Origin: Tropicimonas sp.
Lineage (GTDB): Bacteria; Pseudomonadota; Alphaproteobacteria; Rhodobacterales; Rhodobacteraceae
Reading direction: 5' to 3'
DNA length: 64,000 nucleotides
NCBI RefSeq assembly: GCF_047971885.1
Contig: NZ_JBKEAE010000183.1
Location: 1,504-65,503 of the forward strand
Shown one piece after another: positions 1 to 64,000 of the stretch. Position 1 is the first letter of the stretch. Every line of letters begins with the position of its first letter. The notes beneath the pieces were generated by a model, which saw only the letters and a program-made list of their open reading frames with translations, was not told the DNA's origin and did no database searches. A program made the position numbers and the translations under genes.

Positions 1-289
1 CCACCGGGACGGGCAGGTCCGCCGCCATGCGGTCGAGGGCCGGGCCGAAGGCGGAACAGGTCGCGAGAATGCCATCGGCCCCCTGACCGACGGCATAGCG
101 CCCCAGGTCCATCAGTCGGGCGGTCAGCCGCTCCGAAAGCGCGCCGGTCTCCTGCGCCCGATCGTGCGAAAGCCCGTCGTCGAGCAGGTTCACCGCCAGC
201 GCTTCGGGCCACAGCCGCGTCATCGCCGAAAGGACCGGCTCCATCGCAACCGGCGTCGCGTGCAGAAGCACTATTCGTGGAGATGTCAT
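1..289 (-). CDS. Asp/Glu/hydantoin racemase family protein (N-terminal part, gene runs off left edge)
   Basis: Own translation from ATG 289-287: MTSPRIVLLHATPVAMEPVLSAMTRLWPEALAVNLLDDGLSHDR...ILATCSAFGP. GGGAGGA RBS at 296-302 (minus). Frame stays open to position 1; absent from the ORF track because there is no stop in the window. Confidence 0.55.
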   Translation of the reverse strand, partial: MTSPRIVLLHATPVAMEPVLSAMTRLWPEALAVNLLDDGLSHDRAQETGALSERLTARLMDLGRYAVGQGADGILATCSAFGPALDRMAADLPVPV

Positions 290-384
290 GGATTGTCCTC
301 CCTGAATACGGGCCGGCCGCGAGGGCGTTCGCCGGCGCGGGAACCCGAAAAGGCAAGCCGACCCCGCGCCGGGGTCGCGGATTC

Positions 385-1524
385 TCAGTCGGTCCGCACA
401 ATCTCGACCCAGGCGGGTCCGGCACCGGTTTCCTGCCGGTCTCTCAGGGTGAGCGTGCCGCTTTCGGGATCGATGCGGTAGGCGGCGATATGGCCGGACT
501 TCTCGCCTGCCGCGATCAGGAAAGCGCCGTCCGGCGAGATGGCGAAATCGCGCGGCTGCTGCTCGGTGTCGGTCGCGCCAAGATAGCTGAGCGCGCCGCT
601 TTCGGGGTCGCGGGCAAAACCGATCAGGCGGCTTTCCGTCCGTTCGGAGATGTAGAGCCAGCGCCCGTCCGGCGTGATCCCGATATCGGCAGCCCAGATC
701 GCTTCCGGGTCGGGCTTTGCCGGGCCGGCGCTGGAAACGGGCGGGCGCTTCTTGCCGGGGTGGAGGCGGGTGCCGGGCATGCCATCAAAATCGCCCAGGG
801 CGGTGAGTTGGCCGGTTGCGCCGTCCAGCGCGAAGGCCGAGACAACGCCGAGAAACTGGCTGACCACATAGAGGTGCCGGTTGTCCGGCGAGACGATGAA
901 ATGGCGCGGCCCGCTTTCCTCGGGCAGCGGGACGGTTTGAGCCGCATTATAAGCGAGGGTGGCGGTTGCCGGGTCAAAGGTGAACTGCTCGACGACATTT
1001 TCGCCCAGACTGGGTGCGAAGAGGTAGCGGTTGGTTGCATCCGTGCGCACCGCATGGACATAATCGCGGGTCTGAACGCTCTGAACCGGCGTATCCGAAA
1101 CCCGTCCGGCCTCGTCCAGCGCGTTGACGGTGATCAGATCGGAGCTGTTTGAGGCCGCGAACAGGTAGCGCCCACTCTGGTCCAGCGAGAGATAGAGCAT
1201 GTTGGCGGCAAGCGGTGCGGTTCCCAGAGGCGTCAGCGCGCCACTTTCTGCGTCGATCCTCCAGGCATGGACCGCGAAGGGTTCGGAGCGCACCGCGGCA
1301 TAAAGGGCTGAGCCATCGGTGGCTGATGTCATTGGCATGACCAGCGGCGCTGCCTCGCTCAGCCCGAGCGGCGCAAGCCGGCCGTCATCGGAGAGCGCGA
1401 AGCCGGCCACATTCCCATCCTTGGCATTCGAGACATAGACGAATGTGCCGGCCACGGTTGGTGCCGCACCAGCCAGCAAGGCCATAGCGGCAAGGCTCCC
1501 GGCAAGGGATCTGCGATATCTCAT
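385..1524 (-). CDS. Lactonase, 7-bladed beta-propeller family (6-phosphogluconolactonase/YbhE-like), secreted
   Basis: 379 aa ORF with signal-peptide-like N-terminus (MRYRRSLAGSLAAMALLAGAAPTVAG). Repeated propeller-like segments (YVSN..., HFIVSPDNRHLYVV, ITPDGRWLYISE, FAISPDGAFLIAA). ATGA overlap with the upstream gene. Confidence 0.7.
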   Translation of the reverse strand: MRYRRSLAGSLAAMALLAGAAPTVAGTFVYVSNAKDGNVAGFALSDDGRLAPLGLSEAAPLVMPMTSATDGSALYAAVRSEPFAVHAWRIDAESGALTPLGTAPLAANMLYLSLDQSGRYLFAASNSSDLITVNALDEAGRVSDTPVQSVQTRDYVHAVRTDATNRYLFAPSLGENVVEQFTFDPATATLAYNAAQTVPLPEESGPRHFIVSPDNRHLYVVSQFLGVVSAFALDGATGQLTALGDFDGMPGTRLHPGKKRPPVSSAGPAKPDPEAIWAADIGITPDGRWLYISERTESRLIGFARDPESGALSYLGATDTEQQPRDFAISPDGAFLIAAGEKSGHIAAYRIDPESGTLTLRDRQETGAGPAWVEIVRTD

Positions 1525-2984
1525 GATCTACTCTCCTCCTGTTGAATATCGGTGGCGGACGGCGCCTGAGAACTCAGGAAGACCCGATCCTGTTCGCGCC
1601 TGAGTGCCCAGAGTACCGATCCCTCGGGCTCCTCGACCATGTCGTAGGTGATCGCGGTCCCCGCCGGGATGTCGACGGCGGCGCGATTGCCGCGCAGCAG
1701 ATGCGCGCAGGCGAGATTGCCGGGCGCAACCGGCCGGGCGGGAACGATGCGCGCGCTCATCGAAGGGTCGTGGTCATTGCCGAAAACCTCGCCCCTGCCG
1801 ATATCGCGGGCGGCGACCTTCACCAGATCATAGCGCGGACGGTAGTTCTCCGCGCCGGTATCGATGCCGAGCAGGCCCGCCATCAGGATCGAGGTCGATG
1901 TCTCGACGCCACAGAGGTGATAGGGGCGATAGATCACCGCTGCGCTGTCATCGTAATTGGCGATCTGGCCCTTGGTTGTCAGCACATGGTTGGAATAGGC
2001 ATTGTCGCAGCGGACAACGAGGAACACGCCGCCGCCCAGCCCCGATTCATCGGGCGCCCGCAGGCAGGTGGCCAGGTCGATCACATCAGAGGCCGCGAAC
2101 AGGCCGCCATCATCCGCCCCGCAATAGGCGACGGGAATCTCGGTGATCCGCAGCGGGGCATGATAAAGCGCGTCGCGCGCCGGTTTCATGCCGGTGTAAT
2201 TGGCTGCGATGGTCATCTCGCAGAGGTCATAGCTTCCGGGCTGGGGCAGGCCGGCGAGGATCCGTGCCCGTTCGGCGACATATTCCGCTGTCCTCCCCTG
2301 CGGGATCATCTCCAGATAGCGAGCGTCCTGGGGCGCAACGGTGATCGTTTCGACAGAAGGGGGATGTATCTTCTTGTCGGTCTGGATTGTCACTGTGCCG
2401 GCAGCACGGTCATAGATGAATTCGCCATCGGTCGCCTTGCCGCCGCTCAGCACCGTCAGGCCGACCGATTTCGCCCATTCATAGAGCTGGATCAGCAGGC
2501 CATGCTGATCGCCATCCACGGGGGTATAGACGACACCGGCCTGCTCTGCCTTGCGCTTGAGGATCGGGCCAACGGCGACATCGCAATCCTTGGTGATCAT
2601 CGCCACATGCTTGCCATTGGCAATTGCGGCAAGCGCGTAGCGGGCGCTCATCTCGGGCATGCCGGTGCTTTCGCAAACCACATCGACAGCGTCGATCTCG
2701 GTCAGTATTTCAGAGCGGTCGGTGTAGATCCGGGCCCCCGCGCGGATCTTCTGCCGGGCATCTCCGACCGTTTCGGCATAGGTCACATGGCTCATGTCGA
2801 AGCCGCCTTTTTCATAGGCTGCACGGGCGGCATCAACCGATATGTCGGCAACCGCAACCACAGCGAGCCTTGGTGTTGCCGGGTCCTGGGTAACGATCGC
2901 ACTTCCGTAGTTTCCGGCGCCAATCACGGCCACCCTGACTTCGGACCGTGTTGCAAAGCGGCTGTAGAGATGATGGTAAACCAT
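1521..2984 (-). CDS. NAD(P)-binding oxidoreductase with SAF domain (homoserine dehydrogenase-like, COG4091 type)
   Basis: 487 aa. Rossmann motif VAVIGAGNYGS near the N-terminus; overall resemblance to the predicted homoserine-dehydrogenase-like/SAF family. Confidence 0.6.
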   Translation of the reverse strand: MVYHHLYSRFATRSEVRVAVIGAGNYGSAIVTQDPATPRLAVVAVADISVDAARAAYEKGGFDMSHVTYAETVGDARQKIRAGARIYTDRSEILTEIDAVDVVCESTGMPEMSARYALAAIANGKHVAMITKDCDVAVGPILKRKAEQAGVVYTPVDGDQHGLLIQLYEWAKSVGLTVLSGGKATDGEFIYDRAAGTVTIQTDKKIHPPSVETITVAPQDARYLEMIPQGRTAEYVAERARILAGLPQPGSYDLCEMTIAANYTGMKPARDALYHAPLRITEIPVAYCGADDGGLFAASDVIDLATCLRAPDESGLGGGVFLVVRCDNAYSNHVLTTKGQIANYDDSAAVIYRPYHLCGVETSTSILMAGLLGIDTGAENYRPRYDLVKVAARDIGRGEVFGNDHDPSMSARIVPARPVAPGNLACAHLLRGNRAAVDIPAGTAITYDMVEEPEGSVLWALRREQDRVFLSSQAPSATDIQQEESRS

Positions 2985-3056
2985 GAACGAACTCCTGCAG
3001 AGGCTCGGAAAGCCGGCCTTGATTGACTTGTCGGATCGCGGAAATGGACGCGACGC

Positions 3057-4574
3057 TCAGGTCGATGGTTGCTGGTCGCGGGCGCTGCCGGGTCTTTTCC
3101 AGAACGTCGAGATGAACGGATAGAACAGGGTGATGACCGCCATGAAGAAGATCACGTTGGCGATCGGGCTCTGGAAGAACACCATCGGATCGCCGTCCGA
3201 GCCGACCAGCGTGCGCCGGATGCCGCGTTCGAGGATCGGCCCGAGGATCATGCCGAGGATGAGCGGCACCGGCGGGTATTTCAGCTTGACCATGACATAG
3301 CCGATGAAACCGCAGACCGCCGCGACTACCACGTCGAACATCGAGTTGTTGATCGAGTAGATGGCGAAGCAGACAATGCCAATGACCGAGGGGAACAGGT
3401 AGCTCGGCTTGACGAAGGCGCAGCTTGCCAGAAGCGGGATCAGCACGATGGTGATCAGCACCAGGGAAATGTTGCCGATGTAGAAGCTGCCGAAGATGGT
3501 CCAGACGAAATCGGGCTCGGTCTGAAACAGCATCGGGCTGGGCTGGAGACCGATCATCAACAGGCCGCCCAGCAGAACGGCGGTTGTGCCAGATCCCGGA
3601 ATACCCAAGGCAAACATCGGGATCATCGACCCGTAGGAGGCCGCATTGTTGGCCGATTCCGGCGCCGCTACTCCCTGAATCGCGCCCTGGCCGAACATCT
3701 CGGGCGTTTTGGACAGGCGTTTTGCCAGCGCATAGGCAATCATGGTTGCGGCGGTTGCGCCCGCGCCCGGAAGGACACCGACGACAAACCCGACAACCGA
3801 GCCGATCAGCAGTTCACGCCAGCAACTCAGTGTCTTGCGAAGATCGGGGAAAAGCTCGCGGAAACGGAAGCGCGGGCCGGAAGCCTTCCCGGCGGTGCCG
3901 ATGGGGGTCGAGTACATCTCGGCGAGGCCAAAGAGGCCGACGGCCAGAATGGAAAACTCTATCCCATCCATCAGGTGCACCTCGCCGAAATCGAAGCGGG
4001 GGATGCCGATGATCGGATCAAGCCCGATCACACCAACCCAAAGCCCGACAAACAGCGCCAGCAAACCCTTGACCGGGTCCTTTCCGCCGAGCACGCTGAC
4101 CAGCGACAGGGCGAAGACCATCATCGCCGTCATCTCGATCGGGCCGAAGGCGATCGCCGCCCGGGCAATCGTCGTTGCGAACAGGGTCAGGAATATCAGC
4201 CCGATCAGACCGCCGGCAAAAGACGCTGCAATGCTGATGCCCAGGGCGGTTCCCGCCTGTCCTTTCTTGGTCAGGGCATGGCCGTCGATCACCGTCATGG
4301 TGGCAGCGGAATCGCCCGGTATCCCCAGCAGGATCGCCGTCACCCCGCCGCCATATTGCGACCCGTAATAAACCCCGCCAAGTGCTGCGATCGCCGCCGT
4401 GCCGTCGAAGCCGACGACGATGGGCAGAAGGATCGCGACCCCCGCCGTTGGGCCGAGGCCGGGCAAGGCGCCGATGAACAGGCCGAGTATGGCGCCGATG
4501 AAGATTGCCGCCAGAATGGCCGGAGATGCGGCATGCGCCACACCGTCCGCAAGAAGTGCAAGTGTTTCCGACAT
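3057..4574 (-). CDS. tctA: Tripartite tricarboxylate transporter permease TctA
   Basis: Polytopic membrane protein with typical TctA N-terminus (MSETLALLADGV...GALPGLGP). Start moved to the internal ATG at 4574, preceded by GGAGAA; the ORF-track N-terminal extension is Arg-rich and implausible. Confidence 0.9.
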   Translation of the reverse strand: MSETLALLADGVAHAASPAILAAIFIGAILGLFIGALPGLGPTAGVAILLPIVVGFDGTAAIAALGGVYYGSQYGGGVTAILLGIPGDSAATMTVIDGHALTKKGQAGTALGISIAASFAGGLIGLIFLTLFATTIARAAIAFGPIEMTAMMVFALSLVSVLGGKDPVKGLLALFVGLWVGVIGLDPIIGIPRFDFGEVHLMDGIEFSILAVGLFGLAEMYSTPIGTAGKASGPRFRFRELFPDLRKTLSCWRELLIGSVVGFVVGVLPGAGATAATMIAYALAKRLSKTPEMFGQGAIQGVAAPESANNAASYGSMIPMFALGIPGSGTTAVLLGGLLMIGLQPSPMLFQTEPDFVWTIFGSFYIGNISLVLITIVLIPLLASCAFVKPSYLFPSVIGIVCFAIYSINNSMFDVVVAAVCGFIGYVMVKLKYPPVPLILGMILGPILERGIRRTLVGSDGDPMVFFQSPIANVIFFMAVITLFYPFISTFWKRPGSARDQQPST

Positions 4575-4594
4575 CGCGATTCTCCAATCCCCTT

Positions 4595-5041
4595 TCAGGG
4601 CAACGGAACGGACAGGATCCTGACGAAGATGACATAGAGGACACCAGACATCAGCAGGGCGAGCAGCGCCGAGCGGCTCAGTTGCCTGCCGGTTCGGGCG
4701 CCGAAGGCCGCGGCGACGAAGATCATCAGCAGAAATCCGGAAACCAGCATCCCGATATGTGCCGAGAGCCAGGTAAACAGGCAGATCGCGGCGCTGCATG
4801 CCAGCACGCGCACGATCTCTTCGGAGCCGATGTGCTCAAGAACATCGGTTCGCCGGATGGCATTGATCAGGTTGACCAGTGCCAGCAGGGTTATTCCCGC
4901 CCCGATCAGGACAGGGAAATAGCCTGCCCCGGGCGAAGTGCCGTCCATGAAACCGTAGCTGCGGCCGGTCTGCACCACGTAGAGGCCGAAGCCTGCCAGG
5001 AGCACTGATACGACAATGTCCAGATTTCGGATTCCGACCAT
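4595..5041 (-). CDS. tctB: Tripartite tricarboxylate transporter small membrane subunit TctB
   Basis: About 148 aa, 4-TM protein between tctC and tctA. Start at ATG 5041 (MVGIRNLDIVVSVLLAGFGLY) with a GAGAGGGGG RBS. Confidence 0.75.
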   Translation of the reverse strand: MVGIRNLDIVVSVLLAGFGLYVVQTGRSYGFMDGTSPGAGYFPVLIGAGITLLALVNLINAIRRTDVLEHIGSEEIVRVLACSAAICLFTWLSAHIGMLVSGFLLMIFVAAAFGARTGRQLSRSALLALLMSGVLYVIFVRILSVPLP

Positions 5042-5136
5042 TGGGTTCCCCCTCTCGTGGCCAATGACAGGCAGGGCGCCGGCAAGTGCCCGGTGTGGCC
5101 GGGAAGGAGCCGTTCGGCCCCTTTCCCGAGTTTGCA

Positions 5137-6102
5137 TCATTCGATCAGACCAAGTTCCCGCATCAGGTCTTCATAGCGTGCGGAGGTCTCGACCATTTCC
5201 GCACCGAATTCCCGGCTGTCCATGAACAGTGAAATCTCGTTGAACTTGTCGAGATAGGCAGCGCGCCATTCGTCGCTTTCGGCGACCGTCTTCATGACGC
5301 CTTCCCAGAACGACACCGCTTCGGGTGGAACATCGGCAGGCATGATGATGCCGCGAAGCTGGGTATGGTCGATATCGTAGCCAAGCTCTTCAAAGGTCGG
5401 AACATCGGGCAGTTCCGGAATCCGCTCCGGCGCGCTGACTGCCAGCGGCCGCATGGCGCCCGAGCGCACCTGTTCCAGCATTTCGTTGGGGTTGCCCCAC
5501 ATTACGTCGAGATGCCCGCCCAGAACCGCGGCGATCACCTCGCCGCCGCCGTCATAGGGGATCACCTTGACCGACGCGCCGAGTTTTTCGTTTACCAGAT
5601 GGGTCAGCAGCGCCTCGTCGGCAACCGCGCCGACGCTGCCCACTTTGAGCCCCGTCGCCGTCTTGATGTCATCGAGCGACTCGATGGGAGATTGCGAGCG
5701 CACCACGAAGATATAGGGCGAGCGGGCAACTGCGGCGAGGGGCGTGAAGCTCTCGTAATTATAGGGCATTTCGCGCAGAAGTGGTGTGGTAAAGAAGCTG
5801 ACGCCGACACCGCCGAGCATATAGGCGTCGCCCTTGTGCGAGTCGATATGGGTATAGCCGATCGCGCCCGAGCCGCCGGGGCGGTTTTCGACGAGGATGC
5901 GCACACCGTCGGGCAGCAGGCCCTTCTGCTCGATGACGCTCACCAGTGTGCGGGTCATCACATCGGTGCCGCCGCCGACTCCGGCGGCGACGATATAGGT
6001 CATGTTCATGTCGGGATAGCTTTCGGCCACCGCCGCGTTCACGGCAGGCAGCGACAGGGTGCCGGCCATCAGCAGGCTCAGCGTGCGTGGAATTTTCGTC
6101 AT
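5137..6102 (-). CDS. tctC: Tripartite tricarboxylate transporter substrate-binding protein TctC (Bug family)
   Basis: Signal peptide MTKIPRTLSLLMAGTLSLPAVNA. Bug/TctC-like body (GGGTDVMTR, RPGGSG). Start ATG 6102 with [10 protein letters not shown]. Confidence 0.85.
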   Translation of the reverse strand: MTKIPRTLSLLMAGTLSLPAVNAAVAESYPDMNMTYIVAAGVGGGTDVMTRTLVSVIEQKGLLPDGVRILVENRPGGSGAIGYTHIDSHKGDAYMLGGVGVSFFTTPLLREMPYNYESFTPLAAVARSPYIFVVRSQSPIESLDDIKTATGLKVGSVGAVADEALLTHLVNEKLGASVKVIPYDGGGEVIAAVLGGHLDVMWGNPNEMLEQVRSGAMRPLAVSAPERIPELPDVPTFEELGYDIDHTQLRGIIMPADVPPEAVSFWEGVMKTVAESDEWRAAYLDKFNEISLFMDSREFGAEMVETSARYEDLMRELGLIE

Positions 6103-6336
6103 GGGGCTCCTCCTTCGTGTTGGCAGAACGAGACCGCCCGCGGTCCGGGCAGATCCGGACCGGTCGCGAACGGATATGTCAGTGCGAGTTCCTCCTGCTT
6201 GCAGCAAGTTGCAGGCATTTCCCCTGGACAGACAAGCTAAATAAACTTGTCGATTATTCGATTGGACAAACCAATAGGGCGGTGGCTATCCTGTAACTGA
6301 GGCGCGGTTCGAACTGCCCGTCCACACGGTGGGAGA

Positions 6337-7263
6337 ATGGCGATCGACAGCGTCAACAATATCAACCTCAAGCTGCTGCAAACCTTCCTGCTGGTCGCCT
6401 CCGCCCGCAGCTTTCGCGCCGCTGCCGAGCAGTTGAGCCGGTCGCATTCGGCCATCAGCAGCCAGATCAAGCAGTTGGAACAGCAGCTTGGTGTGCCGCT
6501 TTTCGAGCGCACGACACGCAGCGTGCGACTGACCGACGAGGGGCGGAAACTGCAGGAGATTTCGTCGCGGGCTCTGCTCGATATCCAGCTCGGGCTGAGG
6601 CAGTTGCGCGAGGTTGCGGATTTCCGGCAGGGCAGCCTGACCGTCGCTACCTCACCCAATCTGGCATCGATCTATCTGCCGGCGGTTCTGGCCGGATTCG
6701 TGCGCGACTATCCCGCTGTTTCGGTCAGGATGCGCGAACTGACCACCCGCGACCTGTTCGAGGCGCTCAAGCAAAAGGAGGTCGATTTTGCGCTTGGGCC
6801 GCAGCGGGAGGATGCGGAACTCAGCTTTGTCACCGTCCTGACCGAGCCGGTCTTCGCGCTGGTGCCGCCGCAATTCGTCGAACCCGACCAGACCGAAATC
6901 ACCTGGCGGGCGCTTGCCCGGCTGCCGTTGCTGCTGCCGAGCAATGCAACCTCGATGCGCAGCCTGCTCGACAGGATGATGCGCGAAATCGGCGTTGTGC
7001 CCGAAGCGCGCTATCAGTTCATCCAGGCCGAAACCATCGTCGCCATGGCCGAGGCCGGACTCGGTGTCGCCATCCAGCCGGCATCGCGACTGCGCAAACT
7101 GGGCGCCACGCAGGCGCGGATCCTTGATCTGGTCGAACCGAGGGTCAGCAGGAAAATGGCACTGATCACCCGTCGCGATCAGGTTCTCTCGCACACCGCG
7201 CAAAAATTCGCGGACAGGATCATCGCGGAACTGGCGGGCGGTGGCGCGGCCGCAATCGCGTGA
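6337..7263 (+). CDS. LysR family transcriptional regulator
   Basis: 308 aa with N-terminal wHTH (LKLLQTFLLVASARSFRAAAEQLSRSHSAISSQIKQLEQQLGVPLFERTTR). Divergent from the tct operon. Confidence 0.9.
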   Translation: MAIDSVNNINLKLLQTFLLVASARSFRAAAEQLSRSHSAISSQIKQLEQQLGVPLFERTTRSVRLTDEGRKLQEISSRALLDIQLGLRQLREVADFRQGSLTVATSPNLASIYLPAVLAGFVRDYPAVSVRMRELTTRDLFEALKQKEVDFALGPQREDAELSFVTVLTEPVFALVPPQFVEPDQTEITWRALARLPLLLPSNATSMRSLLDRMMREIGVVPEARYQFIQAETIVAMAEAGLGVAIQPASRLRKLGATQARILDLVEPRVSRKMALITRRDQVLSHTAQKFADRIIAELAGGGAAAIA

Positions 7264-7388
7264 TGCCGAGCGTGCCCCGACGATATCGACATGTGTCACA
7301 CATCAGGCACCGCGCGCCGGTCGACGGATCGGAAAATTCCCTGTCGGCGCACCAGCGCTGTCGCCAGCCCGGTTCGGCTGACGCTCGC

Positions 7389-7568
7389 TCAGTCGTCGCG
7401 CGGCTCCCGGGGCAGGTCCGCTTCGGGCGATCCGGGTTCGGGTGCCTCGTCGGTCTCGATCCGGTAATATCCGCCGAGCCAGCGGCCAAGATCGACATCG
7501 GCGCAGCGCTTCGAGCAGAAGGGCCGGTAGGCCGGGTCGCTGACCTTTCCGCAGATCGGGCAGGTCAT
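7389..7568 (-). CDS. yacG: DNA gyrase inhibitor YacG (zinc finger)
   Basis: 59 aa [35 protein letters not shown]..., with the CxxC...CxxxC pattern. Forms the C-terminal end of a longer spurious ORF in the track. Confidence 0.85.
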   Translation of the reverse strand: MTCPICGKVSDPAYRPFCSKRCADVDLGRWLGGYYRIETDEAPEPGSPEADLPREPRDD

Positions 7569-8608
7569 CGCAGCGCCTTTCGCACCACCGCATCGAGCGG
7601 CGTCCGCTCGCGTTTGCGTTGCAGTTCGAAGTTCCCCAGCGGCGTCCAGCCGGCCAGGGCGGTTTCCACCGCGTCGCTCCTGAATGCCGCCTGTAGTGCC
7701 TGTTCGATCTGCCGCCGGTCCTTCTTGGCCAGCGGCGCGAAATCGATCGCGATCTGCCCGCCAAGCCCGCGCAGCCGCAGCGCGCGGGGCAGGGCGCGTG
7801 CCGCCGCCAGATTGGCCTTGAGCCCGGCGGCGGGCGATGCGTCGGCGCCGGTGTTCACATCCACCGCGACAAAGGCCCGGGTCGGCTCGACCGCCATCGT
7901 GCCGCCGCCGGACAGGTCTTCGAGCGGCGCGGTCGCGCTCGCCAGGTCGTCCAGCACACCGCGCGCCGCAAAGCACCCCGGTTCGGTCATAACCTCGTCC
8001 GGGCTGCCCCACTCCCGCCAGGCGAGCGCATGGGCATCCGGGCCGTCGAGCAGCAGCTCCGCGGCGCCATCGGCGTTTGCGGTTACCGCTTCGGCCTGCG
8101 CGCGCATTTCGGCGATGTCCTCGGCGATCTTGTCCTCCGGCGCGTTCGCGCTGGCCGAGCGCAGGATCAGGCCGAACCCCGAGCCCTCCATGATCCCGGC
8201 CGCCAGCACCCTGAGTTGCAGGCGCGTCTCCTCGTCGCGGATCGCGCGCGAGACGTTCAGCCCCGGCGCGCCCGGTGTGACGATTGCGTATTTCGACTTG
8301 AAGAGAAGCTTCTGCGTCAGCGGAACCGCCTTGCCCGGCTCGCAATGGGACGAGATCTGAACCAGAACCGGCTGACCGGCGGAAAGCCCCTTCGAATGAC
8401 GCAGAAAGCCCTTGCCGTCGGGCAGGCGGACAAAGACACCGCCCATGCCCTTGAGCGGGCGCTCGACCAGCCCGCGAAAGATGGCGCCGGGAACGGCCGG
8501 GCCGTCTTCGGGTGGATCGATCAGGAAATCCTCCAGCCGGCCATCCGTCAGCAGGGCGGCGGCCCGCCGCCCGGCGATCCGGTCGAGAAAGGCGCTGCTG
8601 CCCCTCAT
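7565..8608 (-). CDS. Ribonuclease E/G family protein (short, catalytic-domain type)
   Basis: 347 aa from [10 protein letters not shown]. Contains FVAVDVNTG and GGQIAIDF motifs typical of the RNase E/G catalytic core. ATGA overlaps with maf and yacG. This infA-maf-rng-yacG synteny is conserved in alphaproteobacteria. Confidence 0.8.
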
Positions 8609-9183
8609 GACCGGCTCCGGTAAAGCGGATAGCCGGCGGCCATCAGCAGGTTGGCCGTTTCGGCAACCGGCAGGCCGACAATGGCGGTATAGGAGCCGCT
8701 GATCCACGGAACGAAGGCGCCGGCCGGCCCCTGGATCGAATAGCCGCCTGCCTTGCCCCGCCAGTCGCCGCTGGCCAGGTAGGCGTTCACCTCGAGATCG
8801 CTCAGCCGTTTCATCCTGACGGTGCTGAGCGCTTCGCGCTCCCACAGCCTGCCGTTGCGCCGTACGGCAACCGCCGTTACCACGCGATGGCGCCGCCCCG
8901 ACAGCGCATGGAGGAATGCCGCCGCCTCGCCCGCATCCGCGGGCTTGCCATAGATGCGGCGGCCGAGCATCACGGTGGTGTCGGCGGCAAGCACGATGTC
9001 ATCGTCCTCGGCCGGAACCGCCAGCGCCTTTTCGCGCGCCATGCGGGCGCAATAGGGGCGCGGAAGCTCGCGCGGCGCCGGCGTCTCGTCGATTTCGGGC
9101 GGGCGGACCGCATCGGGCGTCACGCCGATCCGGGCAAGCAGTTCCCGCCGGCGCGGGCTGGCCGACCCGAGAATCAGCCGCAT
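8605..9183 (-). CDS. maf: Maf-like nucleoside triphosphate pyrophosphatase (septum formation protein)
   Basis: 192 aa. [16 protein letters not shown]...D..V...GKP...A...L..LSGR.H.V.T and GAY.IQG motifs. Confidence 0.9.
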
Positions 9184-9192
9184 CCCCGCCGC

Positions 9193-9411
9193 CTATTTGA
9201 AACGATAGTTGATTCGGCCCTTGGTCAGGTCGTAAGGGGTCATTTCCACCTGAACCCGGTCGCCTGCAAGAACCCGGATGCGGTTTTTCCGCATCTTGCC
9301 TGCCGTATGCGCGATGATCTCGTGGCCATTGTCCAGCTCGACCCTGAATGTCGCGTTCGGCAGAAGTTCCTTCACGACACCGGGAAATTCGAGCATTTCT
9401 TCCTTGGCCAT
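9193..9411 (-). CDS. infA: Translation initiation factor IF-1
   Basis: 72 aa [72 protein letters not shown]. Internal start of the ORF 9193..9618. Confidence 0.95.
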
Positions 9412-9484
9412 GGTCACTCCTGAGTAGTTTGCGCGTACCTCCCGTCGGAAGGTGCCGGTTAAATGCGCCCTGCGGTCTAATAAA

Positions 9485-10384
9485 TCAAGGCCGATTCTCG
9501 GCAAAGCCCCGCAGCGTGGCGCCAGCGGCGCAACTGTCCGCCCGGGCGGAATCGGTTCGGGTGGAAACCTGGCCTTCGGTGCGGCATTGTCTGAGCGCGG
9601 CACGGCTGACCTCGGCATGGCACCAGCCCGGGCGGTTCAGTACGCCCTGGGCCAGAATGCCGGTTGCCGGGAAACCGACATCGGGCGGAGCGAAGATCGC
9701 GGCACGCCCGTAATTCTCGTCGACGATCGGGCAGCCGGGCACCGGGCCGACCATCGGCGCATGGATCGCGACGCATTGCTGTTCGAGCGCCCGCGCCCGC
9801 GCCGCGATGCGCACTCGCTGCTGGCCCGACATGGTTTCGGTGTTCGATGGTACCAGCAGGACATCGGGTTTCAGCACGGTGGCCAGCGCGGGGAACTCGG
9901 CGTCGTAACAGATGAGCACGCCGATACGGCCGAGATCGGTTTCGAAAGGCGTCAGCGGCTCGCCCGGGACAAGCGGAGTGAAATCGCGCTCCCACGGGGT
10001 GAGGATCTGCTTGTCCTGATAGCCCGTTTCGCCGGTGGGCGTGTGCAGATGCGCGCGGTTGACCAGCCCCGGCACACCGTTGGCCGGCAGGGAGCCGCCG
10101 AGCAGGAAGACCGAGTGGCGCCGCGCGAGCCCGCCACAAAGCGCGGCGTAGCGTTCGGCGACCGCGGCCGAGCGCGGCCACCATTCCGCCAGCGGCAGGT
10201 TGGGCGGGGCATCGACCAGCGCGGCTTCGAGCCCCGCGTATTCGGGCAGAACCAGCAGCGCCGCGCCGTCGGCTGCCGCCCCGCCGATCCAGCGGTCGAG
10301 CTTTTCTTCGAGCGCCGCCCAGTCGGGCAGGCGGTCGACAGGGTAGGCCGCGCAGGCAAGGCGGATCGTTCGGGCTTTGGTCAT
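9485..10384 (-). CDS. Carbon-nitrogen hydrolase (nitrilase superfamily) protein
   Basis: 299 aa. Nitrilase-superfamily catalytic context ([15 protein letters not shown]). Confidence 0.8.
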
Positions 10385-10551
10385 GGGCGTTTCCGTTGTT
10401 CTTTCCGTTTCCGGTGTCGCTGTTCACGTCGTTCCTGCCGAATCGTGCGGCAATATCGTGGTTCGGGCAATAGCCGCAGCCCAGTCGGGCGGGTGGAACA
10501 CACAGATTTCCGATGCGGACCAGCGATCATCGCCCGAAAGCCGGACCAGCC

Positions 10552-11016
10552 TCAAAGGGTGTCGCCGTCGAGCGGCGGGCCGAAGCGGGCCACCATGCGG
10601 TCGATGATCTGATCGCGCGACTGCCGGTAGCGTGACAGCTTTTCCTCGCGCGTCTCGCCCAGACCGGTGGGGTCCATGATCGGCCAGTATTCGACATCGA
10701 GGTGGTAGTAACGGGTCAGTTCCAGCGCCTTTCGCTGGCTGGCCGGCGAAAGCGCCACGATCAGGTCGAAACCGCCCAGATCGTCGCCCCAGTCCTGCAT
10801 CTCGTCGAAACTGCGCGAGCGGTGGCGCGACAGTTCGACATCCATCTCGGCGCAGACCGAGATGCAGAATCCGTCGATCTCCAGATCGTTCTTCACCCCG
10901 GCGGACTGGATGTAAAAGCGGTGCCGGTAGAACAGCTTGGCTATCCCCTCGGCCATCGGCGAGCGGACGGCATTGTGATCGCAGGTGAACAGGACCGATG
11001 CGGGCAGATCGCTCAT
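10552..11016 (-). CDS. Low-molecular-weight protein-tyrosine phosphatase / ArsC-like family protein
   Basis: 154 aa from MSDLPASVLFTCDHNAVRSPMAEG (CX5R(S/T) P-loop). Internal start of ORF 10552..11556. Confidence 0.8.
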   Translation of the reverse strand: MSDLPASVLFTCDHNAVRSPMAEGIAKLFYRHRFYIQSAGVKNDLEIDGFCISVCAEMDVELSRHRSRSFDEMQDWGDDLGGFDLIVALSPASQRKALELTRYYHLDVEYWPIMDPTGLGETREEKLSRYRQSRDQIIDRMVARFGPPLDGDTL

Positions 11017-11021
11017 GCAGG

Positions 11022-11507
11022 TCAGCCCCCGAAATGCAATACGCAGATCAGGGTGAAGAGCCGCCGGGCGGTATCGATATCGATTTCGGCCTTTCCCTCC
11101 AGCCGCTCCTGCAATACGCGGGCTCCCTCGTTGTGGATGCCGCGACGGGCCATGTCGATGGTTTCGATCTGGCCCGGTGGCAGCGTCTTGACGGCGCTGA
11201 AATAGCTTTCGCAGATCTGGAAGTAGTCCTTTACCACCTGCCGGAACGGGCCGAGCGAGAGGTGAAATTCGGCGACCATCTGTTGCGTTTCGGTGGCGAC
11301 CTCGAACACCAGCCGCCTTTCGCGGATGGCCAGGCCCAGCCTGTAGGGGCCATCGGGAACGGGCTGGTCGCCGCGCGGCGGGATGGCGAAGCTGTTGTCT
11401 TCCAGCAGATCGAAGACGGCGACCCTGCGCTCCTGTTCGATCTCGGGGGTAGGCGGCGGCAGCTGGGAATCGTCGATCTCGACGTGGCAGATACGGGTGG
11501 TGCTCAT
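11022..11507 (-). CDS. UPF0262 family protein
   Basis: 161 aa MSTTRICHVEIDDSQLPPPTPEIEQERRVAVFDLLEDNSF... Conserved partner downstream of hisD in alphaproteobacteria. TCATGA overlap with the hisD stop. Confidence 0.8.
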   Translation of the reverse strand: MSTTRICHVEIDDSQLPPPTPEIEQERRVAVFDLLEDNSFAIPPRGDQPVPDGPYRLGLAIRERRLVFEVATETQQMVAEFHLSLGPFRQVVKDYFQICESYFSAVKTLPPGQIETIDMARRGIHNEGARVLQERLEGKAEIDIDTARRLFTLICVLHFGG

Positions 11508-12814
11508 GACTTGTCCTCGTTGAGCCGGTCGAGCCGGGCGCGGACGGACAGGCCATGCGCTTCGAGGCTCTCGGAAATGGCGAGCCGTTCGGCGGCCGGG
11601 CCGATGGCGCCGAGCGCGCCGGGGCTCATGCGGGCGAGCGTCGTGCGCTTGAGAAAATCCAGCACCGAAAGGCCGCTGGAAAACCGCGCCGACCGGGCGG
11701 TCGGCAGAACGTGGTTCGGCCCGCCGACATAATCGCCGATCGCCTCGGGGGTCCATGCGCCCAGAAAGATCGCGCCCGCGTGGCGTATCCGCGCCGCCAG
11801 CGCCTCGGGGTCGGCAACGCAAAGCTCCAGGTGTTCGGGGGCGATACGGTCCGAAAGGGCCACGGCTTCGTCCAGATCGCGCACGGTGATGACGGCGCCG
11901 AAATCGCGCCAGCTCGGCCCGGCGATGGTCCGCCGTTCGAGCGTTTCGAGCCGGCGCTCCACCGCCGCCGCCACCGCCTGCCCAAAGTCCGCATCGGGGG
12001 TGATCAGGATCGACTGCGCGCTTTCGTCGTGTTCGGCCTGGCTCAGCAGATCGACCGCCAGCCAGTCGGGATCGTTGTCGGCATCGGCGATCACCAGGAT
12101 TTCCGAGGGCCCGGCGATCATGTCGATACCGACCCGCCCGAAGACGCGCCGCTTGGCGGCGGCGACAAAAGCGTTGCCCGGCCCGGTGATCTTGTCGACC
12201 GGGGCGATGGTTGCGGTGCCATAGGCAAGCGCGGCGACCGCCTGAGCGCCGCCGATGCGGTAGATCGTATCGACCCCGGCGATCCGCGCCGCCAGCAGGA
12301 CCAGCGGGTTCACCGTCCCGCCGGGGGTGGGTACGGTGATGACCAGCCGCCCGACACCGGCAACCCTGGCGGGGATCGCGTTCATCAGCACCGAGGAGGG
12401 ATAGGAGGCCAGCCCGCCCGGCACATAGAGCCCGGCGGCATCGACCGGCGTCCAGCGCCAGCCGAGTTCCGCGCCCTCGGGATCGGTCCAGCGCGCATCG
12501 GCGGGTATCTGGCGCCGGTGATAGGCGCGGATGCGTTCGGCCGCCAGTTCCAGCGCGCGGCGCTCGTCCTCAGGCACGCGGGCGCATTCGGCGTCGATCT
12601 CGGCTTCGGTGAACGCAAGGGTCGCCGGAGTCAGCGCCAGCCGGTCGAAACGCTCGGTCAGTTCGATCACCGCCGCATCGCCGCGCGCCCGGACATCGCC
12701 GATGATCGCGGCCACCACCGCGTCGACATCGGGCGAATCCTCGCGCTTCGTGGTCAGGAAGGTGGCGAAGCGCGGCTCGAAATCCGGATCGGCGGTGTTC
12801 AGGAACTGGGGCAT
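11504..12814 (-). CDS. hisD: Histidinol dehydrogenase
   Basis: 436 aa. Motifs GGAQA.AA.AYGT, AGPSE and QAEHD. Confidence 0.95.
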   Translation of the reverse strand: MPQFLNTADPDFEPRFATFLTTKREDSPDVDAVVAAIIGDVRARGDAAVIELTERFDRLALTPATLAFTEAEIDAECARVPEDERRALELAAERIRAYHRRQIPADARWTDPEGAELGWRWTPVDAAGLYVPGGLASYPSSVLMNAIPARVAGVGRLVITVPTPGGTVNPLVLLAARIAGVDTIYRIGGAQAVAALAYGTATIAPVDKITGPGNAFVAAAKRRVFGRVGIDMIAGPSEILVIADADNDPDWLAVDLLSQAEHDESAQSILITPDADFGQAVAAAVERRLETLERRTIAGPSWRDFGAVITVRDLDEAVALSDRIAPEHLELCVADPEALAARIRHAGAIFLGAWTPEAIGDYVGGPNHVLPTARSARFSSGLSVLDFLKRTTLARMSPGALGAIGPAAERLAISESLEAHGLSVRARLDRLNEDKS

Positions 12815-12882
12815 CTGATCTCCTCGTCTGCCCCCTGATATCTTCCGCGTGCGGGGCCCTCAAGCCGGCCCTTGCGCGGCGC

Positions 12883-13359
12883 TCAGTCGCCGTGGCCGGG
12901 CGCCCGGCGCGATGGCGCCAGATAGGGGCGGCTGACATCGCGCAGCCAGATGTTCAGGCTCTCGACATCGAGCGCGATCGCGCCGTCGCCGGCAAGGACC
13001 AGTTCCAGCCGCCCGGTGCCATCCTCGCCGGGCAGGAAGACCAGATCGATCAGCGACAGGATCGTCTCGTGATCGGTCCGGTCGATCCCCTGGCTCGCCA
13101 CCTTCGCGACGTCCGAGACCAGCAGCAGGCTCTGCACCCGTTCGTAGGGGCGGTTGAGCCGTTCGGCGTCGGCACGGTCCTCCCAGCGGAACCGGTTGAG
13201 CAGCAGCGAAAAGCGCCGCAATGCCGGCTGCCATTTCATCTCGGTGACCGGAAAGATCGCATCCTGAACCAGCGTCGCGACGATCCGGAGATCATCGGCG
13301 TCGGTGACGCCCAGCGACAGCGGGCGTTCGGCGCCGTCCTCGAAAGTTGCGACAGCCAT
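12883..13359 (-). CDS. DUF2948 family protein
   Basis: About 158 aa from [41 protein letters not shown] 13359 is preceded by GAGGGG. Conserved murA-DUF2948-hisD synteny. Confidence 0.75.
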
Positions 13360-14626
13360 GCCCCTCACTCACCCGTTCGATATCGGCACCGCAGGCGCCC
13401 AGTTTTTCCTCGACCCGCTCGTAGCCGCGGTCAAGGTGATAGACCCGGTTGACCACGGTTTCACCCTCGGCCGCAAGGGCGGCGAGGATCAGCGAGACGC
13501 TGGCGCGCAGGTCGGTCGCCATCACCGGCGCGCCCTTGAGCTTGTCAACCCCGACAACCGTCGCCGTGCCGCCGTGCACGTCGATCCGTGCGCCCATCCG
13601 GATCAGTTCGGGTGCGTGCATGAAGCGGTTTTCGAATATTCGTTCCTCGAGCACACTGATGCCGTCGGCGGTGCACATCAGCGCCATCATCTGGGCCTGA
13701 AGGTCGGTCGGGAAGCCGGGGAAGACCTCGGTCACCACATCGGTTGCCCGTGCCCGCCCGTTGCGGCGTTCCACGACAATCCCCTCCGCCGTCTCCTCGA
13801 TGGCGATATCGCAGGCGTCGAGCTTTTCGCAGAAGGCGCCCAGCAGATCGGTGCGGCCGCCGATCAGCTCCACCCGGCCGCCGGCGATCGCCGGAGCGAG
13901 CATGTAGGTGCCGGTCTCGATCCGGTCCGCCACCACGGGATGTGTCGCGCCATGCAGCCGGTCGACGCCCTGAACGGTAATGACCGGGCTGCCTTCGCCT
14001 TCGATCTCGGCCCCCATCTTGCGCAGACAGTGCGCAAGGTCGACAATTTCCGGCTCGCGCGCGGCGTTGCCCAGAACCGTGGTGCCCTTCGCAAGCGTTG
14101 CCGCCATCAGCACGTTTTCGGTCGCCCCGACCGAGGGGAAGCGCAGGTCGATCCGGTTGCCCCTGAGACCGCCCGGCGCGCTGGCGTGCAGATAGCCATC
14201 CCTCAGTTCGATTTCCGCCCCCATCGCCTCGAGCGCCGAGATGTGGATATCCATCGGCCGCGCCCCGATCGCACAACCGCCGGGAAGCGAGACGACCGCA
14301 TGGCCGTGACGCGCCAGCAGCGGCCCCAGCACGAGGTTCGATGCCCGCATCTTGCGCACGATCTCGTAATCGGCGACCGGGTTGTCGGCGTTGTGGCTCG
14401 ACATGGCCAACACCTTGCCGTCCTGCATGGTCGAGGTTTCGGCCCCGAGCGAGGCGAGAAGCGTCGTCATGGTGCGGATATCGGACAGGCGCGGCGCATT
14501 GGTCAGCGTCAGCGGTTCGTCGCTGAGAAGCGTCGCCGGCATCAGTGCCAGACAGGCGTTCTTTGCCCCCGAAATCGCGATTTTCCCGGCGAGGGGCCTA
14601 CCGCCCCGTACAACGATCCTGTCCAT
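13292..14626 (-). CDS. murA: UDP-N-acetylglucosamine 1-carboxyvinyltransferase
   Basis: 444 aa from [34 protein letters not shown]. Internal start of ORF 13292..14731. The Arg-rich C-terminal tail overlaps the DUF2948 gene. Confidence 0.95.
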
Positions 14627-14934
14627 GCCCGTCTGCCCTCTCGTCGTCGTTCTGCCCATCGTCAGCATGGGTGCCGCTTTCGCCGACCGCAGGCACCGCC
14701 CGCGCCCTGGCCTGCGCCTTGCGCTTCGCAAGATTGGATTTCAGCGCGTCCCTGAGCCGCTTTTCGCGCCCGTCGCCCGCCGTTCCGGATTGCCTTCCCT
14801 TGCCCATGCGCCGCCATACCGCGCAAGGCGCGCTCTCGTCCAGTCTTCCCGACCACCCCCGGCAAATCCGTGCCGCAACCGAAAATCCGCTTGCACTCCC
14901 CCCCTCGGCCCGTATATCCCGCCGTCACTTCGGC

Positions 14935-15009
<75 letters not shown>

Positions 15010-15437
15010 TCAACGCCAAGAAAATCAAGCGGCTAGGATGGTTGGATGGCAGTGTGATCCGTTACCTCGCGTTATCCCCGGGCGGAATCACGTGCATCCC
15101 GACCAGCCATCACCTGCGGCACCCTATCTGCTCTCCAAGTCATGACCGACGATAGACCGCAGGAGTTCATACAATTCGACACGACTGGAATTCGCGGAAG
15201 CAGAGCGAAGCATCTTGGCTGTGTTGCGCAAATCAACTGACGGCTGACCGTCCCCTATCCCCGGACGGCCCTATCCGACGACCTTTGTAACGGGTATGCC
15301 GAGGGCAGTGTCGCCATTCAGAACAGCGATGCGGACCTGTGACCGGCCCGTCCGGAAAACAGGGAATACCGGCGTCTGACCAGACATTCCCGGCCGGCGG
15401 CGATCACCGGTTGGGGCTTGCCCTCACGAGTTCCGCT

Positions 15438-15950
15438 TCAGGCGGCGCGCTTGCAGCAGGCGGCGCGCAGCCAGTCGAGCGCCAGATCGGCGTCGGCGGC
15501 AAGGGGCTGCGCCACGCCATCGGCGAAGGTCAGGAAAGCGGTGCGCCATTCTGGCGCGACACCGACCAGAACCGGCAGACCCATGTTGCAGGCCTGGCCG
15601 ATGGCCTCGACCAGCCCGCGGCCCGCGGCTTCCTGTTTGCCGAACTTGTTGACGATCAGCGCCTGCGCTCCGGGGAGGCGTTCGTGAACCACACTTACCG
15701 CCTGTTCGAGCGCACCTGCGTCAAGGCGGCAACTGACCGAGCCGGGGCCGAGATCCATGCTGACATTGCGGACCGGCCCATCGGGCAACAGGCGCAGGAC
15801 GATGTTGCATAACTGATGTTCCGCCCCCGGATCGTCGAGTTGCACCGTGCCAGCAAGCACGATGCCCTCGGCCGCCGCGTGCCGGGCGACGGTATCGAGA
15901 ATGCGGTTGGTCAGCAGATCCTCGTCCGAACAGATATAGCGGATGTCCAT
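15438..15950 (-). CDS. DUF2478 domain protein (NTPase-like)
   Basis: About 170 aa from MDIRYICSDEDLLTNRI... ATG 15950 is preceded by AAGGTGGA. The family call is from overall resemblance only. Divergent from the TonB-dependent receptor gene. Confidence 0.6.
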   Translation of the reverse strand: MDIRYICSDEDLLTNRILDTVARHAAAEGIVLAGTVQLDDPGAEHQLCNIVLRLLPDGPVRNVSMDLGPGSVSCRLDAGALEQAVSVVHERLPGAQALIVNKFGKQEAAGRGLVEAIGQACNMGLPVLVGVAPEWRTAFLTFADGVAQPLAADADLALDWLRAACCKRAA

Positions 15951-16191
15951 GTGTTCCACCTTTTATTATCAATATGTATTGTGAGGAATATCGCATGTGT
16001 CTTTCAAGCAATATTTTTCGGAAAATCCTGAATTTTGGCGGATAGGAATTTCGAATTTTCCTAGGAAACCGTGTGTCAGGGTGTTTTGTCGCGCCATGCG
16101 CGGCTTGCGTATTGGATTCGTTATAGTTTGTTACACATAACGATTCGCCAGACCTTCCCCCGAAGGTCGCGCCATTGGAGGAGGTTTCCCG

Positions 16192-18294
16192 ATGCTGTGT
16201 TCCACGTCACGTTTGCGCCGCCTGATCTTTGCCGGAACGATACTGTCCGGTATCCCGGTTCTGCCCGTGCTTGCGCAGACCGCCGAACAGGGCGGTACGG
16301 ACGCGTTCGAACTCGGCACGATCTATGTGGATGGAAACGGCGAAGGTCAGGGTGGCACCACCACCACGGTCAGCGGCGAGCAGGCGATGAAGGCCGGTCG
16401 CGTTACCCTGGACGATACGGTCGGCGTGTTGCCCGGTGTCTCGTCCATTTCCGGCGGCGGGTCGCGCAACGAACGGGAAGTCTTTGTCCGGGGGTTCGAT
16501 CGCTGGCATGTGCCGCTGTCGATCGACGGTATCCGCATCTATCTGCCGGCCGATAACCGGCTCGATTTCGGCCGCTTCCTGACGCCGGATCTGGCCGAGA
16601 TCCAGATACAGAAAAGCTATGTCTCGGTCCTGAACGGGCCGGGTGGCATGGGTGGCGCGATCAACCTCGTGACCAGAAAGCCGACCGAACCGTTCGAGGG
16701 AGAACTGCAACTGGGTATCGAGGCGGGCAACAGCGGCGATGTCACCGGCCGCCAGGGCTATATCTGGCTCGGAACGAAGCAGGAGTTCTGGTACGCGCAA
16801 CTCAGCTACATGAAACGCGAGAGCGACGGCTTCTACCTGTCAGACGATTTTGACGCGGTGCCGCAGGAAAATGGCAAGTTGCGCGACGATTCCGATAGCG
16901 AGGACAGCCGCCTGAACGTGAAATTAGGCTATACGCCGAATGCGACCGACGAATATGTGCTGAGCTATACGCGGCAGGAGGGGGCGAAGAACGCGCCCTA
17001 CAGTGTTCTTCTGCCGATAAGCGGCAAACCCGACACCTACGATCCCGATCTGCGCGACCAACGCAACTGGACATGGCCGGAATGGGATGTTTCGAGCCTG
17101 GCATTCTATTCGCATACCGAGCTTCCCGTCGGCTATCTGAAAACCCGCTTCTATTACAACACCTTCGACAATACCCTGTCGTCCTGGGACGATTATCATC
17201 ACAACACCCAGACCTCGCGGCGCACCTTTGACAGCGTCTACGAGGACTATTCGCTGGGGGCGAGCGCGGAATACGGTGTTTCGCTTGGTGCGCACGACCT
17301 GAAGACGGCGCTGCATTTCCGGCGCGACATTCATCAGTCGACGCAGCATTCGATGCCCGATCTTGTGTCCGGAACCGATCCGACCGAACACAGCGAGGAG
17401 GAGACCATCGCGGTTGCCGTCGAGGACAGCTGGCAGATCTCCGATGCCGTCCGCCTTGTCGGCGGGCTCAGCTACAGCCGGGCAATGGTGCTCGAAGCGA
17501 ACCGGACCAGGAACGACCGCGGCCTGCCGAAGGTGGAAACCGAGGCCGTGGACTGGCAGCTTGCCGCGATCTGGACCCCGGAGATGTGGGGCGAATTCCA
17601 CGCCAGCGTCTCGTCGCGCACCAGCTTCCCGACGCTGTTCCACCGTTACAGCACCCGCTTTGGCACCTTTGAGGTCAACCCCGACCTTGACGCCGAGCGT
17701 GCAACCAACTTCGAAATCGGGTATCGGGGCGACATTGGCCCGGTCGCGGTTGAAGGCGCATTGTTCTACAGCGATGTCACCGATCTGATCCAGTCGGTCT
17801 ATCGCTATACCGACAGCTTTGGCGATGAAATCTGGCAGCAGCAGAACGTCGGCGATGGCATCTACAAGGGGGTCGAGCTTGCAGCGAACTGGGCGGTGAA
17901 CGACCGGGTGGATGTATACGCGAACTACACCTATCTCGACGCCAGCATTTCGGATCCGTCGATCAACGGATTGCGGGTCACCGATATTCCGCAACACAAG
18001 TTCTATCTTGGTGCCGACTGGCAGGCGACCGATACGCTGACCCTGTCGCCGTCGATCGAGGCCTACGGGTCCCGGTGGTCCGATCCCGCCGTCAACTCGG
18101 GCGATGCGGAGAATCCGACCTATACGAAGATGAGCGAATTCGCTCTGGCGAACTTTGCCGGGACATGGCAGGCGACGCCGAGGATCGCGGTGGATTTCGG
18201 CGTTCGCAATCTGCTCGATCACAACTACGAACTGGTCGAGGGTTACCCGGAGCCGGGGCGGAGCTTCTTTCTGACCTCGCAGGTCAAGTTCTGA
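16192..18294 (+). CDS. TonB-dependent outer-membrane receptor
   Basis: 700 aa with signal peptide. Plug-domain motifs (V.VLPGVS..., NEREVFVRGF), beta-barrel body, C-terminal aromatic residue (...FFLTSQVKF). Strong GGAGGAGG RBS. Confidence 0.9.
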   Translation: MLCSTSRLRRLIFAGTILSGIPVLPVLAQTAEQGGTDAFELGTIYVDGNGEGQGGTTTTVSGEQAMKAGRVTLDDTVGVLPGVSSISGGGSRNEREVFVRGFDRWHVPLSIDGIRIYLPADNRLDFGRFLTPDLAEIQIQKSYVSVLNGPGGMGGAINLVTRKPTEPFEGELQLGIEAGNSGDVTGRQGYIWLGTKQEFWYAQLSYMKRESDGFYLSDDFDAVPQENGKLRDDSDSEDSRLNVKLGYTPNATDEYVLSYTRQEGAKNAPYSVLLPISGKPDTYDPDLRDQRNWTWPEWDVSSLAFYSHTELPVGYLKTRFYYNTFDNTLSSWDDYHHNTQTSRRTFDSVYEDYSLGASAEYGVSLGAHDLKTALHFRRDIHQSTQHSMPDLVSGTDPTEHSEEETIAVAVEDSWQISDAVRLVGGLSYSRAMVLEANRTRNDRGLPKVETEAVDWQLAAIWTPEMWGEFHASVSSRTSFPTLFHRYSTRFGTFEVNPDLDAERATNFEIGYRGDIGPVAVEGALFYSDVTDLIQSVYRYTDSFGDEIWQQQNVGDGIYKGVELAANWAVNDRVDVYANYTYLDASISDPSINGLRVTDIPQHKFYLGADWQATDTLTLSPSIEAYGSRWSDPAVNSGDAENPTYTKMSEFALANFAGTWQATPRIAVDFGVRNLLDHNYELVEGYPEPGRSFFLTSQVKF

Positions 18295-18356
18295 AGGTTG
18301 GCGTCGGGCTTGCGGGCCCGGCGCCGGTGCCGGCTGTCGGCAGCGGGCAGGGGGTG

Positions 18357-19085
18357 TCAGGCGGCCAGTTGCAGCAGGCCGGCGCCGATTCCCTTGACCG
18401 CCGCCGTCGTTCTGTCATTCACATCCAGTTTGCGGAAAATCCGTCGCACATGTGTATCGACGGTATGCACCGAGATGCCCAGGATATCCGCGATCACCGA
18501 GTTGGATTTGCCCTTGGCGATCCAGGCCAGAACCTCGCATTCGCGCCGGGTCAGGTCGAAGCCGTTCACCGGATCGGGCGGCACCAGCCTGCAATAGCGC
18601 AAATGGCCGAGTTGCGCCGCAAGCTGAAGCTCCCTGAGCCTGCATCGCTCCAGTTCCGGGGCGTCGTCGCCGAACCCGAGGTTGACGGTTCCGTTCCGGC
18701 TGTCGGGGCCGAAGACCTGAATGACCAGCCCCTTGCCGGGCACCAGCGCCCGCACGTATTCGAGGTAGTCGATATCATCCCGTGAAAGCTCGGAAAGCCG
18801 CGTTGCCTCGGTCCAGTAGAAGGGTTCGGTCGTATGAAGCGCCCTCTCGATGATGGGGTTGTCGCGGAAATGCGGGTTGGCGAGTATCTGATCGACGATA
18901 TCTCTGTCGAGCCCGTGGAAATAGACCTGCGGCGGTTCCTCGGCCGAGGGTTCGCCGATCACGTGGCGATAGCTGACGATGCGGGCGCCGGCCGACCTGA
19001 AATACCCGACCATTACCGCCCACAGCGTATCAAGATCGCGCGCGGTTGCGACCGTCCTGATGAGGGTGGGCAATCCGGTGTTCAT
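18357..19085 (-). CDS. LuxR family transcriptional regulator (autoinducer-binding-type N-domain plus C-terminal HTH), solo
   Basis: 242 aa. C-terminal LTRRECEVLAWIAKGKSNSVIADILGISVHTVDTHVRRIFRKL is a LuxR/GerE HTH. No luxI-type synthase gene in the window. Confidence 0.8.
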   Translation of the reverse strand: MNTGLPTLIRTVATARDLDTLWAVMVGYFRSAGARIVSYRHVIGEPSAEEPPQVYFHGLDRDIVDQILANPHFRDNPIIERALHTTEPFYWTEATRLSELSRDDIDYLEYVRALVPGKGLVIQVFGPDSRNGTVNLGFGDDAPELERCRLRELQLAAQLGHLRYCRLVPPDPVNGFDLTRRECEVLAWIAKGKSNSVIADILGISVHTVDTHVRRIFRKLDVNDRTTAAVKGIGAGLLQLAA

Positions 19086-19112
19086 CTGCCTCTCCGTCCG
19101 ACTCGGTCAAGC

Positions 19113-19706
19113 CTAGCACGAAAGGAGCGCCTGGCCATCCGGTTCGGCCGGTGGATCCAGAACGGTCTGACATCCGTCTTCCACGCGGTACACGACACCC
19201 TGTCGGTCCTCGATCGTGCCTATGGAAGCGGGCGCAAGCCCGGTCAGTTGTGCCCGCAACACCTGCGAGGTGACCCCGTGTGTCACCACGACAGCCGGGC
19301 CGGAAAGGTCGGACAGGAACGCCGAAACGCGGCGCCAGATATCGTCGAGCGTCTCGCCACCGGGGGCGGAGAACTTCCATGTCACCGCGTCGGTTCCGTG
19401 GAATGCCTGTGGATGGCGCGCCCGGATTTCGGCCATGGTCAGCCCCTGCCAGGCGCCCATGCCGACCTCGTTCAGGCGCGCGTCGCGGATCGGGCTGCGC
19501 CCAGGCAAGGCCAGTTCCGCAGTTGCTTTCGCGCGCCCCAGCGGCGAGCAGAAAAGCGGCAGGCCGGCCGCCCCGACACGGCGCAGGACAGCGCCCTGCG
19601 CCCGCGCCTGTGCCGCACCCCGCCGCGTCAGCGGGGAATCGAGATGGCCCTGCATCCGGCCCTGCCGGTTCCACTCGGTCTCTCCATGACGCAGGATCAG
19701 CAGCAT
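19113..19706 (-). CDS. Histidine phosphatase (phosphoglycerate mutase) family protein
   Basis: 197 aa with MLLILRHGETEWN catalytic RHG motif. Confidence 0.85.
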   Translation of the reverse strand: MLLILRHGETEWNRQGRMQGHLDSPLTRRGAAQARAQGAVLRRVGAAGLPLFCSPLGRAKATAELALPGRSPIRDARLNEVGMGAWQGLTMAEIRARHPQAFHGTDAVTWKFSAPGGETLDDIWRRVSAFLSDLSGPAVVVTHGVTSQVLRAQLTGLAPASIGTIEDRQGVVYRVEDGCQTVLDPPAEPDGQALLSC

Positions 19707-19733
19707 CGGCCTGTCATCCGCGTTCCGGGCAGT

Positions 19734-20453
19734 TCACTCACCCGCCCAGACCGTGACTACCTTTCGCAGCGATTCCTCGATCTGTCCGCCGCAATAGGCA
19801 TCGCCCCAGCGCGCATCACAGCTTTTGCGCATCGCGGCGATTTCCGGCAGGCTTGCGATGCGCCGGCTCAGCGCGGCGACGGCGGGGGCGCTGCGTTCCA
19901 GCAAGGGCCCGAGCGGCGGCAGCTTGTCCGTCATGGTGAACCAAAGGGCGGCGGTTGCCAGATCGGCGAGCGAGGGCGCGTGCGAGCCCAGCATGTGGCC
20001 CGCCGTTTCGCTCAGCCCGTGGCGGCGGCCGGTCTCCTCGAATATCGCCATCCAGCGCGGCAGCCGGCCGGCGGCAAATTCATTCCACCCTTCCTGTGTC
20101 CACATTGCGCGCCCGCAATTGCAGGTGATTTCCTCAAGCACATCGCTGGCATCGCCGATGATCTTGTGCACCAGGGCGTCGGCTGCCGGCGCGCCTGGAA
20201 ACAGCCCGTGTTGCCGCCCGAGATAGCCGAGGATGGCGGGAAGCTGACTGAGCCACAGATCGCCCGCGTGGTGATGCAGCAATGGTGGTGCCATGAACGG
20301 AACGGGTTGCCGGGCGGCGGGCTGATCCTTGAGCGCCAGCATCTCCGCCACCGGCGGTTCGTCCCAGGTCTGGCGGCAGTGGACCAGAAGATAGCGAACG
20401 AAATGGCCGCGGAACGGGATCGGCCAGTAGTAGAGCGTGTAATCTGTCGGCAT
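19734..20453 (-). CDS. Glutathione S-transferase family protein
   Basis: 239 aa with an N-terminal thioredoxin-like fold signature (YTLYYWPIPFRGHFVRYLL). Family-level call only. Confidence 0.6.
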   Translation of the reverse strand: MPTDYTLYYWPIPFRGHFVRYLLVHCRQTWDEPPVAEMLALKDQPAARQPVPFMAPPLLHHHAGDLWLSQLPAILGYLGRQHGLFPGAPAADALVHKIIGDASDVLEEITCNCGRAMWTQEGWNEFAAGRLPRWMAIFEETGRRHGLSETAGHMLGSHAPSLADLATAALWFTMTDKLPPLGPLLERSAPAVAALSRRIASLPEIAAMRKSCDARWGDAYCGGQIEESLRKVVTVWAGE

Positions 20454-20487
20454 TGCCGCCTCCCTTGCGCTGATTGCCGGCGATGGC

Positions 20488-21942
20488 CTAGCGGCGGCGG
20501 ATCGCGATATTCTTGGTCTGCACGTAGTTCAGCAGTGCTTCGCGCCCTTTTTCCCGGCCATAGCCCGATTTTCCCCAGCCGCCGAACGGCGTTTCGACCC
20601 CGCCCGCGTACCATTCGTTGACAAAGACCTGACCGGCGCGCAGCCGTTTCGCCGCCGCCGTTGCCCGGTCCAGATCGCTGGTGAAAACCCCGCCGACTAG
20701 CCCGTATTGCGTAGCGTTGGCGATCTCGATCGCCTCGTCGTCGTCGCGGAAACCGAGCACCGACAGCACGGGGCCGAAAATCTCGGTCCGGGCGATCTTC
20801 ATCTCCTGCGTGACCTCGGTCAGCATGGTGGGCTGGTAGAAGGCGCCGATGTGATCCTTTGGCCGGCGTCCGCCGGTGGCCAGGTTGGCGCCGTCGGAAA
20901 TGGCCTCGGTCACCATCAGTTCTACCCGGTCGCGCTGCAATTCGCCGACCATCGCCCCCATGTTGGCGCCGAATTCCGCCCGGTCGATCCCCGGCCCGAC
21001 CGAGAGCGATTCCGCCATTTCGGCGATACGGTCGACCAGTTCGTCATGGCAGCTTTCGTGCACGATCACGCGCGACATGGCCGAGCAGACCTGCCCGGCA
21101 TTGAGGAAAATCCCCCAGCGGACATCGTCGACAAAGGCGTCGAGATCGGCATCCTCGTGCACGATGGCCGCCGATTTCCCCCCCAGTTCGAGCACGCAGG
21201 GCACGATGTTGAGCGCCGCCGCCTTGGCGACCGAAACCCCGGTCGGCACCGAGCCGGTAAAGACGATCTGGTTCACATCCGGATGCCCGGCCAGCGCGGC
21301 GCCGGCCTCGCGCCCGTAGCCGCACAGGATGTTGAGCGCGCCGGTCGGCAGCCCGGCGGCCTCGGCGGCGCGGCCCAGCCAGGCGCTGCTGAGCGGGGTA
21401 AGCTCGGCCGATTTGACCACACAGGCATTGCCCATCGCCAGTGCCGGCGCAAGCGAACGCGCGGCCAGTTCCAGCGGAAAGTTCCATGGAATGATCTGCG
21501 CCGAAACCCCGTGCGGTTCGTGGACGGTAAAGTCGAAATACCTTCCCCCCAGGGGAATGGAACGCCCCTCGACCGCTTCGGCCTGATTGGCGAAATACTC
21601 GAAATAGCGGGCTGCCCCGTGAACCTCGACCCGGGATTCCCACAGCGGCTTGCCCTGTTCCAGCGTCAGGACAGGTGCGATTTCGTCTGCATGATCAAGA
21701 AGATGGCGGCCCATCGCGCGCAGTATCCGGCTGCGGTCGACCGGGTGGAGGTCGCGCAGTTCGCCCGACAGGTGCACCTGTCTTGCGGCTTGCACGGCAT
21801 GATCGATATCGGTCGCATCGGCAAGCGCATGTTCGGCCAGAACCTCGCCGGTCGCCGGGTTCGTCACCGCGATCCGGCCGGCGCCACCGTCGACCCATTC
21901 CCCGTCTATATAGTTCTGCCAGAACTCGTTGATCTCAGTCAT
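20488..21942 (-). CDS. NAD(P)-dependent aldehyde dehydrogenase
   Basis: 484 aa from MTEINEFWQNYIDGEWVDGG. Motifs FTGS...G, ELGGKS and catalytic-Cys context NAGQVCSA. Confidence 0.9.
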   Translation of the reverse strand: MTEINEFWQNYIDGEWVDGGAGRIAVTNPATGEVLAEHALADATDIDHAVQAARQVHLSGELRDLHPVDRSRILRAMGRHLLDHADEIAPVLTLEQGKPLWESRVEVHGAARYFEYFANQAEAVEGRSIPLGGRYFDFTVHEPHGVSAQIIPWNFPLELAARSLAPALAMGNACVVKSAELTPLSSAWLGRAAEAAGLPTGALNILCGYGREAGAALAGHPDVNQIVFTGSVPTGVSVAKAAALNIVPCVLELGGKSAAIVHEDADLDAFVDDVRWGIFLNAGQVCSAMSRVIVHESCHDELVDRIAEMAESLSVGPGIDRAEFGANMGAMVGELQRDRVELMVTEAISDGANLATGGRRPKDHIGAFYQPTMLTEVTQEMKIARTEIFGPVLSVLGFRDDDEAIEIANATQYGLVGGVFTSDLDRATAAAKRLRAGQVFVNEWYAGGVETPFGGWGKSGYGREKGREALLNYVQTKNIAIRRR

Positions 21943-22104
21943 CGCGTCTGCATCCCGCCCGTCCGTTGACGCACATCTCATAAGCCGTTTTGATGAGACC
22001 GAATGCAATATCTTCGATGCGGCGCGAACCGGTCCGGGCGTGGCCGCGGCACAAAAAAGGACCGCCGAAGCGATCCCTGAGAATTGCGCCGAAAATAAGC
22101 TTTC

Positions 22105-22179
22105 TGGAGCGGGCGATGAGATTCGAACTCACGACCCTTACCTTGGCAAGGTAATGCTCTACCCCTGAGCTACGCCCGC
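22105..22179 (-). tRNA. tRNA-Gly (anticodon GCC)
   Basis: The reverse complement reads GCGGGCGTAGCTCAGGGGTAGAGCATTACCTTGCCAAGGTAAGGGTCGTGAGTTCGAATCTCATCGCCCGCTCCA, with anticodon loop TTGCCAA. Confidence 0.9.
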
Positions 22180-22296
22180 ATCCGGAAGTGAGCGGGATTT
22201 AACGACCCGTGCCGGCGGCTTCAAGGGGAAAATCCGGCGCATGCGAATTTTCCCCGTCCGGGCGGCGCCCCGTTGCCAGGGAAGGGCCAAAGGGGA

Positions 22297-25200
22297 TCAC
22301 TCGAACTCGATCAGCAGATCCTTGGCGTCCACCTGTTCGCCGGGATGGACATGAACCGCCCTGACCACGCCATCGGAATCCGCATGGATGCCGGTTTCCA
22401 TCTTCATCGCCTCGATGGTGACCATCAGGTCGCCGACCGAAACCTTCTGTCCGACATGCACACCGAGCGAGGCGATGACGCCGGGCATCGGGGCGCCGAC
22501 CTGTCGCGGGTCGCCCACGGTAACCTTGGTGCGGGCCGGTATGGCGCTTTTTACCTTGCGGTCGGGCACGCGGATGGTGCGTGGCTCTCCGTTCAGTTCG
22601 AAGAAAACCTTGGCCTCGCCTTCCTCGTTGGTTTCCGAGACCGCCTGCATGCTGATTTCCAGCGTCTTGCCCGGCCCGATGGCCGGGGTGATCTGCTCGC
22701 TCGGCTCCATTCCATAAAAGAAAGTATGTGTCGGCAGTACCCGCACCGGCCCGTATTCCTCGTTGCGGCGCAGGTAGGCGGTGAAGACCTTGGGATACAT
22801 CAGGTAGCCGTTCAGATCCTCGTCGTCGATCTCGCGGTTGTCGAACTCGGCCGAGAGCCCGGCGCGCGCCGCTTCCAGATCGACATCGTCGACCAGAGAG
22901 CCGGGGCGCACCGTGATCGGGGTTTCGCCCTTCAGGATCCTGGCCTGAAGCGCCGGCGGCCATCCACCCGGCGGCTGGCCGAGGCTGCCGCGCATCATGT
23001 CGACGACCGAATCGGGAAAGGCCACGTCGCGCGCGGGGTCTTCGACCTCGGTGCGGGTCAGGCCCTGGCTGACCATCATCAGGGCCATGTCGCCCACCAC
23101 CTTGGACGATGGGGTGACCTTCACGATGTCGCCGAACATCTGGTTCGCCTCGGCATAGGCATGGGCGACCTCGTGCCAGCGCTCCTCGAGCCCGACGCTG
23201 CGCGCCTGCGCCTTGAGGTTGGTGAACTGTCCGCCGGGCATCTCGTGCAGGTAGACCTCGGAGGCCGGGGCCTGCATGCCGCTCTCGAAGGCGACGTACT
23301 GGGCGCGGACGGCTTCGAAATAGTTCGAGATCCGGCGCACTTCCTCGATGTCGAGCCCGGTATCGCGTTCGTCATGCGCCAGCGCCTCGACAATCGTGCC
23401 GAGCGTCGCCTGACTGGTGCCGCCCGAAAAGGAATCCATCGCGCAGTCGACGGCATCGACCCCCGCCTCGGAGGCGGCGAGGATCGTGGCGCAGGAAATG
23501 CCGGCGGTATCGTGGGTGTGCAGGTGCACCGGCAGGCCGATCTCTTGCTTGAGCGCCCTGACCAGAACCCGCGCCGCAGCCGGTTTCAGCAGCCCGGCCA
23601 TGTCCTTGAGGCCGAGGATATGGGCGCCCGCATCCTTAAGTTCCCGCGCCATCCCGACGTAATAACGCAGATCGTATTTCGCGCGCTCGGTGTTCTGGAT
23701 ATCGCCGGTGTAGCAGACCGTGCCTTCCAGAACCTTGCCCTGCTCCAGCACCGCGTCCATTGCCACGCGCATGTTCTCGACCCAGTTCAGGCTGTCGAAG
23801 ACGCGGAACAGGTCGACACCCGAATCCGCCGCCTGCCCGACGAAGAAGCGCACCACGTTGTCGGGGTAGTTGGTGTATCCGACGCCGTTCGCCCCGCGCA
23901 GCAGCATCTGCGTCATCAGGTTGGGCATCGTTTGGCGCAGTTCGCGCAACCGCTGCCACGGGCACTCCTGAAGGAAGCGATAGGCCACGTCGAAGGTGGC
24001 GCCACCCCAGCATTCGACGCTGAAAAGCTGCGGCAGGTTGGCGGCATAGGCCGGGGCGACGCGGATCATGTCGATCGAACGCATCCGTGTCGCCAGAAGG
24101 CTCTGATGGCCATCGCGCATCGTGGTGTCGGTGATCAGCAGGCGTTTCTGTCCGGTCATCCAGTCGGCAACGGCCTGCGGCCCGAATTCTTCGAGGATAT
24201 TACGCGTTCCCGGCTGCGGAGAATGCGTTTTCGGCGCCGGCGGCACCGGTTCGCGCGCCTCGGCCGGCGGTCTGGGGCGCCCGGCGACATCGGGGTGCCC
24301 GTTGACCGTGATATCGGCGATATAGCGCAAAAGCTTGGTCGCCCGGTCCTTGCGGCGCGGGAAATGGAACAGCTCCGGCGTCTCGTCAATGAACTTGGTA
24401 TGATAGTCGTTGCCGAGGAACTTCGGATGGGCCAGCAGGGTTTCGACGAACTGGATATTCGTCGCCACGCCGCGCACGCGGAATTCGCGCAGGGTGCGGG
24501 TCATGCGGGCGATCGCGTCCTCGGGGGTGGGCGCCCAGATGGTCAGCTTGGCCAGCAGCGAATCGTAATGGCGGGTGATGACGGCGCCGGTATAGGCGGT
24601 GCCGCCATCGAGCCGGACCCCCATGCCGGCCGGGCTGCGATAGCCGGTGATGCGGCCGTAATCGGGGATGAAGTTGTTGCGCGGATCCTCGGTGGTGATC
24701 CGGCATTGCATGGCGTGGCCATCGAGCGTGACGTCGTATTGCGAGGCGATGCCGGTGGCCTCGGTCAGGCTCTTGCCCTCGGTGATCAGGATCTGGGCGC
24801 GGACGATATCGATGCCGGTCACTTCCTCGGTCACCGTATGCTCGACCTGGATGCGCGGATTGACCTCGATGAAATAGAACTCGCCCGTTTCCATATCCAT
24901 CAGGAACTCGACCGTGCCGGCGCATTGATAGCCGACATGCTCGCAGATGCGCTTGCCCAGATTGCACAGTTTCTCGCGCTGCGCGGCGGAGAGATAGGGC
25001 GCCGGCGCGCGCTCGACGACCTTCTGGGAACGGCGCTGCACCGAGCAGTCGCGCTCCCACAGGTGATAGATCCGCCCCTGCCGGTCGCCCAGTATCTGGA
25101 CCTCGACATGGCGGGCGCGGGTGATCATCTTCTCCAGAAAGCCCTCGCCATTGCCAAAGGCGGCCTCGGCCTCGCGGCGGCCCTCCAGCACCTTGTCGAC

Positions 25201-25740
25201 CAGTTCGGCCTCCGACAGGATCGGGCGCATGCCGCGCCCGCCGCCGCCCCAGCTTGCCTTGAGCATCAAGGGATAGCCGATTTCGGCGGCCTGGCGCTTC
25301 ACGTCCTCCAGGTCGTCGCCCAGAACCTCGGTTGCCGGGATGACCGGCACGCCGGCCTCGATGGCCACCCTGCGGGCGCTGGCCTTGTCGCCAAGCTGGC
25401 GCATGGTCTGCGCCAGCGGGCCGATGAAGGCGATGCCCGCTGCCGCGCAGGCGTCGACGAAATCGGGGTTTTCCGACAGCAGCCCGTAGCCCGGATGGAT
25501 CGCATCCGCGCCGCAGTCCCTGGCGACACGGATAATCTCGTCGATCGACAGATAGGCCTGAACCGGGCCAAGCCCCTTGCCGATCCGGTAAGCCTCGTCC
25601 GCCTTGAACCGGTGCAGCGAGAGCTTGTCCTCCTCGGCATAGACGGCGACGGTCCGTTTGCGCAGTTCGGCGGCGGCGCGCATCACGCGGATGGCGATCT
25701 CGCCGCGATTGGCGACGAGGATTTTCCTGAATTCCGGCAT
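22297..25740 (-). CDS. pyc: Pyruvate carboxylase
   Basis: 1147 aa from MPEFRKILVANRGEIAIRVMRAAAEL (biotin carboxylase), followed by a carboxyltransferase domain and a C-terminal biotinyl AMKME motif. Internal start of ORF 22297..25929. Confidence 0.95.
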   Translation of the reverse strand: MPEFRKILVANRGEIAIRVMRAAAELRKRTVAVYAEEDKLSLHRFKADEAYRIGKGLGPVQAYLSIDEIIRVARDCGADAIHPGYGLLSENPDFVDACAAAGIAFIGPLAQTMRQLGDKASARRVAIEAGVPVIPATEVLGDDLEDVKRQAAEIGYPLMLKASWGGGGRGMRPILSEAELVDKVLEGRREAEAAFGNGEGFLEKMITRARHVEVQILGDRQGRIYHLWERDCSVQRRSQKVVERAPAPYLSAAQREKLCNLGKRICEHVGYQCAGTVEFLMDMETGEFYFIEVNPRIQVEHTVTEEVTGIDIVRAQILITEGKSLTEATGIASQYDVTLDGHAMQCRITTEDPRNNFIPDYGRITGYRSPAGMGVRLDGGTAYTGAVITRHYDSLLAKLTIWAPTPEDAIARMTRTLREFRVRGVATNIQFVETLLAHPKFLGNDYHTKFIDETPELFHFPRRKDRATKLLRYIADITVNGHPDVAGRPRPPAEAREPVPPAPKTHSPQPGTRNILEEFGPQAVADWMTGQKRLLITDTTMRDGHQSLLATRMRSIDMIRVAPAYAANLPQLFSVECWGGATFDVAYRFLQECPWQRLRELRQTMPNLMTQMLLRGANGVGYTNYPDNVVRFFVGQAADSGVDLFRVFDSLNWVENMRVAMDAVLEQGKVLEGTVCYTGDIQNTERAKYDLRYYVGMARELKDAGAHILGLKDMAGLLKPAAARVLVRALKQEIGLPVHLHTHDTAGISCATILAASEAGVDAVDCAMDSFSGGTSQATLGTIVEALAHDERDTGLDIEEVRRISNYFEAVRAQYVAFESGMQAPASEVYLHEMPGGQFTNLKAQARSVGLEERWHEVAHAYAEANQMFGDIVKVTPSSKVVGDMALMMVSQGLTRTEVEDPARDVAFPDSVVDMMRGSLGQPPGGWPPALQARILKGETPITVRPGSLVDDVDLEAARAGLSAEFDNREIDDEDLNGYLMYPKVFTAYLRRNEEYGPVRVLPTHTFFYGMEPSEQITPAIGPGKTLEISMQAVSETNEEGEAKVFFELNGEPRTIRVPDRKVKSAIPARTKVTVGDPRQVGAPMPGVIASLGVHVGQKVSVGDLMVTIEAMKMETGIHADSDGVVRAVHVHPGEQVDAKDLLIEFE

Positions 25741-25868
25741 CTGGGGCTCCCTTCGGGCGTCGCGAGAGGTGTACGGCCCTTTCGGGGCATGAACAACACT
25801 CTTGGCCGCTTGCGAACAATTGTAGAACGCATCTTTTCTCCCCGCGACGCATCCACTAGATTGCACGC

Positions 25869-28232
25869 ATGTCAGGCTTTGATGAAACCGATGCCTTCGC
25901 GGCTGCCGTCCCGCTCTCGCAACGCGCAATGGCGGCGCGCACCGCCCCCTATCTGGACGGGCTCAACCCGGCGCAGCGCGAGGCGGTCGAGGCGCTCGAC
26001 GGGCCGGTGCTGATGCTGGCGGGTGCCGGTACGGGCAAGACCCGGGCGCTGACCACCCGCATCGCGCATCTGCTTCATACCGGCAGGGCGCAACCGAACG
26101 GGATCCTGGCTGTCACCTTCACCAACAAGGCCGCCCGCGAGATGAAGGAGCGGGTGGCGAAGCTGCTTGGTCACGCGGTCGAGGGCATGCCGTGGCTCGG
26201 CACCTTCCATGCCATCTGCGTCAGGCTGCTCAGGCGCCACGCGGAACTGGTCGATCTGAAGCCAAATTTCACCATTCTCGATACGGACGATCAACTCCGG
26301 TTGCTCCGGCAGCTTGTGATATCAGCCAATATCGACGAGAAGCGCTGGCCGCCGCGCCAGCTTGCCGGAATCATCGACAACTGGAAAAACCGGGCCTGGA
26401 CGCCGGAAAACGTGCCGGCGGCCGAGGCGGGCGCGTTCGACCACAAGGCGCTTGGCCTTTATTCGGAGTATCAGGCGCGGCTGCGCACGCTGAACGCGGC
26501 CGATTTCGGCGATCTGCTGTTGCATGTCGTCACGATATTCCAGCGGCACGAGGATGTGCTGGCCCGGTACCGCCACCGGTTCGGCTATATTCTGGTCGAC
26601 GAATATCAGGACACCAACGTCGCGCAGTATCTGTGGCTGCGCCTGCTGGCCGGCGGACACCGCAACATCTGCTGTGTCGGCGACGACGATCAGTCAATCT
26701 ATGACTGGCGCGGGGCAGAGGTGGGCAACATCCTGCGGTTTGAGAAGGATTTTCCGGGCGCGCGTGTGATCCGGCTCGAACAGAACTATCGCTCGACCCC
26801 GCATATCCTCGCCGCAGCCTCGGGTGTGATCGCCGCCAACAAGGGCCGGCTCGGCAAGACGCTCTGGACCGAGACGGAGGAGGGCGAGAAGGTTCGCCTG
26901 ATCGGCCATTGGGACGGCGAGGAGGAGGCGCGCTGGATCGGCGAGGAACTTGAGGCGATGGGGCAGGGAACCCGCGGCATGCGCCCCCTCGGGCTCGAGG
27001 ATTGCGCAATCCTGGTGCGCGCCAGCCACCAGATGCGCGCCTTCGAGGACCGGTTCCTGACCATCGGCCTGCCCTATCGGGTGGTCGGCGGGCCGCGGTT
27101 TTACGAACGGCTGGAGATTCGCGATGCGATGGCCTATTTCCGCCTCGCCGTCAGTCCCGATGACGATCTGGCGTTCGAGCGCATCGTCAACACCCCCAGA
27201 CGGGGGCTTGGCGACAAGGCGCAGCAGAAAATCCAGATGGCGGCGCGGGCGAACGGCGTAGGCCTTGTCGACGGTGCGCGGATCCTGCTGGCGGCGAAGG
27301 GGCTGGGCGGCAAGGGTGCGGGCGAACTGTCGCATCTGATCGCCGGCATCGACCGCTGGTCGGCGCTGGCGCGCGACCCGGCGGTCAGCCATGTCGAGCT
27401 TGCCGAGCAGATCCTCGACGAATCCGGCTATACAGCGTTCTGGCAGAACGAAAAGACGCCCGAGGCGCCGGGGCGGCTCGAAAACCTCAAGGAACTGGTC
27501 AAGGCGCTGGAGAGCTTCGACAATCTTCAGGGGTTTCTCGAACATGTCGCCCTGATCATGGACAACGACACCGAGGATGCCGAGGAAAAGGTCACCCTGA
27601 TGACGCTGCACGGCGCCAAGGGGCTGGAGTTTCCCGCCGTTTTCCTGCCCGGCTGGGAGGACGGGCTGTTCCCCAGCCAGCGCGCGATGGACGAGACCGG
27701 GCTCAGGGGGCTCGAGGAAGAGCGGCGCCTGGCCTATGTCGGCATCACCCGTGCCGAGGCGTTGTGCACTATTTCGTTCGCCGCCAACCGGCGGATTTAT
27801 GGCCAGTGGCAATCGGCGCTGCCGTCGCGGTTCATCGACGAGTTGCCACAAGAGCACGTCGAGGTGCTGACCCCGCCGGGGCTTTATGGTGGCGGTTTCG
27901 GCGCAGCGGGCATGGCGCCGCAACAATCCGGCCTTCACGACAGGGCGGGACGGGCGGATGTCTATAACTCGCCGGGCTGGAAACGGATGCAGGCCCGCCG
28001 AGACCAGCGCGGAACGAGCCAGCCGAGGGAAGGCCGGAATGTGGTGATCGACCTTGACGCGGTATCGGCCTTTGCCCGGGGCGACAGGGTTTTCCACCAG
28101 AAATTCGGCTATGGCGCGGTGGTCGCGATCGAAGGGGACAAACTCGAGATCGCGTTCGACAAGGCCGGAACCAAGAATGTCGTGGCGAAATTTGTCGTGC
28201 CGGCGGCCTCTGCCGACGATGTGCCCTTTTGA
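25869..28232 (+). CDS. uvrD: ATP-dependent DNA helicase, UvrD/Rep/PcrA family
   Basis: 787 aa. Walker A AGAGTGKT plus ILVDEYQDTN, VGDDDQSIY, QNYRS and TLHGAKGLEF helicase motifs. Confidence 0.9.
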   Translation: MSGFDETDAFAAAVPLSQRAMAARTAPYLDGLNPAQREAVEALDGPVLMLAGAGTGKTRALTTRIAHLLHTGRAQPNGILAVTFTNKAAREMKERVAKLLGHAVEGMPWLGTFHAICVRLLRRHAELVDLKPNFTILDTDDQLRLLRQLVISANIDEKRWPPRQLAGIIDNWKNRAWTPENVPAAEAGAFDHKALGLYSEYQARLRTLNAADFGDLLLHVVTIFQRHEDVLARYRHRFGYILVDEYQDTNVAQYLWLRLLAGGHRNICCVGDDDQSIYDWRGAEVGNILRFEKDFPGARVIRLEQNYRSTPHILAAASGVIAANKGRLGKTLWTETEEGEKVRLIGHWDGEEEARWIGEELEAMGQGTRGMRPLGLEDCAILVRASHQMRAFEDRFLTIGLPYRVVGGPRFYERLEIRDAMAYFRLAVSPDDDLAFERIVNTPRRGLGDKAQQKIQMAARANGVGLVDGARILLAAKGLGGKGAGELSHLIAGIDRWSALARDPAVSHVELAEQILDESGYTAFWQNEKTPEAPGRLENLKELVKALESFDNLQGFLEHVALIMDNDTEDAEEKVTLMTLHGAKGLEFPAVFLPGWEDGLFPSQRAMDETGLRGLEEERRLAYVGITRAEALCTISFAANRRIYGQWQSALPSRFIDELPQEHVEVLTPPGLYGGGFGAAGMAPQQSGLHDRAGRADVYNSPGWKRMQARRDQRGTSQPREGRNVVIDLDAVSAFARGDRVFHQKFGYGAVVAIEGDKLEIAFDKAGTKNVVAKFVVPAASADDVPF

Positions 28233-28303
28233 CCTGCGACACTTTGTGTGCCATCAATCGTCTGTGACCGGCGGGTGGGTCGGGTGAGTCGCGGAGTGGT
28301 TGC

Positions 28304-28717
28304 ATGAAAATCCTGCTTGTCGAGGACGATCCTAACCTGAGGGCGCTGTGGGGACCGATTTTCGAGGAAGCCGGACATCAGACGTTTCAGGTCGCAACCG
28401 AAGGTTCCGCGCTCGCGGCGCTTCGGACCTCGGATTACGATCTGGTGGTGCTGGACCTGTGCGTTGCCGGGGGCGACACGCTGGGTGTTGCCAGTTACGC
28501 CACCTGCCGCAACCCCGATTGCAGGGTTGTCGTGGTCAGCGGGTCGGCCGCGCATTCCCGCGCAATGTTGTCTGCGGCGGCGCCCGCGGTGACAACCACG
28601 TTGCGCAAACCGGTGGACATAGAGGATCTTGAGGATGCCTGCCGGATCGTCACGCGCACCGCGCGCCGGATGCCGGTTACGGCGCTGATTGCCGCATCTG
28701 CCGAATATCGCCCCTGA
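28304..28717 (+). CDS. Stand-alone response regulator receiver (REC) protein
   Basis: 137 aa. MKILLVEDDPNLR...DLVVLDL...; no output domain. Confidence 0.75.
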   Translation: MKILLVEDDPNLRALWGPIFEEAGHQTFQVATEGSALAALRTSDYDLVVLDLCVAGGDTLGVASYATCRNPDCRVVVVSGSAAHSRAMLSAAAPAVTTTLRKPVDIEDLEDACRIVTRTARRMPVTALIAASAEYRP

Positions 28718-28781
28718 AATCCGTCTCGCGGTTCGCGGCGGCCATCGCCGCCGCGCCTCTGTCTGAACGGATCTGCCCGGA

Positions 28782-29003
28782 TCAGCGAATCTCGTCTGCG
28801 GCCTGAAGCGCAACTTCCCGGATCAGCGATCTGCAGAGCCCGATATCGGCCAGGTCGCGGTCGGTCATCGACGACAGTTCGTTGAAGGTCAGTTGATAGG
28901 CGCGCCGGCGCGCGCGCATCAGTTTCAGCGCTGCGGCCATTCTGGCGAAGCGTCCGGAAAGGCCGTCGAACCGGACGTTCGACGTGTTGGAAACATAGGT
29001 CAT
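28782..29003 (-). CDS. DUF1127 domain protein (paralog 1)
   Basis: 73 aa. C-terminal half ...RRAYQLTFNELSSMTDRDLADIGLCRSLI matches the DUF1127 signature (R...L..LSDR.L.DIG..R). Confidence 0.8.
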   Translation of the reverse strand: MTYVSNTSNVRFDGLSGRFARMAAALKLMRARRRAYQLTFNELSSMTDRDLADIGLCRSLIREVALQAADEIR

Positions 29004-29108
29004 GTGGGTGTCCTTGAAGGGTGGCTGCCCCGGTGTCGTGGAGCGCGCGCTCCGCCCGGGCGGAAGCCGGCGCCGGCGCGTTGCGCGGCATTCCGGCGAT
29101 TGTCTGGC

Positions 29109-29178
29109 GGTGGCGGCATCAGGGAGGAGGAGGACGCCGCCACCTTGTCAGAAAACCCAGGGAGGAGGAGGGGTTTCC
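29109..29178 (-). ncRNA. CcsR/cuckoo-type sRNA unit (unit E): two hairpins with CCUCCUCCC loops
   Basis: Plus strand shows GGTGGCGGC-loop(..GGGAGGAGG..)-GCCGCCACC at 29109-29144 and AAACCC-loop(GGGAGGAGG)-GGGTTT at 29153-29176. Starts 17 nt downstream of the DUF1127 paralog-2 stop on the same strand. Confidence 0.65.
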
Positions 29179-29194
29179 CGATTTCCGTGTCGTT

Positions 29195-29416
29195 TCAGGC
29201 GCCGTAGGCGTTTTCGCGCGCCAGTTCGCGGATCATCGACCGGCTCAGCCCCAGATCGGCCAGCGCCCGATCCGAAAGGCCGGAAAGCTCCCGCACGGTC
29301 TGGCGATAGATCGCGTATTGCGCGTAACGTGCCCTGATCGTTTCCAGCGTGGAGGTAAACCAGTTGCCTTGACCGGCAAGCGCGACGTTGTTCGTTTCGA
29401 ATGTCTTTTCCATCAT
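29195..29416 (-). CDS. DUF1127 domain protein (paralog 2)
   Basis: 73 aa MMEKTFETNN...YRQTVRELSGLSDRALADLGLSRSMIRELARENAYGA. Internal start of ORF 29195..29548. Confidence 0.8.
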   Translation of the reverse strand: MMEKTFETNNVALAGQGNWFTSTLETIRARYAQYAIYRQTVRELSGLSDRALADLGLSRSMIRELARENAYGA

Positions 29417-29467
29417 TCTATCCTTTGTGGTTGCAGCGCCGACCGCGTCACCAATTACACTGCCTTC

Positions 29468-29492
29468 GTTAGCGCTACCTCTTGGCTTCAAG
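29468..29492 (-). promoter_or_regulatory. Putative sigma32/RpoH-like promoter of DUF1127 paralog 2
   Basis: Minus strand reads CTTGAA-N14-CTAACG, about 50 nt upstream of ATG 29416. The same motif with identical spacing recurs at 30512-30536. Confidence 0.4.
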
Positions 29493-29760
29493 ATAGACGG
29501 TGATGCCACCGGTTCAATCCGCATTTCGGCAATGCTGCCATGCAGCAATCGCAGGACTCATGAAACTTCAAGAAACAATCGTATCACTCGAAATTTTATG
29601 AATAATTTTTGAAATATAGCATTCTTGGCATCATTCGCAATCGCAGCATTTTTGCCGGGCGGGGCGAATTTCGGCCGCTCCGCAGCAGGTCGGCAAACGC
29701 ATCCCGGTGCTTGACGAGGCGGGCGTGTCGCCTGTCGGTCCGGGAAGGCAAAGGGAATAC

Positions 29761-29801
29761 AAAAAGGCGGCGACACCAGGGAGGAGGAGGGTGTCGCCGC
29801 C
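29761..29801 (-). terminator. Rho-independent terminator ending the DUF1127/sRNA array transcript
   Basis: Perfect 12-bp GC-rich stem followed by a T5 tract on the minus strand. Confidence 0.7.
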
Positions 29802-29839
29802 AAAAGACAGAAAACCCAGGGAGGAGGAAGGGTTTCCTG
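29761..29839 (-). ncRNA. ccsR: CcsR/cuckoo-type sRNA unit (unit D, last of array; its distal hairpin doubles as terminator)
   Basis: Hairpin CAGAAAACCC-loop(GGGAGGAGG)-GGGTTTCCTG at 29808-29839. Hairpin with 12-bp stem GGCGGCGACACC/GGTGTCGCCGCC at 29766-29801 and loop AGGGAGGAGGAG, followed on the minus strand by UUUUU (29765-29761). Confidence 0.7.
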
Positions 29840-29878
29840 ATCTCGTTCCGGCACCGCTGCGGGTGCCTTGAAACTTGT

Positions 29879-29948
29879 GCGGCAGCTCCAGGGAGGAGGA
29901 GGGAGCTGCCGCTGAAACAGAAAGCCCCGGGAGGAGGTGGGGTTCCTG
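29879..29948 (-). ncRNA. ccsR: CcsR/cuckoo-type sRNA unit (unit C)
   Basis: Hairpin with 11-bp stem GCGGCAGCTCC/GGAGCTGCCGC at 29879-29912 and loop AGGGAGGAGGAG. Second hairpin at 29918-29948 with loop GGGAGGAGGT. Confidence 0.7.
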
Positions 29949-30008
29949 TATTCCGTATCGAACGCACCGCATCGGTGCCGGGTGCCCCGCGTTCGGGGCC
30001 GAACAGGT

Positions 30009-30080
30009 GCGGCGCATCAGGGAGGAACGATGCCGCCGCCGAGACCGGAACCCAGGGAGGAGGACGGGTTTGCCTGTCTC
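30009..30080 (-). ncRNA. ccsR: CcsR/cuckoo-type sRNA unit (unit B; one loop degenerate)
   Basis: Hairpin 30009-30039 has loop AGGGAGGAAC, a degenerate motif. Hairpin about 30041-30080 has loop GGGAGGAGG at 30055-30063. Confidence 0.6.
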
Positions 30081-30126
30081 GAACTCTGCCTGAACAATCC
30101 GATGGATCGTTCGGCCATGATCTGGT

Positions 30127-30197
30127 GGCGATGGCATCAGGGAGGAGGAAGATGCCATCGCCGTATCAGAAAACCCAGGGAGGAGGACGGGTTTCTG
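30127..30197 (-). ncRNA. ccsR: CcsR/cuckoo-type sRNA unit (unit A, first after the DUF1127 gene)
   Basis: Hairpin with 12-bp stem GGCGATGGCATC/GATGCCATCGCC at 30127-30162 and loop AGGGAGGAGGAA. Hairpin CAGAAAACCC/GGGTTTCTG at 30167-30197 with loop AGGGAGGAGGAC. Begins 16 nt downstream of the DUF1127 stop at 30213. Confidence 0.7.
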
Positions 30198-30212
30198 AAA
30201 CTCTTGTCTCGT

Positions 30213-30422
30213 TCAGCCGCCGAAGGCGGTCCTGTGCGCTATCATATGGACACTGCGCCGGCTCAATCCAATATGTGCCAACTCGTCGTCCGTCAGCGCA
30301 GCGAAATCCCTGACCAGCCGACGATAGCTGTCCAACTGTTCAAATTTCGTCAACAGAGCAGCGAAAACCCTGCGGGTCGCAGCGCGACGCGGTTTGCCCG
30401 CCGTCCGTTGTGTCTCCGTCAT
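30213..30422 (-). CDS. DUF1127 domain protein (paralog 3; CcaF1-like position upstream of the sRNA array)
   Basis: 69 aa from MTETQRTAGKPRRAATRRVFAALLTKFEQLDSYRRLVRDFAALTDDELAHIGLSRRSV. ATG 30422 is preceded by AGGAAG; an alternative GTG start lies at 30446. Confidence 0.8.
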   Translation of the reverse strand: MTETQRTAGKPRRAATRRVFAALLTKFEQLDSYRRLVRDFAALTDDELAHIGLSRRSVHMIAHRTAFGG

Positions 30423-30511
30423 TGCTTCAGCTTCCTGCTTCTGCACCCGGGCTTTCGGCTCGATTTGTCCCAGCTTGAACTTGCCGGTTGTTAGCGCCGC
30501 GAACCCGGAAT

Positions 30512-30536
30512 GTTAGCGCCCTTCGTTGACTTCAAG
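30512..30536 (-). promoter_or_regulatory. Putative sigma32/RpoH-like promoter of the DUF1127-sRNA operon
   Basis: Minus strand reads CTTGAA-N14-CTAACAT. Same architecture as 29468-29492. About 85 nt upstream of ATG 30422. Confidence 0.4.
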
Positions 30537-30721
30537 ATATCGTCCGGCGAGGTGTTTGCAATTGCTCTAAACTTCAATGCCGCTATGCAGCATTTGCATA
30601 TGTCCTGCTGACCTGTTTTTGTGACATTGCGCCCCTTATCCGTGCAAGGTTGAAACTCGGCTTGCGTCGGGAGCATGGCGGTATAGGTCTGGACGGTGAA
30701 ATTCGAGGAATTGGGGGAAAT

Positions 30722-31813
30722 ATGCCCGTAACGCGTGACGATGTTGTCAAGGTACTGCGCACGATCAACCTCGCCGATGGTGGCAATCTGGTCGCACGTG
30801 ACATGGTGCGTGCGCTCGACGTCGATTCGAGCGGGGCGGTCCGTTTTGTCATCGAGGCCGAATCTCCTGACATGGCGCGGAGCATGGAGCCGGTGCGCCG
30901 GGCGGCCGAAGCTGCCGTTGCCGGGCTTGAGGGCGTATCGTCGGTATCGGTGGTGCTGACCGCGCACGGGCCGGCGGCGCGGCCGGCGCCTGCGGGTCCG
31001 CCGCCCGATCTCAAGATCGGCAAACACCCCTCGCCGCGCCAGCAGGCGGGGCCGGCCGCAATCCCAGGTGTCGACCGGGTAATCGCCGTCGGGTCGGGCA
31101 AGGCCGGGGTGGGAAAATCGACCGTTTCGGCCAACCTCGCCGTGGCGCTGGCGCGTCAGGGGCGCCGGGTCGGGCTTCTCGACGCCGATATATACGGCCC
31201 GTCGCAGCCGCGCATGATGGGGACCCACCGCCGCCCGTCTTCGCCGGACGGCAAGACGATCGAACCGCTCCGGGCGCATGGCGTGACCTTCATGTCGATC
31301 GGGCTCATGCTGAAGGAGGCCGAGGCGGTGATCTGGCGCGGCCCGATGCTGATGGGGGCGTTGCAGCAGATGATGGAGCAGGTCGCCTGGGGCGATCTCG
31401 ACGTGCTGGTCATCGACCTGCCGCCGGGAACGGGCGATGTGCAACTCACGCTCGGGCAGCGCTACCGGACAACCGGCGCGCTGGTGGTCTCAACGCCGCA
31501 GGATGTGGCGCTGCTCGACGCGCGCCGCGCCATCGACATGTTCGGCAGGTTGAACGTGCCGGTGCTGGGCCTGATCGAGAACATGTCGACATATATATGT
31601 CCCAATTGCGGCCACGAGGCGCATCTGTTCGGGCACGGCGGCGTGGCGGCCGAGGCCGGAAAGCTCGGCGTGCCCTTCCTGGGGGAACTGCCGCTCGAAC
31701 TCGAGACCCGGGTCGCCGGGGACGAGGGGCGCCCGATCGCCCTGGGCGACGGCCCGGCGGCGGAATCCTATGCGGCGATCGCCAGCCGCCTGATTGCCGA
31801 AAACAAGGCCTGA
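30722..31813 (+). CDS. apbC: Iron-sulfur cluster carrier ATPase ApbC/Mrp
   Basis: 363 aa from MPVTRDDVVKVLRTI (DUF59-like N-domain). Deviant Walker A GSGKAGVGKST and CPNCGH motif. Internal start of ORF 30650..31813. Confidence 0.9.
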   Translation: MPVTRDDVVKVLRTINLADGGNLVARDMVRALDVDSSGAVRFVIEAESPDMARSMEPVRRAAEAAVAGLEGVSSVSVVLTAHGPAARPAPAGPPPDLKIGKHPSPRQQAGPAAIPGVDRVIAVGSGKAGVGKSTVSANLAVALARQGRRVGLLDADIYGPSQPRMMGTHRRPSSPDGKTIEPLRAHGVTFMSIGLMLKEAEAVIWRGPMLMGALQQMMEQVAWGDLDVLVIDLPPGTGDVQLTLGQRYRTTGALVVSTPQDVALLDARRAIDMFGRLNVPVLGLIENMSTYICPNCGHEAHLFGHGGVAAEAGKLGVPFLGELPLELETRVAGDEGRPIALGDGPAAESYAAIASRLIAENKA

Positions 31814-31832
31814 CAGAACTGCCGATGGCCGG

Positions 31833-31858
31833 CCCGTGCCGGTGGGCGCGGGCACGGG
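31833..31858 (+). terminator. Possible terminator hairpin after apbC
   Basis: 8-bp stem CCCGTGCC/GGCACGGG followed by TTCCGTGTG, a weak T-tract. Confidence 0.35.
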
Positions 31859-32192
31859 TTCCGTGTGCCGGGCGGGTCTCATGGGAAATCATGGGCCGGA
31901 CGATAAGAAGCGTGCCCACGCGCCGAATCTTCAGGCCGATAGCGCGGTGATTCGGCTGAATCGGGCCTGAAACCGGCGAATTTCGTCACCGGAAGTGGTC
32001 GGGAATCGCCCCTGTGGGCAGCATTCGCGGGATTTTATGGGTTTTTTCGTCCAAGATCCCGACGCCCATATATCGTGTTCCATTTCGGCTTGTGCGCAAC
32101 CTGTACTCAAAATGAACCCCAAGACCCCTGCTTTTCGCGTTGTCTCAGGTCTGGAATACCCGTCCTGTGGGCTGTCGGCCCATAAAGTGGTA

Positions 32193-32221
32193 TTGATTTC
32201 CATGAAATCCCACGGCATAAA
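32193..32221 (+). promoter_or_regulatory. Sigma70-like promoter of the dcw leader (TTGATT-N17-CATAAA)
   Basis: TTGATT at 32193-32198, 17-nt spacer, CATAAA at 32216-32221. Lies about 270 nt upstream of the mraZ start. Confidence 0.45.
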
Positions 32222-32227
32222 GGATCA

Positions 32228-32438
32228 CACGATGAGGACGGGCAGACAAAGGGGCGCAAGACCCCGGAACTTCCCAAAGTCAGGTTTCATACAGGCACCC
32301 GCTTTCATCGAACAAGAGATCCGACGCGTGAGCGAGCAGACATCCCCCCAGGTGGCACGCGCGATCGGACGCACCCAGCGATGGGACGAGGGCGGCGGAC
32401 CGGACTTTGGCAGCAGTTCGGTCCGCCGTTTTCATTTC
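32228..32438 (+). ncRNA. upsM: UpsM-like leader sRNA of the dcw cluster (promoter-proximal, terminated upstream of mraZ)
   Basis: About 205-210 nt lie between the predicted TSS and an intrinsic terminator. No credible ORF. Position and size match the UpsM RNA described for Rhodobacter sphaeroides. Confidence 0.5.
32394..32438 (+). terminator. Rho-independent terminator/attenuator in the mraZ leader
   Basis: 9-bp stem GGCGGACCG/CGGTCCGCC (32394-32402 / 32419-32427) followed by GTTTTCATTTC. Sits 53 nt upstream of the mraZ GTG. Confidence 0.65.
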
Positions 32439-32490
32439 AGCCCCCGGGGTGGCTCCGGGGGCGGGACAGAGGCAGCAAGGGGCGCTGAAA

Positions 32491-32994
32491 GTGGCGCGAC
32501 GGTTCAGAGGCGAAGGGCTCCACAAGGTGGACACGAAGGGCAGGGTCTCGATCCCGGCCCTGTTCCGCCGTGTGCTCGAAGCCAATGACGAGGAAGATGC
32601 CGATCCGAAATGTCCGAGCCTCGTCATCCACTACGGCCCTGCCGAGAGGCAGCATTTCATCGAATGCTACACGATGGCCGCCGCCGCCGAGGTCGATGCG
32701 CGTATCGCCGCGCTTCCCCGGGGATCGAAGGAGCGCCGGTTTCTCGAAAGCTATTTCCACGGCAAGTCGCAGCAGACCACGGTTGACGAAACCGGGCGGC
32801 TTGTCCTGTCGAAAGCGTTGCGCGATTTGCTCGGGTTGACCGACGAGGCGAAGTTCGTCGGTTCGGGCGACACCTTCAAGATCTGGAATCCGGGCACCTA
32901 CGAGGCGGAAGTCGTTGCGAACGACGAGGAGATGCTCGACGATCTGCCGGAGGGTGCCGATCCGCTGACGATGCTGGAGGGGGGCGCGTTCTGA
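32491..32994 (+). CDS. mraZ: Transcriptional regulator MraZ
   Basis: 167 aa from GTG 32491: (M)ARRFRGEGLHKVDTKGRVSIPALFRRVLE, the typical MraZ N-terminus. Two SpoVT/AbrB-like halves (second: VDETGRLVLSKALRD). Confidence 0.9.
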   Translation: MARRFRGEGLHKVDTKGRVSIPALFRRVLEANDEEDADPKCPSLVIHYGPAERQHFIECYTMAAAAEVDARIAALPRGSKERRFLESYFHGKSQQTTVDETGRLVLSKALRDLLGLTDEAKFVGSGDTFKIWNPGTYEAEVVANDEEMLDDLPEGADPLTMLEGGAF

Positions 32995-32997
32995 GCC

Positions 32998-33999
32998 ATG
33001 GCCGCCGCCGCCCCGACCACCGGCCCCGCCACGCCGCACATCCCGGTTCTGATTGATCCTCTGATCGCGGCGGTCTCGCCGGTGGCGGGAATCTGGCTGG
33101 ATGGAACCTTTGGCGCCGGCGGCTACGCGCGGCGCCTGCTTGATGCCGGCGCTGCGCGGGTGATCGGCGTGGATCGTGACCCGGATGCGCTGGCGCTGGC
33201 CGGTCCGCTTGCCGCCGAATATGGCGAGCGGCTGCGCCTGATCGAGGGGTGGTTCTCGGCGCTTGACGTGCTGGCGGGTACGCCGCTCGACGGGGTGGTA
33301 CTGGATCTCGGCGTTTCCTCCATGCAGCTCGACCAGCCGGATCGCGGGTTCTCGTTCCAGAAGGACGGCCCGCTGGACATGCGGATGAGCGGCACCGGCC
33401 CGACGGCGGCCGATCTGGTCAACGGTTCGAGCGAAGCCGTGCTGGCCGATTACATCTATCACTATGGCGAGGAGCGTGCCGCGCGCCGCATCGCGCGGGC
33501 GATCGTCGCACGGCGGCCGTTCGGGCGCACCCTGCAACTGGCCGAGGTGGTTTCATCCTGTCTGCCACGGCCGAAGCCCGGGCAGATTCACCCCGCGACA
33601 CGCACATTCCAGGGGCTCCGCATTGCGGTCAACGACGAGTTCGGCGAACTGATCGCCGGTCTGGCCGCGGCCGAACGGGCGTTGCGTCCGGGCGGGAAAC
33701 TGGCGGTCGTCACCTTTCATTCGCTGGAAGATCGCGTGGTCAAGCGCTTCCTGCTGGCGCGGTCCGGGCATTCGGCGCGGCCGAGCCGGCACGCGCCCGA
33801 ATCGGTGCCGGGCGAGGCGCAATTCCGTCTGATCTCGCGCAGGGCAATTGCGCCCACGGATGCCGAGGTGGCGCGCAATCCGCGCGCCCGCTCGGCGAAA
33901 CTGCGCGTCGCCGAACGCACCGCTGCGCCGTCCGTCCCGGTCGACCGCGCCGCGATGGGCCTGCCGGGACCGAAGGACTGGTGGAGGGAGCCTGCATGA
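32998..33999 (+). CDS. rsmH: 16S rRNA (cytosine1402-N4)-methyltransferase
   Basis: 333 aa. [24 protein letters not shown] and FHSLEDR motifs. Confidence 0.95.
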
Positions 34000-34349
34000 G
34001 AACCTTGTTTTACCTGACATCCGCGTTGGTTGTGATGGGGCTCGCGTTCTGGGCCTATCAGGAGAATTACCAGACCCAGTCCGCGCTCAAGCGGTCCGCC
34101 GCGCTCAAGCGCGAACTTGGGGAACTGCGCGAGACGCTGGCGGTGCTTGAGGCCGAATGGGCCTATCTCAACCGGCCGGCGCGGCTGGCCGAACTGGCCG
34201 AGATCAATTTCGACAGTCTGGGCCTGCTGCCGCTCAGGCCGGAACAGTTCGGCGCGGTCGAGCAGGTCGCCTATCCGCGGCCCGAGATCGATGTCACCGA
34301 CCCCATCGAGATTGCCGGCAGATTGCACCCCGGAGAGGAATTTCCATGA
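33996..34349 (+). CDS. ftsL: Cell division protein FtsL
   Basis: 117 aa from [28 protein letters not shown]: single TM plus coiled coil. ATGA overlap with the rsmH stop; GGAGGGA RBS. Confidence 0.8.
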
Positions 34350-36130
34350 CCAGAACGCCGCTGCGCCCGCTGCCCCGGATTCTGTCGGCACGCGCCCGGG
34401 GTGAAAACCCCGACGCCATCGAGCGCGAGAACCTGCGGCTCAGACATGAAAAGATGCGGGACAAGGCGCGCCGCCGGGCCGAGGGGCGGCTTCTTGTGCT
34501 CGGGCTGTGCTTTTTCTGTGCCTTTACCGTCATCGGCGTGCGGATGGGGCTTTTGGCGGCGACCGAACCGTCCGAGGTTCAGATTGCCGATACCGGATCG
34601 GATATCGTGGCGCAGCGCGCCAACATCGTCGACCGCAACGGCCGGCTGCTGGCGACCAATCTGTCGACCCATTCTCTTTATGCCCAGCCGCAGCAGATGG
34701 TCGAGCCGCTGCGGGCTGCCGAGGAACTGGCGAAGATCTTTCCCGACCTCGACGCGGAAAAGCTCAAGGCGCAGTTCGCCGGCAAGCGCAAGTTCCTGTG
34801 GGTCAAGAAGAAACTCAGCCCCGAACAGATGCAGGCGGTTCACGACATCGGCGAACCGGGCCTGCTGTTCGGCCCGCGCGAGATGCGGCTCTATCCCAAC
34901 GGGCGGCTGGCCGCCCATGTGCTGGGCGGTGCCAGTTTCGGCCGCGAGGGCGTGCATTCGGCCGAGGTCATCGGCACCGCAGGGGTCGAGAAGTACTTCG
35001 ATGCCTGGCTGCGCGATCCGGCGAACAACGGCGCGCCGCTGCAGCTTTCGATCGACCTGACGGTTCAGGCGGCGGCGCGCGAGGTGCTCGAAGGCGGCAT
35101 GCGGCTGATGAACGCCAAGGGCGCCAGCGTGGTGCTGATGGATGTGCACACGGGCGAAATCCTGTCGATGGTCTCGTTGCCCGATTTCGACCCGAACGAC
35201 CGGCCGAAGCCGCTGGTCAAGGGCGATGCCGGCGACAGTCCGCTGTTCAACCGGGCGGTTCAGGGGGTTTACGAGCTTGGCTCGGTCTTCAAGATATTCG
35301 CCGCGACACAGGCGATGGATCTGGGGCTGGTCAACCCTGCCACGATCATCGACGCCAACGCGCCGATGCACTGGGGCAGGTTCAAGATCAAGGAATTCCA
35401 CAACAAGAACTACGGTAGGCTTTCGGTAACCGACGTGATCGTGAAATCCTCGAACGTCGGAACGGCGAGGATGGCACTGGCGGTTGGCGGTGCGCGGCAG
35501 AAGGAATTTCTCGGGACGCTCGGTTTTCTCGAACCGACACCGCTGGAAATGGTCGAGGCGCCGACCGGCAAGCCGCTTGTCCCCAGCCGCTGGTCGGAGA
35601 TCAGCACCATCACCATCTCCTACGGGCACGGGATCAGCGCCAGTCCGGTGCATCTGGCCGCCGGCTATGCCTCGATCCTGAACGGCGGCACGCGAATCAG
35701 GCCGACCCTTCTGCGTCAGGACGGGCCGCAGATGGGCCAAAGGGTCGTCTCGCCCGAGGCGTCGGCGGCCGCGCGCTCGATGCTGCGCCAGGTGGTCAGC
35801 CGCGGCACGGCGAGTTTCGGTGAGGTGCCGGGCTACGCGGTGGGTGGAAAGACCGGAACGGCCGACAAGCCCAAGCCGCGCGGCGGGTATTACAAGGACA
35901 AGGTTGTGGCGACCTTCGCCTGCATATTCCCCGCCTACGATCCCCGATACGTGCTGATCCTGACGCTCGACGAACCGGTCGAAACCTCGGGCAGCCAGCC
36001 GCGCCGCACCGCCGGCTGGACGTCGGTTCCGGTCGCCGCCGAGATGATCCGCCGTACCGCGCCGCTTCTGGGCCTCATGCCGGCCGAGGAACCGGAACCG
36101 GCGCCGGCCGTTGTCCGCGTATCGAATTGA
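34346..36130 (+). CDS. ftsI: Peptidoglycan D,D-transpeptidase FtsI (PBP3)
   Basis: 594 aa from [12 protein letters not shown] with an N-terminal TM. SVFK (SxxK), SSN and KTGT motifs. ATGA overlap with ftsL. Confidence 0.9.
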   Translation: MTRTPLRPLPRILSARARGENPDAIERENLRLRHEKMRDKARRRAEGRLLVLGLCFFCAFTVIGVRMGLLAATEPSEVQIADTGSDIVAQRANIVDRNGRLLATNLSTHSLYAQPQQMVEPLRAAEELAKIFPDLDAEKLKAQFAGKRKFLWVKKKLSPEQMQAVHDIGEPGLLFGPREMRLYPNGRLAAHVLGGASFGREGVHSAEVIGTAGVEKYFDAWLRDPANNGAPLQLSIDLTVQAAAREVLEGGMRLMNAKGASVVLMDVHTGEILSMVSLPDFDPNDRPKPLVKGDAGDSPLFNRAVQGVYELGSVFKIFAATQAMDLGLVNPATIIDANAPMHWGRFKIKEFHNKNYGRLSVTDVIVKSSNVGTARMALAVGGARQKEFLGTLGFLEPTPLEMVEAPTGKPLVPSRWSEISTITISYGHGISASPVHLAAGYASILNGGTRIRPTLLRQDGPQMGQRVVSPEASAAARSMLRQVVSRGTASFGEVPGYAVGGKTGTADKPKPRGGYYKDKVVATFACIFPAYDPRYVLILTLDEPVETSGSQPRRTAGWTSVPVAAEMIRRTAPLLGLMPAEEPEPAPAVVRVSN

Positions 36131-36195
36131 CCGGTGGACCCGGCGTGGAAAACGCCGGAAAAGGGGGAAAGAACAAAGACCGGGGGAGGTCGCGA

Positions 36196-37683
36196 ATGAC
36201 GGTAGAGCAGGTAAAATCGCTGGCGCAACTCGGGCTCACCGCACAGGGGGGCGACGACGCGCGGGTTACGGGGCTTGCCGTCGACAGCCGCGAGGTCAAG
36301 CCCGGCTATCTGTTTGCCGCCCTGCCCGGCACCCGCATCCACGGGGCCGAATTTGCCGGCTATGCGCTTCGCATGGGGGCGGGTGCGATCCTGACCGACA
36401 GCGCGGGTGCGCGGATCGCCGCCGCCGAACTGGCGGATCACCCCGCCGCGCTGGTCATCGCCGAGGATCCGCGCGCCGCGCTGGCCGGCGCGGCGGCGCT
36501 CTGGTTCGAGGCGCAGCCGGACGTGATGGTGGCGGTTACCGGGACCAACGGCAAGACCTCGGTGGCGAGCTTCACGCGCCAGATCTGGTCGGCGATGGGG
36601 TTTTCGGCGATCAACATCGGCACGACCGGGGTCGAGGGCGCGTGGGAGGCCCCGTTGCACCATACCACGCCAGAGCCGGTCACCCTGCATCGCCTGCTGG
36701 CCGAGGCCGTGGCGCACGGCGTGACCCATGCGGCGATGGAGGCGTCGTCGCACGGGCTGGCGCAGCGGCGGCTCGACGGTGTGCGTCTGGTGGCGGCGGG
36801 CTTTACCAACTTGACGCAGGATCATCTCGATTATCACCCCGATCTCGATGCCTATTTCGCCGCCAAGGCAAGCCTTTTCACCCGCGTCCTGAGCGAGGAC
36901 GGCGTGGCCGTGATCGAGGCGGATTCGGCGCGTGGCGCCATGATGGCCGATATCGCCGACGCCGCCGGGCTCGAGGTGATCCGCGTCGGGCGTGGCGCCG
37001 GCTGCCAGTTGCGCCTGCTTGGCCTGCGCTTCGATGATACCGGGCAGGACCTGCGCTTTTCGTGGAACGGGACGGTGCGGCAGGCGCGCCTGCGGCTGAT
37101 CGGCGGTTTCCAGTCCGAGAACGTGATGGTCGCGGCGGGGCTGGCCATCGGGTCGGGCTGCGATCCGGTCGAGGTCTTCAACGTCTTGCCGCAGCTTCGG
37201 GGGGTGCGCGGACGCATGCAGCTTGTCGCGACGCGCGACAACGGCGCGCCGGTCTATGTCGATTACGCCCATACGCCCGATGCGCTGGCCACCGCGCTCG
37301 CGGCGCTCAGGCCGCATGTCATGGGTCGGCTGATCTGCGTTTTCGGCGCCGGCGGCGACCGGGATCGGGGCAAGCGCCCGCTGATGGGCGCGGCGGTCGC
37401 CGAAAACGCCGACGTGGCCATCGTGACCGACGACAATCCGCGCGGCGAAGACCCGGCGGCGATCCGGGCCGCGGTGATGCAGGGCTGCCCCGACGCGACC
37501 GAGGTGCCCGACCGGGCCGAGGCGATCCTGCGCGGGGTCGATGCGTTGCAGCCGGGCGATGCGCTGCTGATTGCCGGCAAGGGGCACGAAACCGGCCAGA
37601 CGGTGGGCGATGTCGTCTATCCCTTCGACGATGCGGAGCAGGCAAGCGTGGCGGTGGCCGCGCTCGACGGGCACCTGACATGA
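36196..37683 (+). CDS. murE: UDP-N-acetylmuramoyl-L-alanyl-D-glutamate--2,6-diaminopimelate ligase
   Basis: 495 aa from MTVEQVKSLAQLGL. VTGTNGKTS P-loop and DNPR motif. Confidence 0.95.
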   Translation: MTVEQVKSLAQLGLTAQGGDDARVTGLAVDSREVKPGYLFAALPGTRIHGAEFAGYALRMGAGAILTDSAGARIAAAELADHPAALVIAEDPRAALAGAAALWFEAQPDVMVAVTGTNGKTSVASFTRQIWSAMGFSAINIGTTGVEGAWEAPLHHTTPEPVTLHRLLAEAVAHGVTHAAMEASSHGLAQRRLDGVRLVAAGFTNLTQDHLDYHPDLDAYFAAKASLFTRVLSEDGVAVIEADSARGAMMADIADAAGLEVIRVGRGAGCQLRLLGLRFDDTGQDLRFSWNGTVRQARLRLIGGFQSENVMVAAGLAIGSGCDPVEVFNVLPQLRGVRGRMQLVATRDNGAPVYVDYAHTPDALATALAALRPHVMGRLICVFGAGGDRDRGKRPLMGAAVAENADVAIVTDDNPRGEDPAAIRAAVMQGCPDATEVPDRAEAILRGVDALQPGDALLIAGKGHETGQTVGDVVYPFDDAEQASVAVAALDGHLT

Positions 37684-39131
37684 GCGCGCTCTGGACATCC
37701 GGGGATGCGGCAGGGGCGACCGGCGGGCGTTTGACCGCACCGTGGCAGGCAACCTCGGTTTCCATCGACAGCCGCACGCTCGAGCCCGGCGCACTGTTTG
37801 TCGCGCTGAAGGATGCGCGCGACGGGCACGATTTTGTCGCGTCGGCACTGGAGAACGGGGCCGCCGCCGCGCTGGTCAGCCGTATGCCCGAAGGTGTCTC
37901 GCCCGATGCGCCGCTGCTCGTCGTACCCGATGTGCAACGGGCGCTCGAGGCGCTCGGCGCGGCCGGCAGGGCGCGCAGCAGGGCCCGGGTCATCGGCATC
38001 ACCGGCTCGGTCGGCAAGACATCGACCAAGGAGATGTTGCGGATCGTGCTGGCCGGTCAGGGCAGGGTGCATGCCGCCGAGAAAAGCTACAACAACCACT
38101 GGGGTGTGCCGCTGACGCTGGCGCGCATGCCCGCCGATGCCGATTTTGCCGTGATCGAGATTGGCATGAACCACCCGGGCGAGATAGCGCCGCTGGCCCG
38201 CCTCGCCGGTCTCGATGCGGCGGTGATAACCAATGTCGCACCGGTTCACCTTGCCGCTTTCGACAGCGTGGAGGGGATCGCGGCAGAGAAAGCCGCCATC
38301 CTCGAAGGGCTGAAAATGGGCGCGCCGGCGGTTCTCAACGCCGATATCGCAACCTCGCCGATCCTCTTTGCCGCGGCGCGGGCGCATGGCGCGCGAATCG
38401 TCGGGTTCGGCGAACAGGGCCGGGAAGCGCTGCTGCGCGATGTGCTGGTGCAGGGCGGGCAGATTGTGGTCCGGGCGGATCTGCACCTGACCCCCGAATC
38501 CGCCCCGATGCCGGTCATGTTCCGCCTGCAATCGCCGGGCAGGCATTTTGCGATGAACGGGCTGGCCGCGCTTGCGGTGGCCGGCGCGCTTGGCGCCGAT
38601 CCGGCCATGGCCGCTGCCGATCTGGGGCGCTGGGTTCCCTATGCCGGGCGGGGTGCGCGCGAGACGATCACGCTCGATATCGTCGAGGATTCGCTGCAAT
38701 TCGATCTCATCGACGATTCCTACAACGCCAACCCCGCCTCGGTCAGCGCCGCGCTCGACATGCTGGCCGCCTCCGGCCCGGTCGATGGTATCGGGCGCAT
38801 CGCGCAGGGGCGCCGGATCGCCATACTCGGCGACATGCTCGAACTCGGGTCGGACGAGGTGGCGCTGCATGCGGCGCTTGCGACGCACCCGGCGATTGCC
38901 GATCTCGACAAGATCCACTGTGTCGGGCCGCGGATGAAGGCCATGTGGGACGCGCTGCCGCCGCAACGGCGCGGCCGCTGGGCGGAAGACAGCAAGGCCA
39001 TGGCGCCCGAAATGCACCGCCTGCTCGACGCGGGCGACATCGTGCTGGTCAAGGGGTCGCTTGGCATGCAGATGGCGCGGATCGTTGACGCGATACGGAA
39101 ACTGGGCCAACCGGTTCCGAAAGAATATTGA
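37680..39131 (+). CDS. murF: UDP-N-acetylmuramoyl-tripeptide--D-alanyl-D-alanine ligase
   Basis: 483 aa from [32 protein letters not shown]-loop. ATGA overlap with murE. Confidence 0.9.
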
Positions 39132-39141
39132 AAGGCAGGCG

Positions 39142-40224
39142 ATGTTCTATTGGCTGACGAATTTTTCCGACGGCGGCGACTTCTTCAACCTGTTCCGCTA
39201 CATCACCTTTCGCACCGGCGGGGCGTTCTTTACCGCGCTGGTCTTCGGTTTCCTGTTCGGCCGGCCGCTGATCGACCTGTTGCGCCGCAGCCAGGGCAAG
39301 GGCCAGCCGATCCGCGAGGACGGCCCCGAAAGCCATTTTTCCAAGGCAGGAACGCCGACCATGGGAGGTGTGCTGATACTGGGCGCGGTGGTGATGGCGA
39401 CGTTGCTATGGGCGCGGCTGTCGAACCCCTATGTCTGGATCGTGCTGTTCGTGACCATGGCCTTCGGCCTCATCGGCTTCGCCGACGACCATGCCAAGGT
39501 GTCCAGGGCGAATACGGCGGGCGTGTCGGGGCGGATCCGGCTGGGCGCGGGCTTCCTGATCGCGGCTGTCGCGGCGGCGGCGGCGGCGTATTTCCATCCG
39601 CCCGAACTGACCAACCAGCTTGCCCTGCCGATCTTCAAGAACGTGCTGATCAATCTCGGCATCCTGTTCATTCCGTTTTCGATGCTGGTGATCGTCGGTT
39701 CGGCCAATGCGGTGAACCTGACCGACGGGCTGGACGGGCTGGCCATCATGCCTGTGATGATCGCGGCCGGAACGCTGGGGGTGATCGCCTATGTGGTGGG
39801 CCGCACCGACTATACCGAATATCTGGGCCTGCATTACGTGCCGGGCACGGGCGAATTGCTGATCTTCGTCGCCGGGCTGATCGGCGGCGGGCTGGGGTTT
39901 CTCTGGTACAACGCGCCGCCGGCGGCGGTGTTCATGGGCGATACCGGCAGCCTCGCGCTCGGCGGTGCGCTGGGAGCGATCGCCGTCTCGACCAAGCACG
40001 AAAACGTTCTGGCCATCGTCGGCGGACTGTTTGTGGTCGAGGCGCTTTCAGTCATCATCCAGGTGCTTTATTTCAAGCGCACCGGCAAGCGGGTGTTCCT
40101 GATGGCGCCGATCCATCACCATTTCGAAAAGCGCGGCTGGGCCGAACCGCAGATCGTCATCCGCTTCTGGATCGTCTCGCTGGTGCTGGCCCTGATCGGG
40201 CTGGCGACGCTGAAGTTGCGATGA
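39142..40224 (+). CDS. mraY: Phospho-N-acetylmuramoyl-pentapeptide transferase
   Basis: 360 aa from [41 protein letters not shown] motif. Confidence 0.95.
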
Positions 40225-40239
40225 TCGGGGTGAACCAGC

Positions 40240-40707
40240 GTGCCAAACGCAAAATTCCCCAAGGGCCAGCTAGTGCGCCAGCGTGCACGCACTGAGCACT
40301 GGAAACTGCTCGGCGAGGAAACGATCCGGATTGCCGAGATTCTTGCGCTGTTTGTCCTGTTTGCGACGCTGGCCTGGGTGGCATACGGCCTCAATTCCTG
40401 TGCCGACAATCGTCGTTCAGAGTATCTTACCGGTGTCATGGTCGCAGTGGCGGGAGCGATGTGTCTGTTTCTTGCCCTATATCCTCTCGGAGGAGTGGTT
40501 AAAGGTATGGAAATCGCTGTCAGAGATGCTTTTTTGCCCGGAATGGGTTATGCTGTTCTGGGCTTCATCACCATCGTTTTTTCGGTTTCCCTGGCCTTTG
40601 TGTTCTCGGCGAGTGAGGGTTTTGATGTTGCTTCCAAACTCTGCAAAAATGAAGCGAACATGGAGTGGAACCTGCCGGAGACGATCGAAGTGAGTGGCAC
40701 GCATTGA
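40240..40707 (+). CDS. Hypothetical membrane protein (about 3 TM), low-GC orphan ORF between mraY and murD
   Basis: 155 aa with GTG start 13 nt after the mraY stop. Three clear hydrophobic helices ([21 protein letters not shown]; [21 protein letters not shown]; [20 protein letters not shown]). The stop TGA overlaps the proposed TTG start of murD. No family recognised. Confidence 0.5.
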
Positions 40708-42125
40708 TCCCCGTACTTGGTATCGAAAAACTCACCGTCGCCATCCTCGGCCTCGGTCGTTCCGGCCTGACGGCGGCGCGGGCGGTGCAGGCAGGCGGCG
40801 GGCGCGCCGTCTGCTGGGACGACGGGGCGCCGGGGCGCGAGCGGGCCGGGGCCGAGGGGTTCGAACTGCGTGATTTTACCCGCCCGGGCGCGCTCGACGA
40901 TGTGGCGATGCTGGTCACCTCGCCCGGTATCCCGCATCTTTATCCTGCCCCGCACCCCGCCATCGCGGCGGCGCTTGGGGCGGGGGTGCCGGTCGATAAC
41001 GATATCGGCCTTTTCTTCCGTTCGCTGGCCGTGCCCGAATGGGACAGCTTCGATGTGCCGCCCAGGGTGGTGGCGGTGACCGGCTCGAACGGCAAAGCGA
41101 CCACGGCGGCGCTGATCGCGCATCTGCTCGATGCCGCCGGGCGCGAGGTGCAGCTTGCCGGCAACATCGGGCGCGGGGTTCTGGATATCGACCCGCCGGG
41201 CGACGGCGGGGTGGTGGTGCTGGAACTCAGCTCGTACCAGACCGATCTGGCCCGCGCGCTGACGCCCGATATCGCCGTCTTCACCAACCTGTCGCCCGAC
41301 CACCTCGACCGGCATGCCGGCTATGGCGGTTATCTGGCGGCCAAACGGCGGCTCTTTGCCGAGGGCGGGCCGGACCGCGCGGTGATCGGCGTGGACGAGA
41401 CCGAGGGGTTGTTCCTTGCCGGCCAGATCGCCGAAGGCCCTTCCGACGACCGGGTGATCCGGGTGTCGGCGGCCCGCAGGCTTGCCGGGCCGGGCTGGTC
41501 GGTTTTCGCCCGCAAGGGGTTTCTCAGCGAATATCGCAAGGGGCGGCAGGTCGCCTCGATCGACCTGCGCGGGGTGCGCGGTCTGCCGGGGGCGCATAAC
41601 CACCAGAATGCCTGCGCCGCCTATGCGGTCGCGCGTTCGCTGGGCCTTGCGCCGCGGGTGATCGAACAGGGCCTGCACGGTTATGCCGGCCTGCCGCATC
41701 GCAGCCAGATCGTGGCAGTCAGGGATGGCGTGACCTTTGTCAACGACAGCAAGGCGACCAATGTCGACAGTGCCGCGCGCGCGTTGCAGGCCTTCGGCCG
41801 TATCCGCTGGATATGCGGCGGGCTGGAAAAGGGTGGCGGGCTCGACGGGTTGCACCCCCATCTCGGCAATGTCGCGCGCGCCTATGTGATCGGGCGTGAG
41901 GCCGGACATTTCGCCATGGGGTTGGGGCAGGGGGTCGAGGCCGAGATCTGCGGCACGATGGAGAATGCGGTTGCCCGCGCGGTGGCCGATGCCCAACCGG
42001 GCGAGACCGTTCTGCTGGCCCCGGCGGCGGCCAGCTTCGACCAGTACGACAGTTTCGAGCGGCGCGGCGAGGATTTCGTCGCCCGGCTTCGGACGCTGGG
42101 GATCGGGGAGGATATCGACGGCTGA
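40704..42125 (+). CDS. murD: UDP-N-acetylmuramoylalanine--D-glutamate ligase
   Basis: TTG 40704 gives (M)[27 protein letters not shown], the usual MurD N-terminus. An alternative ATG lies at 40665. [11 protein letters not shown]-loop. Confidence 0.9.
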
Positions 42126-42400
42126 GGAGAATGGTGGCCAGGTTCGCCGCCAGGCGCTTTGCCAACGTCAGTACCAGTTTCAAAATCGTGCTCGGATGTG
42201 GTTGGCATAATGTGCCAAGTTCCGGGGTTGGAGCGCCTGTCCACTGCCATGCGCTGGCGCGTCTTGCGCAACACTCGGATAACAGCAATGTCCGCCGCGC
42301 CGGCCTTGTGCCGAGATATCGTGTATCGGGAAATTACCCGGGGCGATGGTGCGGGCAGCGCTTCCCGGTCCGGTAAAACGTCGGAATGCGACAGGAGGGC

Positions 42401-43594
42401 TTACCTTTCCCTGTCGGCGATGGCGGTCCCGGCCGCCCAGCCCGACGACCATGCCCACTGGAAGTTGAAGCCGCCGAGCCAGCCGGTCACATCGATGCAT
42501 TCGCCGACGAAATAAAGCCCCGGAACCTCGCGCGCCTCCATCGTCCGCGACGAGAGCGCGCCGGTGTCGACCCCGCCGAGCGTCACCTCGGCGGTGCGGT
42601 AGCCTTCGCTGCCCGAAGGGGTCAGCCGCCAGTCGGAAATGGCGCGTGCCAGCCGGCGCAGCGCATTGTCGTTCTGATCGGCAAGGTTTCCCGTCAGCCC
42701 CGTTTCCGCGATGACAAGCTGCGCCAGCCGTGCCGGCAGAAGGTCCGCAAGCCCGGTCGATAGCGCCCGGCGGCCATGCGCCGCACGCCGCTGCCGCAGG
42801 ATGTCGAAAGGATCGGTGCCGGGGCAGAGATCGACCGCGATCGGATCGCCCTCGCGCCAGCAGGACGAGATTTGCAGGATCGCCGGTCCGGACAGCCCAC
42901 GATGGGTGAAAATCAGCGCCTCGCGGAAGGCTGCGCCGTTGCACGAAACCTCCGCTTCAGCCGAAACGCCAGCCAGCGGTTTCAGTTTTTCGAGCGTGGC
43001 TCCGCCGAAGGTCAGCGGAACAAGGGCCGGCCGGGTTTCGGTGACGGGAATGCCGAAGGTCTCCGCAATCGAGTAGGCAAGCCCGGTCGCGCCCATCCCG
43101 GGGATGGACTTGCCCCCGGTCGCCACCACGAGGTTGCGCGCCCGGACCATCGTTTCGCGCGCTCCCCGGCGGAGGTGGACGGCAAAGCCGCCGGCATCCC
43201 GCCGGATTTCGCCAATTCCGGTGCCGAGCCACAACTCCGCGCCGGCACGGACCATCCCGGCGCGAAGCATCGCCACGATTTCCGCCGCCGATCCGTTGCA
43301 GAACAGCTGACCAAGGGTCTTTTCGTGCCAGGCGATCCCGTGGCGTTCCACCAGTTCGATGAAATCCCACTGCGTGTAGCGTCCAAGCGCCGATTTGCAG
43401 AAATGCGGGTTGGCGCCCAGAAAGTTGCCGGACGTGGTGTGGAGATTGGTGAAGTTGCAGCGCCCGCCGCCCGAGATGCGGATCTTCTCTCCCGGGGCCC
43501 GTGCGTGATCCACCACCAGACAGCGCCCGCCCGCATGGGCGGCGCACATCATGCCGGCGGCGCCGGCGCCGAGAATGATCGTATCGACCTGCAT
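42401..43594 (-). CDS. NAD(P)/FAD-dependent oxidoreductase, BaiN/HI0933 (YhiN) family
   Basis: 397 aa from MQVDTIILGAGAAGMMCA (GxGxxG)...ISGGGRCNFTN, typical of the HI0933-like flavoprotein family. AGGAGAG RBS before ATG 43594. Confidence 0.85.
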   Translation of the reverse strand: MQVDTIILGAGAAGMMCAAHAGGRCLVVDHARAPGEKIRISGGGRCNFTNLHTTSGNFLGANPHFCKSALGRYTQWDFIELVERHGIAWHEKTLGQLFCNGSAAEIVAMLRAGMVRAGAELWLGTGIGEIRRDAGGFAVHLRRGARETMVRARNLVVATGGKSIPGMGATGLAYSIAETFGIPVTETRPALVPLTFGGATLEKLKPLAGVSAEAEVSCNGAAFREALIFTHRGLSGPAILQISSCWREGDPIAVDLCPGTDPFDILRQRRAAHGRRALSTGLADLLPARLAQLVIAETGLTGNLADQNDNALRRLARAISDWRLTPSGSEGYRTAEVTLGGVDTGALSSRTMEAREVPGLYFVGECIDVTGWLGGFNFQWAWSSGWAAGTAIADRER

Positions 43595-43746
43595 GGCTCT
43601 CCTGACCACGCGCGGCAGGGTGGTGCAAGCCGCGCCGGTGGCCGGGGTAGTGCGAATGGCGTCATTTTACTGGATTAATGGCTTTCTGCGGGCTACACTT
43701 CGCACAGACCCGGAAAACCGGGCAGAGGCAGAGTGGCAGTAATTTC

Positions 43747-44913
43747 ATGACGGAAATGGTCTACGGAGCCGCGCCCGTACGGGCTGGCGATCCGGTATTA
43801 CCGCGCTGGTGGCGGACGGTCGACAAATGGTCGATGTCCGCGATCCTGATCCTTTTTGGCATAGGGTTGTTGCTGGGGCTGGCCGCGTCGCCGCCGCTCG
43901 CCGCGCGCAACGGACTCGACTCGTTCTATTACGTGCAACGGCAGGTGTTTTTCGGCGGGTTGTCGATTCTGGTCATGCTGTGGGTGTCGATGCTGTCGCC
44001 CGCGCTCGTCCGCCGGCTTGCCGTACTGGCGTTCTTCGCGGCATTCGCCTCGCTGGTCGTCCTGCCGTTCCTCGGAACCGATTTCGGCAAGGGCGCGGTG
44101 CGCTGGTATTCGCTCGGCTTTGCATCGGTCCAGCCGTCGGAATTTCTCAAGCCCGTCTTCGTCGTCTTCGCCGCCTGGCTCATGGCGGCGAGTCAGGAGG
44201 TGAACGGCCCGCCGGGCAAGTCGATTTCCTTTGTTCTCGTGATCATGATCGTGGCGCTTCTGGCGCTGCAGCCCGATTTCGGGCAGGCGGCGCTGACATT
44301 GTTTGCCTGGGGGGTGATGTATTTCGTCGCCGGGGCTCCGATCTTCCTGCTGGTGGTCATCGCCGCCGGTGTGGTCGGGGTCGGGATGACGGCCTATAAC
44401 GCGTCGGAGCATTTCGCCCGCCGGATCGACGGCTTCCTGTCGCCCGAGGTCGATCCGCGCACCCAGCTCGGCTATGCCACCAATGCCATTCAGGAGGGCG
44501 GTTTCTTCGGTGTCGGCGTTGGCGAGGGGCAGGTGAAATGGTCGCTGCCCGATGCGCATACCGATTTCATCATCGCCGTTGCCGCCGAGGAGTACGGCCT
44601 GGTTCTGGTGATCCTCATCATCGCACTCTATACGCTGATCGTCTCGCGCTCTCTTTTCCGGCTGATGCGCGAACGCGATCCGTTCATCCGGCTGGCCGGA
44701 ACGGGGCTTGCCTGCATGTTCGGCGTGCAGGCGATGATCAACATGGGGGTTGCGGTGCGTCTGCTGCCGGCCAAGGGGATGACCCTGCCGTTCGTCAGCT
44801 ACGGCGGATCGTCGCTGATCGCGGGCGGGATCGCGGTTGGCATGTTGCTCGCCTTCACCCGCAAACGGCCGCAGGGCGAGATCGCCGATATCTTCCAGCG
44901 CAGGGTTCCGTGA
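43747..44913 (+). CDS. ftsW: Peptidoglycan glycosyltransferase / cell division protein FtsW
   Basis: 388 aa from [33 protein letters not shown]-family polytopic protein ([25 protein letters not shown]). Confidence 0.9.
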
Positions 44914-46004
44914 TGGCCGCGCCGCTTCTGGTCATTGCCGCGGGTGGAACGGGCGGGCACATGTTTCCCGCGCAGGCACTGGCCGAGGCGATGCTCGGTC
45001 GCGGCTGGCGGGTGCGGCTTTCCACCGATGCGCGCGGCGCGCGCTACGCGGGCGGATTTCCCGAAGAGGTCGGGATTGTCGAGACCGCTTCGGCGACCTT
45101 TGCTCGCGGCGGTGCGGCGGCGAAGGCGGTTGTCCCCTTGCGCATAGCGGGCGGGGTGATGGCCGCTGCAACCCGGATGATGCTGGACCGGCCGGCCATT
45201 GTGGTGGGTTTCGGCGGTTATCCGGCGATCCCTGCGATGTCGGCGGCGTGGGCGCTGCGGCTGCCGCGGATGATCCACGAGCAGAACGGCGTTCTCGGCC
45301 GGGTCAACGAGGTATTCGCCGGCCGCGTCGATGCGATCGCCTGCGGGACATGGCCGACCGGCCTTCCCGACGGGGTCGAGGGGGTCCATACCGGCAACCC
45401 GGTTCGGGCCGCCGTCATGGAACGGGCCGGCGCGCCCTATATTCCGCCGGGCGATTACCCGATGTCGATCCTCGTGATCGGCGGCAGCCAGGGCGCGCGC
45501 GTTCTCTCCGATGTGGTACCCCCGGCGATTGCCGCCCTGCCGATGGACATGCTCCGCCATATCCGCATCGCGCACCAGGCGCGGGGCGAGGATATGGAGC
45601 GGGTGGCCAAATATTATGCCGACCATGCGATCGACGCCGACGTGCAGCCGTTCTTCGACGACGTTCCCGCCCGCATGGCCGAGGCGCAGCTTGTCGTCTC
45701 GCGCGCCGGCGCGTCGTCGATTGCCGATATCAGCGTGATCGGGCGGCCATCGATCCTGATCCCCTATGCCGCCGCGGCGGGCGATCACCAGACCGCCAAC
45801 GCGCGCGGGCTGGTCGATGCCGGCGCCGCGATCCTGATTCCCGAATCGGCGCTTGCGGTCGATGCGCTTTCCGAGCAGATAGCGACCGTTCTTTCGCAGC
45901 CGCGCGGTGCCACCCTGATGGCGCAGGCCGCGCTGGCGCAGGGGCGCGCCGATGCGACGGAACGGCTGGTCGAAATGGTCGAGGACTTGTCCGGCCGGAA
46001 ATGA
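44913..46004 (+). CDS. murG: UDP-N-acetylglucosamine--N-acetylmuramyl-(pentapeptide) pyrophosphoryl-undecaprenol GlcNAc transferase
   Basis: 363 aa from [29 protein letters not shown] overlap with the ftsW stop. Confidence 0.95.
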
Positions 46005-46036
46005 ACATAAATGACATTGAGAGACGAGCATAGATC

Positions 46037-47452
46037 ATGGACGGAAGCACGCTGATGAACGCGGTCACCAAACTGCCCACCGATGTCGGGCCGATCCACT
46101 TCGTCGGGATCGGCGGCATCGGCATGTCGGGGATCGCCGAGGTGCTGATGACCCATGGCTATTCCGTCCAGGGTTCGGACCTGAAAGCCTCGAAAATCAC
46201 CGAACGGCTGGAGCGGCTCGGGGCGCGGGTGTTCATCGGCCAGCGGGCGGAAAATCTCGACGGCGCCGAGGTTGTGGTGATCTCCTCGGCGATCAAGCCG
46301 GGCAATCCCGAACTGGACGAGGCGCGGCGGCATGGCCTGCCGGTGGTGCGCCGGGCCGAGATGCTGGCCGAACTGATGCGCCTGAAATCGAATGTCGCCG
46401 TCGCCGGCACCCACGGCAAGACGACCACCACCACCATGGTGGCGACACTTCTCGATGCCGGCGGGATCGACCCGACTGTGATCAACGGCGGTATCATCCA
46501 TGCCTACGGCTCGAACGCGCGGGCCGGGCAGGGCGAGTGGATGGTGGTCGAGGCCGACGAGAGCGACGGCACCTTCAACCGCCTGCCTGCTACCATTGCC
46601 ATCGTCACCAACATCGACCCCGAGCATATGGAGCACTGGGGTTCGATCGAGAATCTGCGCCAGGGATTTTACGACTTCGTGTCGAACATCCCGTTCTACG
46701 GGCTGGCCGTCTGCTGCACCGATCACCCAGAGGTGCAGGCGCTTGTCGGCCGGATCACCGACAGCAGGGTGATGACCTTCGGCTGCAACGCCCAGGCCGA
46801 CGTGCGCGCGGTGAACCTGCGCTCTCAGGGCGGGGTGGCGCATTTCGATATCGAACTTCACGCCGAGGATGCGGTGATCGAGGAGTGCACGCTGCCGATG
46901 CCGGGCGATCACAACGTCTCGAACGCGCTCGCGGCGGTGACGGTGGCGCGCCATCTGGGCATGAAGCGCGATGAGATTCGCGCCGCCCTGGCGGATTTCG
47001 GCGGGGTCAACCGGCGCTTCACCCGTGTGGGCGAGGTGAACGGTGTCACCATCATCGACGATTACGGGCACCACCCGGTCGAGATCGCGGCGGTGCTGAA
47101 AGCGGCGCGTCAGGCCAGTGACGGCCGGGTGATCGCGGTGCACCAGCCGCACCGCTACTCGCGCCTGTCGAACCTGTTCGAGGAATTCTGCGCCTGTTTC
47201 AACGAGGCCGACGTGGTTGCCATCGCCGAGGTCTATGCCGCCGGCGAGGATCCGATCGAGGGCGCCGATCGCGACGCACTGGTCGCCGGGCTGGTCCGCC
47301 ACGGCCACCGCCATGCGCGGGCGCTGCTGAGCGAGGACGATCTGGAACGGCTGGTGCGCGAGCAGACCCGGCCCGGCGATATGGTCGTGTGTCTCGGGGC
47401 CGGCACGATCAGCGCATGGGCGAACAATCTGCCGGAGCGGCTGAACCGCTGA
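46037..47452 (+). CDS. murC: UDP-N-acetylmuramate--L-alanine ligase
   Basis: 471 aa. [17 protein letters not shown] and [11 protein letters not shown] motifs. Confidence 0.95.
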
Positions 47453-47581
47453 TGGAAGGGCGGCCGCCGCAACGCGGGCCGGGGCCATGATGAAGGTACG
47501 TTGCCGGCGGCTTTCCGCGTACTTCGCTTCGGCGCGGGCAACCGGCCGCGTTACCTGCGGCGGCCATGCGCGGGGGAGCCG

Positions 47582-47854
47582 ATGAACAGTTCGCTGCTGC
47601 TGGTCTGCCTCTGGGTGATCGTCGCGTCGGTTCTGGCGATAATACCGTCACGCCACGGGCACTGGCCGGCAGCGGTAATGCTGATCGTTGCCGGCGTTCC
47701 CCTGCTTGGCTATGTGACCTATCAGAATGGCGCGCTGGTCGGATTGCTGGTTCTGGCGGCAGGCGCGTCGGTCCTGCGCTGGCCACTGGTTTTCCTGTGG
47801 CGGCGCCTGCGCAAACGATACTCGAAACGGCACGGGGCCGAACCGGAGGTTTAG
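47582..47854 (+). CDS. DUF2484 family small membrane protein
   Basis: 90 aa from [22 protein letters not shown] with 2-3 TM. The position between murC and murB is typical of Rhodobacteraceae. Internal start of ORF 47501..47854. Confidence 0.6.
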
Positions 47855-47856
47855 CA

Positions 47857-48804
47857 GTGGCATTGCCCGGGGAAATGGAGGTTCGCGGAACGCTTCAGGC
47901 GAACCAGCCGCTCGACCGGCTGACCTGGCTGCGGGTCGGCGGGCCGGCCGAGTGGCTGTTCCAGCCCGCCGATCGTGACGATCTCTGCCACTTCCTGTCC
48001 CGTCTCGATCCGGCAATCGCGGTATTTCCCATCGGCGTCGGATCGAACCTGATCGTGCGCGATGGCGGGATTCGCGGGGTGGTGATCCGGCTGGGGCGCG
48101 GGTTCAACGATATCGCCTGTTCAGGCGGCGTGGTGACCGCCGGAGCGGCGGCGCTTGACGCGCATGTGGCGCGCAGGGCGGCGTCGGCGGGGCTGGATCT
48201 GACCTTCCTGCGCACCATTCCGGGTGCCATTGGCGGCGCGGTCAGGATGAACGCGGGCTGCTATGGCAGCTACATCGCCGACCACCTGATCGACGCCGAG
48301 GCGGTGACGCGGGGCGGCGATATCGTCCGGCTGACCCCCGATGCGCTGGATTTCCGCTATCGCCACACGGCGCTGCCGCCCGGCTGGGTGGTGACCGGGG
48401 CGCGGTTTCGTGCTGCGCCGGGCGATCCGGACGCGCTGGCGCGGCGGATGGACGAGCAGATCGCCAGGCGTGACGCCAGCCAGCCGACACGGGAGCGTTC
48501 GGCCGGCTCGACCTTCCGCAATCCGGCCGGATTCAGCTCGACCGGGCGCGACGACGACACGCACGAACTCAAGGCATGGAAGGTCATCGATGACGCAGGC
48601 ATGCGGGGCGCCCGGCTCGGCGGTGCGCAAATGTCCGAAAAACACAGCAACTTTCTGCTGAACGCCGATAATGCCACTGCCGCCGAGCTTGAGGGGCTGG
48701 GCGAACTGGTTAGAAAAAATGTTTACCGTAACAGCGGTATAGAGCTAGAGTGGGAAATCATGAGGGTCGGTGAACCGGCCCCGGAGTCCGGCCGGGAAAA
48801 CTGA
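47857..48804 (+). CDS. murB: UDP-N-acetylenolpyruvoylglucosamine reductase
   Basis: GTG 47857 lies 7 nt after GGAGG (alternative ATG at 47875). ...[36 protein letters not shown] and AGSTFRNP motifs. Confidence 0.9.
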
Positions 48805-48905
48805 TCCGGCAAACAGGCAGCGGAACGGCGGCGCCAGGCGGCCTTCCATCGGAATAATCGGGAAAACCCCTGATTTAACAGGGAATCCCGGGAAACGAGG
48901 CGGGT

Positions 48906-49820
48906 ATGTCGAGCAGGACAGACCCCAGTGTGGCGGTCCTCATGGGGGGGCCTTCGGCGGAACGCGAGGTATCGCTTTCCTCCGGGCACGAATGTGCGGC
49001 GGCACTGCGGGGCGAGGGATTTCAGGTCACCGAACTGGACGCGGGTCCGGATCTTGCGGCGCGTCTGGCCGGATTGCGGCCCGATGTCGCCTTCAACGCG
49101 CTGCACGGACGCTGGGGCGAGGATGGCTGCGTGCAGGGCCTGCTGGAATGGCTGCGCATCCCCTATACCCATTCCGGCGTGCTGGCCTCGGCGCTGACCA
49201 TGGACAAGGAGCGGACCAAGGCCGCCTATCGCGCGGCCGGCCTGCCGGTGGCGGAAAGCCGGCTGGCCTGTGCCGCCGAGGTGCGCGCCCGCCATGTGAT
49301 GGAGCCGCCCTATGTGGTGAAGCCCTATAACGAAGGCTCGTCGGTCGGGGTCTATCTGGTGCACGAGGCGGCCAATGGCCCGCCGCAGCTTTCCCCCGAC
49401 ATGCCCGAAATCGTCATGGTCGAGAAATTCGCCCCGGGCCGGGAGCTGACCACAACCGTCATGGGCGACCGCGCGCTGACCGTCACCGATATCCTGACCG
49501 ACGGCTGGTACGATTACGACGCGAAATACAAGCCGGGCGGCTCGCGCCACGTTCTGCCGGCGGATGTGCCGCAGGAGATTTTCGACGCCTGCCTCGATTT
49601 TGCCCTGCGTGCCCACAAGGCGCTCGGCTGCCGGGGCATCAGCCGCACCGATTTCCGCTGGGACGAGGCGCGCGGGCGCGACGGGCTGGTGCTGCTGGAG
49701 ACCAACAACCAGCCGGGCATGACGCCGACCTCGCTCGCCCCCGAACAGGCGGCCCATTGCGGGATCGGCTTCGGGGCGCTCTGCCGCTGGCTGGTGGAGG
49801 ATGCCTCGTGCGATCGCTAG
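48906..49820 (+). CDS. ddl: D-alanine--D-alanine ligase
   Basis: 304 aa. [20 protein letters not shown] and EPPYVVKP... ATP-grasp motifs. Confidence 0.95.
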
Positions 49821-50698
49821 GCTCCGAAACCGCCCTTCCGCGGCGCGATCCAGCGCCCTCGCGCTGGTCCTACCGGCTCAACCGGATGTGGCTGACGCCG
49901 GGCTACCGGCGGCTGCTCCGCCTCGGCGTGCCGGCGTGCCTGATCGCGGCGGCGGCATTGTGGTTCGTTTCGGATGACAGCCGCGTGCAGGCCTATGGCG
50001 AACGGTTTCAGGAACTGGTTCGCACCATCGAGGAGCGGCCGGAATTCATGGTAAACATGATGTCGGTCGACGGCGCCTCGCCCGAACTGGCCGAGGCGAT
50101 CCGCGCCGAGCTTCCGATCCGTTTCCCGGTCTCGTCGTTCGACCTCGATCTCGATGCGATGCGGCTGAAGGTCGAGGGGTTCAATGCCGTCGAGTCTGCC
50201 CATATCCGCATCCGTCCCGGCGGAACGCTTGTCGTCGAGGTGGCCGAACGCCAGCCGGTCGTCGTCTGGCGGCACGCCTCGGGGCTGACGCTGCTCGACC
50301 GGACCGGCCATGTCGTCGCCGGGACCGGGCTTCGCAGCGACTGGCCCGACCTGCCGCTGATCGCCGGGCAGGGGGCGGAGCGCGTGGTTTCCGAGGCGCT
50401 GGAGATTTTCGCCGCCGCCGACCCGTTTCAGGATCGGGTCCGCGGCCTCGTTCGCATGGGCGAACGGCGCTGGGACGTGGTGCTGGACCGCAACCAGCGC
50501 ATCCAGCTTCCCGAGCAGGGCCCGGTGGCGACGGTCGAGCGGATCATCGCGCTCGACACGGCGCGCAAGATGCTGGAGCGCGACATTTCCGTTGCCGATT
50601 TCCGCAACCCGGGCCGGCCGACCCTGCGGCTCAACGCCGACGCCTACAACGAACTTTACAATATCAACGACGAGGCGCCCGGAGGCGCGAGCGAATGA
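49808..50698 (+). CDS. ftsQ: Cell division protein FtsQ
   Basis: GTG 49808 after GGAGGA gives (M)[51 protein letters not shown]: TM followed by a POTRA domain. Overlaps the ddl end by 13 nt. Confidence 0.85.
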
Positions 50699-52029
50699 CC
50701 GATCTTTATCAGTCTCAGCGCATGATGCGGCGGATGAGAAAGCAGGCGATGGATCGCGGGGTGATCGCGATCCTCGATGTGGGCTCATCCAAGATTGCCT
50801 GTCTTGTGTTGCGGTTCGACGGCGCGATGCCGGCGGGCGGCAAGGACGGGGTCGGCTCGCTGGCCGGGCAGTCGAGCTTCCGTGTCATCGGCGCGGCAAC
50901 GACCCGCTCGCGCGGAATCCGTTTCGGCGAGATCGAATCGATGCCCGAAACCGAGCGCGCGATCCGCACCGCCGTGCAGGCGGCGCAAAAGATGGCCGGC
51001 GTTCGCGTCGATCATGTGATCGCCTGCATCTCGGGGGCGCGGCCGCGCAGTTACGGCCTCGACGGGCGTGTGGAACTGGGCGATTCCATCGTCCGCGAAG
51101 ACGATGTGAGCCGGGTTCTGGCGGCCTGCGCGGTGCCGGAATTCGGCAACGGGCGCGAGGTGTTGCACGCCCAGCCGGTGAATTTCGCCATCGACCACCG
51201 GACGGGGCTGGGCGACCCGCGCGGCCAGATGGGCAATTCGCTGGCCGTCGACATGCATGTTCTGACGGTCGAGACCGGCGCGCTGCAGAACCTGCTCTAT
51301 TGCGTCAAGCGCTGCGATCTGGAACTGGCGGGGCTGGCCAGTTCGGCCTATGTCGCGGGGATCTCGGCAATGGTCGAGGACGAGCAGGAGCTTGGCGCAG
51401 CCTGCATCGATCTGGGCGGCGGTGCGACGGGGATTTCGATCTTTATCAAGAAGCACATGATCTATGCCGATTCGGTCCGGATCGGCGGTGAACATATCAC
51501 CCAGGATATCTCCAAGGGACTGCGCGTTCCGCTGGCCACCGCGGAGCGGATCAAGACCTTTTTCGGTGGTGTCGTCGCCACCGGGATCGACGATCGCGAG
51601 ATGATCGAGATCGGCGGCGATTCCGGCGACTGGGAACACGACCGCCGCAAGGTGAGCCGGGCGGAACTGATCGGCATCATGCGCCCGCGCGTCGAGGAGA
51701 TACTCGAGGAGGTCCGCTCCCGGCTCGACGCGGCCGGATTCGAACATCTTCCCGCGCGGCAGATCGTGCTGACCGGCGGCGGCAGCCAGATTCCCGGCCT
51801 CGACGGCATGGCGGCCAGGATTCTCGGCCAGCAGGTGCGGCTCGGCCGCCCGCTCAGGGTACAGGGCCTGCCGCAGGCGGCGACCGGCCCGTCCTTTTCC
51901 TCGTCGGTCGGGCTTTGCCTGTTTGCCGCGCATCCGCAGGACGAATGGTGGGATTTCGACATTCCCGCCGACCGCTACCCGGCCCGGTCGCTCAAGCGGG
52001 CGGTGAAGTGGTTCCGCGACAATTGGTAA
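50695..52029 (+). CDS. ftsA: Cell division protein FtsA
   Basis: 444 aa, actin-like ATPase (AILDVGSSKIACLV; DLGGGATGISIF; LTGGGSQIPGL). ATGA overlap with ftsQ. Confidence 0.95.
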   Translation: MTDLYQSQRMMRRMRKQAMDRGVIAILDVGSSKIACLVLRFDGAMPAGGKDGVGSLAGQSSFRVIGAATTRSRGIRFGEIESMPETERAIRTAVQAAQKMAGVRVDHVIACISGARPRSYGLDGRVELGDSIVREDDVSRVLAACAVPEFGNGREVLHAQPVNFAIDHRTGLGDPRGQMGNSLAVDMHVLTVETGALQNLLYCVKRCDLELAGLASSAYVAGISAMVEDEQELGAACIDLGGGATGISIFIKKHMIYADSVRIGGEHITQDISKGLRVPLATAERIKTFFGGVVATGIDDREMIEIGGDSGDWEHDRRKVSRAELIGIMRPRVEEILEEVRSRLDAAGFEHLPARQIVLTGGGSQIPGLDGMAARILGQQVRLGRPLRVQGLPQAATGPSFSSSVGLCLFAAHPQDEWWDFDIPADRYPARSLKRAVKWFRDNW

Positions 52030-52543
52030 GGCGGCATTGCGGTATAGCATCAGCATTGCGCCGCAACTCCTTGTTTTCGCGGAATTCGACGGATTTGACG
52101 GGGTGGTGGGACTGCGCCGCGGATTGCCTCGCGCCTTGGAATGGCGGGCGTTGAATTTGCTGGCTTTTCGCTGTGGCAGGCGATAGTTTTGCCGCCAGAA
52201 ACAAGCCCGGACAAAACCGGCACAGGCAGGCCGAGCAGCCGCCCCGACAGCAGGAATTGCGCGCACCGGAAAGGTGTGCCCGCGTCGTAATGGTTCGGCG
52301 TGCCCAGGTGTGATTTGTGTGGATGATGGGAGGTTCCACCAGATGCGGCGGCCTCCCCGGACATGCGGTTAAGAACCCGGCGGAAATCCCCCATATTTTG
52401 TGGCATTTTCACGATTTTTGGGTGACGAAGTGCGGGCGTATGCGTATGATGGTCCAAAATTGTGTAGCGCCGCGGGCAGCTTGCCCCGGGTTTGATCAGG
52501 CAGAGCCGTCCGGGGACAGGGCGGAGAGACAGGCGGAGAAGAC

Positions 52544-54139
52544 ATGGCATTGAACCTCACCATGCCCGAGCAGCAGGAAGAACTCAGGCCGCGGATCACC
52601 GTGTTCGGTGTCGGCGGGGCCGGCGGCAACGCGGTCAACAACATGATCGAGAAGGCGCTTGAAGGTGTCGAGTTCGTGACGGCGAACACCGATGCGCAGG
52701 CCCTGCAACAAAGCCGCGCGCCGTCGCGGGTGCAGATGGGCGTCAAGGTGACCGAGGGTCTGGGTGCCGGCGCGCGCCCCGCGGTCGGCGCCGCCGCCGC
52801 CGAGGAAACCATCGAGGAGATCGTCGATCACCTCGCCGGGGCGCATATGTGCTTCATCACCGCCGGCATGGGTGGCAGCACCGGCACCGGCGCCGCGCCG
52901 ATCATCGCGCAGGCGGCGCGCGAACTGGGTGTGCTGACGGTGGGTGTCGTCACCAAGCCCTTCATGTTCGAGGGTGCCAAGCGCATGCGCCAGGCCGAGG
53001 AAGGCATCGAGGCGCTGCAAAAGGTTGTCGATACGCTGATCATCATCCCCAACCAGAACCTGTTCCGGCTGGCCAACGAGCGCACGACCTTCACCGAAGC
53101 CTTCTCGATGGCCGACGATGTGCTCTACCAGGGTGTCAAGGGCGTAACCGACCTGATGGTGCGGCCCGGACTGATCAACCTCGATTTCGCCGATGTCCGC
53201 TCGGTCATGGACGAGATGGGCAAGGCGATGATGGGCACCGGCGAGGCCGAGGGCGAGAGCCGCGCCATCCAGGCCGCCGAAGCCGCCATCGCCAACCCGC
53301 TGCTGGACGAGATCAGCCTCAAGGGTGCCAAGGGCGTGCTGATCAACATCACCGGCGGCTACGACCTGACGCTGTTCGAACTTGACGAGGCGGCGAACCG
53401 CATCCGCGACGAGGTCGACCCCGACGCCAACATCATCGTCGGTTCGACGCTGGACATGGACATGGAAGGGCGGATGCGCGTTTCCGTGGTCGCCACCGGC
53501 ATCGACGCATCGGAGGTTCGGCACGACATTCCGCGCCCCGACCGCAAGCTGCGCGAACCGGTGCGGGCGGAGAAGGCGGCAGCGCCGGAGGAGGAAGAAA
53601 CCGTTGCCGAGCCCGAACTCTTTGCCGGCGGTTTCCAGCCCCGGAAGGAAGAGCGCCGGATCGAGATGGTCGAGGATGACCTGCCACCCCCCGCTTACCG
53701 GCAGCCGGCCGCCGAAAATGCCCATGTTCTGGAAGCCGAGGTCGAGGAGCCGCGGGCTGCGGCGCCGCGCGACCTGCCGCCCGGTGCGCCTTCGCCCGAG
53801 GTGATGGCGCGGCTTCAGGCTGCGGTTCTCAAGGCCGCGCCAACCGGGATGACCGAACATGCGACGCATGCCACCGCGCCGCGTCCGCAGGCCGGAGAGT
53901 CATCGGCCGAGAAGCGGGGTTTCGGGATCGGAAACCTGATTCACCGCATGTCCGGCAGCGCGGAACCCGAACGCCCGGCGGCGGCGCCCGTCCGTCCGGC
54001 GGCGCCACCCCGGAACGAGCCGCCGCAACTGCGCACCCGCTCCGCCCGGTCGGCCGAAGCCTTTGAGGACGACCCGGCGATGGATGTCGAACAGCAGCGG
54101 ATCGAGATACCGGCGTTCCTGCGCCGGCAGGCGAACTGA
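52544..54139 (+). CDS. ftsZ: Cell division GTPase FtsZ
   Basis: 531 aa. [13 protein letters not shown] and GGTGTGAAP-type tubulin signature ([13 protein letters not shown]). Long alphaproteobacterial linker and conserved C-terminal peptide [12 protein letters not shown]. Confidence 0.97.
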
Positions 54140-54166
54140 TCAATTTCCCTTGTGACACATGGCAAG

Positions 54167-54192
54167 GGGGCCGGTTTCGCCGGCCCCTTTTT
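54167..54192 (+). terminator. Rho-independent terminator after ftsZ
   Basis: 8-bp stem GGGGCCGG/CCGGCCCC, loop TTTCG, followed by TTTTT. Confidence 0.75.
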
Positions 54193-54381
54193 CGTTTGAA
54201 AACAAACGGTTACCTCATCCGAATGTCGATCGGCGGGTTTCTGCCGCTTGTTTTGTTGGCATGTTACATATGGTTACAATCCTTGATTTGTGAAAAATCC
54301 GCGCCCCGCCTATGTCGGGATCAACCGGGAGTGGTGCGTTAAGTCTCGGGTATAATAATGAAATTCGGGGCTTCGGGAAAA

Positions 54382-55305
54382 ATGGTTCAGACGACGCTGA
54401 AATCGACCGTGACGCTGAAGGGCGCGGGGCTCCATTCGGGGCGCCCGGCGCGTATCACGCTGTCGCCCGCGCGCGCCGGCCATGGCATCGGCTTTTACCG
54501 CAGCGACGCGGTTGCCGGCAGCCGGGATATTCCGGCCCGCTGGGATCTGACCGAACACGTTCCGCTCTGCACCCGTCTGGTCAATGCCGACGGTGTCAGC
54601 ATTTCGACGGTGGAGCATGTGATGGCCGCCCTTGCCGGTCTGGGTGTTCACAATGCGCAGATTTCCGTCAGCGGGCCCGAGGTGCCGATTCTCGACGGCA
54701 GCGCCGCCCCCTTCGTCAGGGCGATTCTGAAGGTGGGGCTGCGGCGGCTGAACGCGCCGCTGCGCGTGCTCAGGGTGATGCGCCCGGTCGAGGTCAGGGA
54801 CGGCGACGCGATCGCCCGGCTGGAACCGGCCGGGGGGCTGCGGATAGATTTCGAGATCGACTTCGCCGATGCCGCCATCGGGCGTCAGGCGCTGTCGCTC
54901 GACATGGCCAACGGCGCCTTCGTTCACGAACTTTGCGACAGCCGCACCTTCTGCCGCCTGTCGGAGGTGGAATACATGCGCGGTCGCGGGCTGGCGCTTG
55001 GCGGTACGCTCGAAAACGCGGTGGTCGTGGACGGCGGAAAGGTCGTCAGCCCGGGTGGGCTGCGCCACGCCGACGAACCGGTGCGGCACAAGATGCTCGA
55101 CGCGTTGGGGGATCTGGCGCTTGCCGGCGCGCCGATCCTCGGCCTCTATACGGGGCGCCGTGCCGGGCATACGCTGACCAACAGGCTGCTGCGCGCGCTT
55201 TTTGCCACGCCCGGCGCGGTAGAGTGGGTGGATTGCAACGACGAACGTCTGCGCCGCCTCCCGGGCGTAGGGGTGAGTTTGACCGACCTCGCCGCTGTCG
55301 CTTGA
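54382..55305 (+). CDS. lpxC: UDP-3-O-acyl-N-acetylglucosamine deacetylase
   Basis: ATG 54382 gives MVQTTLKSTVTLKGAGLHSGRPARITL, the usual LpxC N-terminus. An alternative upstream ATG at 54358 sits directly after a TATAAT hexamer. HADEPVRHKMLDALGDL motif. Confidence 0.93.
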   Translation: MVQTTLKSTVTLKGAGLHSGRPARITLSPARAGHGIGFYRSDAVAGSRDIPARWDLTEHVPLCTRLVNADGVSISTVEHVMAALAGLGVHNAQISVSGPEVPILDGSAAPFVRAILKVGLRRLNAPLRVLRVMRPVEVRDGDAIARLEPAGGLRIDFEIDFADAAIGRQALSLDMANGAFVHELCDSRTFCRLSEVEYMRGRGLALGGTLENAVVVDGGKVVSPGGLRHADEPVRHKMLDALGDLALAGAPILGLYTGRRAGHTLTNRLLRALFATPGAVEWVDCNDERLRRLPGVGVSLTDLAAVA

Positions 55306-55433
55306 CAACACAACACGATCAAGTCACGGAAATCCGGCGCACAGGCATTTTGCGCCGGATTTTTTCGTGCTAGAGGGTGGCAAACCCGGCGGCCGGAAAT
55401 AGGCCGAGGGAAATTAAGGCAGAGGTTTCAGGC

Positions 55434-56282
55434 ATGACGGTGCGCAATGTCACAATCCGGCTGGTTGGTGCCATGGCTGTCATGGCCACGCTGACGGCTT
55501 GCGGCGACCGGTCCCCGGCGACACGTTCCAGCCTGAATCTCGAGCAGTTCACTGCCGAGCAGATCTATCAGCGGGCCGAATACGATCTCGAGGACGGCCA
55601 TCCCGAAGATGCTGCGGTCCTGTTCGGCGAGATCGAGCGGCTCTACCCCTATTCGGAATGGGCCAAGCGGGCGCTGATCATGCAGGCGTTCTCCTATCAC
55701 ACCGACCGCGATTACGAAAACAGCCGCGCCTCGGCGCAGCGCTATATCGATTTCTATCCCGCCGACGAGGATGCGGCCTATGCGCAGTATCTTCTGGCGC
55801 TCAGCTATTACGACCAGATCGACGAGGTCGGTCGCGATCAGGGCCTGACCGTCCAGGCGTTGCAGGCGTTGCGCGAGGTGATCGAAATCGATCCCGACAG
55901 CGAATAGGCCAAGTCGGCGATCCTGAAGTTCGACCTAGCCTTCGACCATCTGGCGGCGAAGGAGATGGAGATCGGCCGCTATTACCTGAAGCGTCAGCAT
56001 TACGCGTCGGCGATCAACCGGTTCCGTGTCGTGGTCGAGGATTTCCAGACCACCACGCACACGGCCGAGGCACTGCACCGGCTGGTCGAGGCCTATCTTG
56101 CGCTCGGCCTGACCGACGAGGCGCAGACGGCGGGCGCGATTCTCGCCTACAACTTCCAGTCGACCGAATGGTATCGCGACAGCTACGCGCTGCTGGTCCA
56201 GCGCGGGCTGAGCGCACAGGCCAGGGGCGACAGCTGGCTGCGGCAGGTGCACCGCCAGATGATCAAGGGCCAGTGGCTCTGA
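55434..56282 (+). pseudogene. bamD: Outer membrane protein assembly factor BamD, interrupted by one in-frame TAG
   Basis: Lipoprotein signal MTVRNVTIRLVGAMAVMATLTAC (lipobox LTAC) and TPR-like body. Codon 158 is TAG (55905-55907). The same frame continues without a shift as AKSAILKFDLAFDHLAAKEMEIGRYYLKR... to 56282. Confidence 0.8.
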
Positions 56283-56387
56283 GCCGCCGCGCATAACCCG
56301 CCGGCCTCACTTCCTCTGGCGGTCCGGCGCGGGCCTGCGGTAAGACGGGGCGGCGGCGCGTGGTGGGCCGGCATGGGGTAAGGCGGG

Positions 56388-58037
56388 ATGCTGCGCGGAC
56401 TGGATATCCGGGACATGCTGATCATCGAGCGGCTGGAGCTTGAGTTCCGGCCGGGCCTCAACGTGCTGACCGGTGAAACCGGCGCCGGCAAATCCATCCT
56501 GCTGGATTCGCTGGGGTTCGTGCTGGGCTGGCGCGGTCGTGCCGAACTGGTGCGCAGCGGTGCTGCGCAGGGCGAGGTTACGGCCTGGTTCGATCTGCCG
56601 CCCGGTCATCCGGCGCGCGATGTGCTGCACGAGGCGGGCCTGCCCGAGGTGGATGAGCTGATCCTGCGCCGGATCAATACCGCCGACGGGCGCAAGACCG
56701 CCTGGATCAACGACCGCCGCACCTCGGGCGAGGTCCTGCGGCGCCTGTCGGACACGCTGGTGGAACTGCACGGACAGCATGACGACCGGGGCCTGCTGAA
56801 CGCGCGCGGCCACCGGGCGCTGCTGGACGAATTTGCCGGAAATGCCGCCGCGATCGACGGGGTGCGCGCCGCATGGCGCGCATTGCGCGCCGCCGACGAG
56901 GCGCTCGGCGCGATGCGCGACCGGCTGGCGGAACTGCATGGAGAGGAGTCCTTTCTGCGCCATTCGGTCGCCGAGCTTGACGCGCTGTCACCCGAACCGG
57001 GCGAGGAAGCCGATCTCGATGCGCGCCGTCGCCTGATGCAGGGGGCGGAAAAGGTGCGGCAGGATATCGCCCGTGCCCATGCGGCGCTTTCCGGCGACGG
57101 GGCCGAAGGGCTTATGGGCGATGCGATGCGCTGGCTCGATGGCGCGGCCGCAGGAACCGAGGGCAGGCTCGACGCGCCGATCGAGGCGCTGTCGCGGGCG
57201 TTCGAGGCGCTTGGCGAGGCCGAGCAGGGCGTTGCGGATTGCCTCGATGCGCTGACATTCGATGCGCGCGAACTGGAAGCAGTCGAGGAGCGCCTGTTCG
57301 CCATCCGCGGGCTGGCACGCAAGCACGGCGTGCTGGCGGACGATCTGGCGGCCCTTGCCGGGGATCTTCGCCAGAGGCTGGCGGCGCTGGAGGCCGGGGC
57401 GGGCGACCTTGCCGCGCTTGAAGCCGCCCGTGCGCGCGCGGGCGAGGCGCACCTTGCGGCCTGTGCGGCGCTGTCGCGATCGCGCCGCGATGCCGGGGTG
57501 CGGCTCGATGCCGCCATGGCCGGCGAACTGGCGCCGCTGAAGATGGAGCGGGCGGTTTTCGTCACGGAAATTGCCGAGACAGTTCCCGGTGCCGAGGGGA
57601 TGGACGAGGTGACCTTTACCGTCGCCACCAATCCCGGCGCCCCCGCCGGGCCGCTGAACCGCATTGCCTCGGGCGGGGAATTGTCGCGCTTTCTGCTGGC
57701 GCTGAAGGTCTGCCTGATGGGCGAGGCGCATGGCGTGACGATGATCTTCGACGAGATCGACCGCGGCGTCGGCGGTGCAACCGCAGCGGCGGTCGGCCGG
57801 CGGCTGCGGTCGCTGGCGCAGGGCGCGCAGGTGCTGGTGGTCACCCATTCGCCGCAGGTCGCGGCGCTTGGGCGGCACCACCTGCGGGTCGAAAAACGTA
57901 TCGAAGGCGATCAGACCCTGTCGACGGTCACGCCGCTGGATGCGAGCGCCCGTGTCGACGAACTGGCGCGCATGCTGTCGGGCGATCAGGTGACCGACGC
58001 GGCGCGCTCCGCCGCCCGCGCCCTGTTGGCGGAATGA
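56388..58037 (+). CDS. recN: DNA repair protein RecN
   Basis: 549 aa. N-terminal Walker A LTGETGAGKS, long coiled coil, C-terminal SGGELSR signature and Walker B IFDEID. Confidence 0.95.
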   Translation: MLRGLDIRDMLIIERLELEFRPGLNVLTGETGAGKSILLDSLGFVLGWRGRAELVRSGAAQGEVTAWFDLPPGHPARDVLHEAGLPEVDELILRRINTADGRKTAWINDRRTSGEVLRRLSDTLVELHGQHDDRGLLNARGHRALLDEFAGNAAAIDGVRAAWRALRAADEALGAMRDRLAELHGEESFLRHSVAELDALSPEPGEEADLDARRRLMQGAEKVRQDIARAHAALSGDGAEGLMGDAMRWLDGAAAGTEGRLDAPIEALSRAFEALGEAEQGVADCLDALTFDARELEAVEERLFAIRGLARKHGVLADDLAALAGDLRQRLAALEAGAGDLAALEAARARAGEAHLAACAALSRSRRDAGVRLDAAMAGELAPLKMERAVFVTEIAETVPGAEGMDEVTFTVATNPGAPAGPLNRIASGGELSRFLLALKVCLMGEAHGVTMIFDEIDRGVGGATAAAVGRRLRSLAQGAQVLVVTHSPQVAALGRHHLRVEKRIEGDQTLSTVTPLDASARVDELARMLSGDQVTDAARSAARALLAE

Positions 58038-58045
58038 CCGGCGCC

Positions 58046-59422
58046 TCAATCCGTCGGCGGAACCAGCTTGCCCGGGTTGAGGATGTTCTTCGGGTCGAAC
58101 GTGCGCTTGATGTCGCCCATCACCGCCCAGGCCGCGCCGTGTTCCTCCTCCATATAGGCAAGCTTGCCGAGACCGATGCCATGTTCGCCGGTAACAGTAC
58201 CGCCATATCGCAGCGCACGCTCGGCCATGCGATGCGCCAGCTCCTTGGCGACGCGCATGTCATCCGGGTTTGTCTCGTCAACGGCCAGGCTCGAATGGAA
58301 GTTGCCGTCGCCCACATGGCCGACGATGGGGCCGGGAATGCCCGACGCCTCGATATCGGCACGCGTCTCCTCGACCGTTTCGGCCAGCCGCGAGATCGGC
58401 ACGCAGACATCGGTGAAGACGAACCTGCGCCCGGGATAATGCGCCTTGAGCGTATAGGCAAAGTTGTGGCGCATCTCCCACAGGGCGGTACGCTCTTCGG
58501 TCCTTTCCGCCCAGCGAAACCCTTCTGCGCCGTGCGAGGCGGCGATTTCGGCAAAGCGCGCGGTGTCTTCGGCGACCGATGCGTCGGTGCCGCGAAACTC
58601 GACCAGAAGATGTGGTTTTTCCGGAAAACCCGCGTTGGAGCGTGCGTTGAATATCTGCGCCACGGTCTGATCGACAAATTCGATCCGGGCAACGGGAATG
58701 CCCGTCTGCACCGTCTCGATCACCGTTTCGACCGCTCCCGCCATGCTGTCGAAGGCGCAGACGGCGGCCCGGGTCGCCTCGGGCTGGCCGTGAAGCCGCA
58801 GCGTCAGTTCCGTAATCAGGCCCAGCGTACCTTCGGAGCCGACGAAAAGCCGGGTCAGGTCGTAACCCGAAGCCGACTTGCGGGCGCGGCTGCCGGTGCG
58901 GACGATCCGACCGTCGGCCAGCACGACCTCCAGCCCGGTCACGTTGTCGCGCATCGAGCCATAGCGCACCGTCGTCGTGCCGCTCGCCCGGGTCGCGGCC
59001 ATGCCGCCGAGCGTGGCGTTGGCCCCGGGATCGACCGGAAAGAACAGGCCCGTCGCCCTGAGTTCCGTATTCAGCGCCTCGCGCGTCATGCCGGGCTGGA
59101 CCACGCAATCCATATCCTCGGCATTGACGGCAAGCAGGCGGTTCATCCGTGAAAAATCGACGACGATCCCGCCCCGGACCGCCAGCGCATGCCCTTCGAG
59201 CGAGGTTCCCGCCCCCCAGCCCGTTACCGGGCAGCCGAGGCGATTGCAGGTTTGCAGGATGCGCGAAACCTCGGCGGCGCTTTCGGGATAGGCGACCGCA
59301 TCGGGCAGGGTGGCGGGAAAGTAGCTTTCCGATTGCCCGTGATGTTCCAGTTCGGACTTGGACTGCGCCAGCCGATCGCCTAGGAACGGGGAAAGTTCGG
59401 CGATTGTCTGTTCGATGCTCAT
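58046..59422 (-). CDS. FAD-linked oxidase (D-lactate dehydrogenase / GlcD-like)
   Basis: 458 aa with an FAD-binding PCMH domain (VTGWGAGTSLEGH) and a C-terminal FAD-oxidase domain (GEHGIGLGK). Confidence 0.85.
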   Translation of the reverse strand: MSIEQTIAELSPFLGDRLAQSKSELEHHGQSESYFPATLPDAVAYPESAAEVSRILQTCNRLGCPVTGWGAGTSLEGHALAVRGGIVVDFSRMNRLLAVNAEDMDCVVQPGMTREALNTELRATGLFFPVDPGANATLGGMAATRASGTTTVRYGSMRDNVTGLEVVLADGRIVRTGSRARKSASGYDLTRLFVGSEGTLGLITELTLRLHGQPEATRAAVCAFDSMAGAVETVIETVQTGIPVARIEFVDQTVAQIFNARSNAGFPEKPHLLVEFRGTDASVAEDTARFAEIAASHGAEGFRWAERTEERTALWEMRHNFAYTLKAHYPGRRFVFTDVCVPISRLAETVEETRADIEASGIPGPIVGHVGDGNFHSSLAVDETNPDDMRVAKELAHRMAERALRYGGTVTGEHGIGLGKLAYMEEEHGAAWAVMGDIKRTFDPKNILNPGKLVPPTD

Positions 59423-59457
59423 TCGGGCCCCCGCCGTGAGATTGCGAGGCGCACCCT

Positions 59458-61197
59458 ATGGCAAGCGGGGCCCGGGGGCAAAGCGTGAATTTCCCCGCGC
59501 GAGAGCGAGCCTTGCCGGAACGCAGCCGCGATCTGATCCGCCGCCAGATGGAAGAAAGCCGCGACGGCCTGAACCGGTTCGGGCGGATGCTGGTGCAGCA
59601 GGGGCCGGGGCAGGTGCGCTTCTGGTTCATCGCGCTTGCGCTTGGTGTGGTTGCGGGCGCGGCGGCGGTGGGTTTTCGCACCGCGATCTACTGGTTGCAG
59701 GCCAGATTCTATGGTGCCGACGACGCGCTCTATATCCACTCGTTCGCCGAAACGCTGCCGTGGTGGTATCTGGTGCTGGTGCCGGTTCTTGGCGGGCTGG
59801 CGGTGGGGGTCCTGCTCACCCGGTTCACCCCCGACGACAGGGTGCGGGCCGTCGCCGATGTGATCGAGGGGGCGGCGCTTTATCGCGGCCGGGTCGAGAT
59901 AAGGGCTGGCCTCGCCTCGGCCGCGGCCTCGCTGATCACGCTTTCCTCGGGGGGCTCTTCGGGGCGCGAGGGGCCGGTGGTTCACCTTGCCGGGGTGATT
60001 GCCACCTGGGTGTCGGACCGGCTGGACGCCGATGGCATTACCGGCCGCGACCTTCTGGGATGCGCGGTTGCCGCCGCCGTTTCGGCCAGTTTCAACGCCC
60101 CCATCGCCGGAACGCTCTTTGCGCTCGAAGTGGTATTACGCCATTTCGCCATGCACGCGTTCGCCCCCATCGCCATCGCCTCGGTCGCAGGGACCGTCGT
60201 CAGCCGGCTGATGCTGGGCGACAACACCGAATTCACCCTGGCGCCGCAATTGTCGCTGTCGTTCTACGGCGAGCTTCCCGCCTTCATGATCCTCGGCCTG
60301 TTCAGCGGATTGGTGGCGGTGGTCCTGATGCGGTCGATCTTCTTCACCGACGCCCTGGCCAGCCACCTGCAGGAGAAGTTCCGCGTGCCGCGCGTGCTTC
60401 AACCCGCCATCGCTGGCGGGTTACTGGGCGTCATGGCGATCTGGTTTCCCCATATCATCGGTGTCGGTTACGAGACCACGGCCATGGCCCTGCATGCCCG
60501 GCTTTCGCTGCACGAGGCGGTGCTGTTCGTGGCGATGAAGATCGTCGCCGTTGCAATTACCCTGGCCGGGCGCATGGGCGGTGGCATCTTCTCGCCGTCG
60601 CTGATGGTCGGCGCGCTGAGCGGTCTGGCATTCGGCATCGTCGCCACGGCGCTGGTGCCGCAATATTCCGGCACGGGCGAGTTGTATGCGCTGGCGGGAA
60701 TGGGGGCGGTTGCCGCCGCGGTGCTGGGCGCGCCGATCTCGACGGCGATGATCGTCTTCGAGATGACGGGCGACTGGCAGACCGGGCTTGCGGTGATGGT
60801 CGCGGTATCGCTGTCCGCCGCGCTGGCAAGCCGGCTGGTGGCGCGCTCGTATTTCCTCACCCAGCTCGAAAACAAGGGCGTGCGCCTGTCCGCCGGCCCG
60901 CAGGCCTATCTGCTGTCGGTCCATTCTGCGGCGTTGCTGATGCGCTCGATGGACAGCCCGCGCGCCGCTTCGGCCGAGGTCTGCCGCCGGATGATCGAAA
61001 GCGGCCTGTTCATCCGCCCCGAGACGACGCTGGAAGTGGCGCTGCCGATCTTCGAAAGCGAAGGCTGCGTCTTCCTGCCGGTGATCACCGACGGCGACGG
61101 GGGTGAGGCCACCCTTATCGGCGCGCTGTTCCATGTCGACGCCCTGCGCGCCTACAATCGCGCTCTGGCCGAAACGGCGGCGGAGGAACACGCCTGA
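59458..61197 (+). CDS. ClC family chloride channel / H+-Cl- antiporter with C-terminal CBS domain region
   Basis: 579 aa. GSSGREGP, GAPIAG and GGIFSPS selectivity-filter motifs. Start uncertain (in-frame ATG also at 59548). Confidence 0.85.
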   Translation: MASGARGQSVNFPARERALPERSRDLIRRQMEESRDGLNRFGRMLVQQGPGQVRFWFIALALGVVAGAAAVGFRTAIYWLQARFYGADDALYIHSFAETLPWWYLVLVPVLGGLAVGVLLTRFTPDDRVRAVADVIEGAALYRGRVEIRAGLASAAASLITLSSGGSSGREGPVVHLAGVIATWVSDRLDADGITGRDLLGCAVAAAVSASFNAPIAGTLFALEVVLRHFAMHAFAPIAIASVAGTVVSRLMLGDNTEFTLAPQLSLSFYGELPAFMILGLFSGLVAVVLMRSIFFTDALASHLQEKFRVPRVLQPAIAGGLLGVMAIWFPHIIGVGYETTAMALHARLSLHEAVLFVAMKIVAVAITLAGRMGGGIFSPSLMVGALSGLAFGIVATALVPQYSGTGELYALAGMGAVAAAVLGAPISTAMIVFEMTGDWQTGLAVMVAVSLSAALASRLVARSYFLTQLENKGVRLSAGPQAYLLSVHSAALLMRSMDSPRAASAEVCRRMIESGLFIRPETTLEVALPIFESEGCVFLPVITDGDGGEATLIGALFHVDALRAYNRALAETAAEEHA

Positions 61198-61320
61198 TCC
61201 GGTCCGGTGGGCGCGAAATCAGAAGAAGATACTGCCCGCACCCTGATCGCCGGGGCGCGTATTGCCCGGCAGGATCGGCGGCCCGTATCCCGCGCATACG
61301 CCCGGGTACTGCGGCAGGGG

Positions 61321-61668
61321 TCAGAACCGCTCGACCGCAACGGCGGAATTGCCGGTATGGAAGGCGATGTAATCCTTGACCCGTTGCATGCCCTCGTTCG
61401 GGTTCTCATAGGACCAGGCCGCGTTCACCAGAGTGCCGCTTTTGGTATCTATCGAATAGTAGCTGGCATCGCCCTTGTGCGGGTTGCGCTCGACCGCGCC
61501 CGAGGGGTCGAGAAAGGCCATCGCGATATCGTCGCGCGGAAAATAGATGACGGGCGCGCCATCGCCTTCGGTCAGTTCCAGTGCGTTCCGGCTTTCGGCC
61601 AGAACCGCGCCGCCGGCGCGAACGCTCCAGATGCCGTCGGCCTTGTGGATGGTGATATGGTCAACCAT
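61321..61668 (-). CDS. DUF427 domain protein
   Basis: 115 aa. ...PVIYFPRDDI...HKGDASYYSI...AAWSYENP... is the typical DUF427 pattern. Confidence 0.8.
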   Translation of the reverse strand: MVDHITIHKADGIWSVRAGGAVLAESRNALELTEGDGAPVIYFPRDDIAMAFLDPSGAVERNPHKGDASYYSIDTKSGTLVNAAWSYENPNEGMQRVKDYIAFHTGNSAVAVERF

Positions 61669-61760
61669 GTGATCCCCCTTTTGAGAGTGGTCTGCCGCCC
61701 ATGAACATCTGTATGGGCGGCCGGTGTGACATTATTGTGAAATGGAATGTTAGCCCTAAC

Positions 61761-63560
61761 CTATAGCGGGCGGGTCACCGTTTCAAGCCACACCGCCGCA
61801 TCGCCGCTCAGCAGGGGGAATATCCGGTGCCGGGTTTCGGCGTGATAGGTATCGAGCCAGGCGCGTTCTCCGGCGTCCAGCAGCGACAGGTCGATCAGCC
61901 GCCGGTCGATCGGCACCCGGGTCAGGGTTGCAAAGGCCAGCATCGCGCGGTTGTCGGCACCGGGCAGGGGCGGAGCCTCGACAACACGGATCAGGTTTTC
62001 GATCCGGATGCCGAAGGCGCCCTCGCGGTAATACCCTGGCTCGTTCGACAGGATCATGCCGGGCTCCAGCGGCACCTCGGATAGCCGCGACAGGCGCTGC
62101 GGCCCCTCGTGCACCGACAGATAGGCGCCGACGCCGTGGCCGGTGCCGTGGTCGTAATCCTGCCCGGCCCGCCACAGCGGCGCGCGTGCCAGCGAGTCGA
62201 GATCGCGCCCGGCGAGGCCCCCGGGCCAGCGGATGGTCGAGATCGCGATCATGCCCTTCAGCACCCGGGTGAATGCCGCCGTCTGTTCCGCGGTGACCGG
62301 GCCGGTAGCGATGGTGCGGGTGATGTCGGTGGTGCCGTCGGCGTACTGGCCACCCGAATCCACCAGCAGCAGGTCGCCGGGGGCGATGCGCCGGTTGGTG
62401 TCGGTGGTTACACGGTAGTGAACGATGGCACCGTTCGGCCCCGATCCCGCGATGGTGTCGAAGCTGATATCGCGCAGCAGCGGGTCCCTGCGGCGTTCTT
62501 CCTCGAGGCGCGTGACCACGTCGATTTCCGTCAATGCGCCTGTCGGGGCCTCGGCGTCGAGCCAGCACAGGAAGCGGCACATCGCAGCACCGTCGCGCAG
62601 ATGCGCGGCTTCCATGCCGGCGATCTCGGCGGCGTTCTTGCGCGCCTTGGGCAGGATGCAGGGATCGGATGCGAGAACGGGTTCCGCCCCGGTCAGGCAT
62701 TCCTCGACCCAGACCGGGGCCGAGGGTTTGTCGAGCAGCACCGGCCCCTGCAGCGCTTTCAGTGCGGCGCAAAACTCTCCGGTGGGATGGCAGGCAACCT
62801 CGTCGCCCAGGTGTGCCCTTACCATATCCGACAACTTGGCGGGGGCGCAGAACAGATCGGCCGCGCCGGTGTCGTGCAGGATGGCGAAAGCCTGCGGTAC
62901 CGGGTTGCGCGGCACGTCGCTGCCGCGAATGTTGAAAAGCCAGGCGATCGAATCGGGCAGGGTCAGGACGGCAGCGCGCGCGCCCTTGCACCGCAGCCGT
63001 TCGGCCAGCGCGGCGCGTTTGGCCGCGTGCGGCTCGCCGGCCAGTTCAAGCGGATGAACAAAGACCGCGCCCAGCGGCGGTGGTGGTTGATCCTGCCATA
63101 TCAGATCGACAAAATTTTCCGTTTCACAATAGGTTATGCGAAATTTCTCGCCTTTTTCGCGAAGTTCCTCGATCTCGTCGGTCGTGTGCAGGCGCGGATC
63201 GAAGCCGATGGTGCCGCCGTCGGGAAGCTGCCCAGCGATCCAGTCGGCCGGTTGGATTGCCGGCCAGTCGAGCGGGGTGAAATGATCCGGCGCGATCTGA
63301 GACTTCACCTGCACCCGATAGCGCCCGTCGACGAAGACACCGGCCGCATCGCGCAGCACGACACATTGTCCGGCCGATCCGGTAAAGCCGGTCAGCCAGG
63401 CAAGGCGTTCGTCATGCGGGGCGACGTATTCGCCACGATACATGTCGGTGCGCGGCACCAGAAACCCGTCGAGCCCGGCCAGGGCGAGCCTTTCGCGCAG
63501 CAGGGCAAGCCGGGGCGGGCCGTCTTCGGGGTGTGTCGGGGTATTGAAAATCTGGAACAT
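61761..63560 (-). CDS. Aminopeptidase P (Xaa-Pro aminopeptidase, M24B) family protein
   Basis: 599 aa from MFQIFNTPTHPEDGPPRLALLRERL. DSGGQY, HGTGHGVG, SNEPGYY and IRIEN metal-ligand motifs. Internal start of ORF 61761..63803. Confidence 0.9.
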   Translation of the reverse strand: MFQIFNTPTHPEDGPPRLALLRERLALAGLDGFLVPRTDMYRGEYVAPHDERLAWLTGFTGSAGQCVVLRDAAGVFVDGRYRVQVKSQIAPDHFTPLDWPAIQPADWIAGQLPDGGTIGFDPRLHTTDEIEELREKGEKFRITYCETENFVDLIWQDQPPPPLGAVFVHPLELAGEPHAAKRAALAERLRCKGARAAVLTLPDSIAWLFNIRGSDVPRNPVPQAFAILHDTGAADLFCAPAKLSDMVRAHLGDEVACHPTGEFCAALKALQGPVLLDKPSAPVWVEECLTGAEPVLASDPCILPKARKNAAEIAGMEAAHLRDGAAMCRFLCWLDAEAPTGALTEIDVVTRLEEERRRDPLLRDISFDTIAGSGPNGAIVHYRVTTDTNRRIAPGDLLLVDSGGQYADGTTDITRTIATGPVTAEQTAAFTRVLKGMIAISTIRWPGGLAGRDLDSLARAPLWRAGQDYDHGTGHGVGAYLSVHEGPQRLSRLSEVPLEPGMILSNEPGYYREGAFGIRIENLIRVVEAPPLPGADNRAMLAFATLTRVPIDRRLIDLSLLDAGERAWLDTYHAETRHRIFPLLSGDAAVWLETVTRPL

Positions 63561-63631
63561 CGGCGGATCCGGTTGCTGCCGGAGAATCCCGGCAGCAACA
63601 CCTAGCCGCGCGAACCGCCGGTGCACAAGGC

Positions 63632-64000
63632 TCAGGCGGTGTGGTTGCGGCGCCTGCGCAGCATCGCAAGGCCTGCCAGCGCCCCGCCCAGCAAGGGCAG
63701 CGACGCCGGAAGCGGCACCGCCGCCGGCTGGTCGTAGAAGGCGACGGCACGGGCACGCTGGGGATATTCGCCGTTCTCCGAGCGCGCCAGGACGGCGCTC
63801 CATTCGCCCTCACCCCAGAAGCTGCCATTCCCGTCGAGATCGAAGAGGCGGATGACCCAGTCGCCGATGTCGCTTCCCGCGTTCGAGGTGATGAGAAGTT
63901 CGCCGGTAACGTTGCTGAGCGCCATCGAGAACCCGGCGAGGAATTCGAAGCTGTCGCCCAGGAGCGAGGTGTTCCAGACCTCCCTCGCCTCGCCGAGCGC
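63632..64000 (-). CDS. Secreted protein with VPLPA-CTERM sorting tail (C-terminal part; gene runs off right edge)
   Basis: C-terminus ...AAVPLPASLPLLGGALAGLAMLRRRRNHTA is a VPLPA motif, TM helix and Arg cluster. My own translation shows the frame stays open upstream of M at 63925 to the window end (ALGEAREVWNTSLLGDSFEFLAGFS-M...). Confidence 0.6.
   Translation of the reverse strand, partial: ALGEAREVWNTSLLGDSFEFLAGFSMALSNVTGELLITSNAGSDIGDWVIRLFDLDGNGSFWGEGEWSAVLARSENGEYPQRARAVAFYDQPAAVPLPASLPLLGGALAGLAMLRRRRNHTA

Follow-up and report, generated by a model that had tools for sequence, protein, structure and literature searches.

The window (the whole 64-kb stretch of DNA analysed here) carries on its minus strand, between mrp on the near side and a response-regulator gene on the far side, a locus of three DUF1127-type genes and five two-hairpin RNA units. 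ORF-A is followed by units 1 to 4 in tandem, and downstream of these lies a second module consisting of a DUF1127 gene, the fifth unit and another DUF1127 gene (29416-28782). In the direction of transcription, the genes and RNA structures are as follows.

30213-30422, minus strand: ORF-A, 69 aa from an ATG; divergent DUF1127/CcaF1 homologue, positional ccaF1 orthologue
30123-30201, minus strand: unit 1, two hairpins with CCUCCUCCC in both loops
30088-30115, minus strand: spacer hairpin between units 1 and 2 (z -3.0), absent from the first-pass annotation
30004-30080, minus strand: unit 2, second loop degenerate (GUUCCUCCCU) and 3 nt shorter
29964-29999, minus strand: a pair of short hairpins in the spacer that separates units 2 and 3 (minimum-energy fold, z -1.2)
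29874-29953, minus strand: unit 3, two hairpins
29850-29867, minus strand: spacer hairpin between units 3 and 4 (z -2.2)
29761-29842, minus strand: unit 4, whose second hairpin (29801-29766) with T5 (29765-29761) forms the intrinsic terminator of the proposed transcription unit 1
29195-29416, minus strand: ORF-B, 73 aa, ATG at 29416, Shine-Dalgarno AAGGA; canonical CcaF1-like DUF1127 protein
29105-29186, minus strand: unit 5, lying between ORF-B and ORF-C and not followed by a T-tract
28782-29003, minus strand: ORF-C, 73 aa; third DUF1127 protein
28734-28755, minus strand: GC-rich hairpin after ORF-C (z -1.9), a weak terminator candidate with no clean U-tract

Units 1 to 4 occupy 30201-29762, with starts 121, 127 and 111 nt apart, in line with the period given by the first-pass annotation, and carry CCUCCUCCC in seven of their eight loops. 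Over all five units the motif is exact in nine of ten loops, the exception being the second loop of unit 2. On the plus strand it reads GGGAGGAGG, and each of the positions first reported for it (29779, 29819, 29891, 29929, 30055, 30140 and 30178) was reproduced, as was the degenerate loop GGGAGGAAC at 30020. Beyond the range then considered, unit 5 adds exact motifs at 29122 and 29160; the original count of four units thus stands for 29762-30201, but the locus total is five (unit 5, 29186-29105). The nine copies in the 64-kb window, against 0.70 expected and a number reached in 0 of 100 shuffles, all lie on the minus strand within 29122-30186. No protein family supports the long ORFs that overlap the array on either strand, their sole match being sub-threshold and of low complexity.

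In folding predictions each of the five units forms a pair of adjacent hairpins that present the motif in their loops, a result that the covariance model alignment bears out. Specifically, the fold z-scores of units 1 to 4 are -8.9, -2.9, -6.8 and -9.4 and that of unit 5 is -4.9, the minimum free energy of unit 1 being -37.3 kcal/mol. The stems described earlier were recovered at 30127/30151 (GGCGATGGCATC/GATGCCATCGCC), 29879/29902 (GCGGCAGCTCC/GGAGCTGCCGC) and 29766/29790 (GGCGGCGACACC/GGTGTCGCCGCC). Likewise, the spacer hairpins proposed at 29850-29867, 29964-29978 and 29984-29999 do appear in minimum-energy folds, but they outdo shuffled sequences by a small margin only (z -1.2 to -2.2). 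A U-tract follows only one of the ten hairpins, and the sole minus-strand T5 run of the array is the one at 29765-29761, as originally noted; the last hairpin of the array with its T-tract also terminates the arrays in two relative loci, L037 (Tropicimonas) and L007. A consensus scan overlooked this terminator because its loop is 12 nt long. The scan's own “terminators” within ORF-A (30382-30370) and in the spacer of promoter P_B (29511-29498), together with a sigma-70-like site at 29640-29613, were not used.

Within the window, helix 2 shows compensatory changes in 7 of 12 pairs and the sequence of helix 1 is conserved. In 150 units from relatives, compensatory changes occur in 22 of 22 pairs, and 93% of cells are paired versus 35-60% in slid controls, in an alignment that was fitted to the model and so favours structure. 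The proposal that structure is kept while stem sequences change is therefore borne out in the window and in the alignment of relatives suggested as a check on it. The invariant portion of the units is the 9-nt loop motif, which is constant over genera while the stems covary, and an invariant loop on variable stems fits base-pairing to a common target class. Our own covariance model, seeded without unit 2 (misaligned in the first MAFFT alignment), finds exactly five units in 64 kb at 47-100 bits (model R1: unit 1, 95.8; unit 2, 47.4; unit 3, 88.9; unit 5, 100.2). A further match at 53571-53663 (18.9 bits, E 0.013) was dropped, having no two-hairpin structure. In 80 syntenic loci the same model detects 250 units, every one on the strand that runs divergently from mrp, and 256 of 256 nhmmer profile matches lie on that strand as well.

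A scan of the whole window at Rfam gathering thresholds returns two tRNAs only, so a permissive scan is needed to see the matches to CcsR1 (RF02791), the top family, and then ar14. Units 1 to 5 score 53.4, 33.6, 55.6, 52.1 and 52.2 bits against CcsR1; the local E-values lie between 1e-11 and 1e-12 for three units, and unit 2 has 4e-06. The covariance-model search put forward in the first-pass annotation hence gives CcsR1 as the best family, but none of the five units (33.6-55.6 bits) reaches the gathering threshold of 65.3 bits, an outcome that had been named there as speaking against the assignment. These low scores lose force because the later units of Rhodobacter ruber and Tabrizicola score equally low (38-58 bits); in both, the first array unit alone passes RF02791 (100.1 and 97.2 bits), compared with 53 bits for unit 1 here and 97-100 bits for theirs. 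L007 and L037 score up to 64.8 and 61.5 bits. Additionally, the units share the loop motif and the modular hairpins with ar14 (RF02344)/NfeR1 of Sinorhizobium meliloti (18-45 bits), but ar14 models three-hairpin RNAs; its third hairpin is missing or poorly matched here, and the scores of 18.3-44.8 bits stay below the gathering score of 58.8. The mrp-mraZ spacer, a possible site of an UpsM-like RNA, gave no Rfam match.

Of the three DUF1127-type genes, the array-adjacent ORF-A is the least canonical. Adjacency to a DUF1127 (OG1/CcaF1) gene is seen by Pfam for ORF-B (E 7.9e-15) and ORF-C (E 7.3e-11), and by profile comparison alone for ORF-A. Against a profile of 67 positional orthologues, all 67 of which carry Pfam DUF1127, hhalign gives E 5e-26 for ORF-B, E 1.5e-19 for ORF-C and E 7.6e-12 (97.5% probability) for ORF-A, which scores only 15.6-15.9 bits (E 0.011-0.013) against Pfam PF06568 and does not reach the cut-off of 23.3. 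The “DUF1127 gene” first assigned to 30213-30422 is accordingly a homologue by hhalign, yet one below the Pfam cut-off, and two further DUF1127 genes had been overlooked. ORF-A may perhaps not encode a functional CcaF1. It could even be a decaying leader, making transcription unit 1 effectively a non-coding precursor as in Tropicimonas, a reading that is compatible with our main explanation and that we consider possible but doubtful. Besides the Pfam score, it is favoured by the substitution in ORF-A of 8 of 13 near-invariant columns of the positional orthologues, 4 of them radically, by the outcome of a search of a 5.8-billion-protein collection, which found no relatives, and by the absence of a counterpart between promoter and array in L037; canonical copies are supplied by ORF-B and ORF-C. 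However, the frame is intact across 69 codons and has a Shine-Dalgarno sequence, AGGAAG, 9 nt before its ATG, hhalign still recognises the DUF1127 core, and L007 retains a positional orthologue.

Upstream of ORF-A and of ORF-B lie two copies of the same set of promoter-associated elements.

30575-30592, minus strand: palindrome TGCTGCATAGCGGCATTG upstream of P_A, a candidate regulator site (regex scan and alignment by eye)
30534-30561, minus strand: promoter P_A, RpoH (sigma-32) type; TTG 30561-30559, N17, GATATCTT 30541-30534; predicted start ~30526
30519-30511 and 30497-30489, minus strand: two leader boxes GCGCTAACA in the predicted 5' UTR of ORF-A
29530-29547, minus strand: the palindrome again, as TGCTGCATGGCAGCATTG, ahead of P_B
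29490-29517, minus strand: promoter P_B, RpoH type; TTG 29517-29515, N17, TCTATCTT 29497-29490; predicted start ~29482
29475-29467, minus strand: leader box GCGCTAACG after P_B

Both window promoters read TTG-N17-(G/T)(A/C)TATCTT, in register with TTG-N17-CCCCATGT of orthologous loci, P_A having the register of TTG-N17-CCCCATGT/CCTATCTT there. These motifs agree with the TTG, A-12 and T-9 described as conserved in RpoH-type promoters in PMC3441632, and the CcsR locus is reported to have an RpoHI/RpoHII-dependent promoter (PMC8034643). From motif resemblance to these two sources we infer that P_A and P_B would depend on the same type of sigma factor. An alternative promoter, CTTGAAG-N13-GCGCTAAC, was dropped after orthologous upstream regions were lined up: the conserved TTG-N17-CCCCATGT/CTATCTT lies further upstream, so that the GCTAAC box falls in the leader. 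The leader boxes GCGCTAACA are common to L007 and L037, and the alternative TTG start listed for ORF-B (29548) falls upstream of P_B. The palindrome is present in 42 loci, in 30 of which it stands 15-16 nt upstream of the -35 TTG. P_A, P_B and 30 loci show the full arrangement (palindrome, 15/16 nt, TTG, N17, CYTATCT), compared with 0.27% at random anchors. Equivalent second copies of the palindrome exist in L037 (4919) and L007 (4470), and we found no mention of it in the searchable literature.

By its position, divergent from mrp, the locus is orthologous to the ccaF1-ccsR (CIN1) locus. In most of 80 Rhodobacterales genomes an array has this placement and orientation, running away from mrp and lying downstream of a DUF1127 ORF; the divergent-from-mrp locus itself is present in at least 70 of the 80, with 0-12 units (median 3). 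The first and last units of the array and the unit after ORF-B match counterparts in L037 and L007 by positional orthology (unit 5 in L037, 4544-4466). The copy number, once held to be worth documenting, is unremarkable: four units occur in 13 of 80 scanned loci, published cuckoo clusters have up to 9 copies (PMC4615179), and the family, the arrangement and a four-unit copy number are already in print. The composite form, with its three DUF1127 genes and a promoter that is present twice in full, is by comparison restricted, among 81 loci, to the window, Aliiruegeria haliotis and Tropicimonas isoalkanivorans.

The closest described system is the ccaF1 (RSP_6037)-CcsR1-4 locus of Rhodobacter (Cereibacter) sphaeroides (Grutzner 2021, PMC8034643; Berghoff 2009 and Billenkamp 2015 as cited there). 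In both loci, four two-hairpin units with CCUCCUCCC loops stand in tandem after a DUF1127-type ORF of the same strand, one Rho-independent terminator closes the array, an RpoH-type promoter motif is present upstream and U-rich sequence is found 5' of the units. Specifically, the U-rich 5' flank of unit 1 contains GUUUCA, resembling GUUUCC, the RNase E site of R. sphaeroides CcsR1 (PMC8034643). Unlike in R. sphaeroides, the leading ORF here is divergent and below the Pfam cut-off, and beyond the terminator lies another module with a promoter of its own, made up of a canonical DUF1127 gene, a unit and a further DUF1127 gene. Cuckoo RNAs in general have 2 to 4 adjacent hairpins with CCUCCUCCC in each loop and stems that vary with pairing kept (Reinkensmeier & Giegerich 2015, PMC4615179). 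From their HP2 variant at CIN1 (PMC4615179), which likewise has two adjacent hairpins per RNA, CCUCCUCCC loops and variable stems, adjoins a DUF1127 orthologous group in Rhodobacteraceae and has copy numbers that include the present one, our locus differs in nothing of kind, with one of ten loops degenerate here. As to neighbours, the locus is flanked by mrp and a response-regulator gene, whereas a gene for a benzoate transporter is reported next to 27 cuckoo RNAs of Rhodobacteraceae (PMC4615179). ORF-B, with cuckoo RNAs on both sides, recalls CIN1 of Sulfitobacter, and ORF-C recalls the extra DUF1127 ORF that extends the locus in Sinorhizobium (SMc02051/SMc02052) (PMC8034643); in contrast to both variants, the DUF1127 genes here number three and the promoter is present in two full copies. 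The best Rfam matches, synteny, covariation and the published CIN1 layout (PMC4615179, PMC8034643) thus uphold the CcsR/cuckoo assignment made at first.

Taken together, sequence, fold, covariation, synteny, protein homology and the promoter and terminator motifs lead us to propose, with a probability of about 0.88, that the organism, a member of Rhodobacterales, has here a ccaF1-ccsR locus of CIN1 type, in which stress promoters would drive two minus-strand transcription units whose products would act as processed anti-Shine-Dalgarno-like sRNAs. CIN1/CcsR sRNAs lie in the 3' UTR of a DUF1127 mRNA, are co-transcribed with it and have one terminator at the end (PMC4615179, PMC8034643); the layout here, on one strand, with the first T-tract at 29765-29761 and the terminator hairpin common to relatives, is consistent with such an organisation. 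In transcription unit 1, the RpoH-type promoter at ~30561-30534 would drive ORF-A with four cuckoo units in its 3' UTR, ending at the last hairpin and U5. In transcription unit 2, the RpoH-type promoter at ~29517-29490 would drive ORF-B, the fifth unit and then ORF-C; no promoter-like element was seen in 29104-29004 ahead of ORF-C, which is probably co-transcribed with ORF-B and unit 5. CcsR RNAs are stress-induced, bind Hfq and are processed into single sRNAs dependent on RNase E and CcaF1 (PMC8034643). If expression, processing, Hfq and CcaF1 binding and targets follow the literature, RNase E, assisted by a DUF1127 RNA-binding protein as in R. sphaeroides, would cut the primary transcripts at U-rich sites just 5' of each unit and release sRNAs of ~75-80 nt. 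With C-rich CCUCCUCCC loops that resemble the anti-Shine-Dalgarno sequence, these sRNAs would base-pair to target mRNAs at G-rich ribosome-binding regions, and expression of the targets may be lowered under heat or oxidative stress.

The units might instead work mainly in cis or as a protein platform, that is, as 3'/5' UTR structures that stabilise DUF1127 mRNAs, set processing sites or titrate DUF1127 proteins and Hfq rather than as trans-acting anti-Shine-Dalgarno sRNAs, and unit 5 could then control ORF-C. The position of unit 5 between two cistrons, with neither a terminator after it nor a promoter before ORF-C, the binding of CcaF1 to CcsR RNAs and their precursor in R. sphaeroides (PMC8034643) and the coupling of a DUF1127 ORF with a unit in every L007 and L037 module would accord with such a role. 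We nevertheless judge it unlikely, since what is invariant in the units is the loop motif and not the stems, R. sphaeroides CcsR RNAs affect other mRNAs in trans (work cited in PMC8034643), and the ribosome-binding site of ORF-C, AAGGA, has little complementarity to the loops. Generic REP-like palindromes or stacked terminators without sRNA function would also be GC-rich tandem intergenic hairpins, the last of them a terminator, but such elements can hardly explain strand specificity, a loop motif constant across genera on covarying stems, a fixed syntenic position with no occurrence elsewhere in the 64-kb window, or a U-tract at one hairpin in ten.

The anti-Shine-Dalgarno-like sRNA reading leaves room for a more speculative extension, which as a whole we rate as rather improbable. 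In the small Roseobacter-group clade of Aliiruegeria, Tropicimonas and this organism, the ccaF1-ccsR module may have been duplicated into a multi-module locus with diverging DUF1127 paralogues: ORF-A would be escaping or losing the RNA-binding consensus, ORF-B would be flanked on both sides by cuckoo RNAs, and the intercistronic unit may couple the expression of ORF-C. In addition, an undescribed regulator would bind the palindrome TGCTGCATGGCAGCATTG upstream of the RpoH-type promoter across Rhodobacterales loci. Adjoining a stress promoter, the palindrome is a concrete candidate site for such a regulator.

The locus is a typical copy of a known stress-induced sRNA locus of Rhodobacterales, ordinary save for its layout. 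As one more, slightly unusual example of a well-described sRNA/small-protein system, it leaves the understanding of that system unchanged. At its gathering threshold RF02791 misses most units in genuine arrays, so the family is undercounted by genome annotation. The leading DUF1127 gene, divergent here and lost in Tropicimonas (L037), could help to separate the roles of the protein from those of the RNA.

The locus in the window comprises three DUF1127-type ORFs and five two-hairpin units of the cuckoo/CcsR type, organised behind two promoter-like regions, P_A (before ORF-A and units 1-4) and P_B (before ORF-B, unit 5 and ORF-C). The first-pass annotation had described four units behind one DUF1127 gene; these four units are confirmed, but a fifth unit, ORF-B and ORF-C had been missed. 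The features, all on the minus strand, are as follows.

P_A: palindrome 30592-30575, TTG 30561-30559, -10 element GATATCTT 30541-30534
30511-30519 and 30489-30497: two GCGCTAAC(A/G) boxes in the predicted ORF-A 5' leader
30422-30213: ORF-A
30201-29762: units 1-4, each 77-81 nt
P_B: palindrome 29547-29530, TTG 29517-29515, -10 element TCTATCTT 29497-29490
29467-29475: one GCGCTAAC(A/G) box in the predicted ORF-B 5' leader
29416-29195: ORF-B (Pfam DUF1127, E 7.9e-15)
29186-29105: unit 5, with exact loop motifs at 29160 and 29122
29003-28782: ORF-C (Pfam DUF1127, E 7.3e-11)

The starts of units 1-4 are spaced by 121, 127 and 111 nt. The 9-mer loop motif occurs nine times in 64 kb against 0.70 expected, a count that none of 100 shuffles gets to, and every copy lies on the minus strand, between positions 29122 and 30186. 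Every unit forms two neighbouring hairpins with the motif inside a 10-12 nt loop, with z-scores against dinucleotide shuffles of -8.9, -2.9, -6.8 and -9.4 for units 1-4 and -4.9 for unit 5; the second loop of unit 2, which has the weakest z-score, is 3 nt shorter. The seven GGGAGGAGG sites, the degenerate GGGAGGAAC at 30020 and the three stem sequences with their complements, as originally positioned, were all reproduced, as was the restriction of the U5 tract to the last hairpin (one T5 run, 29765-29761, directly behind it). The short spacer hairpins described between units do appear in minimum-energy folds, but with weak support (z -1.2 to -3.0). Long ORFs overlapping the array on either strand have no family support. 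A covariance model of our own, built from units 1, 3, 4 and 5, scores unit 5 at 100.2 bits. The 64 kb window has no other locus of the CcsR/DUF1127 kind; a weak match of the model at 53571-53663 was rejected because it lacks the two-hairpin fold.

The Rfam scan of the window at gathering threshold returns two tRNA genes (14935-15006, plus strand; 22108-22179, minus strand) as its sole matches and none of the units. With E-value reporting, CcsR1 (RF02791) is the top family for all five units, at 53.4, 33.6, 55.6, 52.1 and 52.2 bits for units 1-5 (gathering score 65.3), followed by ar14 at 18-45 bits (gathering score 58.8), which bears out the proposed family. Sub-threshold scores had been named as grounds for refutation, and the scores are formally below threshold, but genuine units of relatives score likewise low. 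Specifically, the unit beside the DUF1127 gene, the first of its array, is the only one to pass CcsR1 in Rhodobacter ruber (100.1 bits) and Tabrizicola (97.2 bits), where the remaining units score 38-58 bits; for Aliiruegeria and Tropicimonas the first units score 64.8 and 61.5 bits. At gathering score, RF02791 detects only the first unit in loci L020 and L048 and none in L007 (Aliiruegeria haliotis), L037 (Tropicimonas isoalkanivorans) and L041. Sub-threshold RF02791 scores are thus normal for genuine paralogous units; this calibration marks RF02791 as a narrow model of CcsR1 proper, so that standard annotation undercounts the CcsR/cuckoo family.

In line with the claim that stems vary while pairing is kept, compensatory double changes affect 7 of the 12 pairs of helix 2 among the units of the window, while helix 1 is conserved in sequence. 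In the proposed alignment of relatives, made with the 150 best units and fitted to our own covariance model, which favours the structure, standard pairs occupy 93.1% of cells (35-60% with slid partners), double changes occur in 22/22 pairs, and the covariation exceeds that of every shuffle. Units in equivalent positions in the window, L037 and L007 can be recognised as orthologues: their last units have the terminator hairpin GGCGGCGACACC/GGTGTCGCCGCC plus T-tract in common, and among the first units hairpin 1 is shared whereas the differences in hairpin 2 are paired.

We retrieved 80 Rhodobacterales loci with the neighbouring Mrp/ApbC protein as query; because its best identities are 73-77%, the collection holds no close species representative of this organism. 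About 70 of these loci carry arrays of CCUCCUCCC immediately upstream of mrp and on the other strand; a DUF1127-like ORF is present in 73 (phmmer), and all 250 units found by our covariance model, like 256/256 nhmmer profile matches, are on the strand opposite mrp. On the other side of mrp, a spacer of ~590 nt (31814-32406) leads to mraZ/rsmH, where the dcw cluster begins; the R. sphaeroides dcw leader contains the sRNA UpsM (PMC5089854), and this spacer has no Rfam match. The copy number, singled out earlier as worth documenting, is unremarkable. Loci carry 0-12 units (median 3), with four units in 13, five in 9 and six in 11, and published Rhodobacteraceae HP2 clusters reach 9 copies, all in the ccaF1-ccsR neighbourhood CIN1 and adjoining the DUF1127 orthologous group (PMC4615179). 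A count of four or five is therefore ordinary. The Primorskyibacter flagellatus locus (L059, 4189-5563) exceeds this published maximum with 12 units at a 118-nt period; most copies score identically, which points to recent tandem amplification.

ORF-A, directly upstream of the array, is the divergent member. Against a profile of 67 positional orthologues, all of which pass Pfam DUF1127, hhalign gives E 5e-26 for ORF-B, 1.5e-19 for ORF-C and 7.6e-12 (97.5% probability) for ORF-A. The assignment of the gene before the array to DUF1127 thus stands by homology, but ORF-A scores below the Pfam cut-off (15.6-15.9 against 23.3 bits). It departs from consensus at 8 of 13 invariant or near-invariant columns, with four radical changes (T to L, R to D, D to H, A to T), and has no detectable relatives in a collection of 5.8 billion proteins; ORF-B and ORF-C have clear orthologues among the same 80 genomes. 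The composite form is confined, among the 80 loci and the window, to the window, L007 and L037. L007 has four DUF1127 ORFs with units after each. L037 retains orthologues of ORF-B and ORF-C downstream of its array and has no DUF1127 ORF between promoter region and five-unit array (5707-6000), which appears to be transcribed as a non-coding precursor. Related published variants are Sulfitobacter, where cuckoo RNAs flank the DUF1127 gene on both sides, and Sinorhizobium, with a second DUF1127 ORF (PMC8034643).

Aligned upstream regions share the order palindrome, 15-16 nt, TTG, 17 nt, -10 element (CCCCATGT or CYTATCTT) and a leader that includes GGTAACAGCG or, in the window's clade, CAACGA..GCGCTAAC. 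The palindrome, TGCTGCAT(G/A)GC(A/G)GCATTG, lies ahead of the -35 TTG in the promoter of the DUF1127 gene. In 42/80 loci it is found ~133 nt upstream of the match to mrp; 30 of these 42 have the full arrangement, compared with 0.27% of random anchor positions, and the window has it twice. It looks like a candidate binding site for a dimeric regulator. The GCGCTAAC(A/G) box also precedes the modules of L007 and L037, and L036 and L065 each have a single copy before the ccaF1-type ORF; in other genera GGTAACAGCG takes its place. Both the TTG and, within the -10 element, the A and the T match features reported to matter for R. sphaeroides RpoHI/RpoHII promoters (PMC3441632), and the R. sphaeroides locus depends on RpoHI/HII (PMC8034643); by analogy, we infer that P_A and P_B are of this type. 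The position of P_B places the true ORF-B start at ATG 29416 rather than at the ORF-finder start, TTG 29548. Because neither promoter nor T-tract was seen between ORF-B, unit 5 and ORF-C, the three probably share one predicted transcript. Within the AT-rich stretch that separates the array terminator from the P_B palindrome there is a sigma-70-like site (29613-29640, minus strand; TTGCGA-16-TATATT with TG extension).

In R. sphaeroides, the precursor is processed by RNase E, which cuts beside U residues at the 5' end of each unit; CcaF1, the DUF1127 protein, binds the CcsR RNAs and influences how they mature (PMC8034643). Hfq binds RSs0680a, the founding member, since renamed CcsR1 (PMC4615179), and the loops, rich in C, are similar to the anti-Shine-Dalgarno sequence (PMC8034643, PMC4615179). 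By analogy, RNase E would cleave the window precursor at U residues 5' of the units, and a DUF1127 protein would bind the RNAs and modulate their maturation. Window unit 1 has GUUUCA on its 5' side, which resembles GUUUCC, the sequence at which CcsR1 cleavage was mapped (PMC8034643).

Taken together, the original observation is confirmed and its interpretation as a CcsR/cuckoo locus is supported. The locus type is already known; what is of modest interest is the conserved palindrome, not found in the searchable literature, the divergent leading ORF-A, the composite layout of three paralogues and the narrowness of the Rfam RF02791 model.
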